This document shows, piece after piece, positions 1 through 64,000 of a DNA stretch of 64,000 bases; position 1 is the first letter of the stretch; each line of letters begins with the position of its first letter. Source of the stretch: Bacteroidales bacterium (GTDB lineage Bacteria; Bacteroidota; Bacteroidia; Bacteroidales; GCA-2748055). The position numbers and the translations under genes are program-made. The DNA lies in assembly GCA_029210585.1 (NCBI GenBank), contig JARGFP010000012.1, positions 44,512 through 108,511 on the forward strand, given 5' to 3'. The notes below the pieces were generated by a model. The model worked only from the letters and a program-made list of their open reading frames with translations, did not search any database and had not been told where the DNA came from.

Positions 1-2
1 AG

Positions 3-761
3 GCCGACCTGACAGATCCATATTTTGAAACGGTATTCAATGAAGCTGCGCGCATGTATGAAATCACTGGCGGGGCGTTTGATATCACTGTGGGACCCCT
101 GATCGATGCCTGGGGATTTGGCCGGGGAGGAAAGATGGAGATGACCGGCGAGGTGATCGACAGCCTGATGCAGTATGTGGGTATGCCGAAAGTGAGGATC
201 GAAGGCAGCCGGGTCATCAAGGACCTCCCGGAGATCCGCCTGGACGTGAATGCCATTGCCCAGGGCTATGCCGTGGATGTGATGGCGGCATTCCTCGACG
301 ATCTGAAAATACGAAATTATATGGTGGAAATCGGCGGGGAGCTCACTACCAAAGGGCTGAGCCCGCGGGGGGACCACTGGAGGGTCGGTATCGACAAGCC
401 TTCATTCGGAAACCTGGTGCCCGGTCAGGACCTCCAGGAGGTGGTTGCACTTTCCGGACAGTCGCTGGCCTCATCGGGCAACTACAGGAAATTCTACGAA
501 GTGGACGGTCAGAAAATCGTCCACACCGTTGACCCCACCACCGGGTATACAAAAATGAGTAACCTGCTCAGTGTTACGATTATTACCGAGGATTGCATTA
601 CTGCCGATGCGCTTGCCACCTCCTGCATGGTGCTGGGGCTTGAGGAAGCAAAAAAGCTGATCGAGTCACAGGAGGGCGTCGAGGCGCTGCTCATTTTCAC
701 CGACGATGACGGGCTCTACCTGGAATGGGCCACGGATGGGATGAAGTCACTGATGCAGTGA
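3..761 (+). CDS. apbE: FAD:protein FMN transferase (ApbE family), 5' end cut by window edge
   Basis: The frame is open from base 3. ApbE-like motifs are present: AQGYAVD and SGNYRKF...VHTVDPTTGY. Confidence 0.8.
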   Translation, partial: ADLTDPYFETVFNEAARMYEITGGAFDITVGPLIDAWGFGRGGKMEMTGEVIDSLMQYVGMPKVRIEGSRVIKDLPEIRLDVNAIAQGYAVDVMAAFLDDLKIRNYMVEIGGELTTKGLSPRGDHWRVGIDKPSFGNLVPGQDLQEVVALSGQSLASSGNYRKFYEVDGQKIVHTVDPTTGYTKMSNLLSVTIITEDCITADALATSCMVLGLEEAKKLIESQEGVEALLIFTDDDGLYLEWATDGMKSLMQ

Positions 762-768
762 TGTAAAG

Positions 769-963
769 CTATTTCCCCTCCGATGCACAGGTGCCGCCCC
801 CGCATCCGCAGGAGGTGATCCCGCGCGCCTGGAGTTCTTCTGAATTGGAAGCCTGGCAGCTGCCACCCGAGAATTCTGCTTTGCGGTCAAACAACATCCT
901 GATTCCCAGTCCTGCCACTGCAAGTACCACCAATACGATTGCTGCCAATATTACTTTCATCAT
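769..963 (-). CDS. small single-pass membrane protein with a 4-Cys tail (NqrM-like architecture, function unproven)
   Basis: The 64-aa product has an N-terminal hydrophobic helix (VILAAIVLVVLAVAGLGI). Its tail carries four Cys (GGSCQ...SCGCGGGTC). It is paralogous to the ORF at 1138..1371, sharing LQAR followed by a C-x-GC motif. Confidence 0.5.
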   Translation of the reverse strand: MMKVILAAIVLVVLAVAGLGIRMLFDRKAEFSGGSCQASNSEELQARGITSCGCGGGTCASEGK

Positions 964-1137
964 GGTTTTTTGTTTTTAAGCGTTCAATACCAGGTGCATT
1001 TCTGCAGATGTATGGTCATCTTCTTCTAAAAAAACAGTTTTTCAGCTGTATCATCCCTTCAAATTACATTGCTGATTGCGCCTGCGTTCAGCAGTGCCCA
1101 TCATACTTCAATGTACCTGTTCTGTTATAACAAATTT

Positions 1138-1371
1138 CTAGGCTGGTTGTTGACACCCGGCGCAATCATTTTCGCGGGCCTGGAGCCGCTTTTTGTGGCA
1201 CCGGATCTCCTCGTGCTTGACGCATTTCACGCCCATCCTGGCCATGTCGGAGTTATGACCAACCCTGTAGGCAGGGAATTTGCCCTTCTTTTTGATAAGA
1301 ATATTCAAGGCCAGGCCCAGCATCGATAAGCTGAGCAGAAAGACCGATATCAAAAGTATATTCCAAAACAT
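1138..1371 (-). CDS. small single-pass membrane protein with a 4-Cys tail, paralog of 769..963
   Basis: The 77-aa product has an N-terminal helix (ILLISVFLLSLSMLGLALNILI). Its tail carries four Cys (VKCVK, IRCHK, DCAGC). The layout matches the neighbouring small ORF. Confidence 0.45.
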   Translation of the reverse strand: MFWNILLISVFLLSLSMLGLALNILIKKKGKFPAYRVGHNSDMARMGVKCVKHEEIRCHKKRLQARENDCAGCQQPA

Positions 1372-1473
1372 CTGAACAATCCCCCCTTTATGTTGTCAAA
1401 AGTGTGTAAATTTCTCCTGTGCAAAGATAATTAACAGATTGCAGAATTCGGTGCAAAACCGTCAATAGTTTGT

Positions 1474-3879
1474 ATGGAAAGTAAACGGATCAACTTATCC
1501 CGGGAAGAAATATTGAAGGATTTTCAACTGGCGTACCTCAGTCGCCAGGTGGCTGTGCTCGGACGCAAGGAAGTACTGTCGGGCAAGGCCAAGTTTGGTA
1601 TTTTCGGTGATGGAAAAGAGGTGGCCCAGATTGCCATGGCAAGGAATTTCAGGAATGGCGACTGGCGCTCCGGGTATTACCGTGATCATACCTTCATGAT
1701 GGCCGCCGGGATGTTCACTCCCGAACAATTTTTCTACCAGTTATACGGACATACCGATGAACAGATGAATCCCGGAACAGCCGGAAGAAATTTCAACAAC
1801 CACTTTGCCTCGCTGAGCCTGAAAGAGGACGGCTCGTGGAACGACCTGGCTGCCATGAAGAACACAGCGGCGGACCTTTCACCCACAGCCGGACAAATGC
1901 CGCGCCTGATTGGGCTTGGCTATGCATCCAAATTATACCGTGAGAATGAAGCGTTGCACCAGTACACCCATTTTTCGAACAAGGGAAACGAGGTGGCTTT
2001 CGGAACCATCGGTGATGCCAGTACCGCCGAGGGGATGTTCTTCGAGACCATCAATGCTGCAGCCGTGCTGCAAATACCTGTGGCCCTCGCGGTATGGGAT
2101 GATGGGTACGGGATCTCGGTAACCAAAGACAAGCAGATCGTCAAGGCAAGTATTTCAGAGGCGCTGAAGGGCTTTGAAAAGAATGGGAACAGCAATGGAA
2201 TCGAGATCATGCATGTACGCGGATGGAACTACCCGGAGTTGATCGACGTCTTTGAAAAGGGAATCGCAACATGCCGCAACACCCATGTCCCGGTGCTGTT
2301 CCACGTGGATGAGATGATGCAGCCCTTTGGTCACAGCACCTCCGGAAGCCATGAAAGATATAAATCGACCGAGCGGCTCGAATGGGAGAGGCAACACGAT
2401 CCCCTGCTGAAAATGGAACAGTGGATACTCGATGAGGGCCTGGCCACTGAAAAAGAGCTGGAAAAACTGAAGGACCGTGCTGCAACTGAAGCACGCAAGG
2501 CGCGTGACAAAGCCTGGAAGGATTATTCTGAGCCGATCAGGAAGGAACGGGATGAGCTGCTTGCCATTATCGATGGCAGAACCTGCCGGTGCGAGCAGGA
2601 AGATGTGGACAAGCTGGGGATCCTCAGCAAGGACCTCAAGCGTATCATGCATCCCATCCGTAAAGATGTGCAATCCACCGCCAAGCGGATCATGCGCAAC
2701 CTCTGCCATACCTGTCCCGTGCGTGAAGAACTGCAGGATGCCATTTCAGCATGGCTCAATGCATACAAGGAAAAGAATTATGAGCGGTACAGTACAAAAT
2801 TGTACAACGAGACCGACCGTTCCGCATTGAAGGTGCAACCTGTTGCCCTTGAAACCGATGACAAAGAAGTGATGAACGGCAGGGAGATCATCCGCGACAA
2901 CTTTGATGCACTGTTTGCAAAAAATCCCCTGCTGGTGACCTTCGGGGAGGACTCGGGCAAGATTGGTGATGTGAACAAGGGGCTCGAGAGCCTGCAGGAT
3001 AAATACGGGGAATTGCGCGTGACAGATACGGGGATCCGTGAGACCACCATCATCGGACAGGGTATCGGACTGGCATTGCGTGGTCTGCGACCCATTGCAG
3101 AAATACAATATTTTGATTACCTCCTGTATGCACTTGCCACCCTGAGCGACGACCTGGCTACCCTGCACTGGCGCACAAAAGGAGCCCAGGCTGCCCCGGT
3201 GATCATCCGTACACGCGGACACCGGCTGGAGGGCATCTGGCACTCCGGTTCACCGCTCAGCATGGTGATCAATTCCATCAGGGGAATCTACGTGTGCGTG
3301 CCCCGGAACATGACCCAGGCAGCCGGGATGTACAACACCCTGCTGGAAGCGGACGATCCGGCACTGGTGATTGAACCACTGAAGGGCTACGGGCTCAAGG
3401 AACCCAAACCTACGAATTTCGGGGAGTTCAGGGTGCCACTCGGACAACCGGAGATACTGGTGGAAGGTACGGACCTGACCCTGGTCACCTATGGGTCATG
3501 TGTCAGGATAGCAGAAACAGCAGTGAAGCAACTGGTTGAGTTCGGCATCAGTGTTGAACTGATCGATGTGCAGACCCTGCTGCCTTTCGACCTGGAGGGG
3601 ACCATCGGCAAATCTGTGGCAAAGACCAACAAGGTGGTGTTCTTCGATGAAGATGTACCCGGCGGCGCCACGGCATTCATGATGAAGCATGTGCTGGAGG
3701 ACCAAAAGGCCTGGTTCGACCTGGATGCCGAACCCAGCACGCTTTCGGCCCATGAACACCGGCCGGCATACAGCTCCGACGGCGACTACTATTCCAATCC
3801 CAATGCCGAGGATGTGTTTGAGACCGTATATGCAATCATGCACGAATACAATCCGGAGAAATACCCGGCGATCTACTGA
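1474..3879 (+). CDS. fused E1 alpha/beta 2-oxoacid dehydrogenase (TPP-dependent)
   Basis: The 801-aa chain has an E1-alpha-like N-terminal half (GDASTAEG region). Its C-terminal half is E1-beta/transketolase-like (GIRETTIIGQGIGLA, IIRTRGHRLEGIWHSGSP). No E2 or E3 gene is adjacent. Confidence 0.8.
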   Translation: MESKRINLSREEILKDFQLAYLSRQVAVLGRKEVLSGKAKFGIFGDGKEVAQIAMARNFRNGDWRSGYYRDHTFMMAAGMFTPEQFFYQLYGHTDEQMNPGTAGRNFNNHFASLSLKEDGSWNDLAAMKNTAADLSPTAGQMPRLIGLGYASKLYRENEALHQYTHFSNKGNEVAFGTIGDASTAEGMFFETINAAAVLQIPVALAVWDDGYGISVTKDKQIVKASISEALKGFEKNGNSNGIEIMHVRGWNYPELIDVFEKGIATCRNTHVPVLFHVDEMMQPFGHSTSGSHERYKSTERLEWERQHDPLLKMEQWILDEGLATEKELEKLKDRAATEARKARDKAWKDYSEPIRKERDELLAIIDGRTCRCEQEDVDKLGILSKDLKRIMHPIRKDVQSTAKRIMRNLCHTCPVREELQDAISAWLNAYKEKNYERYSTKLYNETDRSALKVQPVALETDDKEVMNGREIIRDNFDALFAKNPLLVTFGEDSGKIGDVNKGLESLQDKYGELRVTDTGIRETTIIGQGIGLALRGLRPIAEIQYFDYLLYALATLSDDLATLHWRTKGAQAAPVIIRTRGHRLEGIWHSGSPLSMVINSIRGIYVCVPRNMTQAAGMYNTLLEADDPALVIEPLKGYGLKEPKPTNFGEFRVPLGQPEILVEGTDLTLVTYGSCVRIAETAVKQLVEFGISVELIDVQTLLPFDLEGTIGKSVAKTNKVVFFDEDVPGGATAFMMKHVLEDQKAWFDLDAEPSTLSAHEHRPAYSSDGDYYSNPNAEDVFETVYAIMHEYNPEKYPAIY

Positions 3880-3958
3880 TGTTACTTTTTGTCCCATGGC
3901 GCTTGCAACTGATCCGCTGAGGAATACCTGGCCCGTTGAGAAACAATAATTTCTGTGC

Positions 3959-5485
3959 TTAATAATCCTTTCGGTCTTCGTCGCTGATCACCTTTCCTTC
4001 CGGTTCATCGTCGCTGAACCTTCGGATCCTGTAGTTGATGGCTGCGAACAGGATACTGAACATCGGGCTCAGGATATTAAAGAAGGCGAAGGGAATATAT
4101 TCCACCGTAGGAACGCCCAGTACCCTGGATTGTGTGGCGCCGCAGGTGTTCCACGGGACCAGCACGGAGGTGATCGTCCCGCCGTCTTCCAGGGTCCGGC
4201 TCAGGACCTCCGGTTTCAGTCCACGCTCCTTGTAGGTGGAGGCAAACATCCGGCCCGGCACCACGATGGAGATATACTGGTCGGAAGCTGTAATATTGAA
4301 GAATATACTGGTGCCGATCGTGGTGGCCACCAGGGAGCCGGTGGAATTGGCAAACCTGATCACTGAACGTGTGATCTTTTTCAGCATCCCGGCCGATTCC
4401 ATGGTTCCGCCGAATACCATGGCAGAGAGGATCAGCCAGATCGTCGACAGCATGCCCGCCATGCCGGATGTCGTGAGCAACTCATTGACCATCTCGTTGC
4501 TGGTGGCAATGCTCAGATTACCATAGATGGCCTGCATCACACTCATATAGGCCGCTTTGAAAAAACTCTGCGTTCCCGGTTCCAGCGTCATGCCCACTTC
4601 CCTTACCAGGTGCGGCTGGAAGATCAGGGCGAAAACGGCACCGATCAGCGAACCAAACAGCAGGGAGGGCAGGGGGGGTACTTTCTTGATGATCACGAAC
4701 AACAGCAGGGCCGGCACCAGCATCAGCCAGGGGCTGACAACGAAGCGCCCGTCAATGGCTGCCAGCACCAGGTCGATATCGCTGAGTTCCGCGTTGAAAT
4801 CGTAGGTGAACCCGATGACCAGGAAAATGATGAGCGTAAGGACCATGGCCGGGGTGGTAGTAATGGCCATGTACCTGATGTGGGTAAAAAGATCGGTTCC
4901 CGCCATGGCAGGGGCCAGGTTGGTGGTGTCGCTGAGCGGTGACATCTTGTCGCCGAAATAGGCGCCCGAGATGACGGCCCCGGCAACAATGCCCTGGCTG
5001 ATCCCAAGCGTGGTGCCGATGCCAACCAGCGCAATACCCATCGTGGCAATGGTCGACCAGGAACTTCCTGTTGCAAGGGAAACCACGCCCGCAATGATCA
5101 CGGTGGCAAAAAGAAAGATACTGGGATGGAAGATTTTCAGTCCATAATAGATGAGCGTGGGGACAACGCCGCTCAGCATCCAGGTGCCTGCCAGGGCACC
5201 GATCATCAGGAGGATCAGGATCGAGGGCATGGCCGAACTGATGCTTTTCACGATGCTTTCCCGGATGCCCGTCCACTTGTGGCCCAGGCTTACAGAAATA
5301 ATTCCCGCTACAGCAGCCGCAAGGATCAGTGCGAACTGGTTGGCACCGTCCAGGGTGTGGTCACCAAAATACAATACATTCAGTGTGAGCAGCGCGATCA
5401 GCACAAGGATCGGGATGAGAGCCTGTACGAGGGTAGGTTGTTTCTGCTTACTTTCCTCCATGCATGCGCGGAATTTGGGACGCAA
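3959..5485 (-). CDS. nhaC: Na+/H+ antiporter, NhaC family
   Basis: The 508-aa polytopic membrane protein has an NhaC-like N-terminus and glycine-rich helices. The start could instead be the internal ATG at 5461. Confidence 0.85.
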   Translation of the reverse strand: MRPKFRACMEESKQKQPTLVQALIPILVLIALLTLNVLYFGDHTLDGANQFALILAAAVAGIISVSLGHKWTGIRESIVKSISSAMPSILILLMIGALAGTWMLSGVVPTLIYYGLKIFHPSIFLFATVIIAGVVSLATGSSWSTIATMGIALVGIGTTLGISQGIVAGAVISGAYFGDKMSPLSDTTNLAPAMAGTDLFTHIRYMAITTTPAMVLTLIIFLVIGFTYDFNAELSDIDLVLAAIDGRFVVSPWLMLVPALLLFVIIKKVPPLPSLLFGSLIGAVFALIFQPHLVREVGMTLEPGTQSFFKAAYMSVMQAIYGNLSIATSNEMVNELLTTSGMAGMLSTIWLILSAMVFGGTMESAGMLKKITRSVIRFANSTGSLVATTIGTSIFFNITASDQYISIVVPGRMFASTYKERGLKPEVLSRTLEDGGTITSVLVPWNTCGATQSRVLGVPTVEYIPFAFFNILSPMFSILFAAINYRIRRFSDDEPEGKVISDEDRKDY

Positions 5486-5617
5486 GATAATTAAAATATG
5501 TTGAACTTTCTTGCGTTATTAATACATGCTGAGGTTGCCAGCCCCGGATCGGCTTACCCGGGAAAAATTTTGAAAGCGCCAAAAATCCGCTTAAATTGCA
5601 TACTGAAAGGGAATGAT

Positions 5618-6205
5618 ATGGACCTGAATTACGATTTTTTTAAAATATCAAACGACAAAGTTGCAGAGGGAGGACGTGTACTGATCTCGGAACCATTCCT
5701 CAGCGACCATTATTTCAGACGCTCGGTGGTCTACCTTACAGAGTACAGTGACAAAGGAGCACTGGGATTTGTGCTGAATAAATCGCTTGATATGTCGATC
5801 GCTGATGTGATCGAGAATTTTCCCATGGTCGAATTCCCGGTCTCCCTCGGCGGACCGGTCAGCACGAATACGGTCCACTACCTGCACACACTGGGCGATG
5901 AGATCCCCGAGAGTGTGCATGTGAAGGACGGGATCTTCTGGGGTGGTGATTTTGAGATCATGAAAGCCCTGGTGCAATCAGGCATTGCACACAACGGGAA
6001 CCTGAGGTTCTTTCTCGGGTACTCGGGATGGTCAGAAAACCAGCTTGAAGGGGAACTGGAAATGAATGCCTGGCTGGTGGGAGAGATCCCCGCTGCACTG
6101 GTGATGAAAGGCGGCTCAACGGAATTCTGGACCACCACCCTTGCAGGGTTGAACGAAAAATACAAGGCCTGGGCCAACTTCCCGGAAGACCCGGGAATGA
6201 ACTGA
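5618..6205 (+). CDS. YqgE/AlgH family protein (UPF0301)
   Basis: The family-typical N-terminus starts at the internal ATG 5618 (MDLNYDFFKISN...). It includes GRVLISEPFLSDHYFRRSVVYL and LGGPV. The upstream extension in the ORF track (from 5498) has no family-like sequence. Confidence 0.8.
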   Translation: MDLNYDFFKISNDKVAEGGRVLISEPFLSDHYFRRSVVYLTEYSDKGALGFVLNKSLDMSIADVIENFPMVEFPVSLGGPVSTNTVHYLHTLGDEIPESVHVKDGIFWGGDFEIMKALVQSGIAHNGNLRFFLGYSGWSENQLEGELEMNAWLVGEIPAALVMKGGSTEFWTTTLAGLNEKYKAWANFPEDPGMN

Positions 6206-6253
6206 CAGCCTGTACGACAGAACATCACCATCGGCTTACCGGCTCCTGTCCGA

Positions 6254-6310
6254 CACACTTTGCATGCCATGGCACACTTTCCATGCCACGGCACACTTTC
6301 CATGCCACGG
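6254..6310. repeat. 19-bp tandem repeat, 3 copies (CACACTTTSCATGCCAYGG)
   Basis: The copies sit at 6254-6272, 6273-6291 and 6292-6310. Copies 2 and 3 are identical, and copy 1 differs at 2 positions. The repeat lies between the convergent 3' ends of the yqgE-like gene and gmhB. Confidence 0.95.
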
Positions 6311-6341
6311 CATCTGTCGCAGTCACCAGTTCCATGAGCGC

Positions 6342-6827
6342 TTACATGATCCTGTCCAGCACTTTCCGCAGGTCCTGGTTTTTCCTGATTATAAGCGTCC
6401 GGACCCCGGCGCGCAACCCCGCTTCCACATCCGATTTCTTGTCACCGATGAACCACGACCGCCCCGGATCGATGTCGAACTGTGCCATGGCCTTTTCGAG
6501 CATCAGCGGCTCCGGCTTCCTGCACAGGCAACGTTCTATTTTGGTATGGTGCGGACAATAGTAGACAGCAGAAAGGTGGATGCCGTGGTGTCCCAGCAGT
6601 TCTTCCATGTGCCGGTGTACAACTTCCACGTCCTTCTTCGTGTATTTGCCTTTGGCGATCCCGCCCTGGTTGGTGATCACGATCAGCAGGTAGTCTTTGT
6701 CCTGCCATTGCTGCAATGCTTCAATGACCCCTTTGTTGATCTCGAAATCCTCCACCCTGTAAACGTAATAGTGCTTTTTCGGATGATTGATCACACCGTC
6801 CCTGTCGAGGAAAATTGCTTTGTTCAT
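6342..6827 (-). CDS. gmhB: D,D-heptose 1,7-bisphosphate phosphatase / HAD-IIIA hydrolase
   Basis: The HAD motif I is present (FLDRDGVIN). So is the GmhB-type Zn-binding Cys/His cluster (YYCPHH...CLCRKP). Confidence 0.75.
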   Translation of the reverse strand: MNKAIFLDRDGVINHPKKHYYVYRVEDFEINKGVIEALQQWQDKDYLLIVITNQGGIAKGKYTKKDVEVVHRHMEELLGHHGIHLSAVYYCPHHTKIERCLCRKPEPLMLEKAMAQFDIDPGRSWFIGDKKSDVEAGLRAGVRTLIIRKNQDLRKVLDRIM

Positions 6828-6903
6828 TGGTATCTGCCTTCGATATTACAAGATAGTTATATTTTCATTGTTGTCATGCGCAGAACAGGGACATGTTGTC
6901 TTT

Positions 6904-7521
6904 TCAGGTTAACCCGAGGTTTTCAAAAAAGTACCGGATCAACGGGGGATGCATGAGCACGGGATAGAAGAACCCGATGACCGCACCCCAAATGTGTGCG
7001 TCGTGGTTGATATTGTCCTTTTGTTTCCTGCTCATATAGCTCGAATAGACCAGGTAGAGGATGCCGAAGACCAGGCCGGGAATGGGAATGGCAAAGTAAA
7101 AATAGATCTTCTGCATGGGTTGAAAGAAGATGTGCGTAAAAACGATGGCTGAGACCAGGCCCGAGGCCCCTACCGCAGCATAGTCAGGATCGTTCCTGTG
7201 CTTAAGAATGGTGCTGATACTGGAACCGGTGATTCCGATGAAGGACAGAATCGCAAGGTGCAGATGGGGCGAACGGATCACATCGTGCGATTCCAGGTTC
7301 CTGAAGATCGATTCCACGCTCGTGCCGAATGAGAACAACACGATCATATTCACCACCAGGTGGACATAGTCGACATGCAGGAAGGCATGACTGATCACCC
7401 TGAAGTATTCCCTGTGGTGCACCACCCTTTGGGGTAACAGTACAAACCGGTCTGCCTGCTTTCTGAACCTGAAAGCGAGTACCGAGACTAGACTGATGAC
7501 AACGACGAGAATAATGGTCAC
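6904..7521 (-). CDS. rhomboid family intramembrane serine protease
   Basis: The 205-aa polytopic protein carries HAFLHVDYVHLVVNM and the catalytic-type GASG motif (VGASGLVSAIVF). A later His-containing helix is also present. Confidence 0.8.
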   Translation of the reverse strand: MTIILVVVISLVSVLAFRFRKQADRFVLLPQRVVHHREYFRVISHAFLHVDYVHLVVNMIVLFSFGTSVESIFRNLESHDVIRSPHLHLAILSFIGITGSSISTILKHRNDPDYAAVGASGLVSAIVFTHIFFQPMQKIYFYFAIPIPGLVFGILYLVYSSYMSRKQKDNINHDAHIWGAVIGFFYPVLMHPPLIRYFFENLGLT

Positions 7522-7524
7522 GGA

Positions 7525-8538
7525 TCAATGCAGTATTTTGAAGATCAATTCTTTGAGCAGATCCCCCGGTTCGATCGTGGTACCTTTGTACCCCTTGGAC
7601 TTCAGGTCATATTCGCGCAGCAGGCTGATGATATCGATCACCTTGTTGGCGTTGTAGTTCCTGGCTGCCTCCACGTAGTCCTTCACGAAAAACGACGACC
7701 TGATACCGAGCTCTCGTGCGACATTGTCCTTCGATTTGTCCTTGATCCAGTAGTATATCAATACCCTGGAAAAGAAGGCGAAAAGAATTGTGATGGTCAG
7801 TACCACCGGGTGGTTCTTCTGGTTATCGGCAAAATAGTTGATGATCCGGTTGGCTTTCACCACATCCCGCTTGCCGATCGCGTTCTGCAGTTCAAAATTA
7901 TTATAGTCCTTGCTGATCCCGATATTACGCTCGATAAGTACCGGTGTGATGGTTTTCTCGTTTTCGCCCAACGAGATGATCAACTTGTCGAGTTCGTTGG
8001 AGATCTTCGACAGGTCGCTTCCCAGGAATTCCAGGAGCATCGCCGATGCCTTGGGCTCAATGCTGCAGCCCTTTGAGGAAAGGTACCCTGATATCCACGA
8101 CGGTACCTCGTTGTCGTATAGTTTCTTCGCTTCGAGGAATACACTGTGCTGGATCAGGGATTTGAACTCCTTCTTCCGCCTGTCTGGTTTTTTGTACTTA
8201 TAGTCGATGACCAGCAGCGTCGATTTGAGCGGATTTTCCACGTAATGCTGCAGGAGCTCAAAATCTTTCATTTCCTGCGCCTCTTTCACGATCACTACCT
8301 GGTGACTGGACATCATGGGGAACCGTTTGGCGGCATTCATCACGGTAAGGGCATCGGTATCCTTCCCGTACAGGATGGTCTGGTTGAAAGACCGCTCCGC
8401 TTCGGTGAGTACATGATCCTGGATATAATCTGAGATCATATCGATGTAATAGGATTCCTCGCCGGTGAGGAAATAGACCGGTGCATACTGTTTCTTCTTC
8501 AGATCTGTTAATATTTGTTCGAAAGTCTTTGCTGCCAT
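7525..8538 (-). CDS. holA: DNA polymerase III subunit delta
   Basis: The 337-aa product has a HolA-typical N-terminus (YAPVYFLTGEESYYID...ILYGKD). Its ATG overlaps the stop of the upstream gene by 1 nt (TAATG). Confidence 0.85.
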   Translation of the reverse strand: MAAKTFEQILTDLKKKQYAPVYFLTGEESYYIDMISDYIQDHVLTEAERSFNQTILYGKDTDALTVMNAAKRFPMMSSHQVVIVKEAQEMKDFELLQHYVENPLKSTLLVIDYKYKKPDRRKKEFKSLIQHSVFLEAKKLYDNEVPSWISGYLSSKGCSIEPKASAMLLEFLGSDLSKISNELDKLIISLGENEKTITPVLIERNIGISKDYNNFELQNAIGKRDVVKANRIINYFADNQKNHPVVLTITILFAFFSRVLIYYWIKDKSKDNVARELGIRSSFFVKDYVEAARNYNANKVIDIISLLREYDLKSKGYKGTTIEPGDLLKELIFKILH

Positions 8539-9311
8539 TATTCAAACCTGAGGTGTTTCACCGATTCTCCCTGGTCGCGCAATTCGATCAGTGAATCGAT
8601 GCCAATGCGTACGTGTTTTTCAGCAAATTTCTGGGTCACCATTTTGTCGCTCCGGGTGGTCTTGACGCCGGAAGAGATCATGGGCTGGTCCGATACCAAC
8701 AGGAGGGATCCCATGGGGATCTCATTGGCAAAACCAACGATGAAGAGGGTGGCTGTTTCCATATCGATGGCCATACTGCGCATGGTACGCAGGTGTTCCT
8801 TGAAATTTTCATCATGTTCCCACACCCTGCGGTTGGTGGTGAAAACCGTGCCTGTCCAGTAATCCATGCCGTGGTTCCTGATGGTAGACGATACAGCGCG
8901 CTGCAGGCTGAATGCCGGGAGTGCAGGCACAAGCGGTGGCAGGTAATCATCGGACGTTCCCTCTCCGCGGATCGCCGCAATGGGCAGAATCAGGTCGCCC
9001 AACTGGTTCTTGCGTTTAAGTCCCCCGCACTTTCCCAGGAACAGCACAGCCTTGGGATGGACAGCCGCAAGCAGGTCGACAATGGTAGCAGCATTGGCAC
9101 TTCCCATTCCGAAATTGATCATGGTAATGGAATCCGCATTTGCACAGACCATGTTGGCATGGGGATCCACGATCGATGTGTCCATCTCTTTACAGAAGAT
9201 GTCGAGGTAATTCTGAAAATTGGTGAGCAATATATAGTCACCGAATTTATCCAGTGGATTTCCTGTATACCTGGGCAACCAGTTGCTGATGATCTCCTTT
9301 TTTGTTTTCAT
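8538..9311 (-). CDS. amn: AMP nucleosidase (short PNP/UDP-phosphorylase-fold form)
   Basis: Nucleoside phosphorylase-fold motifs are present: GMGSANAATIVDLL, FLGKCGGL and AIDMETATLF. I chose the internal ATG at 9311 (MKTKKEIISNWLPRYTG). Confidence 0.65.
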   Translation of the reverse strand: MKTKKEIISNWLPRYTGNPLDKFGDYILLTNFQNYLDIFCKEMDTSIVDPHANMVCANADSITMINFGMGSANAATIVDLLAAVHPKAVLFLGKCGGLKRKNQLGDLILPIAAIRGEGTSDDYLPPLVPALPAFSLQRAVSSTIRNHGMDYWTGTVFTTNRRVWEHDENFKEHLRTMRSMAIDMETATLFIVGFANEIPMGSLLLVSDQPMISSGVKTTRSDKMVTQKFAEKHVRIGIDSLIELRDQGESVKHLRFE

Positions 9312-9370
9312 TAAGGAATCGCTTAATTTAGGATCGTCTCTACAATGAGTTGATAAAGATAACAGCATTT

Positions 9371-9820
9371 ATGCAAAAACTGAACTTGCCGGAGTATGAT
9401 TTAAAGCTTAAACAGGAAGGAGGCAGGACCCTGGTCTTCGACCCGTTCAGGTCGAAGTACCTGGTAATGACACCCGAAGAACAGGTACGGCAACTGTTTG
9501 CCAGGTACCTGGTGGAGGAAAAGCAGTACCCGGCTTCGCTGATGGCCACCGAATATGCACTTGTCCTGAATAAAATGTCGAAGCGCTGCGATATCCTGGT
9601 CTTTGACCGAAATGGCAAACCCGTTGTGCTGGTGGAGTGCAAGTCACCGGATGTACGGATCGGCAGGGAGGTGTTCGACCAGGTGGCGAGGTACAACATG
9701 GTGTTCAGGGTTGCCTACCTTTTGATTACCAACGGACTGAAACATTATTGCTGTCGTGTCGACCACGAGGCGGGGAGCGTGGAATTCCTGGATGATATCC
9801 CGGTGTATGCGGCACTGTAG
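9371..9820 (+). CDS. type I restriction enzyme HsdR N-terminal (nuclease-like) domain protein, stand-alone
   Basis: The roughly 150-aa product has a PD-(D/E)xK-like core (CDILVFDRNGKPVVLVECKSP). The start is taken at ATG 9371. Confidence 0.7.
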   Translation: MQKLNLPEYDLKLKQEGGRTLVFDPFRSKYLVMTPEEQVRQLFARYLVEEKQYPASLMATEYALVLNKMSKRCDILVFDRNGKPVVLVECKSPDVRIGREVFDQVARYNMVFRVAYLLITNGLKHYCCRVDHEAGSVEFLDDIPVYAAL

Positions 9821-9870
9821 GCTGAATGACGCATGCCCGTGCACGCACACGGCCCGGTTCTGTGGCGCAA

Positions 9871-10407
9871 TCACCCTTCCCTGAACAGCTGGAGGAAGTA
9901 TTCGTCGGTGAATCCGTCGCCGGTCCAGTTCCATTCTTTCCGTGTTCCGGTAACCTCGAAGCCGGCTTTCCGGAAGAGTTCCAGGCTGGATGCATTGTCC
10001 ACCGTAATGCTGCAGAAGAGCTGGTGGAGCTTCAGTACCCCGAAGCAATATGATTTCAGCAGTTCCAGGGCTTCACCGGCGTATCCTTTTCTTCTTTCCG
10101 ACTTCTCGGCAATGAGGATTCCCACAGCTGCCCGCTTATGGAAATGTTCAAAATCGAACAGGTCGATGGTGCCCACGGGCTGGTCATTATCGGTGCGCTG
10201 GATCATCATTCTCAGTTGCCTGGTCGTGAAAATGTCCTTGTGGGCATTCTCAAGGTATCGTTTAAGGATGAAGCGGGAAACAGGCGAGAGGGTTTCAGAG
10301 ATGTTCCAGATTTCCGTGTCGTTTTCCCAGCGGTACAGGAGTTCCAGGTCCCCGGGTTCGAGGGCGCGCAGCATCACCTTATCGCCGAAGAGGATATTAG
10401 TCGACAT
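9871..10407 (-). CDS. GNAT family N-acetyltransferase (RimJ/RimL-like)
   Basis: The 178-aa product has an acetyl-CoA binding region (RRKGYAGEALELL) and NASSLELFRKAGFE. Its start overlaps the stop of the upstream TPR-PD40 gene by 11 nt. Confidence 0.8.
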   Translation of the reverse strand: MSTNILFGDKVMLRALEPGDLELLYRWENDTEIWNISETLSPVSRFILKRYLENAHKDIFTTRQLRMMIQRTDNDQPVGTIDLFDFEHFHKRAAVGILIAEKSERRKGYAGEALELLKSYCFGVLKLHQLFCSITVDNASSLELFRKAGFEVTGTRKEWNWTGDGFTDEYFLQLFREG

Positions 10408-11857
10408 GTTGCTCCCTTGAATAGATGACGCTGTATTCTTCTCCGCTTGCTGACCTGATGGTGATCGTGTCTTTCACGGAATCATATTCAAGTGTGATTT
10501 TTTCCCTGGAATCCTTGTCGATGATTGTAATGCTGAAATCCTCCTCGCTCAACCGGGTAAGTGCTTTTGCCACGGTCTCTTCCCGCGGGATGATCTCGAC
10601 GTACCAGATGTCCTTTCCACCCAGACCTTCATCGTCCCTCATGCAGTAGATGCCGCTGTACCCGTCCAGTACCGGTACAAAGAAGGTGTTGTCGCCGGTG
10701 GTATTGACCGGGTATCCCATGTTGAACGCATGTCCGTAAGTGCCATCCGGCCGCACGTCGCACTGGAACAGGTCGTAGCCTCCCATGTTGTAATGACCTT
10801 TGGAGCTGAAAATAAACTGTTTGCCGTCGGGACTCAGGTAGGCCGAGGTTTCATCGGCTTCGGTATTCACCTTTTCACCGGCATTGACCGGTTCTGACCA
10901 GCTGTCGTCGGCCAGTTTCCTGCTGATCCAGATATCCAGTCCGCCGACGGAACCCCTGCGGTCGCTGGAGATGAACATCGATTGCCCGTCGGGAGAAAAT
11001 GATGCATGGTCTTCGGTGAAATTGGAATTGGCCTTGCCCTCCACCGGAACTGCCTTGCTCCAGAAGGTTCCGTCGTACCTGCTGTAATAGATATCGCTGT
11101 CGAATTCAAACTGTTTGATCAGCAGCAGTTCTGTTCCGTCGGCCGATAGGCCGGTGGGAATCATATCCCCGTCGGAGCCCACCTGTGGGGTGATGTTTAC
11201 CGGGTCGGTCCATTTCCCGTTCTGTTTGACGCTCATCATGATTGCCTCGTAGAATTTCTGGCTGTTCAACCAGACCAGTACATTTTCATTTGCAGAAATC
11301 ACGGCGTTGTACTCTTTGCCGGCGGTATTTAACGGTTCCCCGAAGTTGAACCTGTAGATGTCAATCGCAGCATCCTGGATGATCTTGGCACGCTCGACAG
11401 CCTTGATTTCCTCTTCGGTGATCCTGACATTGTAATGTTTTTCAAAGTTTTTTACCGACTTGAAGGTATCGTAGGCTTCGAGTGCTTTTTCAAGCTGGTT
11501 GTCGAGACGGTAGGCGTTGCCCAGGAAAAACCACGTATGGTGTGGGGCATTTTTTTCCTTGTAATGGTTTTTGCGGTACCTCAGCGATGTATTTTCCGTG
11601 GCTTCCAGGAAATGGCCGATGGCTTTCTCTTCCTGCCCTTCGATGTTCAGGTAGGCCATGCCCAGTTTATAGTGCACATTGTGGTTCCCGGGTTCCTTCC
11701 TCAGCAGCTGGCTGTAGAGGTAGGCTGCTTCTTCATACTCTTCCCTTGCAAAGAAAAAGTCTCCGTCCTCGAACAGTTCTTCAGGTGATTCATCCTGTGC
11801 AAAGAGGCCGAAGGAACAGGCTGTGACCAGGGTCAGAATGAGCAGGCTTTGTTTCAC
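10397..11857 (-). CDS. secreted TPR + PD40 (TolB-like beta-propeller repeat) protein, paralog A
   Basis: A signal peptide is present (LLILTLVTACSFGLFAQ). It is followed by a TPR-like region, then PD40-type repeats (FSPDGQSMFISSDRRGSVGGLDIWISR and LSPDGKQFIFSSKGHYNMGGYDLFQCD). Confidence 0.75.
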   Translation of the reverse strand: MKQSLLILTLVTACSFGLFAQDESPEELFEDGDFFFAREEYEEAAYLYSQLLRKEPGNHNVHYKLGMAYLNIEGQEEKAIGHFLEATENTSLRYRKNHYKEKNAPHHTWFFLGNAYRLDNQLEKALEAYDTFKSVKNFEKHYNVRITEEEIKAVERAKIIQDAAIDIYRFNFGEPLNTAGKEYNAVISANENVLVWLNSQKFYEAIMMSVKQNGKWTDPVNITPQVGSDGDMIPTGLSADGTELLLIKQFEFDSDIYYSRYDGTFWSKAVPVEGKANSNFTEDHASFSPDGQSMFISSDRRGSVGGLDIWISRKLADDSWSEPVNAGEKVNTEADETSAYLSPDGKQFIFSSKGHYNMGGYDLFQCDVRPDGTYGHAFNMGYPVNTTGDNTFFVPVLDGYSGIYCMRDDEGLGGKDIWYVEIIPREETVAKALTRLSEEDFSITIIDKDSREKITLEYDSVKDTITIRSASGEEYSVIYSREQHVD

Positions 11858-11873
11858 TTCAAGTACAGGTTAA

Positions 11874-13784
11874 TTATTTCAGTTTCAGCTGATCCGGAAC
11901 TTCGATTTCCTTTATCTCAAGAAGGACACCTCCCTGCATGGACACGTTGAAGTGCACCCGGCGGTTCAGCTCCCTTCCTTTCGGGGCATCCCTGCCATCC
12001 GGGGTGGTGTTCCTGGCAGCCGGTTCTTTTTCACCCCTGCTCACCGTTATAAGTCTGTCTGCGGAGACCCCCTGTTCCACCAGGTAGCCGGCGACGGCAT
12101 CGGCACGTCGTTTGGCAAGCAGATCGTTATAGGCATCCGGTCCCATGGCATCGGTATGGCCTACCACCTCCAGTTTGAGGTTCGGGAAGCGTTGCATGAT
12201 TGCCGCAAGTCCGTCGAGTTTCTCTTTCCCGGCGCTGCTGAGTGCATAGCTGTCGAAGGCAAAGAATACCGGCCGGATCATGAAGGATTCTTCAACCACT
12301 TCTTCGACCTCATCGACGACTTCTTCGACTTCTTCGACTGCTTCTTCGACCACTTCTTCAACCACTTCTTCCTCCACCACTGCTTCGGCGATCTCATCTG
12401 CCGCTTCCTCGACAGTATCCGTTACCGCTTCAGTAACTTCTTCTGCGCTTACTTCCTCTTTTGCTTCCTCCCTGGTTGGCAGTTCCGTTTCGAAGGCAAC
12501 GGCTACGGACTGTGCCGATTCGGGGATCCATTCAAACCTGAAAATCTCCACCTGGTCGGCTTCGCCTTTGGCATACATGGTAAGGGCATCCTCCATCTCC
12601 ACTTCTTTCGGCATGAAGGCAAAATCGTCGTCGGTGGTATTCAGCGGATAGATCAGGTGAACGGGGGTTCCGTAGGTGCCATCGTCATTGATGGTAACGT
12701 AGAAGACATCAAATCCTCCCAGTCCGGGGTGCCCCTGGGAACTGAAATAGAGCCTGGATCCGTCGGGACTGACGAAAGGATTTTCCTCGTTCAGGACTGT
12801 ATTCACATTTTCACCGAGCAGGATAATATCGCTCCAGCCTTCCGCGGTCCGTTCAGACTTGAATATGTCCATGCCCCCGATGGATTCTTTCCTGTTGCTG
12901 GTAAAATAGACCGTATTCCCATCCGGAGAAAAGCAGGCATGGGATTCGTAGTATTTCGAGTTGATCGGTTTGCCGATGGGTTCGGATTTGTACCATCTCC
13001 CGTTCCGGTATTCTGTAATCCATATATCGCTCTCAAACTGGTCGGCCCAGGTAACAAGCATTTGCTGCCCGTCGTGCGAAAGTGCGATCACCGTTTGGTT
13101 GCCGTCTGACTGGATGGAGGGGGTGATGTTATAGGGTTTGCTCCATTTGCCGTTTTCCTGCGTGGATACGTAGATCCCGTTGTAAAATTTTTCTCTGCCC
13201 ATAAAGGCAAAGGTTCCCAGGTCGCCGGAGATCACGGGATTGTATACCGGCGCCCTGATGGCATTGATCTGTCCCAGCGTCCCGATCGCATAGTCCGACG
13301 TCGAATTCACTGCCTCTCTTGCCCGCTGGCAGGCATCGATCTGGATGTTGGTATAGATGGCCTGCGGGGTTCCCTCCTTTGCATATTCAAGGAATTTCCT
13401 GTAATTTTCGCAGGCTTTGTCGAACTGCTCATCGATCCTGCAGGCATTGCCCAGGTAGAGGTAGGCATCCGGCGGGGCCTGCTCTTCTTTGAAACTTCCT
13501 TCCCTGTATTTTTCCGTAATGTCCCTGGTGGCTGTTTCCAGGTATGGAATTGCTTCGGTTTTCCTTCCTTCCAGTTCAAGCAGGCAGACACCGATCCTGT
13601 AATTGATGTTGGAATTATTTTCATATCCGTCGTTATACACTTGGGTAAATGCGTACAATGCTTCGGCGTAATCTTCCTCCGCGAAGAAGAATTCTGCATC
13701 ATAGAAATTCTCCCTTGGGTCGTATTGTGCATTCAGTAAAACAGTGATCAGCAGAAACGAAAACAACGTGAAAACTCTTTTCAT
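11874..13784 (-). CDS. TPR + PD40 + acidic linker + OmpA_C peptidoglycan-binding protein, paralog B
   Basis: A signal peptide, a TPR region and PD40 repeats are present (FSPDGNTVYFTSNRKESIGGMDIFKSER and VSPDGSRLYFSSQGHPGLGGFDVFYV). An E/V-rich linker follows. The C-terminus is OmpA-like (VVGHTDAMGPDAYNDLLAKRRADAV...NRRV). Confidence 0.85.
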   Translation of the reverse strand: MKRVFTLFSFLLITVLLNAQYDPRENFYDAEFFFAEEDYAEALYAFTQVYNDGYENNSNINYRIGVCLLELEGRKTEAIPYLETATRDITEKYREGSFKEEQAPPDAYLYLGNACRIDEQFDKACENYRKFLEYAKEGTPQAIYTNIQIDACQRAREAVNSTSDYAIGTLGQINAIRAPVYNPVISGDLGTFAFMGREKFYNGIYVSTQENGKWSKPYNITPSIQSDGNQTVIALSHDGQQMLVTWADQFESDIWITEYRNGRWYKSEPIGKPINSKYYESHACFSPDGNTVYFTSNRKESIGGMDIFKSERTAEGWSDIILLGENVNTVLNEENPFVSPDGSRLYFSSQGHPGLGGFDVFYVTINDDGTYGTPVHLIYPLNTTDDDFAFMPKEVEMEDALTMYAKGEADQVEIFRFEWIPESAQSVAVAFETELPTREEAKEEVSAEEVTEAVTDTVEEAADEIAEAVVEEEVVEEVVEEAVEEVEEVVDEVEEVVEESFMIRPVFFAFDSYALSSAGKEKLDGLAAIMQRFPNLKLEVVGHTDAMGPDAYNDLLAKRRADAVAGYLVEQGVSADRLITVSRGEKEPAARNTTPDGRDAPKGRELNRRVHFNVSMQGGVLLEIKEIEVPDQLKLK

Positions 13785-13856
13785 TACCGGGCAGTTTAGA
13801 GTGATTTACACAAATTTAAGAATTTAATTAGAAGTTCAAACTAAAGTCGCCATGAA

Positions 13857-16427
13857 TTACCCGGCCTCCTTTTCCTCCTTTTTCTTTTTTCTCCGGAAGA
13901 AAAACAGGATGAACAGGATACCGGCACCCAATAATCCGAACAGGATGAGGGCACCATCAGAGATGCGCATGTTATCAACCACGGGGTCTGCATCCAGAAT
14001 GGGCGCAATGGAGTAATCTGCCAGCATTTCGATAAGGATCCGCTGCAGTTCCGTTTGCGATATACCCAGTTCAGCTGCATGATTGATCAGGTAATTGACC
14101 AGGTCCCTGATCGAGCTAATCTGTCGGGCTTCCAGGTCGATGTCGCTGATCAGCGCAGACAGGTTCCCGGGTGCATGGATTTCCAGGTAGTTGATGAAGC
14201 TCTCCAGCGACCGGTCGTTGACCATGTCCGATAATGCGGAAATCAGTTGTTCGGGGGCATACTCCTCATCTACCTTGTCGGTGAGGTGATCCATCAATGC
14301 TTCACCGGTAACAATCTGTTCCTCGCCGGGGTTCAGTTGTTCCAGGTACTCGAGGAGATCCTCGCGGGAATACCTGATCAGTTCCTCCAGGATCATTTCA
14401 GCCTCTGTGGGCGGCGGTGGCGGTGGTGGCGCCATTCTTACAGTATCCAGGCTGTCGCCACCGGCAAAAGTGATGGAGTCCCTTTCAGGAAGCATGGAAA
14501 CAACAATCTCGCCTGCAGCATCGGTTGCTGCAGGTTTCTGTGCTGTCCTTTTTACAGCATTGATGACCAGGTCTGTATAGCTCATGTCACCGTTTTCCTC
14601 TTCCATGATCAGTGCGACGATGTTCTTTCCCTCCAGCGGTGTGAGCTTGTAGATAAGTCTTTTTTTATCGAACTGGAAGGTGTCTGCTGCTATGGTGTCA
14701 TTTTCGTACAGGTGTGTTGCGAGGAGGGTGGACTCTTCTTCAAGGCTGATCCTTATCCTGAATGGTTTTCCTGCAATGGCGCTGAACACGCTGTCTTCAA
14801 TAAGAATCCTGCTGTCACTTCCTCTCAGGGCCAGTGGGGTATAGGGGACAGGTTCCAGCTGGAGCGGTTCTTCGAACTCCAGACCTTCTTTCTCAGTGTT
14901 CCCGTCGATCCTGATGCTCCGGACCAGGTCATTAAAGGCGGGACTCCGGAAGAGAAGGTCATAATCTCCTTCAGGGGCCCGGAGTGTAAAGGTATATTTT
15001 TCAAGGTCGGGTTTGGAGCTGAAAACGGTATCACGTGATTCGCTGTCTACCAGGTAGATCACCACGCTGTCCTGTTCCATGATATTCCTGCCTTCCGTTC
15101 CGAGCACACCGGTGATCATGTACAGGCGCGGATTGTTTTCCGAATAAATATCGAGGTAATAGATATCATGCCGGCCGTAGCCATCTTCCAGGTACTTGGC
15201 TAAATAGGCGTTGTCACCATTGTTCACCGGCACAAAGAACAGGTCATCGTCGGGGGTATTGATCGGGTATCCGAGGTTGATGGGAGTACCCCATTCGCCC
15301 TCCTCGTTCATCTGTGAATAGAAAATATCGTAGCCCCCCATGTTGTAGTGCCCGTAGCTGCTGTAGTAGAGCTTTTTCCCATTCTCTGTAATAAAAGGTG
15401 TTTCTTCATTGTACCGGCTGTTAATTACCGGTCCGAGATTGACGGGTTCGCCCCAGGAGCAGTCTTCAAGACGCTCCGATTTGTAAATGTCGAGTCCGCC
15501 ATACCCGCCTTTCCTGTTGCTGGTAAAATACATTGTGTTTCCGTCCTTCGTCAGGCTGCCATGCGATTCCCAGTATTTTGTATTGATTCCGTCCAGCTCC
15601 TCCATCTCGGTCCATTTGCCGTCCACGTACTGGCTCATGTAGAGGTTGCCGATAAAATTGTCGTTCCGGTAAATGATCATTGTATTCCCGCTCCAGGAAA
15701 GACATGTAGGGTATATGTCGCCGTCGACACCCAGTTCGGGAATGATGTTGCGCGTGGGCTGCCACTCCCCGTTGATCTTTTCTGAGAAAAAAGCGGCATC
15801 GTAGAACTGCATTTTGGAAACATAAACGAGCCTTTGTCCGTTCCCCGATAAAACGGGATTGATGTCCGCGAACCGGGAGTTGATCACCTTACCGAGGTTG
15901 TTCCGGTCATAATCCACCGGGAGGGTCTGCAACTTTCGGGCACGCTGGCAGATATTGATCTGTTCCTCCACAAGCTCCCTGTCGTAGATTTTTTCATCGA
16001 GAATCTCCAGGAATTCGTTGTATTTTTCCTCCGCCTTGTCGAGTTGGTTGTTAATGAGATATGCATTTCCGAGGTAGAAGATCACCTCCGGCGGTGCCTG
16101 GGTCTCCTTATAGTTGTTTTCCCTGTATTTCGGATTGATATTATTGGAGGCCTGTTGGAGATAGCTGATCGATTTGCCTTTCTGGTAGGGATCATTCAGC
16201 AGGCATACCCCGATTTTATAGTTGATATTGTCGTTTCCAGGGTCGGCCCTGTAGATTTTCATGTAGAGGGGGAGTGCCTCATTGTATTCCTCGAAGAGAA
16301 AATAGGATTCGGCTTCCAGGAAAGTATCCTTCAGGTCGGCAGGCTGTGCAGATGAACTCAGAACAAGAACAAACAGGAGTGCAAGCGCAAAATGTAAACT
16401 TCGCTTCATAACAGAAGGATTAATCAC
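13857..16427 (-). CDS. TPR + PD40 protein with long extension, poly-Pro tract and C-terminal TM anchor, paralog C
   Basis: A signal peptide is present; the start may be the ATG at 16409 (MKRSLHFALALLFVLVLSSSAQ). TPR and PD40 repeats follow (LTKDGNTMYFTSNRKGGYGGLDIYKSER). Further on are a PPPPPPP tract, a helical region, and a terminal hydrophobic helix plus RRKKKKEEKEAG. Confidence 0.75.
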   Translation of the reverse strand: MINPSVMKRSLHFALALLFVLVLSSSAQPADLKDTFLEAESYFLFEEYNEALPLYMKIYRADPGNDNINYKIGVCLLNDPYQKGKSISYLQQASNNINPKYRENNYKETQAPPEVIFYLGNAYLINNQLDKAEEKYNEFLEILDEKIYDRELVEEQINICQRARKLQTLPVDYDRNNLGKVINSRFADINPVLSGNGQRLVYVSKMQFYDAAFFSEKINGEWQPTRNIIPELGVDGDIYPTCLSWSGNTMIIYRNDNFIGNLYMSQYVDGKWTEMEELDGINTKYWESHGSLTKDGNTMYFTSNRKGGYGGLDIYKSERLEDCSWGEPVNLGPVINSRYNEETPFITENGKKLYYSSYGHYNMGGYDIFYSQMNEEGEWGTPINLGYPINTPDDDLFFVPVNNGDNAYLAKYLEDGYGRHDIYYLDIYSENNPRLYMITGVLGTEGRNIMEQDSVVIYLVDSESRDTVFSSKPDLEKYTFTLRAPEGDYDLLFRSPAFNDLVRSIRIDGNTEKEGLEFEEPLQLEPVPYTPLALRGSDSRILIEDSVFSAIAGKPFRIRISLEEESTLLATHLYENDTIAADTFQFDKKRLIYKLTPLEGKNIVALIMEEENGDMSYTDLVINAVKRTAQKPAATDAAGEIVVSMLPERDSITFAGGDSLDTVRMAPPPPPPPTEAEMILEELIRYSREDLLEYLEQLNPGEEQIVTGEALMDHLTDKVDEEYAPEQLISALSDMVNDRSLESFINYLEIHAPGNLSALISDIDLEARQISSIRDLVNYLINHAAELGISQTELQRILIEMLADYSIAPILDADPVVDNMRISDGALILFGLLGAGILFILFFFRRKKKKEEKEAG

Positions 16428-16639
16428 GATAACATATCAGGGTACGTATTTGCCTGTGGTCATGAACTGCACGGTAATCAACTTAACTTTATTATCTGAA
16501 ACACAGATCACCCATTTTCCATAACAAATGTAACAAATATCTCTGTAGTTTTTTTGCAAAGTTTTCACGTGATATGAAGAATGTCCCCATTCATTTATTA
16601 ACAATTCCGGCCCGCCATGTTGAAACAGGTGTTCGTCAA

Positions 16640-18610
16640 TTAATGGTCGCGTGCTCCCAGCTGCCGGAACCCTTTGAGCAGAATCTGGAGGTCAGTAGCG
16701 GGCTTGTAGTCCTTGGCATAGATCACATTCAGTTTTTCCAGTGTTTCCTGGTCGGCATCTTTGTCTTTCAGCGCAACAGCAGGATGCAGGATGCCTTTCC
16801 TGAGTTTGGGGAGTGTTAGTGTATCTGCCGTTGTGCCGTTGTAATATCCCACGATCGTTCTTTTCCCCACGAGGGATCTGAACAGGCGGCTGACGGCGCG
16901 CAGCGGGTGATGAACAAAAAAGGCCCAGAAGGGAAAGAAGAGGATCAGCACCAGGGATGCGATGATATCGAACAGCCGCTTGGACCTCAGGTTGGCGGCT
17001 TTGCCGATGGAGTTGAAGTGGATCGTGTACAGTTCACCCGATGTGTTGATGGAGTTGCTGCCGATGATCGACAGGCTTTCGGGCGGTGCAATCTTGTAGT
17101 TCACGGCAAGGCCGGTAAGCCGGGTCATGATTTTGATGATGCGTCGCGAGGAGATGTTGGCTGCACAGAATAGGATCTCGTCGAGTTTGTGGATACGGGT
17201 GATCTCCTCGATCTGGTCCACGCTGCCCAGGTAGGGTTCCTGGTAGTCGGGTTCGGGACTCACATAGCCGATGATTTCGGGTTTTACCTGTGTTTTTTCC
17301 AGTACACGCGTCACCCTGTCTGCTTCCTGCTTCTCTCCAACGATCACGATGCGCTTTTTCCTGTTCAGGTCCAGCTGGTAATCTGCAGTTCCGAAAAGGT
17401 GCAGCAGCCAGCGCAGGCCCCCGGTTGCGATGAGGGTCCACAGGGTGCCGAGAAGGATCAGTGCACGGGAGAAACGGAGGCTCTCCGGGAGCAATGCATA
17501 GACCACCAGGATGGTGAAGGTGCCGACCAGGATACCCCTGAAGTATTTCCACAGTTTAAGGGGTTTGTCGTACCCGCCCGAATAGTAGGCCGACAGGATC
17601 CAGACCAGTATATAGCCGGGTACCACGTAATGCATGAAGGCTTCGGGATAATAGTTTTCCGCATTGAACTTGTAGCTTTCCCAGATGGGCAATCCTGCCA
17701 GGAACCCGGCATAGATGATCCCGGCATCGACCACCTGCCGGTAGATTTTCTTTACAAACCTCCGCGTCACGGCCATGGAGGCACGCAGGTAGATGGCCAG
17801 GTTGATGACAAGGGTATAGTACCTGGCATTTCTTGTGCTGAAATGCTTGCGCGCGAAGATGATCATGGCATTGTAAAAGACCAGCACATAGTTCAGGCTT
17901 CCTTTCTTGGTGCTCTCTCCCTTGTAGTGGATAATGATGGCCTCAGGGAAGTAGTAGTTGTTGTACCCTCCCATGATGATCCTGTAGCTGAGGTCGATAT
18001 CCTCACCATACATGAAATAGTCCTCGTCCAGCAACCCTACCTTGTCGAGGGTCTCCCTGCGCAGGAACATGAATGCCCCGGCCAGCACTTCGATCTTGCT
18101 GGAGGCATCCCCGGGCAGGTAGCCGAGATGGTATTTACCAAACTTTTTCGACCGCGGGAACAGCCGCGAAAGCCCGAAAATCTTGTAGAATGCCACCCAC
18201 GGGGTGGGGAAGGCCCGTTTCGATTCGGGGAGGAAATGGCCGCTGCCATCGATCATCTTCACACCCAGTGCGCCCGCATCATCATGCGTTTCCATGAACC
18301 GGAAGCATTTCCTGAAGGTGTCTTCCTCCACCACCGTATCGGGATTCAGCAACAATACATACTTCCCCGATGCGGCCCTGATCGCCTGGTTGTTGGCCTT
18401 GCTGAACCCTACATTCTCGCGGTTTTCGATCAGTTTTACCCAGGGGAACCGCTCCCTGATATGGCTGCAGCTGCCATCCACCGAGTTATTGTCCACAACG
18501 AAAACCTCCGTCTCCAGTCCCTCCATTGCCTTCTTTACAGAATGGAGGCATTGCTCCAGGAAGTACTTTACATTGTAGTTGACAATAACGATCGAAAGGT
18601 CCATATGCAT
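16640..18610 (-). CDS. family 2 glycosyltransferase fused to a polytopic membrane region and a truncated sugar-transferase-like tail
   Basis: The N-terminus is GT2-like (LSIVIVNYNVKYFLEQCL, VVDNNSVDGS). Several hydrophobic helices sit in the middle of the protein. The C-terminal KRLFDIIASLVLILFFPF resembles the start of bacterial polyprenyl-phosphate sugar transferases. Confidence 0.75.
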   Translation of the reverse strand: MHMDLSIVIVNYNVKYFLEQCLHSVKKAMEGLETEVFVVDNNSVDGSCSHIRERFPWVKLIENRENVGFSKANNQAIRAASGKYVLLLNPDTVVEEDTFRKCFRFMETHDDAGALGVKMIDGSGHFLPESKRAFPTPWVAFYKIFGLSRLFPRSKKFGKYHLGYLPGDASSKIEVLAGAFMFLRRETLDKVGLLDEDYFMYGEDIDLSYRIIMGGYNNYYFPEAIIIHYKGESTKKGSLNYVLVFYNAMIIFARKHFSTRNARYYTLVINLAIYLRASMAVTRRFVKKIYRQVVDAGIIYAGFLAGLPIWESYKFNAENYYPEAFMHYVVPGYILVWILSAYYSGGYDKPLKLWKYFRGILVGTFTILVVYALLPESLRFSRALILLGTLWTLIATGGLRWLLHLFGTADYQLDLNRKKRIVIVGEKQEADRVTRVLEKTQVKPEIIGYVSPEPDYQEPYLGSVDQIEEITRIHKLDEILFCAANISSRRIIKIMTRLTGLAVNYKIAPPESLSIIGSNSINTSGELYTIHFNSIGKAANLRSKRLFDIIASLVLILFFPFWAFFVHHPLRAVSRLFRSLVGKRTIVGYYNGTTADTLTLPKLRKGILHPAVALKDKDADQETLEKLNVIYAKDYKPATDLQILLKGFRQLGARDH

Positions 18611-18662
18611 GCACTTATCCCCTAAAAATACACAAAAACATTGGTTCCCGGGTACCCTGCGG

Positions 18663-19895
18663 TCAGAGATCTATTTCCACGATGTTCCTTGTCAGGTCCT
18701 CGAGCACTTCCCGTTTCCTGACCAGGTGATCCTTTCCCTTGTGCACCATCACCTCTGCCGGGCGTACGCGGGAATTGTAGTTGGATGCCATGGCATAGCA
18801 ATAGGCGCCGGCATTTTTGAACAGCAGGTAATCGCCTTCCGAAACTTCCGTCATTTTCCGGTTCCAGCCAAAGGTGTCGGTTTCGCAGATATATCCCACC
18901 ACGGTGTATATGCGGGTCTTCCCCGTGGGTTTGCTGATATTGACCACTTCGTGGTAGGCATCGTAGAACATGGGCCTGATGAAGTGGTTCATCCCCGTGT
19001 CGAGTCCCGCGAACACCGTGGAGGTGGTTTGCTTGACCACGTTGGTGCGTGCCACAAAATACCCTGCCTCGCTCACCAGGTATTTTCCCGGTTCGAAGAT
19101 CAGGGTCAGTTCCCTGCCATATTCCTTGCAGAAGTCGTTGAACCGTGCGGAAAGGTGCGTGCCCAGCATCTCGATGTCCGTTTCAATGTCGTCGGGCTTG
19201 TACGCAACCTTGAATCCGCTTCCAAAGTCGATGTAATCAAGTTCCGCAAACTCCATGGCAGTGTCCAGGATAATTTCCGCACCCCGCAGGAACACATCGA
19301 CATCGAGTATGTCGGATCCGGTATGCATGTGCAGTCCTTCCACCCGCATGTTGTTGGTTTCCACCACGCGTTTCACCAGCGGGACCTGGTATATGGAGAT
19401 GCCGAACTTGGAGTCGATATGACCAGTGGAGATCTTCTGGTTGCCCCCGGCCATGATATGGGGATTGATGCGGACACATACCGGGATATTGTTGCCGTAT
19501 TTATGTCCGAACTGCTCCAGGATGGAGATATTGTCGATGTTGATCCGCACACCCAGTTTTGCGGCAGCTTCGATTTCCTCGATGGATACACAGTTGGGGG
19601 TGTAGATGATGTCCTGGGGATCGAACCCTGCTTTCAGTCCCAGCCTGACTTCCTGGATAGAGACGGCATCGAGTCCCGATCCCAGCTCCCGGAACAGCTT
19701 CAGCACATTCAGGTTGGTGAGGGCCTTGGCGGCATAGTAAATCCGCACCTTTGAATCCCTGAAAGCATCTGTCATGCGCTGGTACTGCGAAACCATCTTT
19801 GCGGATTCATAAATGTACAGTGGCGAACCATACTTCTCAACGATTTTTGTAACGGGTAATCCGTCAATCACATACTGGTTTCTTTTGATTTCCAT
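18663..19895 (-). CDS. lysA: diaminopimelate decarboxylase
   Basis: The 410-aa product is an alanine-racemase-fold decarboxylase (GSPLYIYE, YAAKALTN, HMHTGS, EPGKYLV). Confidence 0.9.
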   Translation of the reverse strand: MEIKRNQYVIDGLPVTKIVEKYGSPLYIYESAKMVSQYQRMTDAFRDSKVRIYYAAKALTNLNVLKLFRELGSGLDAVSIQEVRLGLKAGFDPQDIIYTPNCVSIEEIEAAAKLGVRINIDNISILEQFGHKYGNNIPVCVRINPHIMAGGNQKISTGHIDSKFGISIYQVPLVKRVVETNNMRVEGLHMHTGSDILDVDVFLRGAEIILDTAMEFAELDYIDFGSGFKVAYKPDDIETDIEMLGTHLSARFNDFCKEYGRELTLIFEPGKYLVSEAGYFVARTNVVKQTTSTVFAGLDTGMNHFIRPMFYDAYHEVVNISKPTGKTRIYTVVGYICETDTFGWNRKMTEVSEGDYLLFKNAGAYCYAMASNYNSRVRPAEVMVHKGKDHLVRKREVLEDLTRNIVEIDL

Positions 19896-20002
19896 GATGG
19901 GTTCGTTTGTTTTCAGGGGGCAAAAATACTAAAAAAGCAGGTACACACGGCGAAACTTTCAGGATGCCCACTTGCTTTTATGCTACAGGGTTGTTGGTGC
20001 AA

Positions 20003-20626
20003 TCATGACCTGAAGGTATCCTCGAACCTGGTCCTGTGGAGAATCGACCGGCCCAGGGTCACTTCGTCGGCATATTCCAGGTCGTCACCAATGGCTACTC
20101 CCCTTGCGAGGGTGGTTACGTTGATGGGTGTATCCTTCAGTTTTTTATAGATATAAAAATTGGTCGTGTCTCCCTCCATGGTGGTACTCAATGCAAGGAT
20201 CACTTCCCTGATGCTGTTGTTTGCAGCCTTCTCCACCAGGGAGTCGATGGTGAGATCGGCCGGACCGATCCCGTCGATGGGGGAGATGATTCCCCCGAGG
20301 ACATGGTAGATTCCCGAATACTGCTGGGTATTCTCGATGGACATCACGTCGCGTATGTTCTCCACCACGCATACGGTGGTATGGTCGCGATAATTGTCAC
20401 TGCAGATATTGCACATCTCGGTATCCGAGATGTTGTGGCAGATCCTGCAGTGCAGTATCTCCTTTTTCATTTTGAGCACGGTGTTCCCGAACCGCTCCAC
20501 GATTTCGTTGTCCTGCTTCAGCAGGTAGAGCACCAGTCTCAGTGCTGTCTTTCTCCCGATCCCGGGCAGGGAGGAGAACTCCTCCACGGCCTCTTCCAGT
20601 AACTTCGATGAATAATTCTGATGCAT
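20003..20626 (-). CDS. recR: recombination protein RecR
   Basis: The helix-hairpin-helix motif is present ([12 protein letters not shown]). So are the C4 zinc finger ([16 protein letters not shown]) and a Toprim region. The start is taken at ATG 20626, not the 30-codon upstream extension. Confidence 0.9.
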
Positions 20627-20950
20627 GAATGTAATAACTGTTTTGAAGTTGGGGATCACGCTGCCATTGGCTATTTCGAATCGCTTCGTTTCGCTTCGTT
20701 TCACTTTGCGCGTCAACCCGGTTCCTGCACGCCCTGTTTATATGCCGCAAATTTACGATTCGGAAATCATTGCAGCAATATTTTTGTCTTTTTATTGTAT
20801 TTCGACAAATTTCACCAATTTTAGGGGCAATTTTTCTGTAAGGCGAACCGGGATGCATGCAAACCACTATACATACAGAAGCGCACCAGTACGAATACGC
20901 ACCTGGATGAAGGCATCCCGGAAGCAGGATGAAAACAGAACAACATTCGA

Positions 20951-22414
20951 ATGATACCAGAACTGATTATCACCATCATCGTTATCTATTTCGCAGTGTT
21001 GCTGCTGATTTCCTGGTTCACCGGCAGGAAGGCCGACAATGCCTCTTTCTTCCTGGGCAACAGGAGGTCACCCTGGTACATCGTTGCATTCGGAATGATC
21101 GGTGCCTCGTTGTCGGGCGTTACGTTTATTTCGGTACCCGGATGGGTGCTCACCAGCCAGATGACCTATATGCAGATGGTATTGGGGTACCTGGTCGGCT
21201 ACGTGGTGATCGCAAATGTGCTCATGCCGATGTATTACAGGCTCGGACTCACCAGCATCTACACTTACCTGGAGGGGAGGTTCGGAAGGATGAGTTACAA
21301 GACGGGGGCCTCGTTTTTCCTGCTGTCGCGGATCATCGGCGCATCCTTCAGGCTTTTCCTGGTGGCCCGCGTGCTGCAGATATCGGTATTTGACCATTGG
21401 AACGTCCCTTTCTGGGTCACCGTGGTGATCACCATTTTGCTGATCTGGCTCTATACCAGGAAAGGCGGGATCAAAACGATTATCTGGACCGACACGCTGC
21501 AGACCTTCTCCCTGCTGGCAGCAGTGGTGCTGACAGTTGTGTTCCTGGGGAAAGGGCTGGAAATGAATTTTGGTGAAATGGTTTCAACGGTGGTGCACAG
21601 TGAATACGGGCGGATTTTCGAATTCAGCAACTGGAGGAACGGCAACCATTTTATCCAGCACTTCTTCGCCGGGATGTTCATTACGATCGTGATGACCGGG
21701 CTGGATCAGGATATGATGCAGAAAAACCTGAGCTGCAGGAACATCAGGGAGGCAAAAAAGAACATGTACTGGATGAGCATCTCGCTGGTGCCGGTGAACC
21801 TGCTGTTTCTTTCTCTTGGCGTGCTGCTGGCCTCTTTTGCGGTACAGGCCGGGATGCCGCTGCCGGAAAAATCTGATGACCTTTTCCCGCTGATCGCCAC
21901 AGGGGGAATGCTGCCCGGCATCGTAGGAGTGACCTTTGTCATCGGGCTGGTGGCTGCTGCCTATTCCAGCGCCGATTCGGCACTCACAGCGCTCACAACT
22001 TCATTCACTGTGGATATTATTGGTAACCAGGGGAAAGCCGAGGAGGAGGTGATGCGGACCAGGAAGCGGGCGCACATCGGCATTTCACTGGTGCTTGCCC
22101 TGGTGATTTTCCTGTTTGATGCCATCAACAGCGAAAGCGTGATCTCTGCCATCTTCAGGGTGGCCGGGTTTACATACGGTCCGCTGCTCGGGCTGTACGC
22201 GTTCGGACTGTTTACAAAACGGAGCCTGGCCGACCGGTGGGTTCCCGTGGTGGCAATACTGGCACCGGTGGCGGCTTACATCGACAAGCTGATCATCGAA
22301 TGGATCTTCAAAAATTACGAAATGGGCTTCGAATTTTTGATCATGAACGGATTGTATACTTTCCTGGGACTGTGGATCATTTCTCAGCGTCCACCGAGAA
22401 AATCTCCTGGATAA
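20951..22414 (+). CDS. sodium:solute symporter family transporter
   Basis: The 487-aa polytopic protein has an SSF-typical N-terminus (FFLGNRRSPWYIVAFGMIGASLSGVTFISVPG). Confidence 0.8.
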   Translation: MIPELIITIIVIYFAVLLLISWFTGRKADNASFFLGNRRSPWYIVAFGMIGASLSGVTFISVPGWVLTSQMTYMQMVLGYLVGYVVIANVLMPMYYRLGLTSIYTYLEGRFGRMSYKTGASFFLLSRIIGASFRLFLVARVLQISVFDHWNVPFWVTVVITILLIWLYTRKGGIKTIIWTDTLQTFSLLAAVVLTVVFLGKGLEMNFGEMVSTVVHSEYGRIFEFSNWRNGNHFIQHFFAGMFITIVMTGLDQDMMQKNLSCRNIREAKKNMYWMSISLVPVNLLFLSLGVLLASFAVQAGMPLPEKSDDLFPLIATGGMLPGIVGVTFVIGLVAAAYSSADSALTALTTSFTVDIIGNQGKAEEEVMRTRKRAHIGISLVLALVIFLFDAINSESVISAIFRVAGFTYGPLLGLYAFGLFTKRSLADRWVPVVAILAPVAAYIDKLIIEWIFKNYEMGFEFLIMNGLYTFLGLWIISQRPPRKSPG

Positions 22415-24170
22415 GATCCATGTATTTGTCCTCGATTACCCTGCGTTTTAATTTCATGGTTGGCGACATCAGACCCGACTGTGGTGTCCACTCGTCTGCC
22501 ACCAGCCTGAAACGCTTGATCCGTTCCACCTGTCCCAACTGGGCATTGAGCTTGTTGACCTCCTTCTGCACCTGGTCAATGACCCGCTTATCACGGATCA
22601 TCTCCTCGTTGCTGCTGAATGTCATGCCGTGTTCTTCGGCCCATTCTTTCAGGTAGGGGAGGTTGGGGTGGATAATCGCGCTGGCAAATTTCTGACAAAA
22701 TCCGATGACCATCAGCTGCTCGATGAAAAACGACTCCTTGAATTTGTTTTCAATCGCCTGGGGGGCGATATATTTGCCGCTGGAAAGTTTGAAAATCTCC
22801 TTTTTGCGGTCGGTGATCTTCAGCCAGTTTCCTTTTGCGATCTCCCCGATATCCCCCGTGTAGAAGAACCCGTCTGGGTCAATGACTTTTTTGGTCATTT
22901 CAGGATCCTTGTAATAACCCATCATCACGTTGGGACCACGGGCCAGTATCTCGCCATCTTCGGCAATCTTCACCTCCACACCATCGATGATCTGACCTGC
23001 ACTGCCGACCATCACTTCCCTGGTGGTCTGGTTGGCCACCGATATCACAGGCGATGTCTCTGTGAGCCCGTAACCTTCATATACCTCCAGCCCGGCTGCC
23101 CAGAACACGCGTACCAAACGTGGCTGTATGGCGGCACTGCCCGTGATGATCACGTTGCAGCCCCCCAATACCTCGCGCCATTTCGAAAAGATCAGCTTGT
23201 CGGCAACCTTCAGTTTCATTTTGTACCATGCACTGTTTCCGTTTTCCGGATCGAACTGGTTCCCCAGCTTCACCGCCCAGAAGAAAATCGTTTTTTTGAT
23301 CCCGCTCAGGTCCTTTCCCTTGGCGATGATCTTGTCATAAACACTCTCCAGGAGTCGCGGAACCGCCCCGAAAATGTTGGGCCTGATGTCCTGGGCATCC
23401 CTGGCAATGGTCCCGATGTTTTCTGCATAATAAACACTGATTCCCTTGTACTGGTAGATATAATTGATCATGCGTTCGTATACATGACTGATGGGCAGGA
23501 AGGAGAGTGCCCTGTGCTCCGATCCGAGATTGATGTGCCTGTTGCAGGCGATCGTGTTGGAGACCAGGTTGCGGTGCGAAAGCATCACTCCCTTGGGCAT
23601 TCCCGTGGTTCCCGAGGTATACAGGATCGTCAGCAGGTCTTCCGGTTGAATGGAATTTTTGGTTTTTTCGAGCTGCCCGTTGAGTGTATCCGCGTTTTTA
23701 TTCCCCAGCTCCACGATCTCTTTCCAGTTCCTCGCTCCCTCAATCTCGTTGAAAGTGTAAACAGCAGAGATGCTTTTTACCTTTTCCGCGATGGGACTGA
23801 TCTTATCAAACAACTGCTTGTCGGACAGTACCACCAGCTTCGGGGCAGCATGATCCAGAATGTAGGCGTACTCCTCGGCACTGATGGTGGGGTAAACGGG
23901 TACCTGTACAATTCCCGCCATGGACATTCCCATGTCCATGAAGTTCCACTCCGGCCTGTTGTTGCTGATCGTGACGATCCTGTCGCCCGGCTTCAGCTCC
24001 AGGGCCATCAGGCCGTAAGCGACTGCAGTTGCAGTTGATACATATTCCTTTGAAGAATACTTTTTCCAGTCACCGTTGGTACGGGCTGCCAATATGTCTT
24101 CCTTGTGTCCATACTTTTCACCGATCTGGTCAAGCATGTCGAATGTCCTGGTAATTTCCATAGGGGGCAA
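22377..24170 (-). CDS. long-chain acyl-CoA synthetase (AMP-forming)
   Basis: The AMP-binding motif is present (YTSGTTGMPKGVMLSH), with GYGLTETSP and a C-terminal TPTMKLKR. The start may be the ATG 9 nt downstream. Confidence 0.85.
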   Translation of the reverse strand: MPPMEITRTFDMLDQIGEKYGHKEDILAARTNGDWKKYSSKEYVSTATAVAYGLMALELKPGDRIVTISNNRPEWNFMDMGMSMAGIVQVPVYPTISAEEYAYILDHAAPKLVVLSDKQLFDKISPIAEKVKSISAVYTFNEIEGARNWKEIVELGNKNADTLNGQLEKTKNSIQPEDLLTILYTSGTTGMPKGVMLSHRNLVSNTIACNRHINLGSEHRALSFLPISHVYERMINYIYQYKGISVYYAENIGTIARDAQDIRPNIFGAVPRLLESVYDKIIAKGKDLSGIKKTIFFWAVKLGNQFDPENGNSAWYKMKLKVADKLIFSKWREVLGGCNVIITGSAAIQPRLVRVFWAAGLEVYEGYGLTETSPVISVANQTTREVMVGSAGQIIDGVEVKIAEDGEILARGPNVMMGYYKDPEMTKKVIDPDGFFYTGDIGEIAKGNWLKITDRKKEIFKLSSGKYIAPQAIENKFKESFFIEQLMVIGFCQKFASAIIHPNLPYLKEWAEEHGMTFSSNEEMIRDKRVIDQVQKEVNKLNAQLGQVERIKRFRLVADEWTPQSGLMSPTMKLKRRVIEDKYMDLIQEIFSVDAEK

Positions 24171-24352
24171 ATTTTAGCCGCTAAAATAACCAAAGATTTG
24201 ATTCTTTTTCGAATGCAACGAAATATTTATAAATTATAACGGAAATGTGTTAATTTAAATATCAATCAACCAGTAAGATAAGCTATTAATTTGTACCGAT
24301 TAATTTTCGAACGATAAAAAATAATCTTCATGGGAGCACGCAGGTGGGCTTA

Positions 24353-24394
24353 CAGGCAAATAACGGCACCGGACAGGCAAATAACAGCACCGGA
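24353..24394. repeat. 21-bp direct tandem repeat, 2 copies (CAGGCAAATAACRGCACCGGA)
   Basis: The copies sit at 24353-24373 and 24374-24394 and differ at 1 position. They lie in the 304-bp spacer between the alaS stop and the acyl-CoA synthetase start. Confidence 0.9.
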
Positions 24395-24474
24395 GCAGCC
24401 CGCATAGGTACTGGCTGGCACAGAACTGCACCGGAAGTGCAACACCGGCCAGGAAAGGCGCAGTGCCGGGTGTG

Positions 24475-27108
24475 TTACTCCAGGTCCCTGACCAGTTTCC
24501 TGGCCCGGTCCATGGCAGCACCGATGCCTCCGGGATCTTTCCCCCCGGCAGTGGCAAAGAAAGGTTGTCCGCCGCCTCCGCCCTTGATCTCGCGGGCGAT
24601 CTCCCGGATGATCTTACCAGCATCGAGGTTTTTTTCGCTGACAAGGTTATCGGAGATCATGATCACGAGCAATGCTTTCTGGTCGACGCTGCTGCCCAGG
24701 ACGAGGAAAAGGTTGTCCACCTCATTCCTGATCCGGAAGGCGGCATCGCGGAGCATATCTGCATCTGCAAGCGGAAGTGTTTCTGAAATGAAATGGATGT
24801 CGCCGATCTTTTCGGTTTTGTTCTTCAGGAATTTCAGTGAGGCATTGACAGCATCCTGTTTGAACCTGCCTACTTCCTTGCTGAGTTCACCGTGTTCGGC
24901 AACCAGTTTCCGGATGGCATCCACCACATTGGAGTGTTTTTCGATCTGCCTGGAGATCTCGTTCAGCTGATCCACCTGGCTGTAGATGTATTTTTCTGCC
25001 TCCACGCCTGTGATGGCCTCAATCCGCCGCACCCCGGCCGCAATACCCGATTCCCTGGTAATCTTGAAAAATCCCAGTTGCCCGGTGGCCCGGGCATGGA
25101 TCCCCCCGCACAGTTCCACCGAGTCGCCAAACCTGATTACGCGTACACGGTCGCCGTATTTTTCACCGAAAAGTGACATGGCCCCCATGGTTTTTGCTTC
25201 TTCCATTGGCACGGTCCGCCGTTCCTCGAGGGGGATGTTTTGTCGAACCAGGTTGTTGACCAGTTTTTCCACCTTGCGGCTCTCTTCGTCGGTGACTTTC
25301 TGGAAATGTGAAAAATCAAACCTGAGCATCTGCGGTTCCACCAGGGAGCCTTTTTGTTCCACATGTGTGCCAAGCACTTTCCTGAGGGCGTAGTGCACCA
25401 GGTGCGTGGCCGTGTGGTTGCTGGCTGTCTGGGACCTTTCCGATTCATTGACCCGGGCCGTGAACGCTGCAGTGAGGTCTTCGGGCAGGGTGTCGGTAAC
25501 ATGAATGATCACGTCATTTTCTTTCTGTGTATCCAGGATCCGTATCTTTTCACGGTCATTTTCAAGCACTCCCTGGTCGCCCGTTTGTCCACCGCTTTCC
25601 GCATAAAAGGGAGTGGAATCGAATACCAGGTGATACTGCCTCTTGTCCCGGGTGGTCACCTCGCGGTAACGCGTGATCCGCACCTGCCCGGAAATGCTGT
25701 CATAGCCGGTGAATTTCTCATGGTTGTTTTCCACGAGAACCTGCCAGTCTGACTTGTCCTGTTCTGCAGCCTGTCGGGAACGTTGTTTCTGCTGTTCCAT
25801 CTCAGACTGGAATCCCTGCTGGTCAACGGAGAGTCCCTGTTCCTTCAGGATCAGCTCGGTGAGGTCGACCGGGAAACCAAAAGTGTCGTACAATTCGAAC
25901 GCATGTTTTCCATCCAGTATTTTCTGATGCTGTTCCTGCAATGAGGTGATCATCTGGTTCAGCCGCCTGATGCCATTCTCCAGGGTATTCAGGAAAGACT
26001 GCTCTTCTTCGAATATCACTTTTTCGATCAGTTCCCGCTGTGAAGAAAGCTCTTCGAAGGTTTCCCCCAGTACTTCGATAAGTGCGGGCACCACCTTATA
26101 TATAACGGGCTGGTCCTGTCCCAGGTAAGTGTAGGCATACCGGATGGCACGGCGCAGGATCCTGCGGATCACATATCCCGCCTTATTGTTGGAGGGGAGC
26201 TGACCCTCGGCAATGGAGAAGGAAATGGCCCTGAGGTGATCGGCAATTACCCGCATGGCAATATCCTGTGCGGCGTCATCCCCGTATTTCCTCCCGGTAA
26301 GTTCCGATATGCGCGCAATCAGCGGGGTGAAAACATCGGTATCATAATTGGATACTTTGGATTGCAGGGCCATGCACAGCCGTTCAAAACCCATGCCCGT
26401 ATCCACGTGTTTTTCAGGAAGATGCTCGAGCGATCCGTCGGATTTCCGGTTGAACTGTATGAAAACAAGGTTCCAGATTTCGATCACCAGCGGGTGCCCC
26501 TGGTTCACCAGCTGTGCACCCGGTGTTTGCTGCCTTTCCGTGTCACTTCTCAGGTCGATGTGGATTTCCGAACAGGGACCGCACGGACCAGTGGAGCCCA
26601 TCTCCCAGAAATTGTCTTTTTTCGAGCCGTCAAGTATGTGCGATCCGGGAAGATAGTTTTTCCAGTACCCGGCAGCTTCGTTGTCCCGCTCCAGGTCGTC
26701 CTCGCTGTCCCCCTCAAACACGGTCACGTAGAACCTGTCTTTGTCAAGGTGAACCACCCCGGTGAGGAATTCCCAGGCCCACCCGATCGCTTCTTTCTTG
26801 AAGTAATCGCCGAAGGACCAGTTGCCCAGCATTTCGAACATCGTGTGGTGGTACGTGTCATGACCGACTTCTTCCAGGTCGTTGTGTTTGCCTGTCACAC
26901 GAAGACATTTCTGTGTATCGGCCACCCTCCGTGCAACCGGTTTTTTGTTCCCCAGGAAAAAATCCTTGAACTGGTTCATGCCGGCATTGGTAAACATAAG
27001 GGTGGGGTCATTCTTGATCACCATGGGTGCCGATGGCACGATTTTGTGGTCCTTGCTTTCGAAAAATGCCAGGAAGGCATTGCGGATATCTTTGGAATTC
27101 ATAATCAT
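24475..27108 (-). CDS. alaS: alanine--tRNA ligase
   Basis: The 877-aa product has a class II AlaRS N-terminus (IRNAFLAFFESKDHKIVPSAPMV...DPTLMFTNAGMNQFK). The editing-domain HxxxH region and a C-terminal DHHA1-like GGGGG motif are also present. Confidence 0.95.
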   Translation of the reverse strand: MIMNSKDIRNAFLAFFESKDHKIVPSAPMVIKNDPTLMFTNAGMNQFKDFFLGNKKPVARRVADTQKCLRVTGKHNDLEEVGHDTYHHTMFEMLGNWSFGDYFKKEAIGWAWEFLTGVVHLDKDRFYVTVFEGDSEDDLERDNEAAGYWKNYLPGSHILDGSKKDNFWEMGSTGPCGPCSEIHIDLRSDTERQQTPGAQLVNQGHPLVIEIWNLVFIQFNRKSDGSLEHLPEKHVDTGMGFERLCMALQSKVSNYDTDVFTPLIARISELTGRKYGDDAAQDIAMRVIADHLRAISFSIAEGQLPSNNKAGYVIRRILRRAIRYAYTYLGQDQPVIYKVVPALIEVLGETFEELSSQRELIEKVIFEEEQSFLNTLENGIRRLNQMITSLQEQHQKILDGKHAFELYDTFGFPVDLTELILKEQGLSVDQQGFQSEMEQQKQRSRQAAEQDKSDWQVLVENNHEKFTGYDSISGQVRITRYREVTTRDKRQYHLVFDSTPFYAESGGQTGDQGVLENDREKIRILDTQKENDVIIHVTDTLPEDLTAAFTARVNESERSQTASNHTATHLVHYALRKVLGTHVEQKGSLVEPQMLRFDFSHFQKVTDEESRKVEKLVNNLVRQNIPLEERRTVPMEEAKTMGAMSLFGEKYGDRVRVIRFGDSVELCGGIHARATGQLGFFKITRESGIAAGVRRIEAITGVEAEKYIYSQVDQLNEISRQIEKHSNVVDAIRKLVAEHGELSKEVGRFKQDAVNASLKFLKNKTEKIGDIHFISETLPLADADMLRDAAFRIRNEVDNLFLVLGSSVDQKALLVIMISDNLVSEKNLDAGKIIREIAREIKGGGGGQPFFATAGGKDPGGIGAAMDRARKLVRDLE

Positions 27109-27266
27109 ATTTCGGCATTCAGATTTTGATGCAAAAATAGAACCTTTTCATCCATCTCACGTAAAATTGCAGTGGAATTTGGCCCGGTAGGGAAAACGCA
27201 GCAAAAAATAATTTTTTTCACTAATTATTGTGAGATTAAGCTTCATTTGTTATTTTTAGCCATTGA

Positions 27267-28232
27267 ATGTTAGAAATGTTTGGTCGAAAATACAGAATTA
27301 ACCCTCAAACACTGCGTGTGGAGCAGGCAAAACTGCCTGTTAAGCAACGCATTTTAGCAGGCGTGATCATCGGTTTGTTTATTGCAGGAACAGCAGTAGG
27401 CATGCGGGTTATTTACGATCAGCACGCCAAATCTCCCCGCCTGTCACATTACGAAAAGAAAAACATGGAACTCCGTGAAGCCTACCGGCACCTCAGTCTT
27501 GATTTGCTGGAGGATGAAGAGCTCCTTGCAGAATTCCGCAGGCGGGATGACAGGTTATACCGTTCACTTTTCGGTATGGATCCGATCCCTTCCTCCATCC
27601 GTGAGGCAGGTACCGGTGGTGCAGTAATGTATTCAGCACTCCATTCCATTTCCAATCCGGATATGGTCATTGACGTTTTTGACAGGGTGGACAAGGTGCT
27701 GATGAAGGCGCGCATTCAGTCCAGCTCCTTTGAATATCTCGAGGAGGCTGCCCGGCACAACCAGCAATTGCTTGCCTGCAAACCGCAGATTCAGCCCATC
27801 TCCCCGGCCGATCCTTACTGGCTCACATCGACCTTCGGTTACCGGACCGACCCGTTTACAATGATGCGCAGGTTGCACCATGGCATAGACCTTGCAGGAC
27901 CTTACGGGCTGAACATACATGCCACGGGCGAAGGTGTGGTGAAGATCGCAGAACACAGTCGCTGGGGATATGGAAATGAAGTATTTATTGACCATGGATT
28001 TGGATATACCAGCCGTTACGCCCACCTCCAGGACCTGATGGTCAAGCCCGGCGACAAGGTGAAACGGGGCCAGGTGATTGGCACCCTCGGTAGCAGCGGA
28101 AGGTCCACCGGGCCGCACCTGCACTACGAGATCACCCATTACGGAAGGGCACTGGATCCGATGCATTTTTACTTCGAAGAACTTACTCCCGAAGAATACA
28201 ACCTGATTTCCAGTAGGGCAGCTGTTGAATAA
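27267..28232 (+). CDS. membrane-anchored M23 (LytM-type) metallopeptidase, paralog 1
   Basis: An N-terminal TM segment is followed by the catalytic motifs HHGID and GPHLHYE. Confidence 0.85.
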   Translation: MLEMFGRKYRINPQTLRVEQAKLPVKQRILAGVIIGLFIAGTAVGMRVIYDQHAKSPRLSHYEKKNMELREAYRHLSLDLLEDEELLAEFRRRDDRLYRSLFGMDPIPSSIREAGTGGAVMYSALHSISNPDMVIDVFDRVDKVLMKARIQSSSFEYLEEAARHNQQLLACKPQIQPISPADPYWLTSTFGYRTDPFTMMRRLHHGIDLAGPYGLNIHATGEGVVKIAEHSRWGYGNEVFIDHGFGYTSRYAHLQDLMVKPGDKVKRGQVIGTLGSSGRSTGPHLHYEITHYGRALDPMHFYFEELTPEEYNLISSRAAVE

Positions 28233-28286
28233 CTTCTTCCATTCATCTTTATTTTTTTTGTATTTTCACCGCAAATTTAATTTGAG

Positions 28287-29246
28287 GTGGCGTCACAGTA
28301 CAAATTCAACCCGGAAGAGATGAATTTTAACGAGCTCGACAACAGGTTTCGGGTTCGTTTCTGGCGTGTGCTTTCCTATGTATTCGCAGCCCTCTTCCTT
28401 GCGGTTGTCCTGAATGTGCTTTTCCTGGTCCTGTTTGACAGTCCGCGGGAAAAAATGGTCAGGACCGAAAACGAGGAGCTGAAGAGGCAGTACATGATCC
28501 TCCAGGAAAGAAAAGCAACAGTGGATACAGTTTTCAGGGAGATTGATAAAACGGATGAGAACATTTTCCGACTGATTTTTGAGACAGAGCCTGCGGTGGC
28601 CGACATTGAAGAGAACAGGACCCACTCGTATGAGGCACTCAAAACGCTGACCGATAAGCAGGTCGTGACTTTTACTGCGGCACGGCTGGATTCTGTCCTG
28701 ACCAAAACCAGGCAGGAGCAACTCGACTACGATATCCTGAGGCTTAAGAGCGGGGACAAGGCTGAAATGCTGATCCACATCCCCGCCATTCAGCCGGTGG
28801 AGAACAGGGACCTTAGCAGGACGGCATCCGGGTATGGGTACAGGATGCATCCCATCTACAAAATTCCGAAGTTTCACCAGGGCATGGATTATACAGCGCC
28901 TGTGGGAACACCCGTTTATGCCACCGGAGCCGCCAGGGTGGAGGAGGTCAGGAGATCCAGGAGGGGATCAGGAAACAGGATCGTGCTCGATCACGGATAC
29001 GGATTTAAATCGGTCTATGCGCACCTCAACGACATCGGGGTCAGACAAGGCAGTACCGTTGAACGCGGAGATGTTATCGGAACAGTGGGAAATACCGGTC
29101 TGTCCTCCGGTCCCCACCTGCATTACGAGGTGCTGTTCAACAATGAGCCGGTGAACCCGGTCAATTTCTACTTCCTGGAATTGTCCCCTGAAGCATATAA
29201 TGTATTGATCAATATATCGAAAAACTCAGGGCAGTCATTTGATTAA
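28287..29246 (+). CDS. membrane-anchored M23 metallopeptidase, paralog 2
   Basis: The start is GTG in the ORF track. An N-terminal TM segment is followed by the catalytic motifs FHQGMD and GPHLHYE. Confidence 0.85.
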   Translation: MASQYKFNPEEMNFNELDNRFRVRFWRVLSYVFAALFLAVVLNVLFLVLFDSPREKMVRTENEELKRQYMILQERKATVDTVFREIDKTDENIFRLIFETEPAVADIEENRTHSYEALKTLTDKQVVTFTAARLDSVLTKTRQEQLDYDILRLKSGDKAEMLIHIPAIQPVENRDLSRTASGYGYRMHPIYKIPKFHQGMDYTAPVGTPVYATGAARVEEVRRSRRGSGNRIVLDHGYGFKSVYAHLNDIGVRQGSTVERGDVIGTVGNTGLSSGPHLHYEVLFNNEPVNPVNFYFLELSPEAYNVLINISKNSGQSFD

Positions 29247-29274
29247 CAGGGTATTTTATTAAATTACACCAGAG

Positions 29275-30246
29275 ATGGCGAAGTATTATTTTAATCCCGA
29301 CAGTCTGCAATACGAACAGATCGAAAACACCACCCGTGACCGTTGGTTCGCTTTCATGAAGTTCACCCTGCTTGTCAGCCTGTTGTCTGTTGTCGTTTTG
29401 AAGGTAAGCGAGGATGTGGTTCAGAGTCCGAAACTCAAGAAACTTACCGCCGAACGGCAGGAGATTGCCTATGAACTCCAGCTGCTGAACAGGGACCTGC
29501 AACAGTACCAGGAGCATCTCGACCGGATCGCGTACAACGACGACCACCTGTACCGGGTGTTCTTCGAGGTTGATCCGATTCCTGTCACCAAGCGTGAAGC
29601 AGGGACGGGGGGGTCACAGCAGTACCGGCAATTAAGGAACAAACCAAACAGTGGTCTGCTCGTGGAAGCCAACAAGAACCTTGATGATGTAGCCCGGCAG
29701 CTGGTCATACAATCCAAATCGTTCGATGAGGTGATCGACCTGGCCAGACACAAGGAACAGCATATGGCCGCCAAACCATCCATTCAGCCGGTGAGCATCA
29801 ACGAGCTGATCAGGTTTGGTTCTTCCTATGGAATGCGCATGCACCCGATCCTGAATCAGTACCGGTACCACAACGGGATCGACCTGACTGCTCCGCGGGG
29901 AACAAAGATATACGCCACGGCCGATGGGGTCGTGGTGCAGGCAAATTATACCACCGGCGGATACGGCAAAAAGATAATGATTGACCATGGGTACGGTTAC
30001 AAGACTTTGTATGGCCACTGCTACAAGATCCTGGTGGAACGCGGACAGAAGGTCAAGCGGGGCGAGGTGATCGGCCTGGTTGGCAATACAGGACTTTCCA
30101 CGCGCTCGCACCTGCATTACGAGGTATGGGTCAATAACCGTGCGGTCAACCCGATCAACTATTACGCGAACGACCTTTCACCTGATGAATATGACCGCAT
30201 GATTAACCTGCTTTCAAAAGCAGATCCCTCCTTCGATATCAATTAA
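29275..30246 (+). CDS. membrane-anchored M23 metallopeptidase, paralog 3
   Basis: An N-terminal TM segment is followed by the catalytic motifs YHNGID and RSHLHYE. Confidence 0.85.
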   Translation: MAKYYFNPDSLQYEQIENTTRDRWFAFMKFTLLVSLLSVVVLKVSEDVVQSPKLKKLTAERQEIAYELQLLNRDLQQYQEHLDRIAYNDDHLYRVFFEVDPIPVTKREAGTGGSQQYRQLRNKPNSGLLVEANKNLDDVARQLVIQSKSFDEVIDLARHKEQHMAAKPSIQPVSINELIRFGSSYGMRMHPILNQYRYHNGIDLTAPRGTKIYATADGVVVQANYTTGGYGKKIMIDHGYGYKTLYGHCYKILVERGQKVKRGEVIGLVGNTGLSTRSHLHYEVWVNNRAVNPINYYANDLSPDEYDRMINLLSKADPSFDIN

Positions 30247-30248
30247 AT

Positions 30249-31490
30249 ATGCTGAAGTACATAAGCTTTTTTTCCCCCGTCCTGCTGGCAGTCATGTTTT
30301 CCTGCTCCGGAACCAGGCAGGTGGCCAGTGCACCCGGAGAACAGGAAATAAATGGTACCGCAGGTGACCTGACCAGGGAAGCGGCCGCTGGAATTTCCCG
30401 CGACACCACGCCGCAGGAAATCTGCATGGATACACTCAGCCGGTACGACTCCGTCTTCCTGTCGCTGCAGGATCCCGGTTCGGTCTATGCCGAAGCACTC
30501 GCGCGCCTGGAACCGGAGACCCTTTGCATCATCGGTACAGGCGATATCATGCCCGGTACGGATTACCCCGACGTGCGGTACCTGCCGCCGGGCAACGACT
30601 GCGCGGCACTTTTCGACCCGGTCCGGGAAGTCCTCGCTTCTGCAGATGTCACGTTTGGGAACCTCGAAGGGGTGTTCAGCTCCGACGGCGGAACGGCCAA
30701 GCACTGCAATGACCCGTCGGTCTGCTATGTTTTCAGGATGCCCGATGCCTACCTGTCATACATTCTCGATGCCGGGTATGATTTACTCAGCGTGGCCAAC
30801 AACCATGTGAATGATTTTGGTGCGGCGGGAAGGGCAAATACGGCCCGACTGCTGGAGGAGGCCGGTGTTCCGTTTGCCGGGTTCCGCAGCCATCCCTATA
30901 CCACGTTCGAGAAAAATGGTGTTACCTATGGTTTTGCCGCCTTCGCACCTCACACCGGCACGGTCGACCTGAAGGATTACGCCGGTGCTGCGGCCATTGT
31001 TGCCATGCTCGATTCCATCAGCGATGTGGTCATCGTTTCGTTCCATGGAGGGGCAGAAGGACGCGACTACCAGCATGTGCCGTGTACCGACGAAGTCTTC
31101 CTCGGACATAACAGGGGCAATGTGTGTGCATTCGCCCGGACTGTTGTGGATGCAGGCGCTGACGTGGTGTTCGGACATGGTCCGCACGTGATCCGCGGCA
31201 TGGAACTGTACAAGGACAGGCTGATCTGTTACAGCCTGGGGAACTTTTGTACCTACGCACGGTTCAACCTGAGCGGTCCCAACGGACTTGCCCCGGTCAT
31301 CAAGGTATATACGGCGCCTGACGGCTCCTTCCTGGAAGGGAAGATCATTCCGATGTACCAGCCCGGCGAAGGAGGCCCCCGTCCGGATCCGCTGAATCGT
31401 GCCATCACCATGCTGCAGGAACTGAGCGCTGCCGATTTTCCCGACAGTCCGCTGGTGATCGAAACGAACGGCACATTCTATGCTGAATAG
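30249..31490 (+). CDS. CapA family (PGA_cap metallophosphatase-fold) lipoprotein
   Basis: The gene starts 3 nt after the third M23 gene. It has a lipoprotein-like leader (LLAVMFSCSG). CapA motifs are present (GTGDIMPG, FGNLEG, SVANNHVNDFG). Confidence 0.75.
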   Translation: MLKYISFFSPVLLAVMFSCSGTRQVASAPGEQEINGTAGDLTREAAAGISRDTTPQEICMDTLSRYDSVFLSLQDPGSVYAEALARLEPETLCIIGTGDIMPGTDYPDVRYLPPGNDCAALFDPVREVLASADVTFGNLEGVFSSDGGTAKHCNDPSVCYVFRMPDAYLSYILDAGYDLLSVANNHVNDFGAAGRANTARLLEEAGVPFAGFRSHPYTTFEKNGVTYGFAAFAPHTGTVDLKDYAGAAAIVAMLDSISDVVIVSFHGGAEGRDYQHVPCTDEVFLGHNRGNVCAFARTVVDAGADVVFGHGPHVIRGMELYKDRLICYSLGNFCTYARFNLSGPNGLAPVIKVYTAPDGSFLEGKIIPMYQPGEGGPRPDPLNRAITMLQELSAADFPDSPLVIETNGTFYAE

Positions 31491-31681
31491 TGGCTGCGGA
31501 CGCTTCCGCCAGCTGCACTACGGTCCCTCCCGTTCCCTGCCCTGCGGTTGGTGGGAATACCGTTAAAAACATATAATTGATGATCCCGGATAAATTATCT
31601 GTGTGCTTTGCGCGCATAATCGTTGATTAGGTGGACTATTTTTTTTAATTTGTGTTGAATTTCCAATAAGCAAACATCATC

Positions 31682-32020
31682 ATGCCTTACAAAGAGAAAA
31701 AGGTGGAAAAACTCTATTACACCATCGGGGAGGTTGCAGACATGTTCAGTGTAAACACATCCCTCATCCGGTACTGGGAAAAAGAGTTCGATATCATCAA
31801 GCCAAAGAAGAACAAGAAGGGGAACCGTCTGTTTACAAAAAAGGATATAGACAACTTCCATATGATCTACCATCTTGTGAAGGAACGTGGGATGACACTG
31901 AAGGGTGCACAGAAGAAGATGAAGGAGAACAAGGAAGAGGAGGAGTATAACTTCGAGATTGTCAAGTCACTCGAACAGATCAAGGAGATGCTGCTGGAGG
32001 TGAAGGAGACCATCCCGTAA
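31682..32020 (+). CDS. MerR family transcriptional regulator (small)
   Basis: The MerR-type HTH is present (YYTIGEVADMFSVNTSLIRYWEKEF...RLFTKKDI). Confidence 0.8.
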   Translation: MPYKEKKVEKLYYTIGEVADMFSVNTSLIRYWEKEFDIIKPKKNKKGNRLFTKKDIDNFHMIYHLVKERGMTLKGAQKKMKENKEEEEYNFEIVKSLEQIKEMLLEVKETIP

Positions 32021-32041
32021 CCCGTAAAATCAATCCGGACA

Positions 32042-33136
32042 ATGAAGCTCAGAGAAATCACAGCCTTCTTTGAGAGGCTGGCACCATTAATGTACCAGGA
32101 ATCCTATGACAATTCTGGCCTGCAAATCGGCGACTATGCAATGGAGGTCAGCGGGGCACTGGTCACACTCGACATCACCGGGGAGGTGATCGATGAAGCC
32201 ATACGGAAGCAGGTGAACCTGGTGATCGGTCACCACCCGCTGATATTTGGCGGACTGAAGTCGATCACGGGTAAAAACATGACGGAGCGGGTGGTGCAGA
32301 AAGCCATCAAAAACGATATCGCCATCTATGCGGTACATACCAACCTGGATGTGATACAGCAGGGAGTCAGCGGTAAAATCTGCGAGGTGATCGGACTGAA
32401 AAACAACAGGATACTGGAACCTGCCGGGGGAGTGCTTAAAAAGCTGGTGGTGTTTGTGCCTTCCGGTCATGCTGAAAAAGTCAGGCAAGCCCTCTTTGCA
32501 GCCGGTGCAGGGATGATCGGCAATTACGACAGCTGCAGCTACAACACGGAAGGAGAGGGAACCTTCCGCGGCGGCGGCAATACAAACCCCTTCGTGGGTG
32601 AGCAGGGCGAACTGCACTTCGAACCGGAAGTAAGGATTGAGACCATCTTTCCCGAACACGTGAAGGGGATGGTCATCACCGCGATGCTCCAGGCACATCC
32701 GTACGAGGAGGTGGCATACGATATTTACCCGCTGGAGAATAAATATCCCGGGGTGGGCATGGGCATGATCGGTGAACTGGAGACACCCGTGGATGAAACG
32801 GAATTCCTGTCGCTGCTCAGGGAAAGGTTCCACACAGGTGTCATCCGGCATTCGGCCCTCCTGGACAAAAAGATCAGGAAAGTTGCGGTCTGTGGAGGTG
32901 CCGGTAGCTCGCTGCTCAGAAAAGCGATTTCCGAAAAAGCCGATATTTTTGTTACCGGCGACTTCAAATATCACCAGTTTTTTGATGCCGAAGGGAAGAC
33001 CATCATCGCTGATATCGGACATTTTGAGAGTGAACAATATACAAGGGAAATATTTTATGATTTACTTATCAAAAATTTCCCTAAATTTGCAGTCCAATTA
33101 TCCGAAGTAAATACAAATCCAATAAAATACTTTTAG
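32042..33136 (+). CDS. Nif3-like dinuclear metal centre protein
   Basis: The 364-aa product has DNSGLQIGD, VIGHHPLIF and HTNLD motifs, plus a PII-like insert. Confidence 0.85.
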   Translation: MKLREITAFFERLAPLMYQESYDNSGLQIGDYAMEVSGALVTLDITGEVIDEAIRKQVNLVIGHHPLIFGGLKSITGKNMTERVVQKAIKNDIAIYAVHTNLDVIQQGVSGKICEVIGLKNNRILEPAGGVLKKLVVFVPSGHAEKVRQALFAAGAGMIGNYDSCSYNTEGEGTFRGGGNTNPFVGEQGELHFEPEVRIETIFPEHVKGMVITAMLQAHPYEEVAYDIYPLENKYPGVGMGMIGELETPVDETEFLSLLRERFHTGVIRHSALLDKKIRKVAVCGGAGSSLLRKAISEKADIFVTGDFKYHQFFDAEGKTIIADIGHFESEQYTREIFYDLLIKNFPKFAVQLSEVNTNPIKYF

Positions 33137-33139
33137 TGA

Positions 33140-33922
33140 ATGGCTAACAAGAAATCTGACGCCGGAACAAAGGAAATGACAGTAGCTGAAAAGCTGCGCG
33201 CATTATACGAATTACAACAGGTGGGAACCGATATTGATAAGATCAGGATCCTTCGCGGGGAATTGCCGCTTGAGGTGCAGGACCTGGAAGATGAGATCGA
33301 AGGACTGCAGACCAGGATTGCCAAGTACAAGGAAGACATCAATGTCCTGGAAAAATCAATCAACGGCAAGAAGCAGGAAATCAGTAATGCACAGGAGCTG
33401 ATCAAAAAGTACGAGGAACAGCAAAACAATGTCAGGAACAACCGTGAGTATGACTCTCTCTCCAAGGAGATTGAATTCCAGACCCTGGAAATCGAACTTT
33501 GTGAGAAAAGGATCAACGAATTTGCTGTTCAGATCAAGGAGAAGACCGAGGTAATCGATGAATCCACTGCCTTGCTGAACGAGCGGACAGGTGATCTTGA
33601 CAACAAGAAGAAAGAGCTGGACGACATTGTTTCTGAGACACAGAAGGAAGAAGATCAGCTCGAAACAAAATCTGAAAACATCAAGGCAATGCTCGACGAG
33701 CGGCTGCAGTCAGCATACAACAAGATCCGCAGCAATGCCCGGAACGGTCTTGCCGTGGTGCAGGTGGAAAGGGATGCATGTGGTGGTTGCTACAACAAGA
33801 TCCCGCCACAGCGGCAGCTCGATATTGCATCGCGCAAGAAGATCATCGTTTGCGAATATTGCGGAAGAATCCTGGTCGATGACCAGATCATGGAAGTTGC
33901 GCCTCCTGCAGAGAAGAAATAA
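33140..33922 (+). CDS. coiled-coil protein with C-terminal C4 zinc ribbon (COG1579-like)
   Basis: A long heptad-rich region ends in CGGCYNKIPP...CEYCGRIL. The gene sits directly downstream of nif3, which is the usual conserved pairing. Confidence 0.75.
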   Translation: MANKKSDAGTKEMTVAEKLRALYELQQVGTDIDKIRILRGELPLEVQDLEDEIEGLQTRIAKYKEDINVLEKSINGKKQEISNAQELIKKYEEQQNNVRNNREYDSLSKEIEFQTLEIELCEKRINEFAVQIKEKTEVIDESTALLNERTGDLDNKKKELDDIVSETQKEEDQLETKSENIKAMLDERLQSAYNKIRSNARNGLAVVQVERDACGGCYNKIPPQRQLDIASRKKIIVCEYCGRILVDDQIMEVAPPAEKK

Positions 33923-33929
33923 CAGGCTT

Positions 33930-35051
33930 TTATTGCACTGCGGGGAATAGCTTCCGCTCCGGGACCCCTTCCAGGTTTTCACGTGTATCCTGCAGGAAAG
34001 TTTTCATGGCAGTTGCATCAGCAGCTGTAATGCCCAGCACCGGGTACAGGGTGCTGTCAATCGCAGCCGGGACCAGGCTGAATGCCACTCCTTTCGTTGT
34101 GTTTGCCTTGTGGACCCAGGTGGGAAGGTAACTGTAGGACTTCAGCCGGGTCCGGTCCGTCTTTTCCAGTGTTATATCAACAAGAATACCGCCATCCGTA
34201 TACCGCTTCCGCTGGTTACTGATCATATTTCCTTTCGAATACACCACCAGTTTGTCGTCATATAACCGGATCGGCTGCACCACATGCGGGTGTGATCCGA
34301 TGATGGCATCGGCGCCCTGCGACAGCAGGAACTGAGCGAGCTTCTGTTGCGCTTTGTTTTCAGTGCGCTCATATTCCAGTCCCCAGTGCATCAGCACAAT
34401 GGTGAAATCAGGCCGGGCAGTGGCCGCTTTTTCCAGGTCTTTCCTGACCTGGGCTGTGTCGATGTAATTGACAATGTTCGGAGGGGTAACCCTGATCCCG
34501 TTGGTCCCATAGGTGTAATTAAGGAGCGCGAGTCTGATATTGTTCTTTTCAACGATCAGCGGGTATGCTGAACGGCGCACGGCAGTATCGCGGAACACCC
34601 CGGTTTGAATGATACCCATGCTGTCCAGCACTTCCAGCGTGCGTTCCAGTCCGTTTTTTCCCCGGTCGATGGCGTGGTTGTTGGCATTGACAAGAATATC
34701 AAACCCGGCTTCTTTGATGGCACTGGCCAGGGCATCCGGACTGGAAAAGGCAGGATATCCCTTGTAGGGCGGACCGGCGAATGTCACTTCGAGGTTCCCG
34801 ATGGCGATGTCGGCTGCTGCAATGTATGGCGCCACGTACCTGAAACAGGAAGAGTAATCGTAGGCGCCGTCGCCCATCTGCCGTGCCGACTCAATTTGCG
34901 TGTCATGTCCCATGATATCACCTGCAAACAGCAGGGTAAGGGTAGGGGCTTCCTGTGCACCAAGTGCACAAAGATTGAGGAGCAACAGGAACAGCATGAA
35001 CACTGGTAACAGGCTCCTGCAGCAAGGATGTTGGTTTTCTGACGTATGCAT
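33930..35051 (-). CDS. CapA family (PGA_cap metallophosphatase-fold) protein, second copy
   Basis: A signal peptide is present, with CapA motifs FAGDIMGHD, IGNLEV and NANNHAIDRG. Confidence 0.75.
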   Translation of the reverse strand: MHTSENQHPCCRSLLPVFMLFLLLLNLCALGAQEAPTLTLLFAGDIMGHDTQIESARQMGDGAYDYSSCFRYVAPYIAAADIAIGNLEVTFAGPPYKGYPAFSSPDALASAIKEAGFDILVNANNHAIDRGKNGLERTLEVLDSMGIIQTGVFRDTAVRRSAYPLIVEKNNIRLALLNYTYGTNGIRVTPPNIVNYIDTAQVRKDLEKAATARPDFTIVLMHWGLEYERTENKAQQKLAQFLLSQGADAIIGSHPHVVQPIRLYDDKLVVYSKGNMISNQRKRYTDGGILVDITLEKTDRTRLKSYSYLPTWVHKANTTKGVAFSLVPAAIDSTLYPVLGITAADATAMKTFLQDTRENLEGVPERKLFPAVQ

Positions 35052-35137
35052 GACGCGTCAAAATAGTAAAAAAAATTGTAATCAATAAGGAATTGTTCCG
35101 GAATGAGGAATGGCCTGGCTGCGCGGCACGTGAATAA

Positions 35138-35989
35138 TTACCAGCTGCCGCCGGCGCCGCCACCTCCGAAGGAGCCTCCGCCACCTCCGGTGAAGCCGCC
35201 AAATCCGCCGCTGCCACCGAAACCGCCGCCGCTTCCAAATCCACCGCTGCCTGATGAGAAATTGCCAAAACTGCCCCTGCCCCGTCCGCCCGACAACATG
35301 CCCAGGGCGATCCAGAGCGGCAGGCTGCTGCCCCGTCCGCCTGCCCCGTACGACCTGCGGCGCGAACCGAAAAGGACGAAGAACATGATAATCAGGAAGA
35401 TAATGCCGCCGATGGCCGATCCGGCATCCGAAGAGGATGTTTGCTCGCGGTACTCGTCGGGTGTGAATTTTCCCTCCACCAGGGAGATCATCACATCCGT
35501 TGCTTTGTCGACACCCTCAAAATAGGCTCCCTGTCTGAAAGATGGGATGATCTCGTTTTCGATGATCCTCCTGCTGAGGGCATCTGTAATATACTCCTCC
35601 AGACCGTATCCGTTGGCGATGAACACATCCCTGTCCTTCATGTCCAGCAGCAGGATCAGGCCATTGTCCTTGCCCTGTTGTCCCACGCCCCATGCTTCTC
35701 CGATCATCGGGGCCAGCATGGAAGCAGGGTACCCGTTGTTCTGACTGATGGTTACGACAAAGATCTGCGTGGAGTTGTCGTATTGAAAAACGTTCAGTTT
35801 CCTGCTGAGCTGCTGCTCTTCTGCTTCACTGAACACATCGGCGTAATCGTTCACCCAGTCGGCCGGCTGCCCCGGTACGGGCAGGTCATCCTGTGCGGTC
35901 AGTCCTATTGTGGCGATTGAGAGAAGGAGTACGAATATGGTGATCCTGGAATGCATCGGTTTATTTTTAAGGGCAAGTTGGAAACTCAT
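35138..35989 (-). CDS. TPM domain protein (YgcG-like) with TM segment and Gly-rich tail
   Basis: A signal peptide is followed by the TPM domain (WVNDYADVFSEAEEQQLSRKL...GLILLLDMKDRDVFIANGYGLE). Then come a TM helix and the tail GGFGSGGGFGGSGGFGGFTGGGGGSFGGGGAGGSW. Confidence 0.75.
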   Translation of the reverse strand: MSFQLALKNKPMHSRITIFVLLLSIATIGLTAQDDLPVPGQPADWVNDYADVFSEAEEQQLSRKLNVFQYDNSTQIFVVTISQNNGYPASMLAPMIGEAWGVGQQGKDNGLILLLDMKDRDVFIANGYGLEEYITDALSRRIIENEIIPSFRQGAYFEGVDKATDVMISLVEGKFTPDEYREQTSSSDAGSAIGGIIFLIIMFFVLFGSRRRSYGAGGRGSSLPLWIALGMLSGGRGRGSFGNFSSGSGGFGSGGGFGGSGGFGGFTGGGGGSFGGGGAGGSW

Positions 35990-36025
35990 TTGACCTGTTC
36001 ATCATGATTCTTTAATGGGTACATT

Positions 36026-36463
36026 TTATTTCCCGAAGGAGATCTCATCAGGCAGTTCGTTCTTATCGTCCGACTGGCAGGGGAAATGCGCTTGCAGCTG
36101 CTCACCGGCCATATCAATGCCCCTGATCAGTCCTTCGGTAAATTGATCCTCCTTGAAATACGCAAGCATCTCCTCCTTGATATTGTCCCAGAAATTCCCG
36201 GGAGTGACCGCATTGATGCCGGCATCCCCGATGATGGCAAACTTGCGGTCCTTCACAGCAAGATAGAAGAGGACCCCGTTCCGCAGTTCGGTTTTATGCA
36301 TTTTCAGTGTCCTGAACCAGCTGGCCGCGCAATCCAGTACATCAATCCTGCAGTGGTTGTCCACGTGCAACCTGATCTCCCCCGATGTGTTCAGTTCGGC
36401 CCTGGCAATGGCATCCCTGATCTGCTTCTTCTGTTCTTTTGTGAAAAAATTGGCTGCAATCAT
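36026..36463 (-). CDS. TPM domain protein (small, soluble form)
   Basis: The 145-aa product has TPM features (FFTKEQKKQIRDAIARAELNTSGEIRLHV, NGVLFYLAVKDRKFAIIGDAGI). Confidence 0.75.
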   Translation of the reverse strand: MIAANFFTKEQKKQIRDAIARAELNTSGEIRLHVDNHCRIDVLDCAASWFRTLKMHKTELRNGVLFYLAVKDRKFAIIGDAGINAVTPGNFWDNIKEEMLAYFKEDQFTEGLIRGIDMAGEQLQAHFPCQSDDKNELPDEISFGK

Positions 36464-36485
36464 GGTCTTCGGTTCAGATGCTACA

Positions 36486-37073
36486 TTAGAATATCACTTC
36501 GGGTGCTGTTTCGGTTCCTGCTGCAGATTCGAAATATCCCCTCGCCTCAAATCCGCCTATGCCGGCAACCAGGTTCCTGGGAATACGCCGGATGGTGGCA
36601 TTGAAATCCTTGGCCATCTCATTGAATTTCCTCCGTTCAACGGCAATGCGGTTTTCAGTACCCTCCAGCTGTGACTGCAGCTCCAGGAAATTCTGGTTGG
36701 CCTTCAGCTCGGGGTACCGTTCCACGGTCACCAGCAACCTGGAGAGCGCGGAGCTTAATTCTCCCTGCGCCGCTTCAAACTGCGAGATCGCCTCCGGGGT
36801 GAGGTTGGAAGGGTCGATATTGACACTTGTGGCCTTTGCCCTGGCTTCGATGACCTGCGTCAGTGTTTCCTGCTCAAAGTCGGCATACCCCCGCACAGTT
36901 GCCACCAGGTTGGGAATGAGATCAGCCCGGCGCTGGTAGGAAGTTTCGACGTTGGCCCACTGGGCATTCACGTTTTCTTCCTTGGTTACAAGACCGTTAT
37001 AAATATTTACTCCCCAGAGTACGATCAGTACCACCAGGGCACCAATCACCAGCAAAGTTGTTTTGTTCTTCAT
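36486..37073 (-). CDS. lemA: LemA family protein
   Basis: The start is taken at ATG 37073 (MKNKTTLLVIGALVVLIVLWG...). The LemA core is present (YNGLVTKEENVNAQWANVETSYQRRADLIPNLV). The 80-codon upstream extension in the ORF track runs through a tandem repeat and is rejected. Confidence 0.85.
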   Translation of the reverse strand: MKNKTTLLVIGALVVLIVLWGVNIYNGLVTKEENVNAQWANVETSYQRRADLIPNLVATVRGYADFEQETLTQVIEARAKATSVNIDPSNLTPEAISQFEAAQGELSSALSRLLVTVERYPELKANQNFLELQSQLEGTENRIAVERRKFNEMAKDFNATIRRIPRNLVAGIGGFEARGYFESAAGTETAPEVIF

Positions 37074-37185
37074 TGTTCTTATGTTTTGCACAAAAATACA
37101 AAAAGTTTTTACCGCATCAGGCAGGTTTCCTGTCGTTCCGGTGAAAAATCGGTGAATGACATTTTCGAGTCTGCCGGCAATCCCT

Positions 37186-37273
37186 CCTGGCTGGACCAAT
37201 GATCTCTCCTGGCTGGACCAATGATCCCTCCTGGCTGGACCAATGATCTCTCCTGGCTGGACCAATGATCCCC
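37186..37273. repeat. 22-bp perfect-phase tandem repeat, 4 copies (CCTGGCTGGACCAATGATCYCY)
   Basis: The copies sit at 37186-37207, 37208-37229, 37230-37251 and 37252-37273. Only the last 4 positions vary (TCTCT / CCCT / TCTCT / CCCC pattern). A partial copy precedes them. The repeat lies in the divergent region between lemA and the DCC gene. Confidence 0.95.
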
Positions 37274-37324
37274 ACATGTAAATTACGGACCGCCCTGGTG
37301 GTAAACATATCACTGCACTGCACC

Positions 37325-37774
37325 ATGAACATCTGGACTGTTGAACCAGGACTGCCCCCTGCTTGTTATCCTTTCATGGAGCCTGCCATTGTATTTTTCG
37401 ACAATACCTGTGTGCTCTGCAGCCGCTCGGTGCAGTTCATATTCCGCCACGACCGGAAGGGGCGGTTTCAGTATGCTTCGCTGGATTCCGGGGCATTCAG
37501 CAGGATCGCGCACCTGGTGCCTGCCGGGGCCCGGGTACCCGATTCAGTTATCCTTTATATGAAAGGCAGGGTGTACCTGCGTTCTTCAGCAGCATTGCGC
37601 ATTGGTGCAAGACTTCGTTTTCCCGTGTCATTGGTTGCAGCAGGTTGGATCGTTCCGCCATTCCTCAGGGATGCCGTCTATGACTGGATCGCCCGGAACC
37701 GCTACCGGTGGTTCGGAAAAAGGGAAACCTGTTTCATTCCGGAAGGTGCACTTCAAGAACGCGTGCTGGAGTAA
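37325..37774 (+). CDS. thiol-disulfide oxidoreductase DCC family protein (DUF393)
   Basis: The DCC family motif is present (FFDNTCVLCSRSVQFIFRHD). The start is uncertain: ATG 37325 or 37376. The ORF-track start at 37265 lies inside the tandem repeat. Confidence 0.7.
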   Translation: MNIWTVEPGLPPACYPFMEPAIVFFDNTCVLCSRSVQFIFRHDRKGRFQYASLDSGAFSRIAHLVPAGARVPDSVILYMKGRVYLRSSAALRIGARLRFPVSLVAAGWIVPPFLRDAVYDWIARNRYRWFGKRETCFIPEGALQERVLE

Positions 37775-37843
37775 ACGCTATGTTGCAAAATACCCTGTTG
37801 CTCCTTCCTATTTTGCTAATTTTACAGGATCAAATCTACCATC

Positions 37844-39859
37844 ATGCAAACTGGAAATTTCATTGAAGCGGTTTTGGAAGGGATTCCATCCACACTACCG
37901 CCCCCCAGGCAACCCGATCCCGCACAGAGTCATGCCCCCATCCGCAGGCAGGTATTGAACAGGGAAGAAAAAATGCTGGCACTCAAGAATGCCCTCCGGT
38001 ATTTTCCGGATCATTTGCATGCTGAACTGGCGCCGGAGTTCGCAGCTGAGCTGGAACATTACGGGCGGATTTACATGTACAGGTACAAGCCGGAATATGC
38101 GATCCGTGCCCGGACCATTCACGATTACCCCTTCAGGTCAAAACATGCCGGTGCAATCATGCTCATGCTTTCCAACAACCTGGATACAGCGGTGGCACAG
38201 CACCCGGAGGAACTGATCACCTACGGGGGCAATGGTGCCGTTTTCCAGAACTGGGCGCAATACCGGCTGACCATGAAATACCTGGCTACCATGTCCGATG
38301 AGCAGACCCTGGTGCTCTATTCGGGCCACCCGCTGGGGCTTTTTCCTTCCCATCCCGATGCTCCCAGGGTAGTGGTCACCAACGGGATGGTGGTCCCGAA
38401 CTATTCCGGGACAGAGGACTATGAGCGGATGAATGCCATGGGGGTGTCCCAGTACGGACAGATGACTGCAGGTTCGTTTATGTACATCGGACCCCAGGGG
38501 ATCGTTCATGGCACCACCATCACGGTGCTGAATGCAGGCAGGATGACGGGAGGAGATCATCAGGAGGGACTGAAGGGGAAACTGTTTGTCACCTCCGGAC
38601 TGGGGGGCATGTCGGGAGCCCAGCCCAAAGCCACCGTCATTGCCGGTGGAATCTGCGTGGTGGCCGAAGTCAACCCCGCTGCCACCGCAAAGCGCCACAG
38701 CCAGGGCTGGGTCGACGAGGTGTATGAAGACATCGACAGGATCATTCACCGGGTGGAGGAGGCCCGGAAGAACGGGGAGGCCGTTTCCATTGCCTACAAC
38801 GGGAACGTGGTGGACCTCCTGGAAACATTTGCCGACAAAGGGGTCAGGGTGGACCTTGGCTCCGACCAGACCTCCCTGCACAATCCCTATGCAGGCGGAT
38901 ATTTCCCGGCGGGACTCAGCTTCGAAGACTCCAGCCGCATGATGCACGAGGAGCCGGAACGGTTCAGGGAGGCGGTACAGGCTTCCCTCAGGAGGCACGT
39001 GAAGGCCATTAACCGGCTTACCGGTCAGGGCATGTTCTTCTGGGATTATGGCAATGCCTTCCTGCTTGAGGCAGGCAGGGCAGGGGCAGAGGTCTTCGAC
39101 GAACACGGGGGGTTCAGGTACCAGTCGTATATCCAGGCCATCATGGGGCCAAAGTTCTTTGATTACGGGTTCGGACCCTTCCGCTGGGTCTGTACTTCCT
39201 CGGAGCCGGAAGACCTGGAACGCACCGACCAGATCGCACTCCGCGTGATGGAGGAACTGGCCCGGGAAGCGCCCTTTGACATCCGGGAACAGATGGAGGA
39301 CAACATCCACTGGATCAGGGAGGCAGGCAGCAACAAGCTGGTGATTGGATCGCAGGCGCGCATCCTCTATGCCGACAGCATCGGCAGGATCAACATTGCA
39401 CTTGCATTCAACGAGGCGATCAGGCAGGGACAAATCAAATCCCCCATTGTACTGGGAAGGGACCACCACGATGTTTCAGGTACCGATTCGCCCTACCGGG
39501 AGACTTCCAATATTTACGATGGTTCCTCCTTTACAGCCGATATGGCCATCCAGAATGTGATCGGTGATGCATTTCGCGGTGCCACCTGGGTGTCGATACA
39601 TAACGGTGGAGGCGTCGGATGGGGAGAAGTGATCAACGGCGGCTTCGGCATGGTGCTTGACGGCACCGGGGATGCCGACCGCAGGATCCGGCAGATGCTG
39701 CACTGGGACGTGAACAACGGGATCGCCCGCAGGAGCTGGGCCAGGAGCAGTGGCGCCATGACGGCCATTCAGCGGGAGATGGAACGGACACAGGGACTGG
39801 AGGTTACCGTGCCACACCTGGCCGATGAATCCCTGCTCAGGGATCTATTCCCCGAGTAG
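37844..39859 (+). CDS. hutU: urocanate hydratase (long form)
   Basis: The 671-aa product has urocanase motifs (ITYGGNGAVFQNWAQY, GSFMYIGPQGIVHGT, TSGLGGMSGAQP). No hutH or hutI gene is adjacent. Confidence 0.9.
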   Translation: MQTGNFIEAVLEGIPSTLPPPRQPDPAQSHAPIRRQVLNREEKMLALKNALRYFPDHLHAELAPEFAAELEHYGRIYMYRYKPEYAIRARTIHDYPFRSKHAGAIMLMLSNNLDTAVAQHPEELITYGGNGAVFQNWAQYRLTMKYLATMSDEQTLVLYSGHPLGLFPSHPDAPRVVVTNGMVVPNYSGTEDYERMNAMGVSQYGQMTAGSFMYIGPQGIVHGTTITVLNAGRMTGGDHQEGLKGKLFVTSGLGGMSGAQPKATVIAGGICVVAEVNPAATAKRHSQGWVDEVYEDIDRIIHRVEEARKNGEAVSIAYNGNVVDLLETFADKGVRVDLGSDQTSLHNPYAGGYFPAGLSFEDSSRMMHEEPERFREAVQASLRRHVKAINRLTGQGMFFWDYGNAFLLEAGRAGAEVFDEHGGFRYQSYIQAIMGPKFFDYGFGPFRWVCTSSEPEDLERTDQIALRVMEELAREAPFDIREQMEDNIHWIREAGSNKLVIGSQARILYADSIGRINIALAFNEAIRQGQIKSPIVLGRDHHDVSGTDSPYRETSNIYDGSSFTADMAIQNVIGDAFRGATWVSIHNGGGVGWGEVINGGFGMVLDGTGDADRRIRQMLHWDVNNGIARRSWARSSGAMTAIQREMERTQGLEVTVPHLADESLLRDLFPE

Positions 39860-40177
39860 GATGTCGTATGGTTTGCGGAGGGCAGCCTCGAAGTCGTGCA
39901 TGGTGACATTCCGGCTGAACCGGGCATGCTCCTTGCCATCTACGTAAATGTCGATCGTGGGGATCGTGAATACACGGTACTGTCCCGAGAGTACCGGGCT
40001 TTTTTCAATATCCACGTATACAAACACCACCTTCGGGAATTGTACATTGAGCAGTTCAATGATCTTAGGCTTCAGTATTTTACACACATTGCAGGACTCA
40101 TTTGAAAAATAGACCACCGAAATGGTTGTCTCTTCAATGAGTTGTTGCAGTTCTTCGAGGTTGTAAATTGTTTTCAA
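39845..40177 (-). CDS. thioredoxin-fold protein
   Basis: The 110-aa product has a CxxC motif in thioredoxin context (VVYFSNESCNVCKILKP). Its 3' end overlaps the hutU 3' end by 15 nt, in convergent orientation. Confidence 0.7.
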   Translation of the reverse strand: MKTIYNLEELQQLIEETTISVVYFSNESCNVCKILKPKIIELLNVQFPKVVFVYVDIEKSPVLSGQYRVFTIPTIDIYVDGKEHARFSRNVTMHDFEAALRKPYDILLGE

Positions 40178-40203
40178 TGCTGTTGTTGATTATTGTAGAT
40201 GAT

Positions 40204-40257
40204 CTGGTGAACGCGGCTTATCAGGTGAACGCGGATGACCTGGTGCATGCATATCGC
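40204..40257. repeat. degenerate 18-bp tandem repeat, about 3 copies (CWGGTGAACGCGG core)
   Basis: Units at 40204-40221 and 40222-40239 share 13 of 18 positions. A third, decayed unit sits at 40240-40257. The repeat is in the intergenic region upstream of the thioredoxin-fold gene. Confidence 0.5.
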
Positions 40258-40281
40258 CGGTCTGTTTCGTAACTGTATTAC

Positions 40282-40734
40282 TTAAAATTCACCCGAATCA
40301 AGCATGACGAGTGTACATCCTTCCACTACTTCAATTCCTTTTTCCCTCAGCTCCTCCATGAACGGTTCATTCACTGTGCCCGGATTGAAGATCACACGCT
40401 TCGGATGCAGGGACAGGATATACTCATGAAACTCTTCCTGCCGCTCAGGACCGATATAAAGTGCAATGGTATGCACCTCCTCGATGACTGGTTCGCCCCG
40501 CTGGATGAATTTTTCGTAGATCACACCCGGGCGGAAGCCGACAGCTACTGCGTCATACCCATGCAATAAGAGGCTTTTCACCGCCTTGAAGGAATACCTG
40601 GCAGGATTGGGGCTGGCCCCCAGCACCACTGTCTTTTTTGCTTCACGTTTCACGCTTGTTGCATTGTCTTTTTTTTCGAACGCTACCTGTTCATTTTTCA
40701 CCCCGTCACCCCGTCTCCCAGTCTCTATTTCCAT
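40282..40734 (-). CDS. CoA-binding domain protein
   Basis: CoA-binding features are present (KTVVLGASPNPARYSFKAVKSLLLHGYDAVAVG) after a short N-terminal extension. The gene overlaps the ispF stop by 10 nt. Confidence 0.7.
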   Translation of the reverse strand: MEIETGRRGDGVKNEQVAFEKKDNATSVKREAKKTVVLGASPNPARYSFKAVKSLLLHGYDAVAVGFRPGVIYEKFIQRGEPVIEEVHTIALYIGPERQEEFHEYILSLHPKRVIFNPGTVNEPFMEELREKGIEVVEGCTLVMLDSGEF

Positions 40735-41201
40735 ATAAGGGCAACGGCATGGGCCGCAACACCCTCTTCCCGACCTGTGAAGCCGAGGTGTTCCTCGGTG
40801 GTGGCCTTCACGGAAACCTGGTCTTTATCGATGCCCATTGCCATGGAAAGCGCCGACCGCATGTCTTCAATATAGGGCTGTATTTTTGGTTCTTGCAGGC
40901 ATACTGTTGCATCAATGTTCCCGATGGTGTAGCCCGTATCTTCCAGCAGGCTGATGGTTTTTTCGAGCAACAGCAGGCTGTTGATCCCCCTGTATTCTTC
41001 ACGGTCGTCTGGAAAATGTGATCCGATATCACCCAGGGCCGCAGCACCCAGCAATGCGTCGCAGATGGCATGGATCAGCACATCTGCATCCGAGTGTCCC
41101 TTTGCCCCGCTGGTATGGGGTATGGTAACACCACCCAGCCGAAAAGGGAGGCCCTCTTCCAGCCGGTGTACGTCATATCCGAATCCGATCCGGTGCACCA
41201 T
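40725..41201 (-). CDS. ispF: 2-C-methyl-D-erythritol 2,4-cyclodiphosphate synthase
   Basis: IspF motifs are present: RIGFGYDVHRL, GHSDADVLIHAICDALLGA and GDIGSHFPD. Confidence 0.95.
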   Translation of the reverse strand: MVHRIGFGYDVHRLEEGLPFRLGGVTIPHTSGAKGHSDADVLIHAICDALLGAAALGDIGSHFPDDREEYRGINSLLLLEKTISLLEDTGYTIGNIDATVCLQEPKIQPYIEDMRSALSMAMGIDKDQVSVKATTEEHLGFTGREEGVAAHAVALIWK

Positions 41202-41209
41202 GCTGCAAG

Positions 41210-42430
41210 TTACAGCTTCAGGCTTTCAAAATCAAATCCGAGCGTGAACCTGAGCGTGTTGGCGAGCGGACTCTCCTGTCCGTTGGTGGGAACAAGATAG
41301 GCGAAATCGAGCGAAAAGACATTCAGTTTCAGGCCGACCCCCAGGGTTACATATTTCCGGTTGCCTTTTACTGCTGCCTCGTGGAAATATCCTGCCCTGA
41401 TCGCGAACTGCTCCCGGTACCAGTATTCCACGCCGGCGCTGACCATCACTTCGGCCATCTCCTCACGGAAGCCTGTACTGTAGGAGCCATCATCGTAGCT
41501 GATTCCCGGCGCATCGTAGAACGACTGGATCATTCCCAGCACGATCGATTCCGGATCTTCATAGCCACGAACCACCTCACCATCATTATCCTTTATCGGG
41601 CGGGTGGGTACCAGCAGCTTATTGAATTCCAAACTGAAGCTCATTTCATTGTAATCGTCCAGGCCGTAATCGAACCTTCCGCCCAGGCGCAGGTTCGACG
41701 GAATGGGGATCTTGTCGGCATCAGCAGTGTATGAAATAGGCGTACCGAGGTTCGAAAGCGTCACCCCCCAGGCATACCCGGCATCATTACCGCCTACCAG
41801 CCGCAGGTCATCCTGGTAGTAGAACCCGAGGTCGGAAGCAACAGCGATCCCCGGCTGTGATGCCTCACCGCCAACATCCTGTCCGCTGGTCAGGTTGGAA
41901 TAAATGAAACGAAACGCGATTCCCCCGGAGAAATTATCGGAAAACAACCTGGAATAGCCTGCATCCATGGCCATCTCATATGGATTGTACTGTCCTATGA
42001 TTCCTCCTTCAATGTCTGTAAATGTGATCTGTCCGAGCGAGAAATAGCGCAGCGATCCGCTGATTACCTGGTCGTCGGTGGGTTTCCAGTAGGTGGAAAG
42101 ATAGGCCAGGTTGATATCCGGGATGATCTTCCGCAACCAGGGTGTATAGGAGATGGACAGTCCGCCGGTCTCTTCCATGAACGCATACTTGGCCACGTTC
42201 CAGTGTTGCGAATTTATATCTGGTTGCGTGGCAACCCCTGCGTCGCCCAATGCACCTGCCCGTGAATCCGGGGCGATGGTGATAAACGGTACGGCGGTGT
42301 TGATCGTGTTCTCATCACCCCCTTTGAGTTCCCTGACAGATATCTGTCCAAATGCTTTGCTCCCCATGAAGAACAGCACCAGGACAACTCCTGTGATTTG
42401 TAAGGCTTTGCCTCGATTTGATTTAGACAT
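41210..42430 (-). CDS. porV: type IX secretion system outer-membrane protein PorV (LptO)
   Basis: The 406-aa product has a signal peptide and the PorV-typical N-terminal region (AVPFITIAPDSRAGALGDAGVATQPDINSQHWNVAKYAF). The remainder is beta-barrel-like. Confidence 0.9.
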   Translation of the reverse strand: MSKSNRGKALQITGVVLVLFFMGSKAFGQISVRELKGGDENTINTAVPFITIAPDSRAGALGDAGVATQPDINSQHWNVAKYAFMEETGGLSISYTPWLRKIIPDINLAYLSTYWKPTDDQVISGSLRYFSLGQITFTDIEGGIIGQYNPYEMAMDAGYSRLFSDNFSGGIAFRFIYSNLTSGQDVGGEASQPGIAVASDLGFYYQDDLRLVGGNDAGYAWGVTLSNLGTPISYTADADKIPIPSNLRLGGRFDYGLDDYNEMSFSLEFNKLLVPTRPIKDNDGEVVRGYEDPESIVLGMIQSFYDAPGISYDDGSYSTGFREEMAEVMVSAGVEYWYREQFAIRAGYFHEAAVKGNRKYVTLGVGLKLNVFSLDFAYLVPTNGQESPLANTLRFTLGFDFESLKL

Positions 42431-42564
42431 TCATTCTAATTTTTTCAGAGCACAATATAGCGTTTTTCTAATTTTATAGTGGTTTTCTACTTTTTCTGAT
42501 TTTGCACAATAATATATATACGGTTTATACAGACAAATATTATCCTGTTGGCAACATTATTTCA

Positions 42565-45500
42565 TCACCTTTTGATGATCAGGCGCCCGGCCCCGGAAGC
42601 CTCTTCTCCCTGTTCGCTTCTGACCATCACCCTGTAGACATAGATTCCCCCCCCGAGCGTTGCACCGCCCATCGATTTTCCCTGCCAGGAGGGTGGTTCG
42701 ATCCTGTATCCGCCTGAATAGACCATCTGCTGTATTACGCCCACAAGACTGCCATTGAGGTCATAGATCCTTACAATAACCTCCAGTTCCTGCCCCGGCC
42801 GGTTATGTTCAATGTTAAAGAATGTCTGGTCGATAAAAGGATTCGGATAGGTATAAAGATTTTCCAGCAGCATCTCAGAAGATTGTACCACAACGAAATC
42901 CACCTTTTCGGTGGCGGAATTGTTGAATATGTCCCACACCTTCACAGAGATGGAATGTTTGCCTTCCGGGAGATTTTCGTAGGGATACCGTACCGTACCC
43001 GAGCTGAAACTGTCGGGATCTGCCTGGTAATACTGGTTGAGGATGATCGCGTTGAACCGGTCGTCATTGAGCGTGGAGGTGATGTCGTGACCGATTCCGT
43101 TCCCCGTGGTGTTGATGCCATAAGGATCGTTCACGTACACCAGCAGTTCCGGGGAATCGGTAACGATACCCCCGTTTTTGAACAATGAATCATTCATGTA
43201 TACCCTGATTTCCGGTCCAATGGTATCCAGGTCTGAAAAATCGCCGAGTCCACCGATGGCAAAGCCGGAAGTGGCGCCATGGGCATCCTTGTCCTCGCTG
43301 AATCCATAGTAGCTGATCTTTCCGTCACCAATGTTATAGCCGATGTCCTTGGGTACATAAAAGCCGAAGCTGAACCGGCCGTTTTCCACCGTGGCGTTTC
43401 CCTTGTACAGAATGCTGCTGAGCGACTGGAATGCCAGGGGACTGCCCCCGTCATTGGCGAGGGTCTTCAGGTTGGATTTTTTATCGTAGACAATGGGAAT
43501 CACGGATCCGTTGAAATCGGTGAGCATATTGCCCGACTGGTCGCGGATATGGCCGCTGACCGTCACAAAATCCAGGGCTGATATGGTATCATTGAATTCC
43601 TCCAGGGCCACCCGGTTGATAGAATCTGTCAGTACAAGGTTTTGCGGGAAGGCGAGACTGAGTGAGGGATCTCCCAGGAGGGTAAAGTTCCTTTTGTTCA
43701 CACCTGCACCCACATTGTTTTTGCTGTATACGATGATATCGCCAAGCCGGTAGCAATCACCATTTTCCTTTTTGTCAAATACGATCTCGTAAAAACGTTC
43801 ATTCAGGGTAAAGTTGGGGCCGGAATAGACGAGCCTGGTGGTGGTGAACAGCGCGATGCTTCCGCCGGCAGGATTCAGCAATACCTCTTCACCTGCCGAT
43901 GTCACCTCGGATTGCTGGGATACATTGTATTCATCATAACGGCTGAACTCACAGGTTGCGGTCATGAACAAGGGCAGTTTCCCATCGTTCCTCCACGATT
44001 TGATATTGCTCAGGTCCACGATCTTTTCATGAGCAAGACCGGTCACTCCGCCATGACCGGTATAGTTGATGACCAGTGCACCCCGGTTCATCTGGTCGTT
44101 GATGGCGCGTGTGACATCGGGATACTTGTCGCCGGTTGGAGTGGTCTCCTGCGGGAAGGCATCCATGAAGATCTTATTGACGTTGTATTCAGGATAACGC
44201 TCCTCGATATACGATGCGAGGTTGTTAGCCTGTCTCATATGGATATTGCCGTCTTCGTCATCAGCAATGAAGCACAGGTAGTTTCTCCACTCTCCGATTG
44301 TTTCAAACTGGTCGTAGGCAATGGTCTTGTCTACCATAAGTTCTGCTTCTTCCGGTGTGGAGACAGGCAGCCTTCCGATTCCGAGGTCGAGCAGGCCGTC
44401 GTACAATTTCTCCCCGGTATCCAGCAGTCCGAAGAAATCATCTGAAACGAAAGAACTGGTGGGTACCAGTGAATTCACAGACTGGTAGGTCATGATTTTG
44501 TTGGGATTGCCTGAAACAGTATCCCTGTTGTCGAAAGATCCGTCGCCGAAAAGCAGCAGGTATTTGGTCATTTGCTCCTCCGGATATGTGTCGTAGTACA
44601 TTTTCAGGTAATTCCTGATGGCACTGACATTCGGGGTTCCTGATGAAAATTCGTTGAAGATCATTTCCTGGGTGACCAGGGTAACCGTAAGGTTGTCGTT
44701 GCTGCGACGGTGCTCAGCCAGCCGGTTTGCCTGCTCCCCGAATTCTTCCGCATAAATAATCAGCATGTCGGGCGGGGATGTTCCGTGCAGGTTCTGGTTG
44801 GGCACACGACCGAGCCCGGGTCCGGATACCTGGGGTGACGGAAAATTCCCGGACGGATCGAAAGCGATGAATTCACGCAGTTCGCTGGTTTCTAATCTGA
44901 ATGAGGCAGTGTTGCCATTCAGCGCAAAGGGAATCCTGCCGGGCTGTTCAGGATCGGTAATCTCCCATAACTGCATGCCGGACCGGGCATTGGCAATCCT
45001 GAATTCGGTGATGCTGCCGAAATTCACGGAGCGGCTGTCGCGGAAGGTGAGTTCATCACCCTGCAACGACAGGTTGGCCCTGGCATTGACAGTGATATAG
45101 TTCAGCCAGGCTTCCGAATTGGTATTTGGCTGCAGGTATTCGACCTGCAGGGTAAAGAAAGACTCCTGGGCATTGTAATCGAAGGTTCCCGCACCATTAA
45201 CGGCAAAAGTGGAAGTATAGCTGCTGAGATTGACCGGGCTGAAGGAAATGGTTCCCAGCGTGGTGTTGTTCGCCGTTACCCTGATCAAAGATGTTTCTTT
45301 TGACCTTCCTGCAGCTGCAACCCTGATTTTCGCAGGTTCTCCGGTGTTCATTCCGGGAAGGGCAAATGGATATGCACCACTCAGTGAGATACTGTATTTA
45401 TCTCCGTACCACTCCCTTCCGGATTTAAGCAGGTTGGTAAGTTCTTCTTCGTGGAACGCGAGGATGTCGTACCGGGTCACCACCTTGTCGGCCGCTGCAG

Positions 45501-46353
45501 TGCTGAGTGCAACTTCAGCAGGTGGCGCAGCCACTCCCATGTCGTCGGTAAGGAAATAGCTTCCCATGGTGGCATAATCATGCAGTTCATGCTGGAAAAA
45601 CCCGTCTGAACTATTGTAGTTCCATGTGACAGGTCCGCGGGCGTAGAACAGAATATAATCTCCCGGTCCGAACAGCTGGTCACTGCCTTTGTTCATATAG
45701 ACAGGAATCTCTTCCAGGTCGTCATAGGATCCCTGGCTGAAATCTTCCGGGAGCAGGATGGCCCCGGCTCCGAAGACCTTGATCATTGCAGGGTTCTCCA
45801 CCCCGGCTTCCCGGATCTGTTCATAAGTGAGCTTGTGCATCCCGGAAGTTTTTATCCCGATCTTGTACCAGTCGCCTGCAGCCAGGCGGGAAGTTGTCGA
45901 AAATTGTCCTGTTGTTTCCGACTTCAGTCGGGCGATTGGTGCTTCACCGGATATTTCCAGAGTAAAAGATTCCACTTGCATGGTCCGGCCCGTTTCCGGG
46001 TCGCGGTAAAAAGGAACATAGCTGATCTGCAACCTTGGCTGTTTTTTCTCGTATACAAGCTGGTAAGCAACTGCAGGTGATGTTTCGAGGAAAGCATCCC
46101 TGACCTGTTCTTTGAATTTTGAATCGAGCGGAATGGCGCGCCCGGTCTTCGCCGTGACAACAGGAATCTGGCCCGTATTGGTCCAGGGAATCACCTCGGT
46201 ATACACCGGAACCTGTCCTGTGGCGTTCTGATAGGAAGCGTTTTTGAAATAAACCAGTGAATCCGTACGTTTCCAATCCAGACCGATATTCCGGTGCTGG
46301 CCCTGGAGCAGCATGGGGAGTAATAAGAGGGAAATAATCAGCAGCTTTTTCAT
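42565..46353 (-). CDS. porU: type IX secretion system sortase PorU (C25 peptidase family)
   Basis: The 1262-aa product has a signal peptide and a gingipain-like central domain (LLLFGDGSFDNR, TCEFSRYD). A T9SS C-terminal sorting-type domain is at the end. The gene lies immediately upstream of porV, as in other Bacteroidota. Confidence 0.85.
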   Translation of the reverse strand: MKKLLIISLLLLPMLLQGQHRNIGLDWKRTDSLVYFKNASYQNATGQVPVYTEVIPWTNTGQIPVVTAKTGRAIPLDSKFKEQVRDAFLETSPAVAYQLVYEKKQPRLQISYVPFYRDPETGRTMQVESFTLEISGEAPIARLKSETTGQFSTTSRLAAGDWYKIGIKTSGMHKLTYEQIREAGVENPAMIKVFGAGAILLPEDFSQGSYDDLEEIPVYMNKGSDQLFGPGDYILFYARGPVTWNYNSSDGFFQHELHDYATMGSYFLTDDMGVAAPPAEVALSTAAADKVVTRYDILAFHEEELTNLLKSGREWYGDKYSISLSGAYPFALPGMNTGEPAKIRVAAAGRSKETSLIRVTANNTTLGTISFSPVNLSSYTSTFAVNGAGTFDYNAQESFFTLQVEYLQPNTNSEAWLNYITVNARANLSLQGDELTFRDSRSVNFGSITEFRIANARSGMQLWEITDPEQPGRIPFALNGNTASFRLETSELREFIAFDPSGNFPSPQVSGPGLGRVPNQNLHGTSPPDMLIIYAEEFGEQANRLAEHRRSNDNLTVTLVTQEMIFNEFSSGTPNVSAIRNYLKMYYDTYPEEQMTKYLLLFGDGSFDNRDTVSGNPNKIMTYQSVNSLVPTSSFVSDDFFGLLDTGEKLYDGLLDLGIGRLPVSTPEEAELMVDKTIAYDQFETIGEWRNYLCFIADDEDGNIHMRQANNLASYIEERYPEYNVNKIFMDAFPQETTPTGDKYPDVTRAINDQMNRGALVINYTGHGGVTGLAHEKIVDLSNIKSWRNDGKLPLFMTATCEFSRYDEYNVSQQSEVTSAGEEVLLNPAGGSIALFTTTRLVYSGPNFTLNERFYEIVFDKKENGDCYRLGDIIVYSKNNVGAGVNKRNFTLLGDPSLSLAFPQNLVLTDSINRVALEEFNDTISALDFVTVSGHIRDQSGNMLTDFNGSVIPIVYDKKSNLKTLANDGGSPLAFQSLSSILYKGNATVENGRFSFGFYVPKDIGYNIGDGKISYYGFSEDKDAHGATSGFAIGGLGDFSDLDTIGPEIRVYMNDSLFKNGGIVTDSPELLVYVNDPYGINTTGNGIGHDITSTLNDDRFNAIILNQYYQADPDSFSSGTVRYPYENLPEGKHSISVKVWDIFNNSATEKVDFVVVQSSEMLLENLYTYPNPFIDQTFFNIEHNRPGQELEVIVRIYDLNGSLVGVIQQMVYSGGYRIEPPSWQGKSMGGATLGGGIYVYRVMVRSEQGEEASGAGRLIIKR

Positions 46354-46490
46354 GGTTTACCGTACAGTAAAATTCTTACGTAACATAATCTTTGTACCAA
46401 ACAGACGTTCATATATAACGATCCTTATAAATGCTTATTGTTAAAAAATGTTTTTAACCGTTAACAGGTTTTGACGATCTTTACCTACAG

Positions 46491-47483
46491 ATGACAAAAA
46501 TGCGGGGCATAATGTTTGTTTTGGTGGTACAACTCCTGTGCACGGGATTGTATGCTCAGGATCCCGTATTTTCCCATTTTTACGCCAACAGCCTACAGCT
46601 GAACCCCGCCCTTGCAGGAACGGAGGGAGCAGGCAGGGCCTATATCGGGTACCGCAACCAGTGGCCCCATTCGGGGGCTTCCTACATCACTTACCAGGCT
46701 TCCTATGATCAGTACGTGGAGAAGCTTCACGGGGGGCTGGGGGTGCGGATACTCAACGACAGGCAGGGAGATGGAACCTTCAACGCATACAACCTTGATG
46801 TGGCATACGCATACCAGTTCAGGGCTTCGCGCTACTGGTCTTTTGCAGGGGCCCTCCAGGCTGGTGTCGGACAAAGGTCCTTCGATCCCTCCTCGCTTGT
46901 GTTCGGAGACATGATCGACCCGGTTACAGGCGGATCCTCCGGGATTGCCGCTGAAGATATCAACAGGTACAATGAGATCTATCCTGATTTTGCAGCTGGC
47001 ATTGCCGCATTCAGGGGGAATTTTTACGGGGGGGCTGCGGTTCATCACCTGCTCAGGCCGGTGGTTACCGACAGTGATGATCCCACGGGCATCATTTACA
47101 GGAAATATACCGCTCACCTGGGGATAATGATCCCGGTGATTGATAAAAGCAAGGGTGTCGAGATCATGAAGTTATCACCCAACCTGGTATTCATACAGCA
47201 GCAGAATATTCAGCAGGTTAATTATGGAATGGATCTCATTTACAAGGACTTTCTTGTTGGTTTGTGGACACGTCACGACCTTGGATTCAGTTACGGAAAC
47301 CTCGTGTTCACTGCTGGTTACGCGGCGGGCAACCTCAGGTTCCGTTACAGCTACGATGTCAAGCTTTCAAGTCCCACGATCAGGTTGCCGAACATGGGGG
47401 CACACGAGTTTTCGCTTGTGATCATGCTTGAAAACAATACAATAAGAAAAAATGTGCGGACAATAAATTGTCCTAAAATTTAG
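46491..47483 (+). CDS. PorP/SprF family type IX secretion system membrane protein
   Basis: A signal peptide is followed by the family-defining N-terminus (QDPVFSHFYANSLQLNPALAG). The rest has beta-barrel-like periodicity. Confidence 0.85.
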   Translation: MTKMRGIMFVLVVQLLCTGLYAQDPVFSHFYANSLQLNPALAGTEGAGRAYIGYRNQWPHSGASYITYQASYDQYVEKLHGGLGVRILNDRQGDGTFNAYNLDVAYAYQFRASRYWSFAGALQAGVGQRSFDPSSLVFGDMIDPVTGGSSGIAAEDINRYNEIYPDFAAGIAAFRGNFYGGAAVHHLLRPVVTDSDDPTGIIYRKYTAHLGIMIPVIDKSKGVEIMKLSPNLVFIQQQNIQQVNYGMDLIYKDFLVGLWTRHDLGFSYGNLVFTAGYAAGNLRFRYSYDVKLSSPTIRLPNMGAHEFSLVIMLENNTIRKNVRTINCPKI

Positions 47484-47540
47484 TTAGTTTTGTGAGAAGT
47501 ATTTATATTAGCAACTGTTATCAAGAAAATCTATCAAATC

Positions 47541-49025
47541 ATGAAAATTGCACTGAGACTGGTACCCGCAGTTATTGCTGTTTTTATTTTATCTGGTTGC
47601 AGCCAGGATATTACCGACTCCGGTAATGTTTCGTCTGCAACAGGATGGGAATACAATACGGAAGAAAATGGCGGCTTCGAGGTTGCCACTTCAGTTGAAC
47701 AGGAGACCGGCCCCGGCCTGGTTTTCATCGAGGGGGGAACCTTTACCATGGGAAAAGTACAGGATGATGTGCTTTATGAATGGAACAATGTTCCCCGCAG
47801 GGTTACTGTCGCTTCTTTCTACATGGACCAGACAGAAATCACCAATGTCAATTACCGTGAATACCTTTACTGGCTCGACAGGGTCTTTGGGGTAAACAAC
47901 AAACAAGTTTGGAGAAATGCACTGCCCGACACGCTCGTATGGAGGGATCCGATGGCATTCAATGAGCCCTATGTGGAATACTATTTCCGTCACCCCTCTT
48001 TCAATGAATATCCCGTTGTGGGTGTGAACTGGCTGCAGGCCAATGATTATGCGCTCTGGCGGACCGACAGGGTCAATGAGCAGGTGCTGGTTGACCAGGG
48101 AATCTTTGAGGGAATCAAGACCGATCAGGTGGACGAAAGAAATTTTAATACAGAAGCATATCTCTATGGGGCATATGTACCCGATGACGGGAACCAGATA
48201 CCCAGCCTCCATCCAAGGGAGGACACCCGGGGTGTGCGGATTGAAGACGGCTACCTTCTGCCGAAGTACCGACTCCCGACCGAAGCCGAATGGGAATTTG
48301 CGGCCCTCGGCCTGATTGGCAACTCGGTGGACGAACTGGTATGGGAGCGCAGAGTTTATCCATGGAACGGACATATCCTCAGAAATGACGATCCCAGGCA
48401 TATGGGCGAGATGCGGGCCAACTTCGTCAGGGGCAAAGGTGACCTCATGGGCGTCGCCGGAAGCCTGAATGACAATGCAAGTATCCCTGCCCCGGTGCGT
48501 GCTTTCTGGCCCAATGATTATGGACTCTATTGCATGGCTGGCAACGTCAGCGAATGGGTGCTGGATGTTTATCGCCCCATGTCGTTCCAGGATGTGAGCG
48601 GATTCAGACCCTTCCGTGGCAATGTCTTTGACAAGATGGTTACAGATCCAAATGGGAATCCCGTTATTGACAGCCTGGGTCGCATCAGGCGCGAACCAAT
48701 CTCCGAAAGAGATGCCGAAGGAAGATTCAATTACCGGAAAGCCGATTACAGGAATTACAGGGACGGCGATGCCTGGTCTGTGCAGCGTTTTGGCGAAAAG
48801 GACACCATGGGTTATGACGGAACTGTTGATATGTATGTCAACACTGATGACGAACAAATGTCACTCATCGCCGACGACGTAAGGGTCTATAAGGGCGGTT
48901 CATGGAAAGACCGGGCTTACTGGATGAGCCCCGGGGAAAGAAGGTTCCTGAAACAAACCGAGGCTCGTGACGACCTGGGATTCAGGTGCGCAATGACCCG
49001 CGTGGGTACGCCAAAAGGTTTTTAA
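47541..49025 (+). CDS. gldJ: gliding motility / T9SS lipoprotein GldJ (FGE/SUMF1 fold)
   Basis: The lipoprotein leader is present (AVFILSGCS). GldJ-like blocks are present: GLVFIEGGTFTMGKVQDDV, ALPDTLVWR, YRLPTEAEWEFAA, VYKGGSWKDRAYW and GFRCAMTRVG. The porV-porU-gldJ-murF neighbourhood matches Flavobacterium. Confidence 0.85.
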   Translation: MKIALRLVPAVIAVFILSGCSQDITDSGNVSSATGWEYNTEENGGFEVATSVEQETGPGLVFIEGGTFTMGKVQDDVLYEWNNVPRRVTVASFYMDQTEITNVNYREYLYWLDRVFGVNNKQVWRNALPDTLVWRDPMAFNEPYVEYYFRHPSFNEYPVVGVNWLQANDYALWRTDRVNEQVLVDQGIFEGIKTDQVDERNFNTEAYLYGAYVPDDGNQIPSLHPREDTRGVRIEDGYLLPKYRLPTEAEWEFAALGLIGNSVDELVWERRVYPWNGHILRNDDPRHMGEMRANFVRGKGDLMGVAGSLNDNASIPAPVRAFWPNDYGLYCMAGNVSEWVLDVYRPMSFQDVSGFRPFRGNVFDKMVTDPNGNPVIDSLGRIRREPISERDAEGRFNYRKADYRNYRDGDAWSVQRFGEKDTMGYDGTVDMYVNTDDEQMSLIADDVRVYKGGSWKDRAYWMSPGERRFLKQTEARDDLGFRCAMTRVGTPKGF

Positions 49026-49051
49026 TGATCTAAAACATATTACTTCAGACA

Positions 49052-49084
49052 AAGGCTGTCTCCAATCCGGGGGCAGCCTTTTTT
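49052..49084 (+). terminator. rho-independent terminator candidate after gldJ
   Basis: AAGGCTGTCTCC (49052-49063) pairs with GGGGGCAGCCTT (49069-49080), including two G-U wobbles. The loop is AATCC. The T tract at 49079-49084 includes the last two bases of the right arm. Confidence 0.6.
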
Positions 49085-49306
49085 CTGGTGCTGTCCCGCA
49101 GACAATTTAGCAGGCGGAAGTGCCGGAAACAATCTTTGCTCCCGGCGCATCAGCACAACATCTGTCCCGTGAAGCTGCCTCCAAAAAAAAAGACATTAAT
49201 TTTTCATTAATCTAATTGGTTTACATATCAGTCGTATGTTTATTTATTAAACACTATTTCACCAACCAAACAATTAAATTATGAAAAAAGATTATTCTTT
49301 CTATGT

Positions 49307-50149
49307 TTGGCTTTTGTCAGCTTTGCTGCTTTTTCCCAGACAACGGTCTGGAATCCTGCGGCCAATCCTGATGGTACAGGATTATGGACCGAAGCAGCAA
49401 ACTGGACAAATGGCCTGCCGGTTCCTGCTGGTAAAGTGGTATTGAATGTACCCGGTGCTGCCGATTGCGTTCTGGATGCAGCAGCTGAGATCAACCAATT
49501 TGTACTGGGCGACAATGGCGGAGGCGATGATGTGTTGCGCATTGTCAATGGAGGGGCCCTGACAACAGGAGCCAACTGGTCGATGGTACAACGGTTATTT
49601 CAGTCCTTAGTTATTGTTGATGTGGAAGAGATAACTGTAACAGGAGCTGATGGAGCAACCACAATCACTACAATGGGAGGTACCCTTCAAATGACTGCGA
49701 CGGTTCTTCCGGCAGAGGCCACTGATCCTTCCGTAACATGGAGTGTCGATGATGAGACCATTGCAACCATTGATGAAAATGGCCTGCTCACTGCTGTTGC
49801 CGACGGCGACGTTACCGTTACCGCAACGGCCAACGACGGCTCGGGTGTTAACGGTTCGCTTGTTGTGACAATCAGCAACCAGGATGAGACAGGAATCGGA
49901 TCCGCAGATATGCTGTCGAAGGGACTGACCATCTACCCCAATCCTGTGGGAGAGATACTGAATATCAGAAGTGCACGGGATGTTGCAATGATCAGTATTC
50001 TTGACGTTGCCGGTCATGCTGTAAGAACCATGGAACACCCGGGCAGGGAATCTTCGGTCAATCTTGAAGGAATTCCGGCTGGCGTGTATATGTTGAAGGT
50101 ACAGGACCATGAAGCGAACACAGTGATCCGGCGCATACTGAAGCAGTAA
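49307..50149 (+). CDS. T9SS cargo protein (Big_2-like domain + type A C-terminal sorting domain); 5' end apparently frameshifted
   Basis: The Big_2-like block is ITVTGADGATTITTMGGTLQMTATVLPAEATDPSVTWSVDDETIATIDENGLLTAVADGDVTVTATANDGSG. The T9SS CTD-like end is LTIYPNPVGEILNI...GVYMLKVQ. The only in-frame start is TTG 49307, which lies in the middle of a signal peptide. An ATG at 49281 is out of frame by one A (see finding). Confidence 0.75.
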   Translation: MAFVSFAAFSQTTVWNPAANPDGTGLWTEAANWTNGLPVPAGKVVLNVPGAADCVLDAAAEINQFVLGDNGGGDDVLRIVNGGALTTGANWSMVQRLFQSLVIVDVEEITVTGADGATTITTMGGTLQMTATVLPAEATDPSVTWSVDDETIATIDENGLLTAVADGDVTVTATANDGSGVNGSLVVTISNQDETGIGSADMLSKGLTIYPNPVGEILNIRSARDVAMISILDVAGHAVRTMEHPGRESSVNLEGIPAGVYMLKVQDHEANTVIRRILKQ

Positions 50150-50180
50150 ATATGGCATCGTAAGCATCGGGTATTTGAAC

Positions 50181-50218
50181 AGGGGCCGTCTTGAATATGT
50201 TTTTGAGACGGCCCTTTT
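50181..50218 (+). terminator. rho-independent terminator candidate after the T9SS cargo gene
   Basis: GGGCCGTCT (50183-50191) pairs with AGACGGCCC (50206-50214). The loop is 14 nt, and TTTT follows. Confidence 0.6.
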
Positions 50219-50385
50219 ATATCATGCTGCGGCATGGCTCTCAACCGTTATGTTGCTGCGGAAGGGGATGACGCGGGTGAAGTGATGGAGACACCTGCCC
50301 CTAAATCTGCCAGGGAAATGCATTTTGCTGTGGAAGATATGTCTATTTTATGTAGGTTTACCTTTAAGAATCAACCTGACCTGGT

Positions 50386-51693
50386 ATGTCGATCAAATCC
50401 ATCTATAATGAATTCATTGTATCATCGGGGGTTATCACCGATACCCGTGCCATACGGGGGAATGAAGTTTTCTTTGCACTGAAGGGGGAGCATTTTGACG
50501 GGAATGATTTTATCCGGGAAGCACTCGAAAAGGGATGCAGGTGTGCCGTGTCCGACCGGCCTGCGCCTGGCGGAACCGGTCCCGTGATTATTGTGGAGGA
50601 TGCGCTTCATGCGCTCCAGCAGCTTGCATCACACCACCGCAGGAAGTGGGGCGGACAGGTGCTGGCCATAACGGGGAGTAACGGGAAGACCACAACAAAA
50701 GAACTGGTCCACGCCGTACTTTCGCAACAGTACCGTGTGTTGGCCACGGAGGGAAACCTGAACAATCATATCGGCGTGCCGCTGACATTGCTGAAGATCA
50801 GGAACGAGGAGCTTGCGATCATCGAGATGGGCGCTAATCACCAGGGAGAGATTGCCCTGCTCTGCAAGATCGCGGACCCTGACGCGGGCATCATTACCAA
50901 TATCGGAAAGGCGCACCTCGAGGGATTCGGAAACCTGGAAGGCGTCAGGAAAGGGAAGGGGGAACTGTACGATTACCTGGAAACAAGCGGGGGGACGGCC
51001 ATCGCTGACCTGTCCGATCCCGTGCTGGCATCAATGGCCGGGGAAAGAAAACTGAAGGTTTTTTCCTATGGATTGGGGACCGGCTTTGATGTGAACGGGC
51101 ACCTGGCGGTATCGGGCGAACGTATTGAAGGTACATTCCACACCGGCCCTGGTGCATACCCGCTGCATTCCGGGCTTTTCGGAGCCTATAACTTCAGGAA
51201 CATGCTTGCTGCCGCTGCTGCAGGGGTATTTATGAAAGTGCCGCCGCATGCCATTTCGCAGGCTGTGGAAAAGTATGTGCCGCAAAATAACAGGTCGCAG
51301 ACCATCAGGGGAAAAACCAACACGTTGATCCTGGATGCCTACAATGCAAATCCCACCAGTATGCGTGGTGCAATTGCTGAATTTGAACAGCGCGCGCACC
51401 CCGGGAAGATCGCAATACTGGGCGACATGTACGAGCTGGGAGAAGATGAGTCCAAGGAGCACCGGGCGCTGCTTGAGCAGCTTGCCGGCAGCAACATCAA
51501 CAAGGTGATGCTTGTAGGTGAACGCTTTGGAGCATTTGCAAAAGATCCGGCCTTCCCGTTCCATTTTTTCGACAGCCTGGAGGATTGCCTGGTCCACCTG
51601 CGTGCACACCCTCCGAGGAATGCCATGATTATGTTGAAGGGCAGCAGAAAAAACGCCCTGGAAAACGCAACCAATCTACTGATGGATTGTTAA
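50386..51693 (+). CDS. murF: UDP-N-acetylmuramoyl-tripeptide--D-alanyl-D-alanine ligase
   Basis: MurF motifs are present: DTRAIRGNEVFFALKGEHFDGNDF, ITGSNGKTTTKE and DAYNANPTSM. Confidence 0.9.
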   Translation: MSIKSIYNEFIVSSGVITDTRAIRGNEVFFALKGEHFDGNDFIREALEKGCRCAVSDRPAPGGTGPVIIVEDALHALQQLASHHRRKWGGQVLAITGSNGKTTTKELVHAVLSQQYRVLATEGNLNNHIGVPLTLLKIRNEELAIIEMGANHQGEIALLCKIADPDAGIITNIGKAHLEGFGNLEGVRKGKGELYDYLETSGGTAIADLSDPVLASMAGERKLKVFSYGLGTGFDVNGHLAVSGERIEGTFHTGPGAYPLHSGLFGAYNFRNMLAAAAAGVFMKVPPHAISQAVEKYVPQNNRSQTIRGKTNTLILDAYNANPTSMRGAIAEFEQRAHPGKIAILGDMYELGEDESKEHRALLEQLAGSNINKVMLVGERFGAFAKDPAFPFHFFDSLEDCLVHLRAHPPRNAMIMLKGSRKNALENATNLLMDC

Positions 51694-51715
51694 ACCATGA
51701 TTAACACCAGAATAA

Positions 51716-52387
51716 ATGTCAAATAAGTTAATGGATCCCATCGGGAAACTGATGGGACTTAGGTACAAATCCCATCCCTGGCACGGTGTGGATATCGGCG
51801 ACGATGCCCCTGGCATCGTTACCTGTTTTATTGAAATGGTGCCCCGGGATACCGTTAAATATGAAGTGGATAAGGTTTCCGGGTACCTGAAAATCGACCG
51901 TCCGCAGAAATATTCCACAACGGTACCGGCATTGTATGGATTTGTTCCGCAGACGTTCAGTGGTGAGAAAGTGGCTGAGCTCAGCAGGGAAAAAACCGGC
52001 AATGACAAGATCATCGGCGATTCGGATCCGGTGGATATCTGTATTCTGACGGAAAAGGAGATTACCCATGGAGATATCCTTGTCAGGGCGCGTCCCATTG
52101 GAGGATTCCGGATGATCGACAACAACCAGGCAGATGACAAGATCATCGCGGTACTTAACAATGATGCGCTCTACCAGGGCTTTGAAGATGTGAACGACGT
52201 ACCCAAAAGTGTTGTAGACAGGCTCAAACATTATTTCCTGACTTACAAGGACCTTCCCGGCAACCCGGCAGACGTGGAAATTACACATATCTATGGCAGG
52301 GAAGAGGCCCTTGATCTCATCGAACGTTCCATCGAAGACTACCGGATGAAATTCGAGAACCTGGACACCCTCCTGTCTTCGGTCTGA
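51716..52387 (+). CDS. ppa: inorganic diphosphatase (family I)
   Basis: Family I pyrophosphatase features are present (HPWHGVDIG, IEMVPRDTVKYEVDK, DSDPVDICIL). Confidence 0.9.
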   Translation: MSNKLMDPIGKLMGLRYKSHPWHGVDIGDDAPGIVTCFIEMVPRDTVKYEVDKVSGYLKIDRPQKYSTTVPALYGFVPQTFSGEKVAELSREKTGNDKIIGDSDPVDICILTEKEITHGDILVRARPIGGFRMIDNNQADDKIIAVLNNDALYQGFEDVNDVPKSVVDRLKHYFLTYKDLPGNPADVEITHIYGREEALDLIERSIEDYRMKFENLDTLLSSV

Positions 52388-54100
52388 TCATTCCTTGTAC
52401 CTGTAACGCTTGATCTTCTGGGTCGGGGTCTTCTCAAAAGGATCCTTCTGTAAAAAAGTTTTCTGGATCCTGGAGTTTTTATTCAGCTGCTCGTTCACTT
52501 TTGTGCGCATCTCATCCAGCAGTTCCTCTGCTTTGTGCTGAAGGTCTTTCTGCTTGTCCTGCGCGGTCGCAAGCAGGTGCTGGAATTTCTCCTCAATGGT
52601 TTCGAAGTTCAGGTGGATCAGTGCCACGAGTTTCCCTTTCACATGCATGACCAGTGAATCGTTGACGAATTCCTGCTCATTGAACACGGACTCGATCTCC
52701 TCCGGGTAAATGTTCTCACCGTTGGGTCCCAGGATCATGTTTTTCGAGCGTCCCTTGATGTAGATGATCCCCTTGTTATCAATGATCCCCAGGTCTCCTG
52801 TCCTGAAAAAACCATCTTCGGTGAACACCTCTTTGGTCTGGGCTTCATTTTTGTAATACCCTTTCATGATGTTTCTTCCCCTGGCAACGATTTCTCCTTC
52901 ACCTGTTTCAGGATCCGGGGCGTATATTTTCAGATCAATGCCTGCAATTGGCAAACCGACAGATCTGTATACTGCATTTGCAGGATCGAATCCTGACAGC
53001 ATGGGAGATGTTTCTGTGAGTCCGTAACCAACAGCATACGGGAATTTTGCTTCCAGGAGGAACTTTTCAACGTCGGGGGCCAGGGCCGCCCCACCGACAC
53101 CGAAGAACCTCATCCTGCCTCCGAAAAATGCCTTGAGCTTGTTGCCGGCAGCTTTGTACAGTAACCGGCGCGTGGGTCCGAATTTTAGCAATGTCCGGGT
53201 AACAGGCGACTTTTCCAGTCCGGGCTTCACCTTGTTCCTGTAGATCTTTTCGATGATCAGCGGTACGGTAAGCATCGTGGTTGGCCGGTACTTTTTAAAC
53301 AGCGGTCCAAGGTAAGCAGCCGTAGGGGTCCGGTCTGTATAATGCACCGTTGCACCGTTGATCAGGGGGATCAGCATGCCGATGGTGAATTCATAGGTAT
53401 GTGCCAGTGGAAGCACGGAAATAAACACATCCGAAGGCAGGACCTTGTGAATGCTGCCGGTGTTCACTGCATCGAAGATCATGTTGTCATGTGTCAGCAT
53501 CACCCCTTTTGAGCTCCCGGTGGTGCCGGAAGTATAGATGATCACTGCCAGGTCGTCCTTCTTCAGCGCCGGGAAATTTACATTTGCCCCGGATGGTTCT
53601 GCGGGCTGCAGCTTTTCAAATGCATCTTTCGACAACTGCTGCAGGTTGCCCGCCTTGCTGACTTCATGAAAAACAAGGTCTTCAACGGTAATGATGTACC
53701 TGACGCTTTCCGGGAATCCATCTGGGAATTTTTGCATCTGTTTGGATGAAACGACAACCATATCCACCTCTGCGTGCTTCATGATGGAGGTCATCTCACC
53801 TGCTGTGAAATCTGTAAGAATGGGCGTGACAATCCCGCCTGCCTTCAGGATTCCGAAATAGGAAGCCACCCAGTGCGGATTGTTTTCGCTGATGAGTGCC
53901 ACCCGCTGGTTGCGTTCCAGTCCGGCCCCGTAGATCTTTATTGCAAAATCATGTGCCAGTGCATTGATCTCGTTATAGGAGTAGGATATTCCATTGGCGA
54001 TGGTAAACGCCGGTTTATCCCCGTATGTTTTCGCACTGTGTTCCAGCGCTGCAGGTAAATTTTCAAAATATACCCAGTCTTCCGTTCCCTTTTTATTCAT
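52388..54100 (-). CDS. AMP-dependent acyl-CoA synthetase/ligase
   Basis: The AMP-binding motif is present (IIYTSGTTGSSKGVMLTH), with GYGLTETSP and TGDLG. Its stop codon directly abuts the ppa stop in convergent orientation (TGA|TCA). Confidence 0.85.
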   Translation of the reverse strand: MNKKGTEDWVYFENLPAALEHSAKTYGDKPAFTIANGISYSYNEINALAHDFAIKIYGAGLERNQRVALISENNPHWVASYFGILKAGGIVTPILTDFTAGEMTSIMKHAEVDMVVVSSKQMQKFPDGFPESVRYIITVEDLVFHEVSKAGNLQQLSKDAFEKLQPAEPSGANVNFPALKKDDLAVIIYTSGTTGSSKGVMLTHDNMIFDAVNTGSIHKVLPSDVFISVLPLAHTYEFTIGMLIPLINGATVHYTDRTPTAAYLGPLFKKYRPTTMLTVPLIIEKIYRNKVKPGLEKSPVTRTLLKFGPTRRLLYKAAGNKLKAFFGGRMRFFGVGGAALAPDVEKFLLEAKFPYAVGYGLTETSPMLSGFDPANAVYRSVGLPIAGIDLKIYAPDPETGEGEIVARGRNIMKGYYKNEAQTKEVFTEDGFFRTGDLGIIDNKGIIYIKGRSKNMILGPNGENIYPEEIESVFNEQEFVNDSLVMHVKGKLVALIHLNFETIEEKFQHLLATAQDKQKDLQHKAEELLDEMRTKVNEQLNKNSRIQKTFLQKDPFEKTPTQKIKRYRYKE

Positions 54101-54110
54101 CTCTCTCTTT

Positions 54111-55181
54111 TTATGTTACTACGCGCTGATTCATTCTTTGTTCAAACTGGTCCCTCAGCTGGTTAAATTGTTTTCGTCCCGCAAGGAAATAGTCGAAAAC
54201 AACAGACCTGTTATACATTTCCGGGTGGGAGGTTTTTTTGATCGCAGAACTGTACCGCTCCCTGGTTTCCCTGTATGCTCCCTTGTTTTTCCTGAAATCC
54301 CTGTGTGCGCGGCAGACAGCTTTCAGATCTCCGAATTTAAAGGTCAGGAGAAACTGCAGTGCCGAAATTCCATCCAGCAACATCCTTGTCCTGATGGTGG
54401 ATTTCAGTTCCTTTTCAGGCAGGTTTTTATACAGCAGGAAGAGGTTGTTCCTGAAATTCAGGTAGGTCTTGAAGGGATTGCTCTTCGGCAATGTTCCGCC
54501 ACCCACGTGATACACGCGCGAGGCAGGTACCACCGACAACTTGTGTCCCCTGTTCCTGAGTCTCCAGCAAAGATCCACTTCCTCCATATGAGCGAAAAAA
54601 TGAGCATCAAACCCACCTGCTTCCCGGAAGATTGCTGACCTTACCAGCATGCAGGCACCGGTGGTCCAGAATACCTCCAGGGGTTCTGTTGGTTCACCGG
54701 AAAAACGTTCCGTGGTATGAAAGATCCTTCCCCTGCAAAAGGTATATCCGTACCTGTCGATGTACCCTCCGGCTGCACCGGCATACTCAAACTTATCCCG
54801 CTGCTGCTGGTCCAGCAATATGGGCGAACATGCTGCAACCTCTGTGTGCCGGTCGAGGTGATCCACCAACGGTCTGAGCCAGTTGCCGGTCACTTCGATG
54901 TCCGAATTCAGCAGCATGTAATATTCTGCCTCCACCTTCCTCAGTGCTTCATTGTACCCCCCGGCAAAGCCGTGGTTGCGTTCCAGCCTGACCAGGCGCA
55001 GATCCGTGTAATGTGCTTCCAGGAACGCCACGGAATCATCCGATGAGTCATTGTCGGCAACAATTATTTCTGTAGCGGGATCCTGCGTGTGTTCAATAAG
55101 GACAGGGAGGAATTTCTCGAGGAATTCCTTTCCGTTCCAGTTCAATATAACTACCGCAGTTTTTATCACCTTTTCCAACAT
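54111..55181 (-). CDS. family 2 glycosyltransferase
   Basis: GT2 features are present: AVVILNWNGKEFL, ADNDSSDDS, and the acceptor-side HMEEVDLCWR. Confidence 0.8.
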   Translation of the reverse strand: MLEKVIKTAVVILNWNGKEFLEKFLPVLIEHTQDPATEIIVADNDSSDDSVAFLEAHYTDLRLVRLERNHGFAGGYNEALRKVEAEYYMLLNSDIEVTGNWLRPLVDHLDRHTEVAACSPILLDQQQRDKFEYAGAAGGYIDRYGYTFCRGRIFHTTERFSGEPTEPLEVFWTTGACMLVRSAIFREAGGFDAHFFAHMEEVDLCWRLRNRGHKLSVVPASRVYHVGGGTLPKSNPFKTYLNFRNNLFLLYKNLPEKELKSTIRTRMLLDGISALQFLLTFKFGDLKAVCRAHRDFRKNKGAYRETRERYSSAIKKTSHPEMYNRSVVFDYFLAGRKQFNQLRDQFEQRMNQRVVT

Positions 55182-55214
55182 TATTCCTTAACCAGTGCGA
55201 AAACCGTTCCAGGA

Positions 55215-56015
55215 TTAATTCTTTTCCTGCATAATTCCCCTGATAACACCAACAAACTCATTATGGTTCAATCCGTTGCTGCAAATAATTTCCCTGCCGA
55301 GCAGGTAACCGTCACCTCCGGAGAAATCAGCGCTCTTGCCGCCGGCTTCCTCCAGGATGATGATTCCTGCTGCCACGTCCCACGCATGCAATCCATATTC
55401 GTAGAAACCGTCGTACCTCCCGCAGGCCACCCAGGCGATGTCAGTGGCAGCAGATCCCAGTCTTCGCAGTCCCCTGGAATTTTTCAAGAACCACGTGATG
55501 GTATGCATGAACCGGTCCATCCTGTTGTAGTCTGTGTAGGGAAATCCTGTTGCCACAAGTGAATTGTCCAGGGTGGTATTCCGGCTGACCCGGATGGGTT
55601 GCCCGTTGAGATAGGCGCCGCCGTTCTTCCAGCCGTAAAAGCATTCGTTGAGACCAAGTTCGAGGATCACGCCCAAAGCGGGAATGTCATTTTCGGCAAG
55701 CGCAACGCTGACTGCGTATGGAAAAGCACCATGGATAAAATTTGTGGTACCGTCAAGCGGGTCAATGATCCAGTTGTACCGTTCGCCCCGCTTTTCACTG
55801 GTGCCTTCTTCTGCGATAAAACCTGCTTCCGGAAGAATTCCTCCCAGTGCAGTGACCAGCATTTGCTCTACAGCCTTGTCCACGGCAGTCACGAAATTGT
55901 GTTCACCCTTCTCCTCCATCTCCGGCCTGGCATCCTCCTGTTGCTGCGCCCTGATATAGTCTCCTGCATCTTTCACCACTTCGATCACCTGGTTGCACAT
56001 CTTCTCTAATTCCAT
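55215..56015 (-). CDS. inositol monophosphatase family protein
   Basis: IMPase motifs are present (WIIDPLDGTTNFIHG and WDVAAG). Confidence 0.85.
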   Translation of the reverse strand: MELEKMCNQVIEVVKDAGDYIRAQQQEDARPEMEEKGEHNFVTAVDKAVEQMLVTALGGILPEAGFIAEEGTSEKRGERYNWIIDPLDGTTNFIHGAFPYAVSVALAENDIPALGVILELGLNECFYGWKNGGAYLNGQPIRVSRNTTLDNSLVATGFPYTDYNRMDRFMHTITWFLKNSRGLRRLGSAATDIAWVACGRYDGFYEYGLHAWDVAAGIIILEEAGGKSADFSGGDGYLLGREIICSNGLNHNEFVGVIRGIMQEKN

Positions 56016-56223
56016 ACCCGGTTTTCAGATAGAAAGTTTGTATATTTTAAAGATGGCTGAAAGCACTCTGTAAAAATCATGCGTATTGTGAGCATTGTTT
56101 TGCGATGCAAAGAAACGGATTTTATAGTTATTTCGAAAAGGATCCTTCGCCATGCGCGCGGGTATGGGATAAGTCGCGTTGATTTGGGGCGAACGACAAC
56201 CTTTCGGGGTGAATGGTACTGGT

Positions 56224-56333
56224 GCTGAATGCTTCAATCCAGGTGTGTGAGCAGGTCGCCTGATACGAAAGTGCTGTCGCTGAACGCTTCAACCCAGGTG
56301 TGCCAGCAGGTCTGCCACCACGAATGTACTGCC
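56224..56333. repeat. 55-bp tandem duplication spanning the folC 3' end and stop codon (2 copies + possible remnant upstream)
   Basis: Copy 56224-56278 matches copy 56279-56333 at 42 of 55 positions by my count. Both carry the TCA (reverse TGA) stop at the same offset. Confidence 0.85.
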
Positions 56334-57590
56334 GCCAATGAAGATCGTATCTTCTGCTTTGGCGGCCAGGGTGGCAGCCTGGTAAGCCTTCCCGACGGTT
56401 GCATGAGCCGACCCAGGGAGTCCGTTCATGGCAGCATGCTCAAGCAGTGTTTCCAGGGGCATGGCGCGGGGAATGGAAGGTTGGGTGAAATAATACGCTG
56501 CGTTTCGCGGAAGATACCGGAAGATCGTTTCCACGGGCTTGTCGCCGACCATTCCCCATACAATATGCAGTTGCCTGTGGGGTACCTGTTGCAGTTGTTC
56601 CATCACCACCTGTACGCCCGAAGCGTTGTGTGCCGTGTCGCAAATGATGCGCGGATTGGCACCCAGGAGCTCCCATCTTCCCCTGATGGAGGTGTTTTTC
56701 TTTACATTCCCGAGTCCATTGCTGATCGCAGGACCCGGGATGATCCATCCCCTTTGTTGCAGTACCTTGATGGTGGTCAGCACCAGGCTCAGGTTTTCGT
56801 GCTGGTAGGTGCCGGTGAGATCGGAGGTATAGGATTCTTCCGACTGGCTTTCGATGTTCCGGAAATGAAAAATGGCTTGTTGCCCGGTGGTATATGTCTG
56901 AAAGGTGAAGGTGCGTTCCTGTGCTGCAAAGTGAATGGGACTGTTTTTTTGTGCAGCCACATTCCTGAATACATCGCAGGCTGCATCGTTGTTGCTTCCA
57001 ACGGTAACCGGCACATTGTCCTTGATGATCCCGGCTTTCTCAGCTGCAATGAGTGTTTCCGTGTTGCCCAGGAATTCTGTATGGTCCAGCGAGATGCGGG
57101 TGAGTGCGGATACTTCCGGGGTGATGATGTTCGTGGAGTCCAGCCTCCCGCCCATGCCGGTCTCAATGACCGCAATATCGACCTTTTCCCTGGCAAAATG
57201 ATCGAAGGCCATGGCCACTGTCATTTCGAAAAACGAAGGCTGGACCCTGTCGATCACCTCCCGGGAGCGTTCAACAAACCCAACCACATGGTCTTCACTG
57301 ATCATCATTCCGTTGATGCGGATCCGTTCCCGGAAATCGACCAGGTGCGGCGAAGTATACAATCCCGTCCGGTATCCGGCTTCCTGCAGCACAGATGCAA
57401 GCATATGACTTACAGAGCCTTTGCCGTTGGTGCCGGCGATGTGCACCGAGCTGAAATGCCTGTGGGGATGCCCCAGGGCCAGGTCCAGTGCATGCGTATT
57501 GTCGAGGTTGGCCTTGTAGGCGGCTTTCCCGGTACGCTGGTACATGGGCAGACTGCTGAAGAGGAATTCGATGGTTTCGGCGTAATTCAT
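56289..57590 (-). CDS. folC: bifunctional folylpolyglutamate synthase / dihydrofolate synthase
   Basis: The start is taken at ATG 57590 (MNYAETIEFLFS). The P-loop (HIAGTNGKGS) and a Mur-ligase-like core are present. The 42-codon upstream extension is rejected. Confidence 0.9.
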   Translation of the reverse strand: MNYAETIEFLFSSLPMYQRTGKAAYKANLDNTHALDLALGHPHRHFSSVHIAGTNGKGSVSHMLASVLQEAGYRTGLYTSPHLVDFRERIRINGMMISEDHVVGFVERSREVIDRVQPSFFEMTVAMAFDHFAREKVDIAVIETGMGGRLDSTNIITPEVSALTRISLDHTEFLGNTETLIAAEKAGIIKDNVPVTVGSNNDAACDVFRNVAAQKNSPIHFAAQERTFTFQTYTTGQQAIFHFRNIESQSEESYTSDLTGTYQHENLSLVLTTIKVLQQRGWIIPGPAISNGLGNVKKNTSIRGRWELLGANPRIICDTAHNASGVQVVMEQLQQVPHRQLHIVWGMVGDKPVETIFRYLPRNAAYYFTQPSIPRAMPLETLLEHAAMNGLPGSAHATVGKAYQAATLAAKAEDTIFIGGSTFVVADLLAHLG

Positions 57591-57767
57591 CGACGCGTTA
57601 TTTGGGACCCCGGATTTTGGAATGGATCCAGTGCAGGGGTGTCTCTTTTTGCATGGTTGATAACTCTGTTTAAAACTTAATTGAATGTGAATAAAACCTT
57701 CATGGGAAGGCCTCAAATGTTGTTAATTTTGAAACCAGGAAATCTTTCCACTAAGGCAGGGGCAAAT

Positions 57768-59108
57768 ATGGCAAAAACAGAAGGAAAAGTCAAGAAGACT
57801 TTCGTAATCGACACCAACGTTCTTCTTCACGATTACAAATGCATTCACAACTTCGAGGAGCACGATATTGTTATTCCCATTACAGTACTGGAAGAACTGG
57901 ACAGGTTCAAGAAGGGCAATGATATCATTAATCTGCATGCCCGGGAGTTCACGCGTGAGCTGGATAAGCTTTCGGGTGACAAGCTGTTCAACGGCGGACT
58001 CAGACTGGGACCCGGGAAGGGCAAGCTGAGCATCGCCACCGGCACCCAGCCCTCGGAAAAGCTTATCTCTTCCTTTCCGGAGAACACGCCCGACCACCGC
58101 ATACTGGCGATCACGGAACACCTGCACAGCAGCCGCAACGGGAGCCCGGTTATCCTGATCACGAAGGACATTAACCTGAGGATGAAAGCCAAGTCGCTGG
58201 GGATCATGGCGCAGGACTACCACAACGATATGGTGGAGAATATCCAGGACATTTTCGAAGGGGTGAAGATCAATGAGAATGTGAAGCCGGAAGTGATTTC
58301 CTGCCTGTATGAGCAATATGAGGGACTGCCACGCTCGAAATTCGGTATCAAAAAGGAGCCCGTGGCACACCAGTACTATATCTTCCGCAATGAATCGGTC
58401 AGCGCACTGGCACATTATGATCCTTTCAACAAGCTGATTAACCGCGTTGAAAAAGTAAAAACCTACGGGATCGAACCCAGGAATGCCGAACAGGCCTTTG
58501 CCCTCGATGCACTGTTGCGTCCCGAGGTCCAGCTGGTGGCACTCACCGGGAAAGCAGGAACAGGAAAGACCCTGCTTGCACTTGCTGCTGCCATCCACCA
58601 GCGGAAACTGTATACCCAGATCTTCCTGGCACGCCCTATTGTACCCCTTTCCAACCGCGATATCGGGTTCCTCCCCGGAGATGTGGGAGAGAAGATCGGG
58701 CCCTATATGCAGCCACTGTTCGATAACCTGTCGGTGATCAAGCAGGCATTCAAGCCGCAAAGCAAGGAATTCACAAGGATCGAGGAAATGCAGCAGACGG
58801 AGAAGCTGGTGATCACCCCCCTGGCATACATCCGTGGCAGGAGCCTCTCCAGGGTGTTTTTTATCGTGGATGAGGCACAGAACCTGACGCCCCATGAAGT
58901 GAAGACCATTATTACCCGTGCAGGTGAGGGCACCAAGCTGATCTTTACGGGCGACATCCAGCAGATTGATTCCCCGTACCTCGATACCAAATCAAACGGT
59001 CTCACCTACCTGGCCGACCGGATGAAAGGTCAGGATATTTTCGCACATGTGCACCTGGTTAAAGGCGAACGGAGCTACCTGGCCGATTTGGCAAGTAATT
59101 TACTCTGA
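57768..59108 (+). CDS. PIN domain + PhoH-like ATPase (YlaK-type)
   Basis: The start is taken at ATG 57768. The N-terminus is PIN-like (FVIDTNVLLHD). The Walker A motif (LTGKAGTGKTLLALA) and a PhoH C-terminal core follow. Confidence 0.85.
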   Translation: MAKTEGKVKKTFVIDTNVLLHDYKCIHNFEEHDIVIPITVLEELDRFKKGNDIINLHAREFTRELDKLSGDKLFNGGLRLGPGKGKLSIATGTQPSEKLISSFPENTPDHRILAITEHLHSSRNGSPVILITKDINLRMKAKSLGIMAQDYHNDMVENIQDIFEGVKINENVKPEVISCLYEQYEGLPRSKFGIKKEPVAHQYYIFRNESVSALAHYDPFNKLINRVEKVKTYGIEPRNAEQAFALDALLRPEVQLVALTGKAGTGKTLLALAAAIHQRKLYTQIFLARPIVPLSNRDIGFLPGDVGEKIGPYMQPLFDNLSVIKQAFKPQSKEFTRIEEMQQTEKLVITPLAYIRGRSLSRVFFIVDEAQNLTPHEVKTIITRAGEGTKLIFTGDIQQIDSPYLDTKSNGLTYLADRMKGQDIFAHVHLVKGERSYLADLASNLL

Positions 59109-59222
59109 TAAACAGGCTGATTTATTATCTTTGTAGCGGGCACAACGCAGTTGTTGCGTTTTGACTTCGCCGGGTTCGTCACCCCGGTGATTATGCACTT
59201 TGTTTCGCACTAAATAACTGGT

Positions 59223-59717
59223 ATGCAAAGGAAACTGTTTATCATACGTCACGGCAAATCAAGCTGGGACTCCATTGTATCAGACATCGACAGGCCGCTG
59301 ACCGAGCGTGGCGTGAAAAATTCCTATGAAATGGCTGCCCTGCTGGTCAGCCGCGGACAGGTTCCTGAACTGGTGATCAGCAGTCCTGCCAACAGGGCCC
59401 TGCACACGGCCGTTATCATGGCCAGGTCCTGGGAACTGAACGACCATCGCCTGCTTGTGAGAAAATCCTTGTACCTCCCCGGGATCGAAGATATTGCTGA
59501 GACGCTTTCAGAAGTGGATGACACCATTGCCTCTGTTGCAGTATTTGGCCACAATCCGGGGTTCACCCAGTTTGCCAACCGTTTCCTGGAGCCACAGGTC
59601 GATAATGTACCCACGGCCGGGGCGGTGGTGGTGACGATGGAGCTCGGTTCCTGGAATGATATTTCCGCGGCCCGTGTTGTAGATGCCTTTTTCGGTTATC
59701 CTAAAAAAATCAAGTAA
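59223..59717 (+). CDS. sixA: histidine phosphatase family protein (SixA-like)
   Basis: The RHG catalytic motif is present (LFIIRHGKSSWD), with a later GHNPG. Confidence 0.75.
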   Translation: MQRKLFIIRHGKSSWDSIVSDIDRPLTERGVKNSYEMAALLVSRGQVPELVISSPANRALHTAVIMARSWELNDHRLLVRKSLYLPGIEDIAETLSEVDDTIASVAVFGHNPGFTQFANRFLEPQVDNVPTAGAVVVTMELGSWNDISAARVVDAFFGYPKKIK

Positions 59718-59893
59718 TATCTGTTTTTTTTGATCATTCGTGGAAAAATTCAGGCCATTCAGATAGCGTAATTGATTTTTCACCTATTTCCAGGATACGT
59801 CGGGGGTATGCTTGCGAAATTTCATCAATATGACCCCGGGAACTGCAACCCATGACAGCTGAAATGTGTTCCTTTGTCAGGAGAACTGGTGTT

Positions 59894-60289
59894 ATGACAG
59901 AAGTAGCATGTGCCATTATTATGAGGGGGGAGGAAGTACTGATCACGCAACGCAGTGAAACCATGCCGCACCCTTTGTGCTGGGAGTTCCCCGGGGGTAA
60001 ACTGAAGCCGGGTGAGTCCCCGGAGAAATGTATTATCAGGGAGATCCGGGAAGAGTTGCATGCCACGATCAGTGTCGACAGGCTGCTGCCAACCGTGATC
60101 CACAGCTACGGTGACCAGGTGATCAAGCTGATTCCCTTCATCTGCAAACTGAAATCGGGTACACCCGAACTGCAGCAACACAAGGCATATGAATGGATCC
60201 GGAGGGGAGATGTGGACAAATTTTCGATCCTGGAAGCCGATCTGAAGATCATTGATCGCATGAATGGTACATGGAATGCGTCTTTTTAG
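59894..60289 (+). CDS. NUDIX hydrolase (MutT-like (d)NTP pyrophosphohydrolase)
   Basis: The Nudix box is present (GGKLKPGESPEKCIIREIREEL). The start is taken at the internal ATG 59894. Confidence 0.8.
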   Translation: MTEVACAIIMRGEEVLITQRSETMPHPLCWEFPGGKLKPGESPEKCIIREIREELHATISVDRLLPTVIHSYGDQVIKLIPFICKLKSGTPELQQHKAYEWIRRGDVDKFSILEADLKIIDRMNGTWNASF

Positions 60290-60384
60290 ATTTGGACTAA
60301 ATAGTGGGGAGAATCCGGCTTACAGAACGCTTAAATAGAAATATTTCTTAGCTTTAGTGCTGTTTTTAGTTTCAGAAACAGTCA

Positions 60385-61899
60385 ATGTCCGGAAAACTAT
60401 TCAAACGTATACAGCTTTGGACGCTCATCACGGGTGTGGTCCTCGGGGGTGTATTGCTGCTGGGCTTCAACAAAGTTGTTGAGGCCACTTCCTCTGATGA
60501 ATTTTGCAACAAATGTCATTTCCACCCGCATGCTACCACTACCTGGAAGCAGGGTGTGCACTACAATACTGCATCAGGGACCATAGTGCATTGCGTGGAA
60601 TGTCACCTTCCGTCCAAGGGAGAGGGGTATCTTCCAGCGAAGGTGGTAACGGGGCTGCGCGATGTTTACGGAGCTGTTTTCAAGGATTCGGCAGACTTTA
60701 ACTGGGACCTCAAATCCCGTCCCGAAAATGCGGTTCATTTTACCAGGGATGTTTCCTGCGTCCATTGTCACCAGAACCTTTATCCCCTGGAGATCACACA
60801 TGAGGGAATGGATGCGCACCTCTATTATGAGCAGCAGGAAGGAGAGGTCTCCTGTATCAAATGCCACATCGATGCAGGTCATTACCACGAGGGAATCCTG
60901 CATGCTGCCAATGTTGAGTTCGGAACGTCGGAGGAGTTGCCCGACACGCTCTACCTGCAACCTGCCATTGTGGAGACCTTTGAAGATTACACCGAACGCC
61001 TTCCGCTGTCTGCTGTATCTTTCAACATGAAAGCCATCCCTGGCGGAACCTTTACCATGGGTGCGGGCGAGGAAGATCCATTTTCCCGGCCTGATGAACG
61101 GCCGGAGCGGGAAGTGACACTGGACCCGTTTTTCATGTCGGAGATCGAGGTGACCTGGGAGGAATACCTGACCTGGTACAGCCAGACATCGGGAGAGGGA
61201 AGGACCACCGATATCGGGATGCTGGAAGGGATCGACGGACTGTCGGGAGCCACCCCTCCCTACGGGAATCCGGACCAGGGATGGGGCAAGGGGAAGCGGC
61301 CGGCCATTACCATGACCTATTATGCTGCTGAAAAATACTGCGAATGGTTGTCGCTCGTGACGGGCAAGACCTACAGGCTTCCCACGGAGGCAGAATGGGA
61401 GTATGCCGCCAGGGGAGGGACAAAAGGACCCTATTTCTTTGGAGGCGAGGTAAAAGACTATGCCGATGTGGGATTGCGGGCCAGGCTGTTCGGCGTGGAT
61501 ACCACGGTGATCAACAGTTACGCAGTGTATATACAGAATTCTGAAGGGCGGTCCCAACTGCCCGGGGCGGTCCGTCCCAATCCTTTCGGACTAAAGAATA
61601 TGCTCGGAAATGTTGCAGAATTCTGCCAGGATATATATATTGAGGACGCTTATTCCCAATATCCCGGACCGGTAGCAAATCCTGTTGTTGTTGCAGGAGG
61701 AAATGAGCACGTGATCAGGGGAGGATCTTTCCTCAGCGATGCCGCTGAACTGAGGGTATCTGCCAGGAACAAGACGAATCACGACTCCTGGCTCAGGACA
61801 GATCCACAGATCCCCAAGAGCCTCTGGTGGTACTCCGACTGCTACCATGTGGGGTTCAGGGTGGTTTGCGAATACGACGATCATTTAACTACTAAATAA
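60385..61899 (+). CDS. NapC/NirT-type tetrahaem cytochrome c fused to an FGE/SUMF1-fold domain
   Basis: There is one N-terminal TM helix (LWTLITGVVLGGVLLLGF). Four CxxCH motifs follow (CNKCH, CVECH, CVHCH, CIKCH). FGE-sulfatase-type blocks come next (IPGGTFTMG, YRLPTEAEWEYAARGG, NMLGNVAEFCQD, VIRGGSF, HVGFRVV). Confidence 0.8.
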   Translation: MSGKLFKRIQLWTLITGVVLGGVLLLGFNKVVEATSSDEFCNKCHFHPHATTTWKQGVHYNTASGTIVHCVECHLPSKGEGYLPAKVVTGLRDVYGAVFKDSADFNWDLKSRPENAVHFTRDVSCVHCHQNLYPLEITHEGMDAHLYYEQQEGEVSCIKCHIDAGHYHEGILHAANVEFGTSEELPDTLYLQPAIVETFEDYTERLPLSAVSFNMKAIPGGTFTMGAGEEDPFSRPDERPEREVTLDPFFMSEIEVTWEEYLTWYSQTSGEGRTTDIGMLEGIDGLSGATPPYGNPDQGWGKGKRPAITMTYYAAEKYCEWLSLVTGKTYRLPTEAEWEYAARGGTKGPYFFGGEVKDYADVGLRARLFGVDTTVINSYAVYIQNSEGRSQLPGAVRPNPFGLKNMLGNVAEFCQDIYIEDAYSQYPGPVANPVVVAGGNEHVIRGGSFLSDAAELRVSARNKTNHDSWLRTDPQIPKSLWWYSDCYHVGFRVVCEYDDHLTTK

Positions 61900-61904
61900 T
61901 ACCA

Positions 61905-63260
61905 ATGGATAAAAAATCAGTTTCAAGAAGAAATTTCCTGGGCACCACAGCAATTGGCGCAGCCGGGATTGTAGGTGTGGCCGGACTGGCTGCGTCATGT
62001 TCAGAAAAAAAAGTACAGGTCTCTTTTGTGCCGCCTCCCCTCAAGGCGGATGACGGCCAGCCCATCAGGGCTGGAGTGATAGGCTGCGGAGGAAGGGGTA
62101 CCGGCGCCGCTGTTGATTTTTTGAATTCAGGAAGCAACCTGGAAATTGTAGCCGCCGGCGACCTGTTTGATGACAAGATGAAACGTTTTCGTGACAGCCT
62201 GAAAAACCAGAAGGATGTTGAGCTGGCCGATGAAAAGTGTTTTGTCGGATTTGATGCATATGAAAAGGTGCTGGCCGAGGATATCAATTATGTGATCATT
62301 GCCACGCCGCCGCATTTCCGGCCCATGCAGTTCGAAGCCGCAGTAAAGGCCAGGAAGAATGTTTTCATGGAAAAACCGGTGGCAGTTGACCCGGTAGGTG
62401 CCCGCAGGATCATAGTGGCCGGGAAACAGGCCGCATCCATGGGACTCAGCGTGGTGGCAGGAACACAGCGTCGTCACCAGTGGAACTACCTGGAAATGTA
62501 TGAGCATGTGAAGGCAGGGGCCATCGGAGATTTTGTTGCAGGATATGCTTACTGGGACCAGAACAAACTCTGGCACGTGAATCCGGATCCCGCATGGTCG
62601 GAGATGGAAGCCATGGTAAGGAACTGGGTCAACTGGCTCTGGCTTTCAGGCGACCATATCGTGGAGCAGCATGTACATAATATCGATGTGATCAACTGGT
62701 TCAAAGGAAATGTGTATCCCATCCAGGCCGTTGGATACGGAAGCCGCCAACGCAGGGTAACCGGTGACCAGTACGACAATTTCTCGGTTGATTTCATTTA
62801 CGAGGACGGAACACATATGCACTCCATGTGCCGCCAGATCAATGGCACCCATGGGAATGTCTCTGAGTATATTATGGGAACGAAAGGCCGGACCAACTGT
62901 GCCAGCAAGATCTATGGTCACGACGGCACCGTGCTTTCTGAAACCACAGATAACCCCTGGCCCGATACCGATGAAGGGAAAAAAGCGCTGAATGAGAAAT
63001 ACAATTCACCTTATGTCCAGGAGCATATCCACCTGGTCAATGCCATCCGCACGGGTACGCCGGTGAATGAGGCTGAAAACGTGGCGTCTTCCACCCTGAC
63101 CGCGATCATGGGACGAATTTCTGCCTATACAGGCAAGCGGACCACGTGGGATGAGATGATGAACTCGGAGGTACATTACCAGCCCGAAGTATATGATTTC
63201 GGACCGGTAAGTGGAGTGCCAACAGATGTTCCGGTACCTGGCGAAGCTGCCGAAGCATAG
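61905..63260 (+). CDS. Gfo/Idh/MocA family oxidoreductase with twin-arginine signal (probable lipoprotein)
   Basis: A Tat-type leader is present (SRRNFLGTTAIGAAGIVGVAGLAASC). It is followed by a Rossmann motif (GVIGCGGRGTGAA) and EKP. The gene starts 5 nt after the cytochrome-FGE gene. Confidence 0.85.
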   Translation: MDKKSVSRRNFLGTTAIGAAGIVGVAGLAASCSEKKVQVSFVPPPLKADDGQPIRAGVIGCGGRGTGAAVDFLNSGSNLEIVAAGDLFDDKMKRFRDSLKNQKDVELADEKCFVGFDAYEKVLAEDINYVIIATPPHFRPMQFEAAVKARKNVFMEKPVAVDPVGARRIIVAGKQAASMGLSVVAGTQRRHQWNYLEMYEHVKAGAIGDFVAGYAYWDQNKLWHVNPDPAWSEMEAMVRNWVNWLWLSGDHIVEQHVHNIDVINWFKGNVYPIQAVGYGSRQRRVTGDQYDNFSVDFIYEDGTHMHSMCRQINGTHGNVSEYIMGTKGRTNCASKIYGHDGTVLSETTDNPWPDTDEGKKALNEKYNSPYVQEHIHLVNAIRTGTPVNEAENVASSTLTAIMGRISAYTGKRTTWDEMMNSEVHYQPEVYDFGPVSGVPTDVPVPGEAAEA

Positions 63261-63278
63261 CGAACCATTATCGCACTG

Positions 63279-63306
63279 AAAAAGCCCGGCACTGACCGGG
63301 CTTTTT
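63279..63306. terminator. bidirectional rho-independent terminator candidate
   Basis: AAAAAGCCCGG, loop CACTGA, then CCGGGCTTTTT form a perfect 11-bp stem with A/T tracts on both sides. The element lies between the convergent oxidoreductase and amidase genes. Confidence 0.7.
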
Positions 63307-63314
63307 GCTATCGG

Positions 63315-64000
63315 CTATTCTGATACAAACAGCGGTGGCCTGGCTTCATCAAAGTTGGTGGCATCCTGGTAGGCTTTTGCCAGGGCGAGGATGGTTGCTT
63401 CATCGAAAAGGTTGCCCAGGAAGGAGATGGAAGTTCTGCTTCCGCCTTCAATTTCACCATTGGGAACCACTACCACCGGGTGACCGGTCATGTTGGTGGC
63501 GGGCAATTGCGTTCCGCCGAAGCTGGGGGTGACAATTACGTCAAAATCGCTGAGCAGGTTGTTGTATTTTTCGATCAGCATGGTACGCAACCTGTTCGCC
63601 TGGATGTATTCCACGGCAGGCATGAAGCGGGCTGCCCGGAAGAGTGCCGGCCAGGCATATTCGCCCTGTCGCACCAGGAGTGTATCGCGGTTGCTGCGGG
63701 TAAGTTCATCGAAAGCAGCGGCCGCTTCGGCAAGGAGGATATTGGTCATGGCATCGACCGGCAGTTCCACCTCCAGGTCAACCGGTACGAGGTCTGCGCC
63801 CAGTTTTCTCAGTACCTCCAGGGATTGCCGGTCCTGTTTTTGAAAGGGGTAATCTTCATTAAACGCATCCTTGAAATACCCGATGCGCAGTTTGGAAAGG
63901 TCTTGCTCCCGGTATGAAAACCCGGCTTCGATGAGTGTCGGGTCGTTGGGATCTGCGCCCCTGATGGCATCAAATACAATCGCGCAATCTTCTGCGCTCC
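63315..64000 (-). CDS. amidase family protein, N-terminal part lies beyond the window
   Basis: The frame stays open upstream of the ORF-track GTG start all the way to base 64000. The translation reads ...DCAIVFDAIRGADPNDP...LRIGYFKDAF..., then the listed C-terminus. This matches amidase-signature-family C-terminal halves. Confidence 0.8.
   Translation of the reverse strand, partial: SAEDCAIVFDAIRGADPNDPTLIEAGFSYREQDLSKLRIGYFKDAFNEDYPFQKQDRQSLEVLRKLGADLVPVDLEVELPVDAMTNILLAEAAAAFDELTRSNRDTLLVRQGEYAWPALFRAARFMPAVEYIQANRLRTMLIEKYNNLLSDFDVIVTPSFGGTQLPATNMTGHPVVVVPNGEIEGGSRTSISFLGNLFDEATILALAKAYQDATNFDEARPPLFVSE

Follow-up and report, generated by a model that had tools for sequence, protein, structure and literature searches.

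A conserved gene pair links a tetrahaem cytochrome–FGE-fold fusion protein to a Tat-exported Gfo/Idh/MocA oxidoreductase and suggests a respiratory outlet for periplasmic sugar oxidation

The window analysed here, a 64,000-nucleotide stretch of Bacteroidales DNA, contains two adjacent genes that suggest an undescribed route by which electrons from periplasmic sugar oxidation reach respiration. ORF A (60385..61899, + strand; 504 aa) begins with a transmembrane anchor and a tetrahaem NapC/NrfH-type domain, which a linker joins to a PvdO-like FGE-fold domain in the same polypeptide. ORF B (61905..63260, + strand; 451 aa) is an NAD(P) oxidoreductase of the Gfo/Idh/MocA type, Tat-exported and probably lipid-anchored, with matches to PF01408 and PF22725. 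We narrowly favour a reading of the pair as a self-contained periplasmic respiratory dehydrogenase, in which electrons would pass from the NAD(P)H of the Gfo protein to an FMN on Thr290 of ORF A, then through four haems and into menaquinone. No earlier description of this module was found in the literature. Periplasmic Tat-exported Gfo enzymes bind NAD tightly and can be re-oxidised by small hydride acceptors, and their in vivo re-oxidation route is stated as open (10.1101/2024.03.25.586180; PMC8121099). Such enzymes are many in Bacteroidota, Planctomycetota and Verrucomicrobiota, where they have lately been tied to broad-specificity glycan breakdown, and the question of their re-oxidation is sharpest in anaerobes with only a menaquinone/fumarate chain. 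The module offers a concrete answer, with a putative flavin attachment site and a quinone-coupled tetrahaem domain in one partner.

Architecture of the fusion protein and its exported partner

The N-terminal anchor of ORF A (60415..60477, + strand; residues ~11-31) is the hydrophobic stretch LWTLITGVVLGGVLLLGF, which is covered by one long helix (residues 3-34) in the AF2 model and aligns with the membrane helix of NrfH. It forms part of a NapC/NirT/NrfH-type tetrahaem cytochrome c domain (60412..60882, + strand; residues 10-166) that is matched by Pfam Cytochrom_NNT (PF03264) with an E-value of 4.8e-26 and 92 bits against a cut-off of 24.1. The four CxxCH motifs (nt 60505-60519, 60592-60606, 60757-60771 and 60853-60867, + strand; C41-H45, C70-H74, C125-H129 and C157-H161) are all invariant in a 12-sequence family alignment, as are H47, H49, H59, H145, H166 and H173. 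Thus, the helix and the haem motifs described in the original prediction are confirmed, including the conservation of CxxCH on which it had made itself depend. A single N-terminal transmembrane helix, four CxxCH within ~160 residues and PF03264 are features shared with NrfH, NapC, CymA and cytochrome cM552, from all of which ORF A differs by its fusion to a 300-residue FGE-fold domain. K86 and D93, both invariant, align with the quinol-site residues Lys82 and Asp89 of NrfH, and the alignment fits a quinone-coupled module. Haem 1 has CxxCH-x-H-P-H rather than the CxxCHxM of NrfH, so the quinone site may differ from that of NrfH. Membership of a characterised NapC, NirT, NrfH or TorC subfamily was rejected, with scores far under the NCBIfam equivalog cut-offs (TorC 62 vs 478, NrfH 60 vs 134, NapC/NirT 51 vs 311).

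The C-terminal part of ORF A is an FGE-sulfatase-fold, PvdO-like domain (61033..61875, + strand; residues ~217-497), which is matched by Pfam PF03781 over residues 217-465 (E 6.1e-41) and modelled with pLDDT >90 across most of its core. PvdO (5hha), a periplasmic protein that dihydropyoverdine oxidation requires, is its best match in sequence as well as in fold (top Foldseek match, E 1e-17, TM 0.76 on target), and Foldseek also matches FGEs (E ~1e-15). ORF A was nevertheless rejected as a formylglycine-generating enzyme (FGE/SUMF1): the fold is present, but the Cu-binding catalytic cysteines after RGGS are missing ('GGSFLCHESYC' in FGE vs 'GGSFLSDAA---'). HMMER aligns 'GGSFLCHESYCNRYRV' of T. 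curvata FGE to 'GGSFLSDAA---ELRV' of ORF A, with both catalytic cysteines absent from the latter, and no conserved Cys occurs at the Cys-pair positions in the 12-sequence family alignment; the missing pair after RGGSF had been noted correctly from the outset. Analogously, assignment to PvdO itself (dihydropyoverdine dehydrogenase) was rejected, as the NCBIfam model NF051459 gives 101 bits against a cut-off of 500 and identity is ~27%, leaving PvdO as the closest fold only. PvdO resembles the ORF A domain in being periplasmic, in lacking the FGE catalytic cysteines and in its redox-linked role, but it has neither the inserted flavinylation-like loop nor the TDPQIPKSxWW signature, and neither a cytochrome fusion nor a Gfo partner. 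This C-terminal signature (T472-DPQIPKSLWW-482; 61798..61830, + strand) is clade-specific and was the basis for defining the clade: D473, P474, Q475, P477, K478, S479, W481 and W482 are invariant in fusions and FGE-only members. FMN binding or Gfo docking are our guesses at its role.

ORF B starts 5 nt past the ORF A stop codon and is matched by Pfam GFO_IDH_MocA (PF01408; 49.9 bits vs 24) and GFO_IDH_MocA_C3 (PF22725; 28.5 vs 27), with GCGxRGxGA, F.EKP and H..D..W conserved in 43 homologs. The twin-arginine signal peptide (61905..62000, + strand), with SRRNFLG and a lipobox-like AASC end at Cys32, reaches 20.6 bits with TIGR01409, whose cut-off is 16.7. RR.[FLIV] is present in 118/118 full-length homologs and a lipobox-like Cys, called by regular expression in ORF B and homologs alike, in 104 of the 118; from this pattern, ORF B is probably lipid-anchored. 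The exported 451-aa enzyme and its LAASC ending had thus been recognised correctly, and profile searches recovered the suspected domains, Cytochrom_NNT and FGE-sulfatase in ORF A and GFO_IDH_MocA in ORF B. A PDB sequence search gives inositol dehydrogenases, together with DgpA, a C-glycoside 3-oxidase, as the closest solved relatives. Neither a BT_2158-type glycoside 3-dehydrogenase nor IolG was retained as an identity for ORF B (BT_2158_fam 28 bits vs 750, iolG 74 vs 355).

Conservation of the gene pair and its cytochrome fusions

More than 7800 protein clusters (90% identity) match the fusion protein at E<=1e-5, and such cluster numbers are lower bounds, the two homolog searches being limited to 8000 scored candidates each. 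Among the 120 fusion matches listed, all have the FGE-sulfatase domain and 119 combine it with a NapC/NirT domain. It follows that the architecture of ORF A is not due to chance, and the cytochrome-FGE fusion is real and conserved. It is abundant in Bacteroidales and relatives, under generic names only; with no assigned function or publication found for it in literature and databases, the original remark that no characterised example was known still stands.

The Gfo gene lies immediately downstream of the fusion in 19 of 20 informative NapC-fusion loci and within the locus in all 20, which is the preferential adjacency to Tat-Gfo genes on which the original prediction had staked its case. The pair is moreover found in unrelated neighbourhoods across different genomes. 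Comparing the wider FGE clade with generic FGE proteins, the Gfo gene is present in 61/92 loci of the former vs 2/68 of the latter (Fisher p = 4e-18). The same PvdO-like clade also has unfused members, usually adjoining the same Gfo gene, in aerobic Bacteroidota and in further phyla. In MAGs of Verrucomicrobiota and Acidobacteriota, as well as several contigs from metagenomes, it is joined to a PSCyt1 cytochrome c (Pfam 1.9e-25 for PSCyt1 in locus L016). PSCyt1 is a cytochrome c type unrelated to the NapC-type domain. The PSCyt1-fused genes, too, usually have the same Gfo gene as neighbour. Fusion of one FGE clade to PSCyt1 as well as to the NapC-type domain points to c-haems as the acceptors of electrons from the FGE-like domain.

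A flavinylation-like motif and its link to apbE

A loop of the FGE-fold domain (residues ~270-299) contains a putative ApbE flavinylation motif, D284-G-L-S-G-A-T290 (61234..61254, + strand), with Thr290 as the predicted FMN site. DGLSGAT is an exact match to the motif D-x-x-[S/T]-G-A-[S/T] (review PMC12052999) and is situated C-terminal to the anchor and haem domain, on an extracytosolic segment. The loop is an insertion relative to PvdO, appearing as a gap in the alignment, and is left flexible by AF2 at low confidence (pLDDT <50). D284 is invariant, T290 is kept in at least 90% of sequences, and exactly one D..[ST]G[AP][ST] is found in 115/120 fusion homologs. Over 83 loci of the FGE clade, the loop consensus reads D-A-[VI]-[ST]-[G/R]-[P/A]-[T/S]-x-P-Y: Pro takes the place of Ala before the acceptor Thr in most members, including about half of the fusions, and Arg replaces the motif Gly in FGE-only members. 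Among documented ApbE substrates there is none with the Pro or the Arg variant. Neither generic FGE proteins nor the Gfo partner proteins contain the motif.

In the genomes, apbE is located at most 553 nt from the FGE/Gfo block in 25/92 clade loci vs 3/68 other loci (p = 1e-4), the three exceptions being clade members missed by the classifying regular expression. The products of these genes match ApbE in Pfam (7e-61), and across the 35 clustered loci there is no recurrent gene for any further known ApbE substrate. Among NapC-fusion loci, apbE is adjacent in only 1/23. The window holds an ApbE (FAD:protein FMN transferase; 3..761, + strand, its 5' end cut by the window edge) that is matched by Pfam PF02424 (E 1.2e-66) and by an HMM built from the locus ApbEs (E 2e-55). 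It lies ~60 kb from the pair and is linked to ORF A by genome content only; it would be the flavinylating enzyme, or it may serve Nqr or Rnf only.

Because the loop is clade-specific and carries an ApbE-type motif, and because the clade is linked to apbE, a redox relay is a more probable role for the FGE domain than a passive dock, to judge from these sequence patterns. The original prediction had offered a docking or substrate-binding unit for the exported enzyme; the non-canonical role it foresaw fits the missing Cys pair, the passive one is probably wrong. Its wider idea of a periplasmic dehydrogenase-to-menaquinone module fares likewise, being favoured by the gene pairing, the invariant CxxCH and the fit of K86 and D93, with the passive dock as the part that probably needs revision. 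More tentatively, and a little short of an even chance in our view, the PvdO-like FGE fold may represent an unrecognised ApbE-flavinylated class, whose tethered FMN would enter the Gfo active site, take the hydride and feed c-haems, NapC-type ones leading to menaquinone in anaerobic Bacteroidales and PSCyt1-type or soluble cytochromes in aerobes. With known ApbE-flavinylated carriers (NqrC, RnfG, PplA, DUF2271, DUF3570 and flavinylated Flavodoxin_4/FMN_red) the clade shares a protein outside the cytosol with a motif of the D-x-x-[ST]-G-A-[ST] type, a clustered apbE gene and an exchange of modules with cytochromes (PMC8238504, PMC11334425, PMC12052999). The clade differs from them by its FGE/PvdO-like fold, by the Pro of most and the Arg of many members inside the motif, and in that flavinylation is here predicted from the motif. 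An FGE/PvdO-like carrier fold is not named in the main text of two flavinylation surveys, and PF03781 has no entry in the portion of the first survey's supplement that was covered.

The proposed electron route and its alternatives

In the respiratory dehydrogenase that we favour, ORF B would fold with NAD(P) in the cytoplasm, leave via Tat and probably become lipid-anchored. It would then oxidise a substrate; the hydroxyl of a sugar, glycoside or cyclitol is the likeliest candidate, as we infer from the resemblance to its family and from a Tat TIM-barrel gene that is often a neighbour. For want of a periplasmic NAD(P) pool, the NAD(P)H would have to be re-oxidised where it is bound, with ORF A as the re-oxidising partner and FMN put on Thr290 of its flexible loop by ApbE. 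The tethered FMN could accept the hydride from bound NAD(P)H, thereby playing the part that the second substrate has in ping-pong enzymes of the GFOR type. It would pass electrons singly into the NapC/NrfH-type domain with its four c-type haems, and this domain, held by one transmembrane helix, would reduce menaquinone at an NrfH-like quinone site. By established midpoint potentials the path from NAD(P)H over FMN and haem to menaquinone is downhill, and the conversion of a hydride into single electrons, for which a direct NAD(P)H-to-haem link has no means, would fall to the covalent FMN. We know of no characterised case in which NAD(P)H held by one protein gives its hydride to a flavin tethered to a second one. 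ORF A would stand apart from the NapC/NirT family both in its proposed partner, an NAD(P) dehydrogenase instead of a reductase for nitrite, nitrate or TMAO, and in the proposed flow towards quinone. Among sugar-oxidising systems, LacABC/FAD-type glucoside 3-dehydrogenase and ThuAB also combine periplasmic oxidation and Tat export with bound cofactor with electron delivery to cytochrome c and the respiratory chain, and Zymomonas glucose-fructose oxidoreductase (GFOR), likewise exported by Tat with its cofactor, oxidises sugar in the periplasm with ping-pong re-oxidation of bound NADP (PMC8121099, PMC9007349). LacABC and ThuAB have an FAD/GMC-type catalytic subunit, whereas ORF B is NAD(P)-Gfo-type, and the cytochrome of ORF A is a NapC-type quinone-coupled tetrahaem that suits menaquinone-only anaerobes; all three systems differ from the module by its interposed FGE-fold, putatively flavinylated adaptor.

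The conserved pairing and the fusions are equally compatible with a cofactor-less FGE-like domain that only docks the Gfo protein or binds its substrate, so that NAD(P)H would reduce the haems, and through them menaquinone, directly. The FGE fold is structural in PorK/GldK, which occur among the fold and sequence matches, and the scarcity of apbE beside the fusions points the same way. We consider this unlikely while still granting it some weight: passing electrons from a two-electron hydride donor to one-electron haems without a flavin-like converter is chemically awkward by established enzymology, and it leaves unexplained the near-invariant D..[ST]x[PA][ST] loop with its exact ApbE motif in the window, as well as the apbE genes beside the clade's FGE/Gfo block where other ApbE substrates are absent. 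The proximity to PvdO in sequence and structure, the dihydropyoverdine dehydrogenase name of the NCBIfam model and an invariant signature suggesting a specialised pocket could instead mean that the FGE-like domain is itself a catalyst, a PvdO-like oxidase or dehydrogenase of a planar or catecholic substrate with haems or flavin as sink, and that the Gfo enzyme catalyses a distinct neighbouring reaction in the same periplasmic pathway. This appears improbable given the low PvdO equivalog score and the absence of pyoverdine-type genes near the pair; besides, a Tat-exported Gfo enzyme with bound NAD(P) still needs a re-oxidant, and no other candidate gene for this is conserved in the loci.

The direction of flow could also be reversed, with the NapC-type domain oxidising menaquinol and electrons passing via FMN and the Gfo protein to a periplasmic substrate, making the module a respiratory reductase. 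Characterised NapC/NirT/NrfH proteins are mostly quinol dehydrogenases, the NrfH quinol-site residues are conserved in ORF A, and electrons go outward to reductases in many ApbE-flavinylated systems (PMC8238504). For the unfused and PSCyt1-fused forms in aerobes, however, the natural direction is into cytochrome c and oxidases. By established potentials, menaquinol (~-74 mV) would have to reduce NAD(P)+ (~-320 mV) against a steep gradient, and the carbonyl reduction that Gfo enzymes carry out offers no high-potential sink, so that we regard a reductase as quite improbable. We give hardly any credence to ORF B being a redox-neutral NAD-dependent glycosidase (GH109-/GH4-like, or with BT2158-like internal recycling) that needs no partner and adjoins ORF A for co-regulation only. 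Tat-exported Gfo-fold enzymes recycling NAD internally do exist, and in 17/160 loci the pair is found together with a Tat TIM-barrel gene of the lyase/isomerase type. BT2158/AL3 glycoside 3-dehydrogenase and DgpA, of the 3-keto-glycoside pathways, resemble ORF B distantly in sequence, have a Gfo fold with a Tat signal as well, and often have a xylose-isomerase-like TIM-barrel partner gene nearby; there, however, NAD is recycled by reducing the 3-keto-sugar, while ORF B has a dedicated redox partner. No GH109 structure is found among the PDB sequence matches of ORF B at E<1e-3, its BT_2158 family score is far too low, and co-regulation leaves the repeated redox attachments (two cytochrome types and the ApbE link) unexplained.

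If the FGE-flavin reading is true, it would explain how periplasmic Gfo enzymes are re-oxidised and would amount to a general, very widespread way of making periplasmic NAD(P)-dependent sugar oxidation respiratory. Flavinylation of Thr290 would add a new fold to the ApbE substrates, and extracytoplasmic sugar oxidation could then directly aid energy conservation in gut and sediment Bacteroidales. It would also give a redox role to many protein clusters that at present carry a wrong label, either 'formylglycine-generating enzyme family' or 'nonheme iron enzyme'; an NCBI protein identical to ORF A (P0001; Bacteroidales MAG, contig JAVVEB010000018.1) is named 'SUMF1/EgtB/PvdO family nonheme iron enzyme'.

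Architecture of the fusion and its partner

ORF A (window 60385-61899, plus strand) encodes a 504-aa protein with two Pfam domains, NapC/NirT at residues 10-166 (E 4.8e-26) followed by FGE-sulfatase at residues 217-465 (E 6.1e-41). ORF B (61905-63260, plus strand) starts 5 nt past the ORF A stop codon and encodes a 451-aa protein comprising GFO_IDH_MocA and its C3 domain (Pfam), with a Tat signal that scores above the NCBIfam cut-off and a lipobox-like Cys assigned by regular expression match. Together with the four CxxCH motifs and the missing FGE-type Cys pair, these features confirm in every detail the two-gene architecture of the original prediction. A protein identical to ORF A is present in NCBI from the Bacteroidales MAG GCA_032250755.1, named there only 'SUMF1/EgtB/PvdO family nonheme iron enzyme'. 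A scan for sigma-70 promoters and terminators around the pair performed no better than on shuffled sequence, the sigma-70 model being ill-suited to Bacteroidota.

Several assignments were considered and rejected. Alignment of the FGE-like domain to FGE did not recover the catalytic Cys pair, ruling out a true FGE, and an EgtB/OvoA-type iron enzyme was dismissed as the weak matches are confined to the shared FGE-like domain and no DinB-type domain is present. NCBIfam scores of the pair for PvdO, GldK, TorC, NrfH, EgtB, IolG and the BT_2158 family were all far sub-threshold, excluding ORF B as a BT2158 or IolG ortholog, and GH109 was discarded after sequence comparison with solved structures.

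In the cytochrome part, the four CxxCH motifs (C41, C70, C125 and C157) are invariant in the family, as are six further histidines. The haem-1 motif (window 60505-60531, ORF A residues 41-49) is an invariant CxxCH-x-H-P-H, whereas NrfH displays CxxCHxM, a difference that suggests another axial ligation or quinone-site geometry in the ORF A subfamily.

Linkage of the FGE-like domain to Gfo and cytochromes

At a clustering level of 90% identity, over 7800 clusters match the fusion protein (E<=1e-5), with both domains present in 119 of the 120 matches listed; these thousands of independent sequences rule out an assembly artefact. At 50% identity, an exhaustive representative search recovered about five representatives of full-length fusions, and the family is therefore compact yet abundant. 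The same search returned no Gfo-FGE fusion and was dominated by giant tandem FGE-sulfatase proteins, for example a match of 4448 aa with 20 matched stretches (P0361). Separately, a Prevotellaceae locus (L054) harbors two proteins with two or three FGE domains and an N-terminal dockerin-like 'GDVNGDG..T..DVT' repeat; these two fall outside the Gfo-linked clade described below.

We then compared 80 genome and 80 metagenome loci, scoring six-frame ORFs with the cytochrome, FGE and Gfo parts of the window. NapC-type fusions were found in 23 loci, 20 of which had downstream DNA sufficient for judging Gfo: the dehydrogenase gene lies directly downstream in 19/20, and somewhere in the locus in all 20, while the genes flanking the pair vary between genomes. 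The orthologs are thus preferentially adjacent to Tat-Gfo genes, their CxxCH motifs are conserved, and no unrelated function has been assigned to the fusion family; comparative genomics therefore supports the idea of a periplasmic dehydrogenase-to-menaquinone module.

Relatives with 30-42% identity align over the whole FGE-like part of ORF A, and a C-terminal signature, TDPQIPKSxWW, is invariant throughout this PvdO-like clade. Members without any cytochrome occur in Pedobacter, Eudoraea, Chitinophagaceae, Saprospiraceae, Planctomycetota and Gemmatimonadota. Others bear at the N-terminus a single or double PSCyt1 'planctomycete cytochrome c' domain (CxxCH ... LMPP ... WI..GA.WP), whose haem c fold has no relationship to NapC. 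Such fusions were detected in MAGs of Verrucomicrobiota and Acidobacteriota (Bryobacteraceae) and on several unclassified metagenome contigs (genome loci L013, L016, L017, L021, L025 and L028; metagenome loci L103, L109, L113, L119 and L131), usually adjoining Gfo and sometimes ApbE as well. With membership set by sequence signatures, a regex that missed some members, Gfo is adjacent in 61/92 clade loci vs 2/68 loci of generic FGE proteins (Fisher p = 4e-18). Independent fusion to two different types of cytochrome c, in each case beside the same dehydrogenase, argues for a place of the FGE-like domain on an electron path between Gfo and the c-haems.

Two clade members, in L011 (Limisphaerales) and L108, instead carry a non-haem N-terminal extension of 400-480 residues, with Gfo still nearby. 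The former extension exhibits weak FG-GAP-like repeat matches, and the latter was likened to it by eye only.

A putative flavinylation site and its candidate transferase

ApbE, the FAD:protein FMN transferase, recognises D-x-x-[S/T]-G-A-[S/T] and esterifies FMN to the final residue (PMC12052999). The ORF A segment D284-G-L-S-G-A-T290 is an exact fit, and exactly one D..[ST]G[AP][ST] is found in 115 of 120 fusion homologs. Searching with a strict regex (D..[ST]G[APS][ST]) had made the motif seem confined to NapC fusions, a view overturned by alignment, in which the same loop recurs with R/P substitutions across the remaining clade; the consensus over 83 loci reads D-A-[VI]-[TS]-[R/G]-[P/A]-[T/S]-x-P-[YWF]. 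To our knowledge, no documented ApbE substrate has Pro for Ala or Arg for Gly in the motif. Neither generic FGE proteins nor the Gfo partners contain the motif. It lies in a segment with no counterpart in PvdO when the two are aligned, and AF2 places it in a low-confidence loop, 270-299, which is presumably flexible. The model employed was generated from a 112-sequence alignment (pLDDT 78 overall, >90 across most of the FGE-like core), an earlier one from 12 sequences having been discarded (pLDDT 42).

Clustering of neighbouring genes revealed ApbE as the third recurrent neighbour (Pfam E 7e-61). An apbE gene is located no more than 553 nt from the FGE/Gfo block in 25/92 clade loci vs 3/68 others (p = 1e-4), these three being clade members that the classifying regex missed, and no known ApbE substrate recurs in the apbE-linked clade loci in the same clustering. 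Only 1/23 loci with the canonical-Gly motif, including all NapC fusions, possesses its own apbE, vs 21/60 with the divergent Arg-type motif DAVTRP[TS] (p = 0.005). This hints that the divergent motif is served by a dedicated transferase and the canonical one by housekeeping ApbE; a specialised ApbE paralog may recognise the Arg-Pro variant. Within the window, apbE is not adjacent to the pair: a 5'-truncated copy (3-761, plus strand; Pfam 1.2e-66) lies about 60 kb away. Next to it come a fused 2-oxoacid dehydrogenase E1 alpha/beta-like gene (1474-3879) and then, on the minus strand, a gene of the Na+/H+ antiporter family (3959-5485).

Motif and apbE linkage together led us to revise one part of the original prediction: rather than as a docking or substrate-binding unit, the FGE-like domain most likely serves as a redox relay that bears a covalently attached flavin. 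FGE-fold substrates, Gfo and NapC are not mentioned in the main text of either large flavinylation survey, and no PF03781 entry occurs in the searched part of the first survey's supplement. Likewise, we found no literature linking NapC or cytochromes, an FGE domain, Gfo/MocA and ApbE, an absence of evidence only given the incomplete literature coverage. The system appears as a variant both of the complexes that dehydrogenases form with cytochromes in the periplasm and of carriers flavinylated by ApbE. It occurs widely, has no annotation and lends itself to direct testing.

Proposed electron path, alternatives and substrate

Tat-exported Gfo enzymes hold NAD(P) tightly, and the periplasm has no free NAD(P) pool. 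How they are re-oxidised in vivo is left unresolved by two papers on Bacteroides 3-keto-glycoside metabolism, according to which the menaquinone/fumarate-only chain of B. thetaiotaomicron probably precludes cytochrome c-dependent LacABC- or ThuAB-type dehydrogenases (10.1101/2024.03.25.586180; PMC8121099). Beyond the observed architecture, conservation and gene linkage, we infer a path in which oxidation of the substrate would turn the NAD(P)+ bound by Gfo into NAD(P)H. Bound NAD(P)H gives up hydride, haems take single electrons, and a flavin usually converts between the two; we therefore propose an FMN step: the hydride would pass to FMN on Thr290 of the loop, the second substrate of a GFOR-like ping-pong. 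Electrons would then proceed to the four c-haems, and menaquinone would be reduced at an NrfH-like site; the invariant K86 and D93 of ORF A align with Lys82 and Asp89 of NrfH, which we take to be menaquinol-site residues.

The closest fold to the FGE-like domain is PvdO (Foldseek E 1e-17, TM 0.76), which is required to oxidise a planar tricyclic chromophore by two electrons, rendering an isoalloxazine pocket plausible by analogy. The same fold match would suit a domain that is itself a PvdO-like catalyst, a role we nevertheless consider rather improbable. A passive docking domain devoid of cofactor would agree equally with the conserved adjacency to Gfo, and is unlikely in light of the motif and the apbE linkage. 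Reversed flow, from quinol to substrate, would employ the same haems and quinone site; since standard midpoint potentials and the aerobic lifestyle of hosts of the unfused and PSCyt1 versions favor the direction from substrate to menaquinone, it seems very doubtful. A redox-neutral glycosidase would be congruent with known Tat-exported Gfo-fold enzymes that recycle NAD internally and, next to the recurrent cytochrome fusions, is the most improbable reading. We favor the flavinylated relay, with moderate confidence.

Regarding the substrate, proteins distantly similar to ORF B include inositol dehydrogenases as well as DgpA and BT2158, which are glycoside 3-oxidases. The sole recurring additional gene beside the NapC fusion-Gfo pair encodes a Tat-signal xylose-isomerase-like TIM barrel (AP_endonuc_2), which often follows FGE-Gfo pairs (loci L001, L003, L006, L026, L031, L036, L037, L164 and others); the window contains no such gene. 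This fold is used by 3-keto-sugar lyases/isomerases of the DgpBC, LgdB and BT215x pathways. Similarity and neighbour together suggest that ORF B probably acts on a hydroxyl group of a sugar, glycoside or cyclitol.

Elsewhere in the window, a 483-aa ORF (56229-57680, plus strand) runs antisense to a FolC-like Mur-ligase gene (56289-57716, minus strand). The public record annotates the minus-strand gene, of which the 483-aa ORF is almost certainly a shadow.
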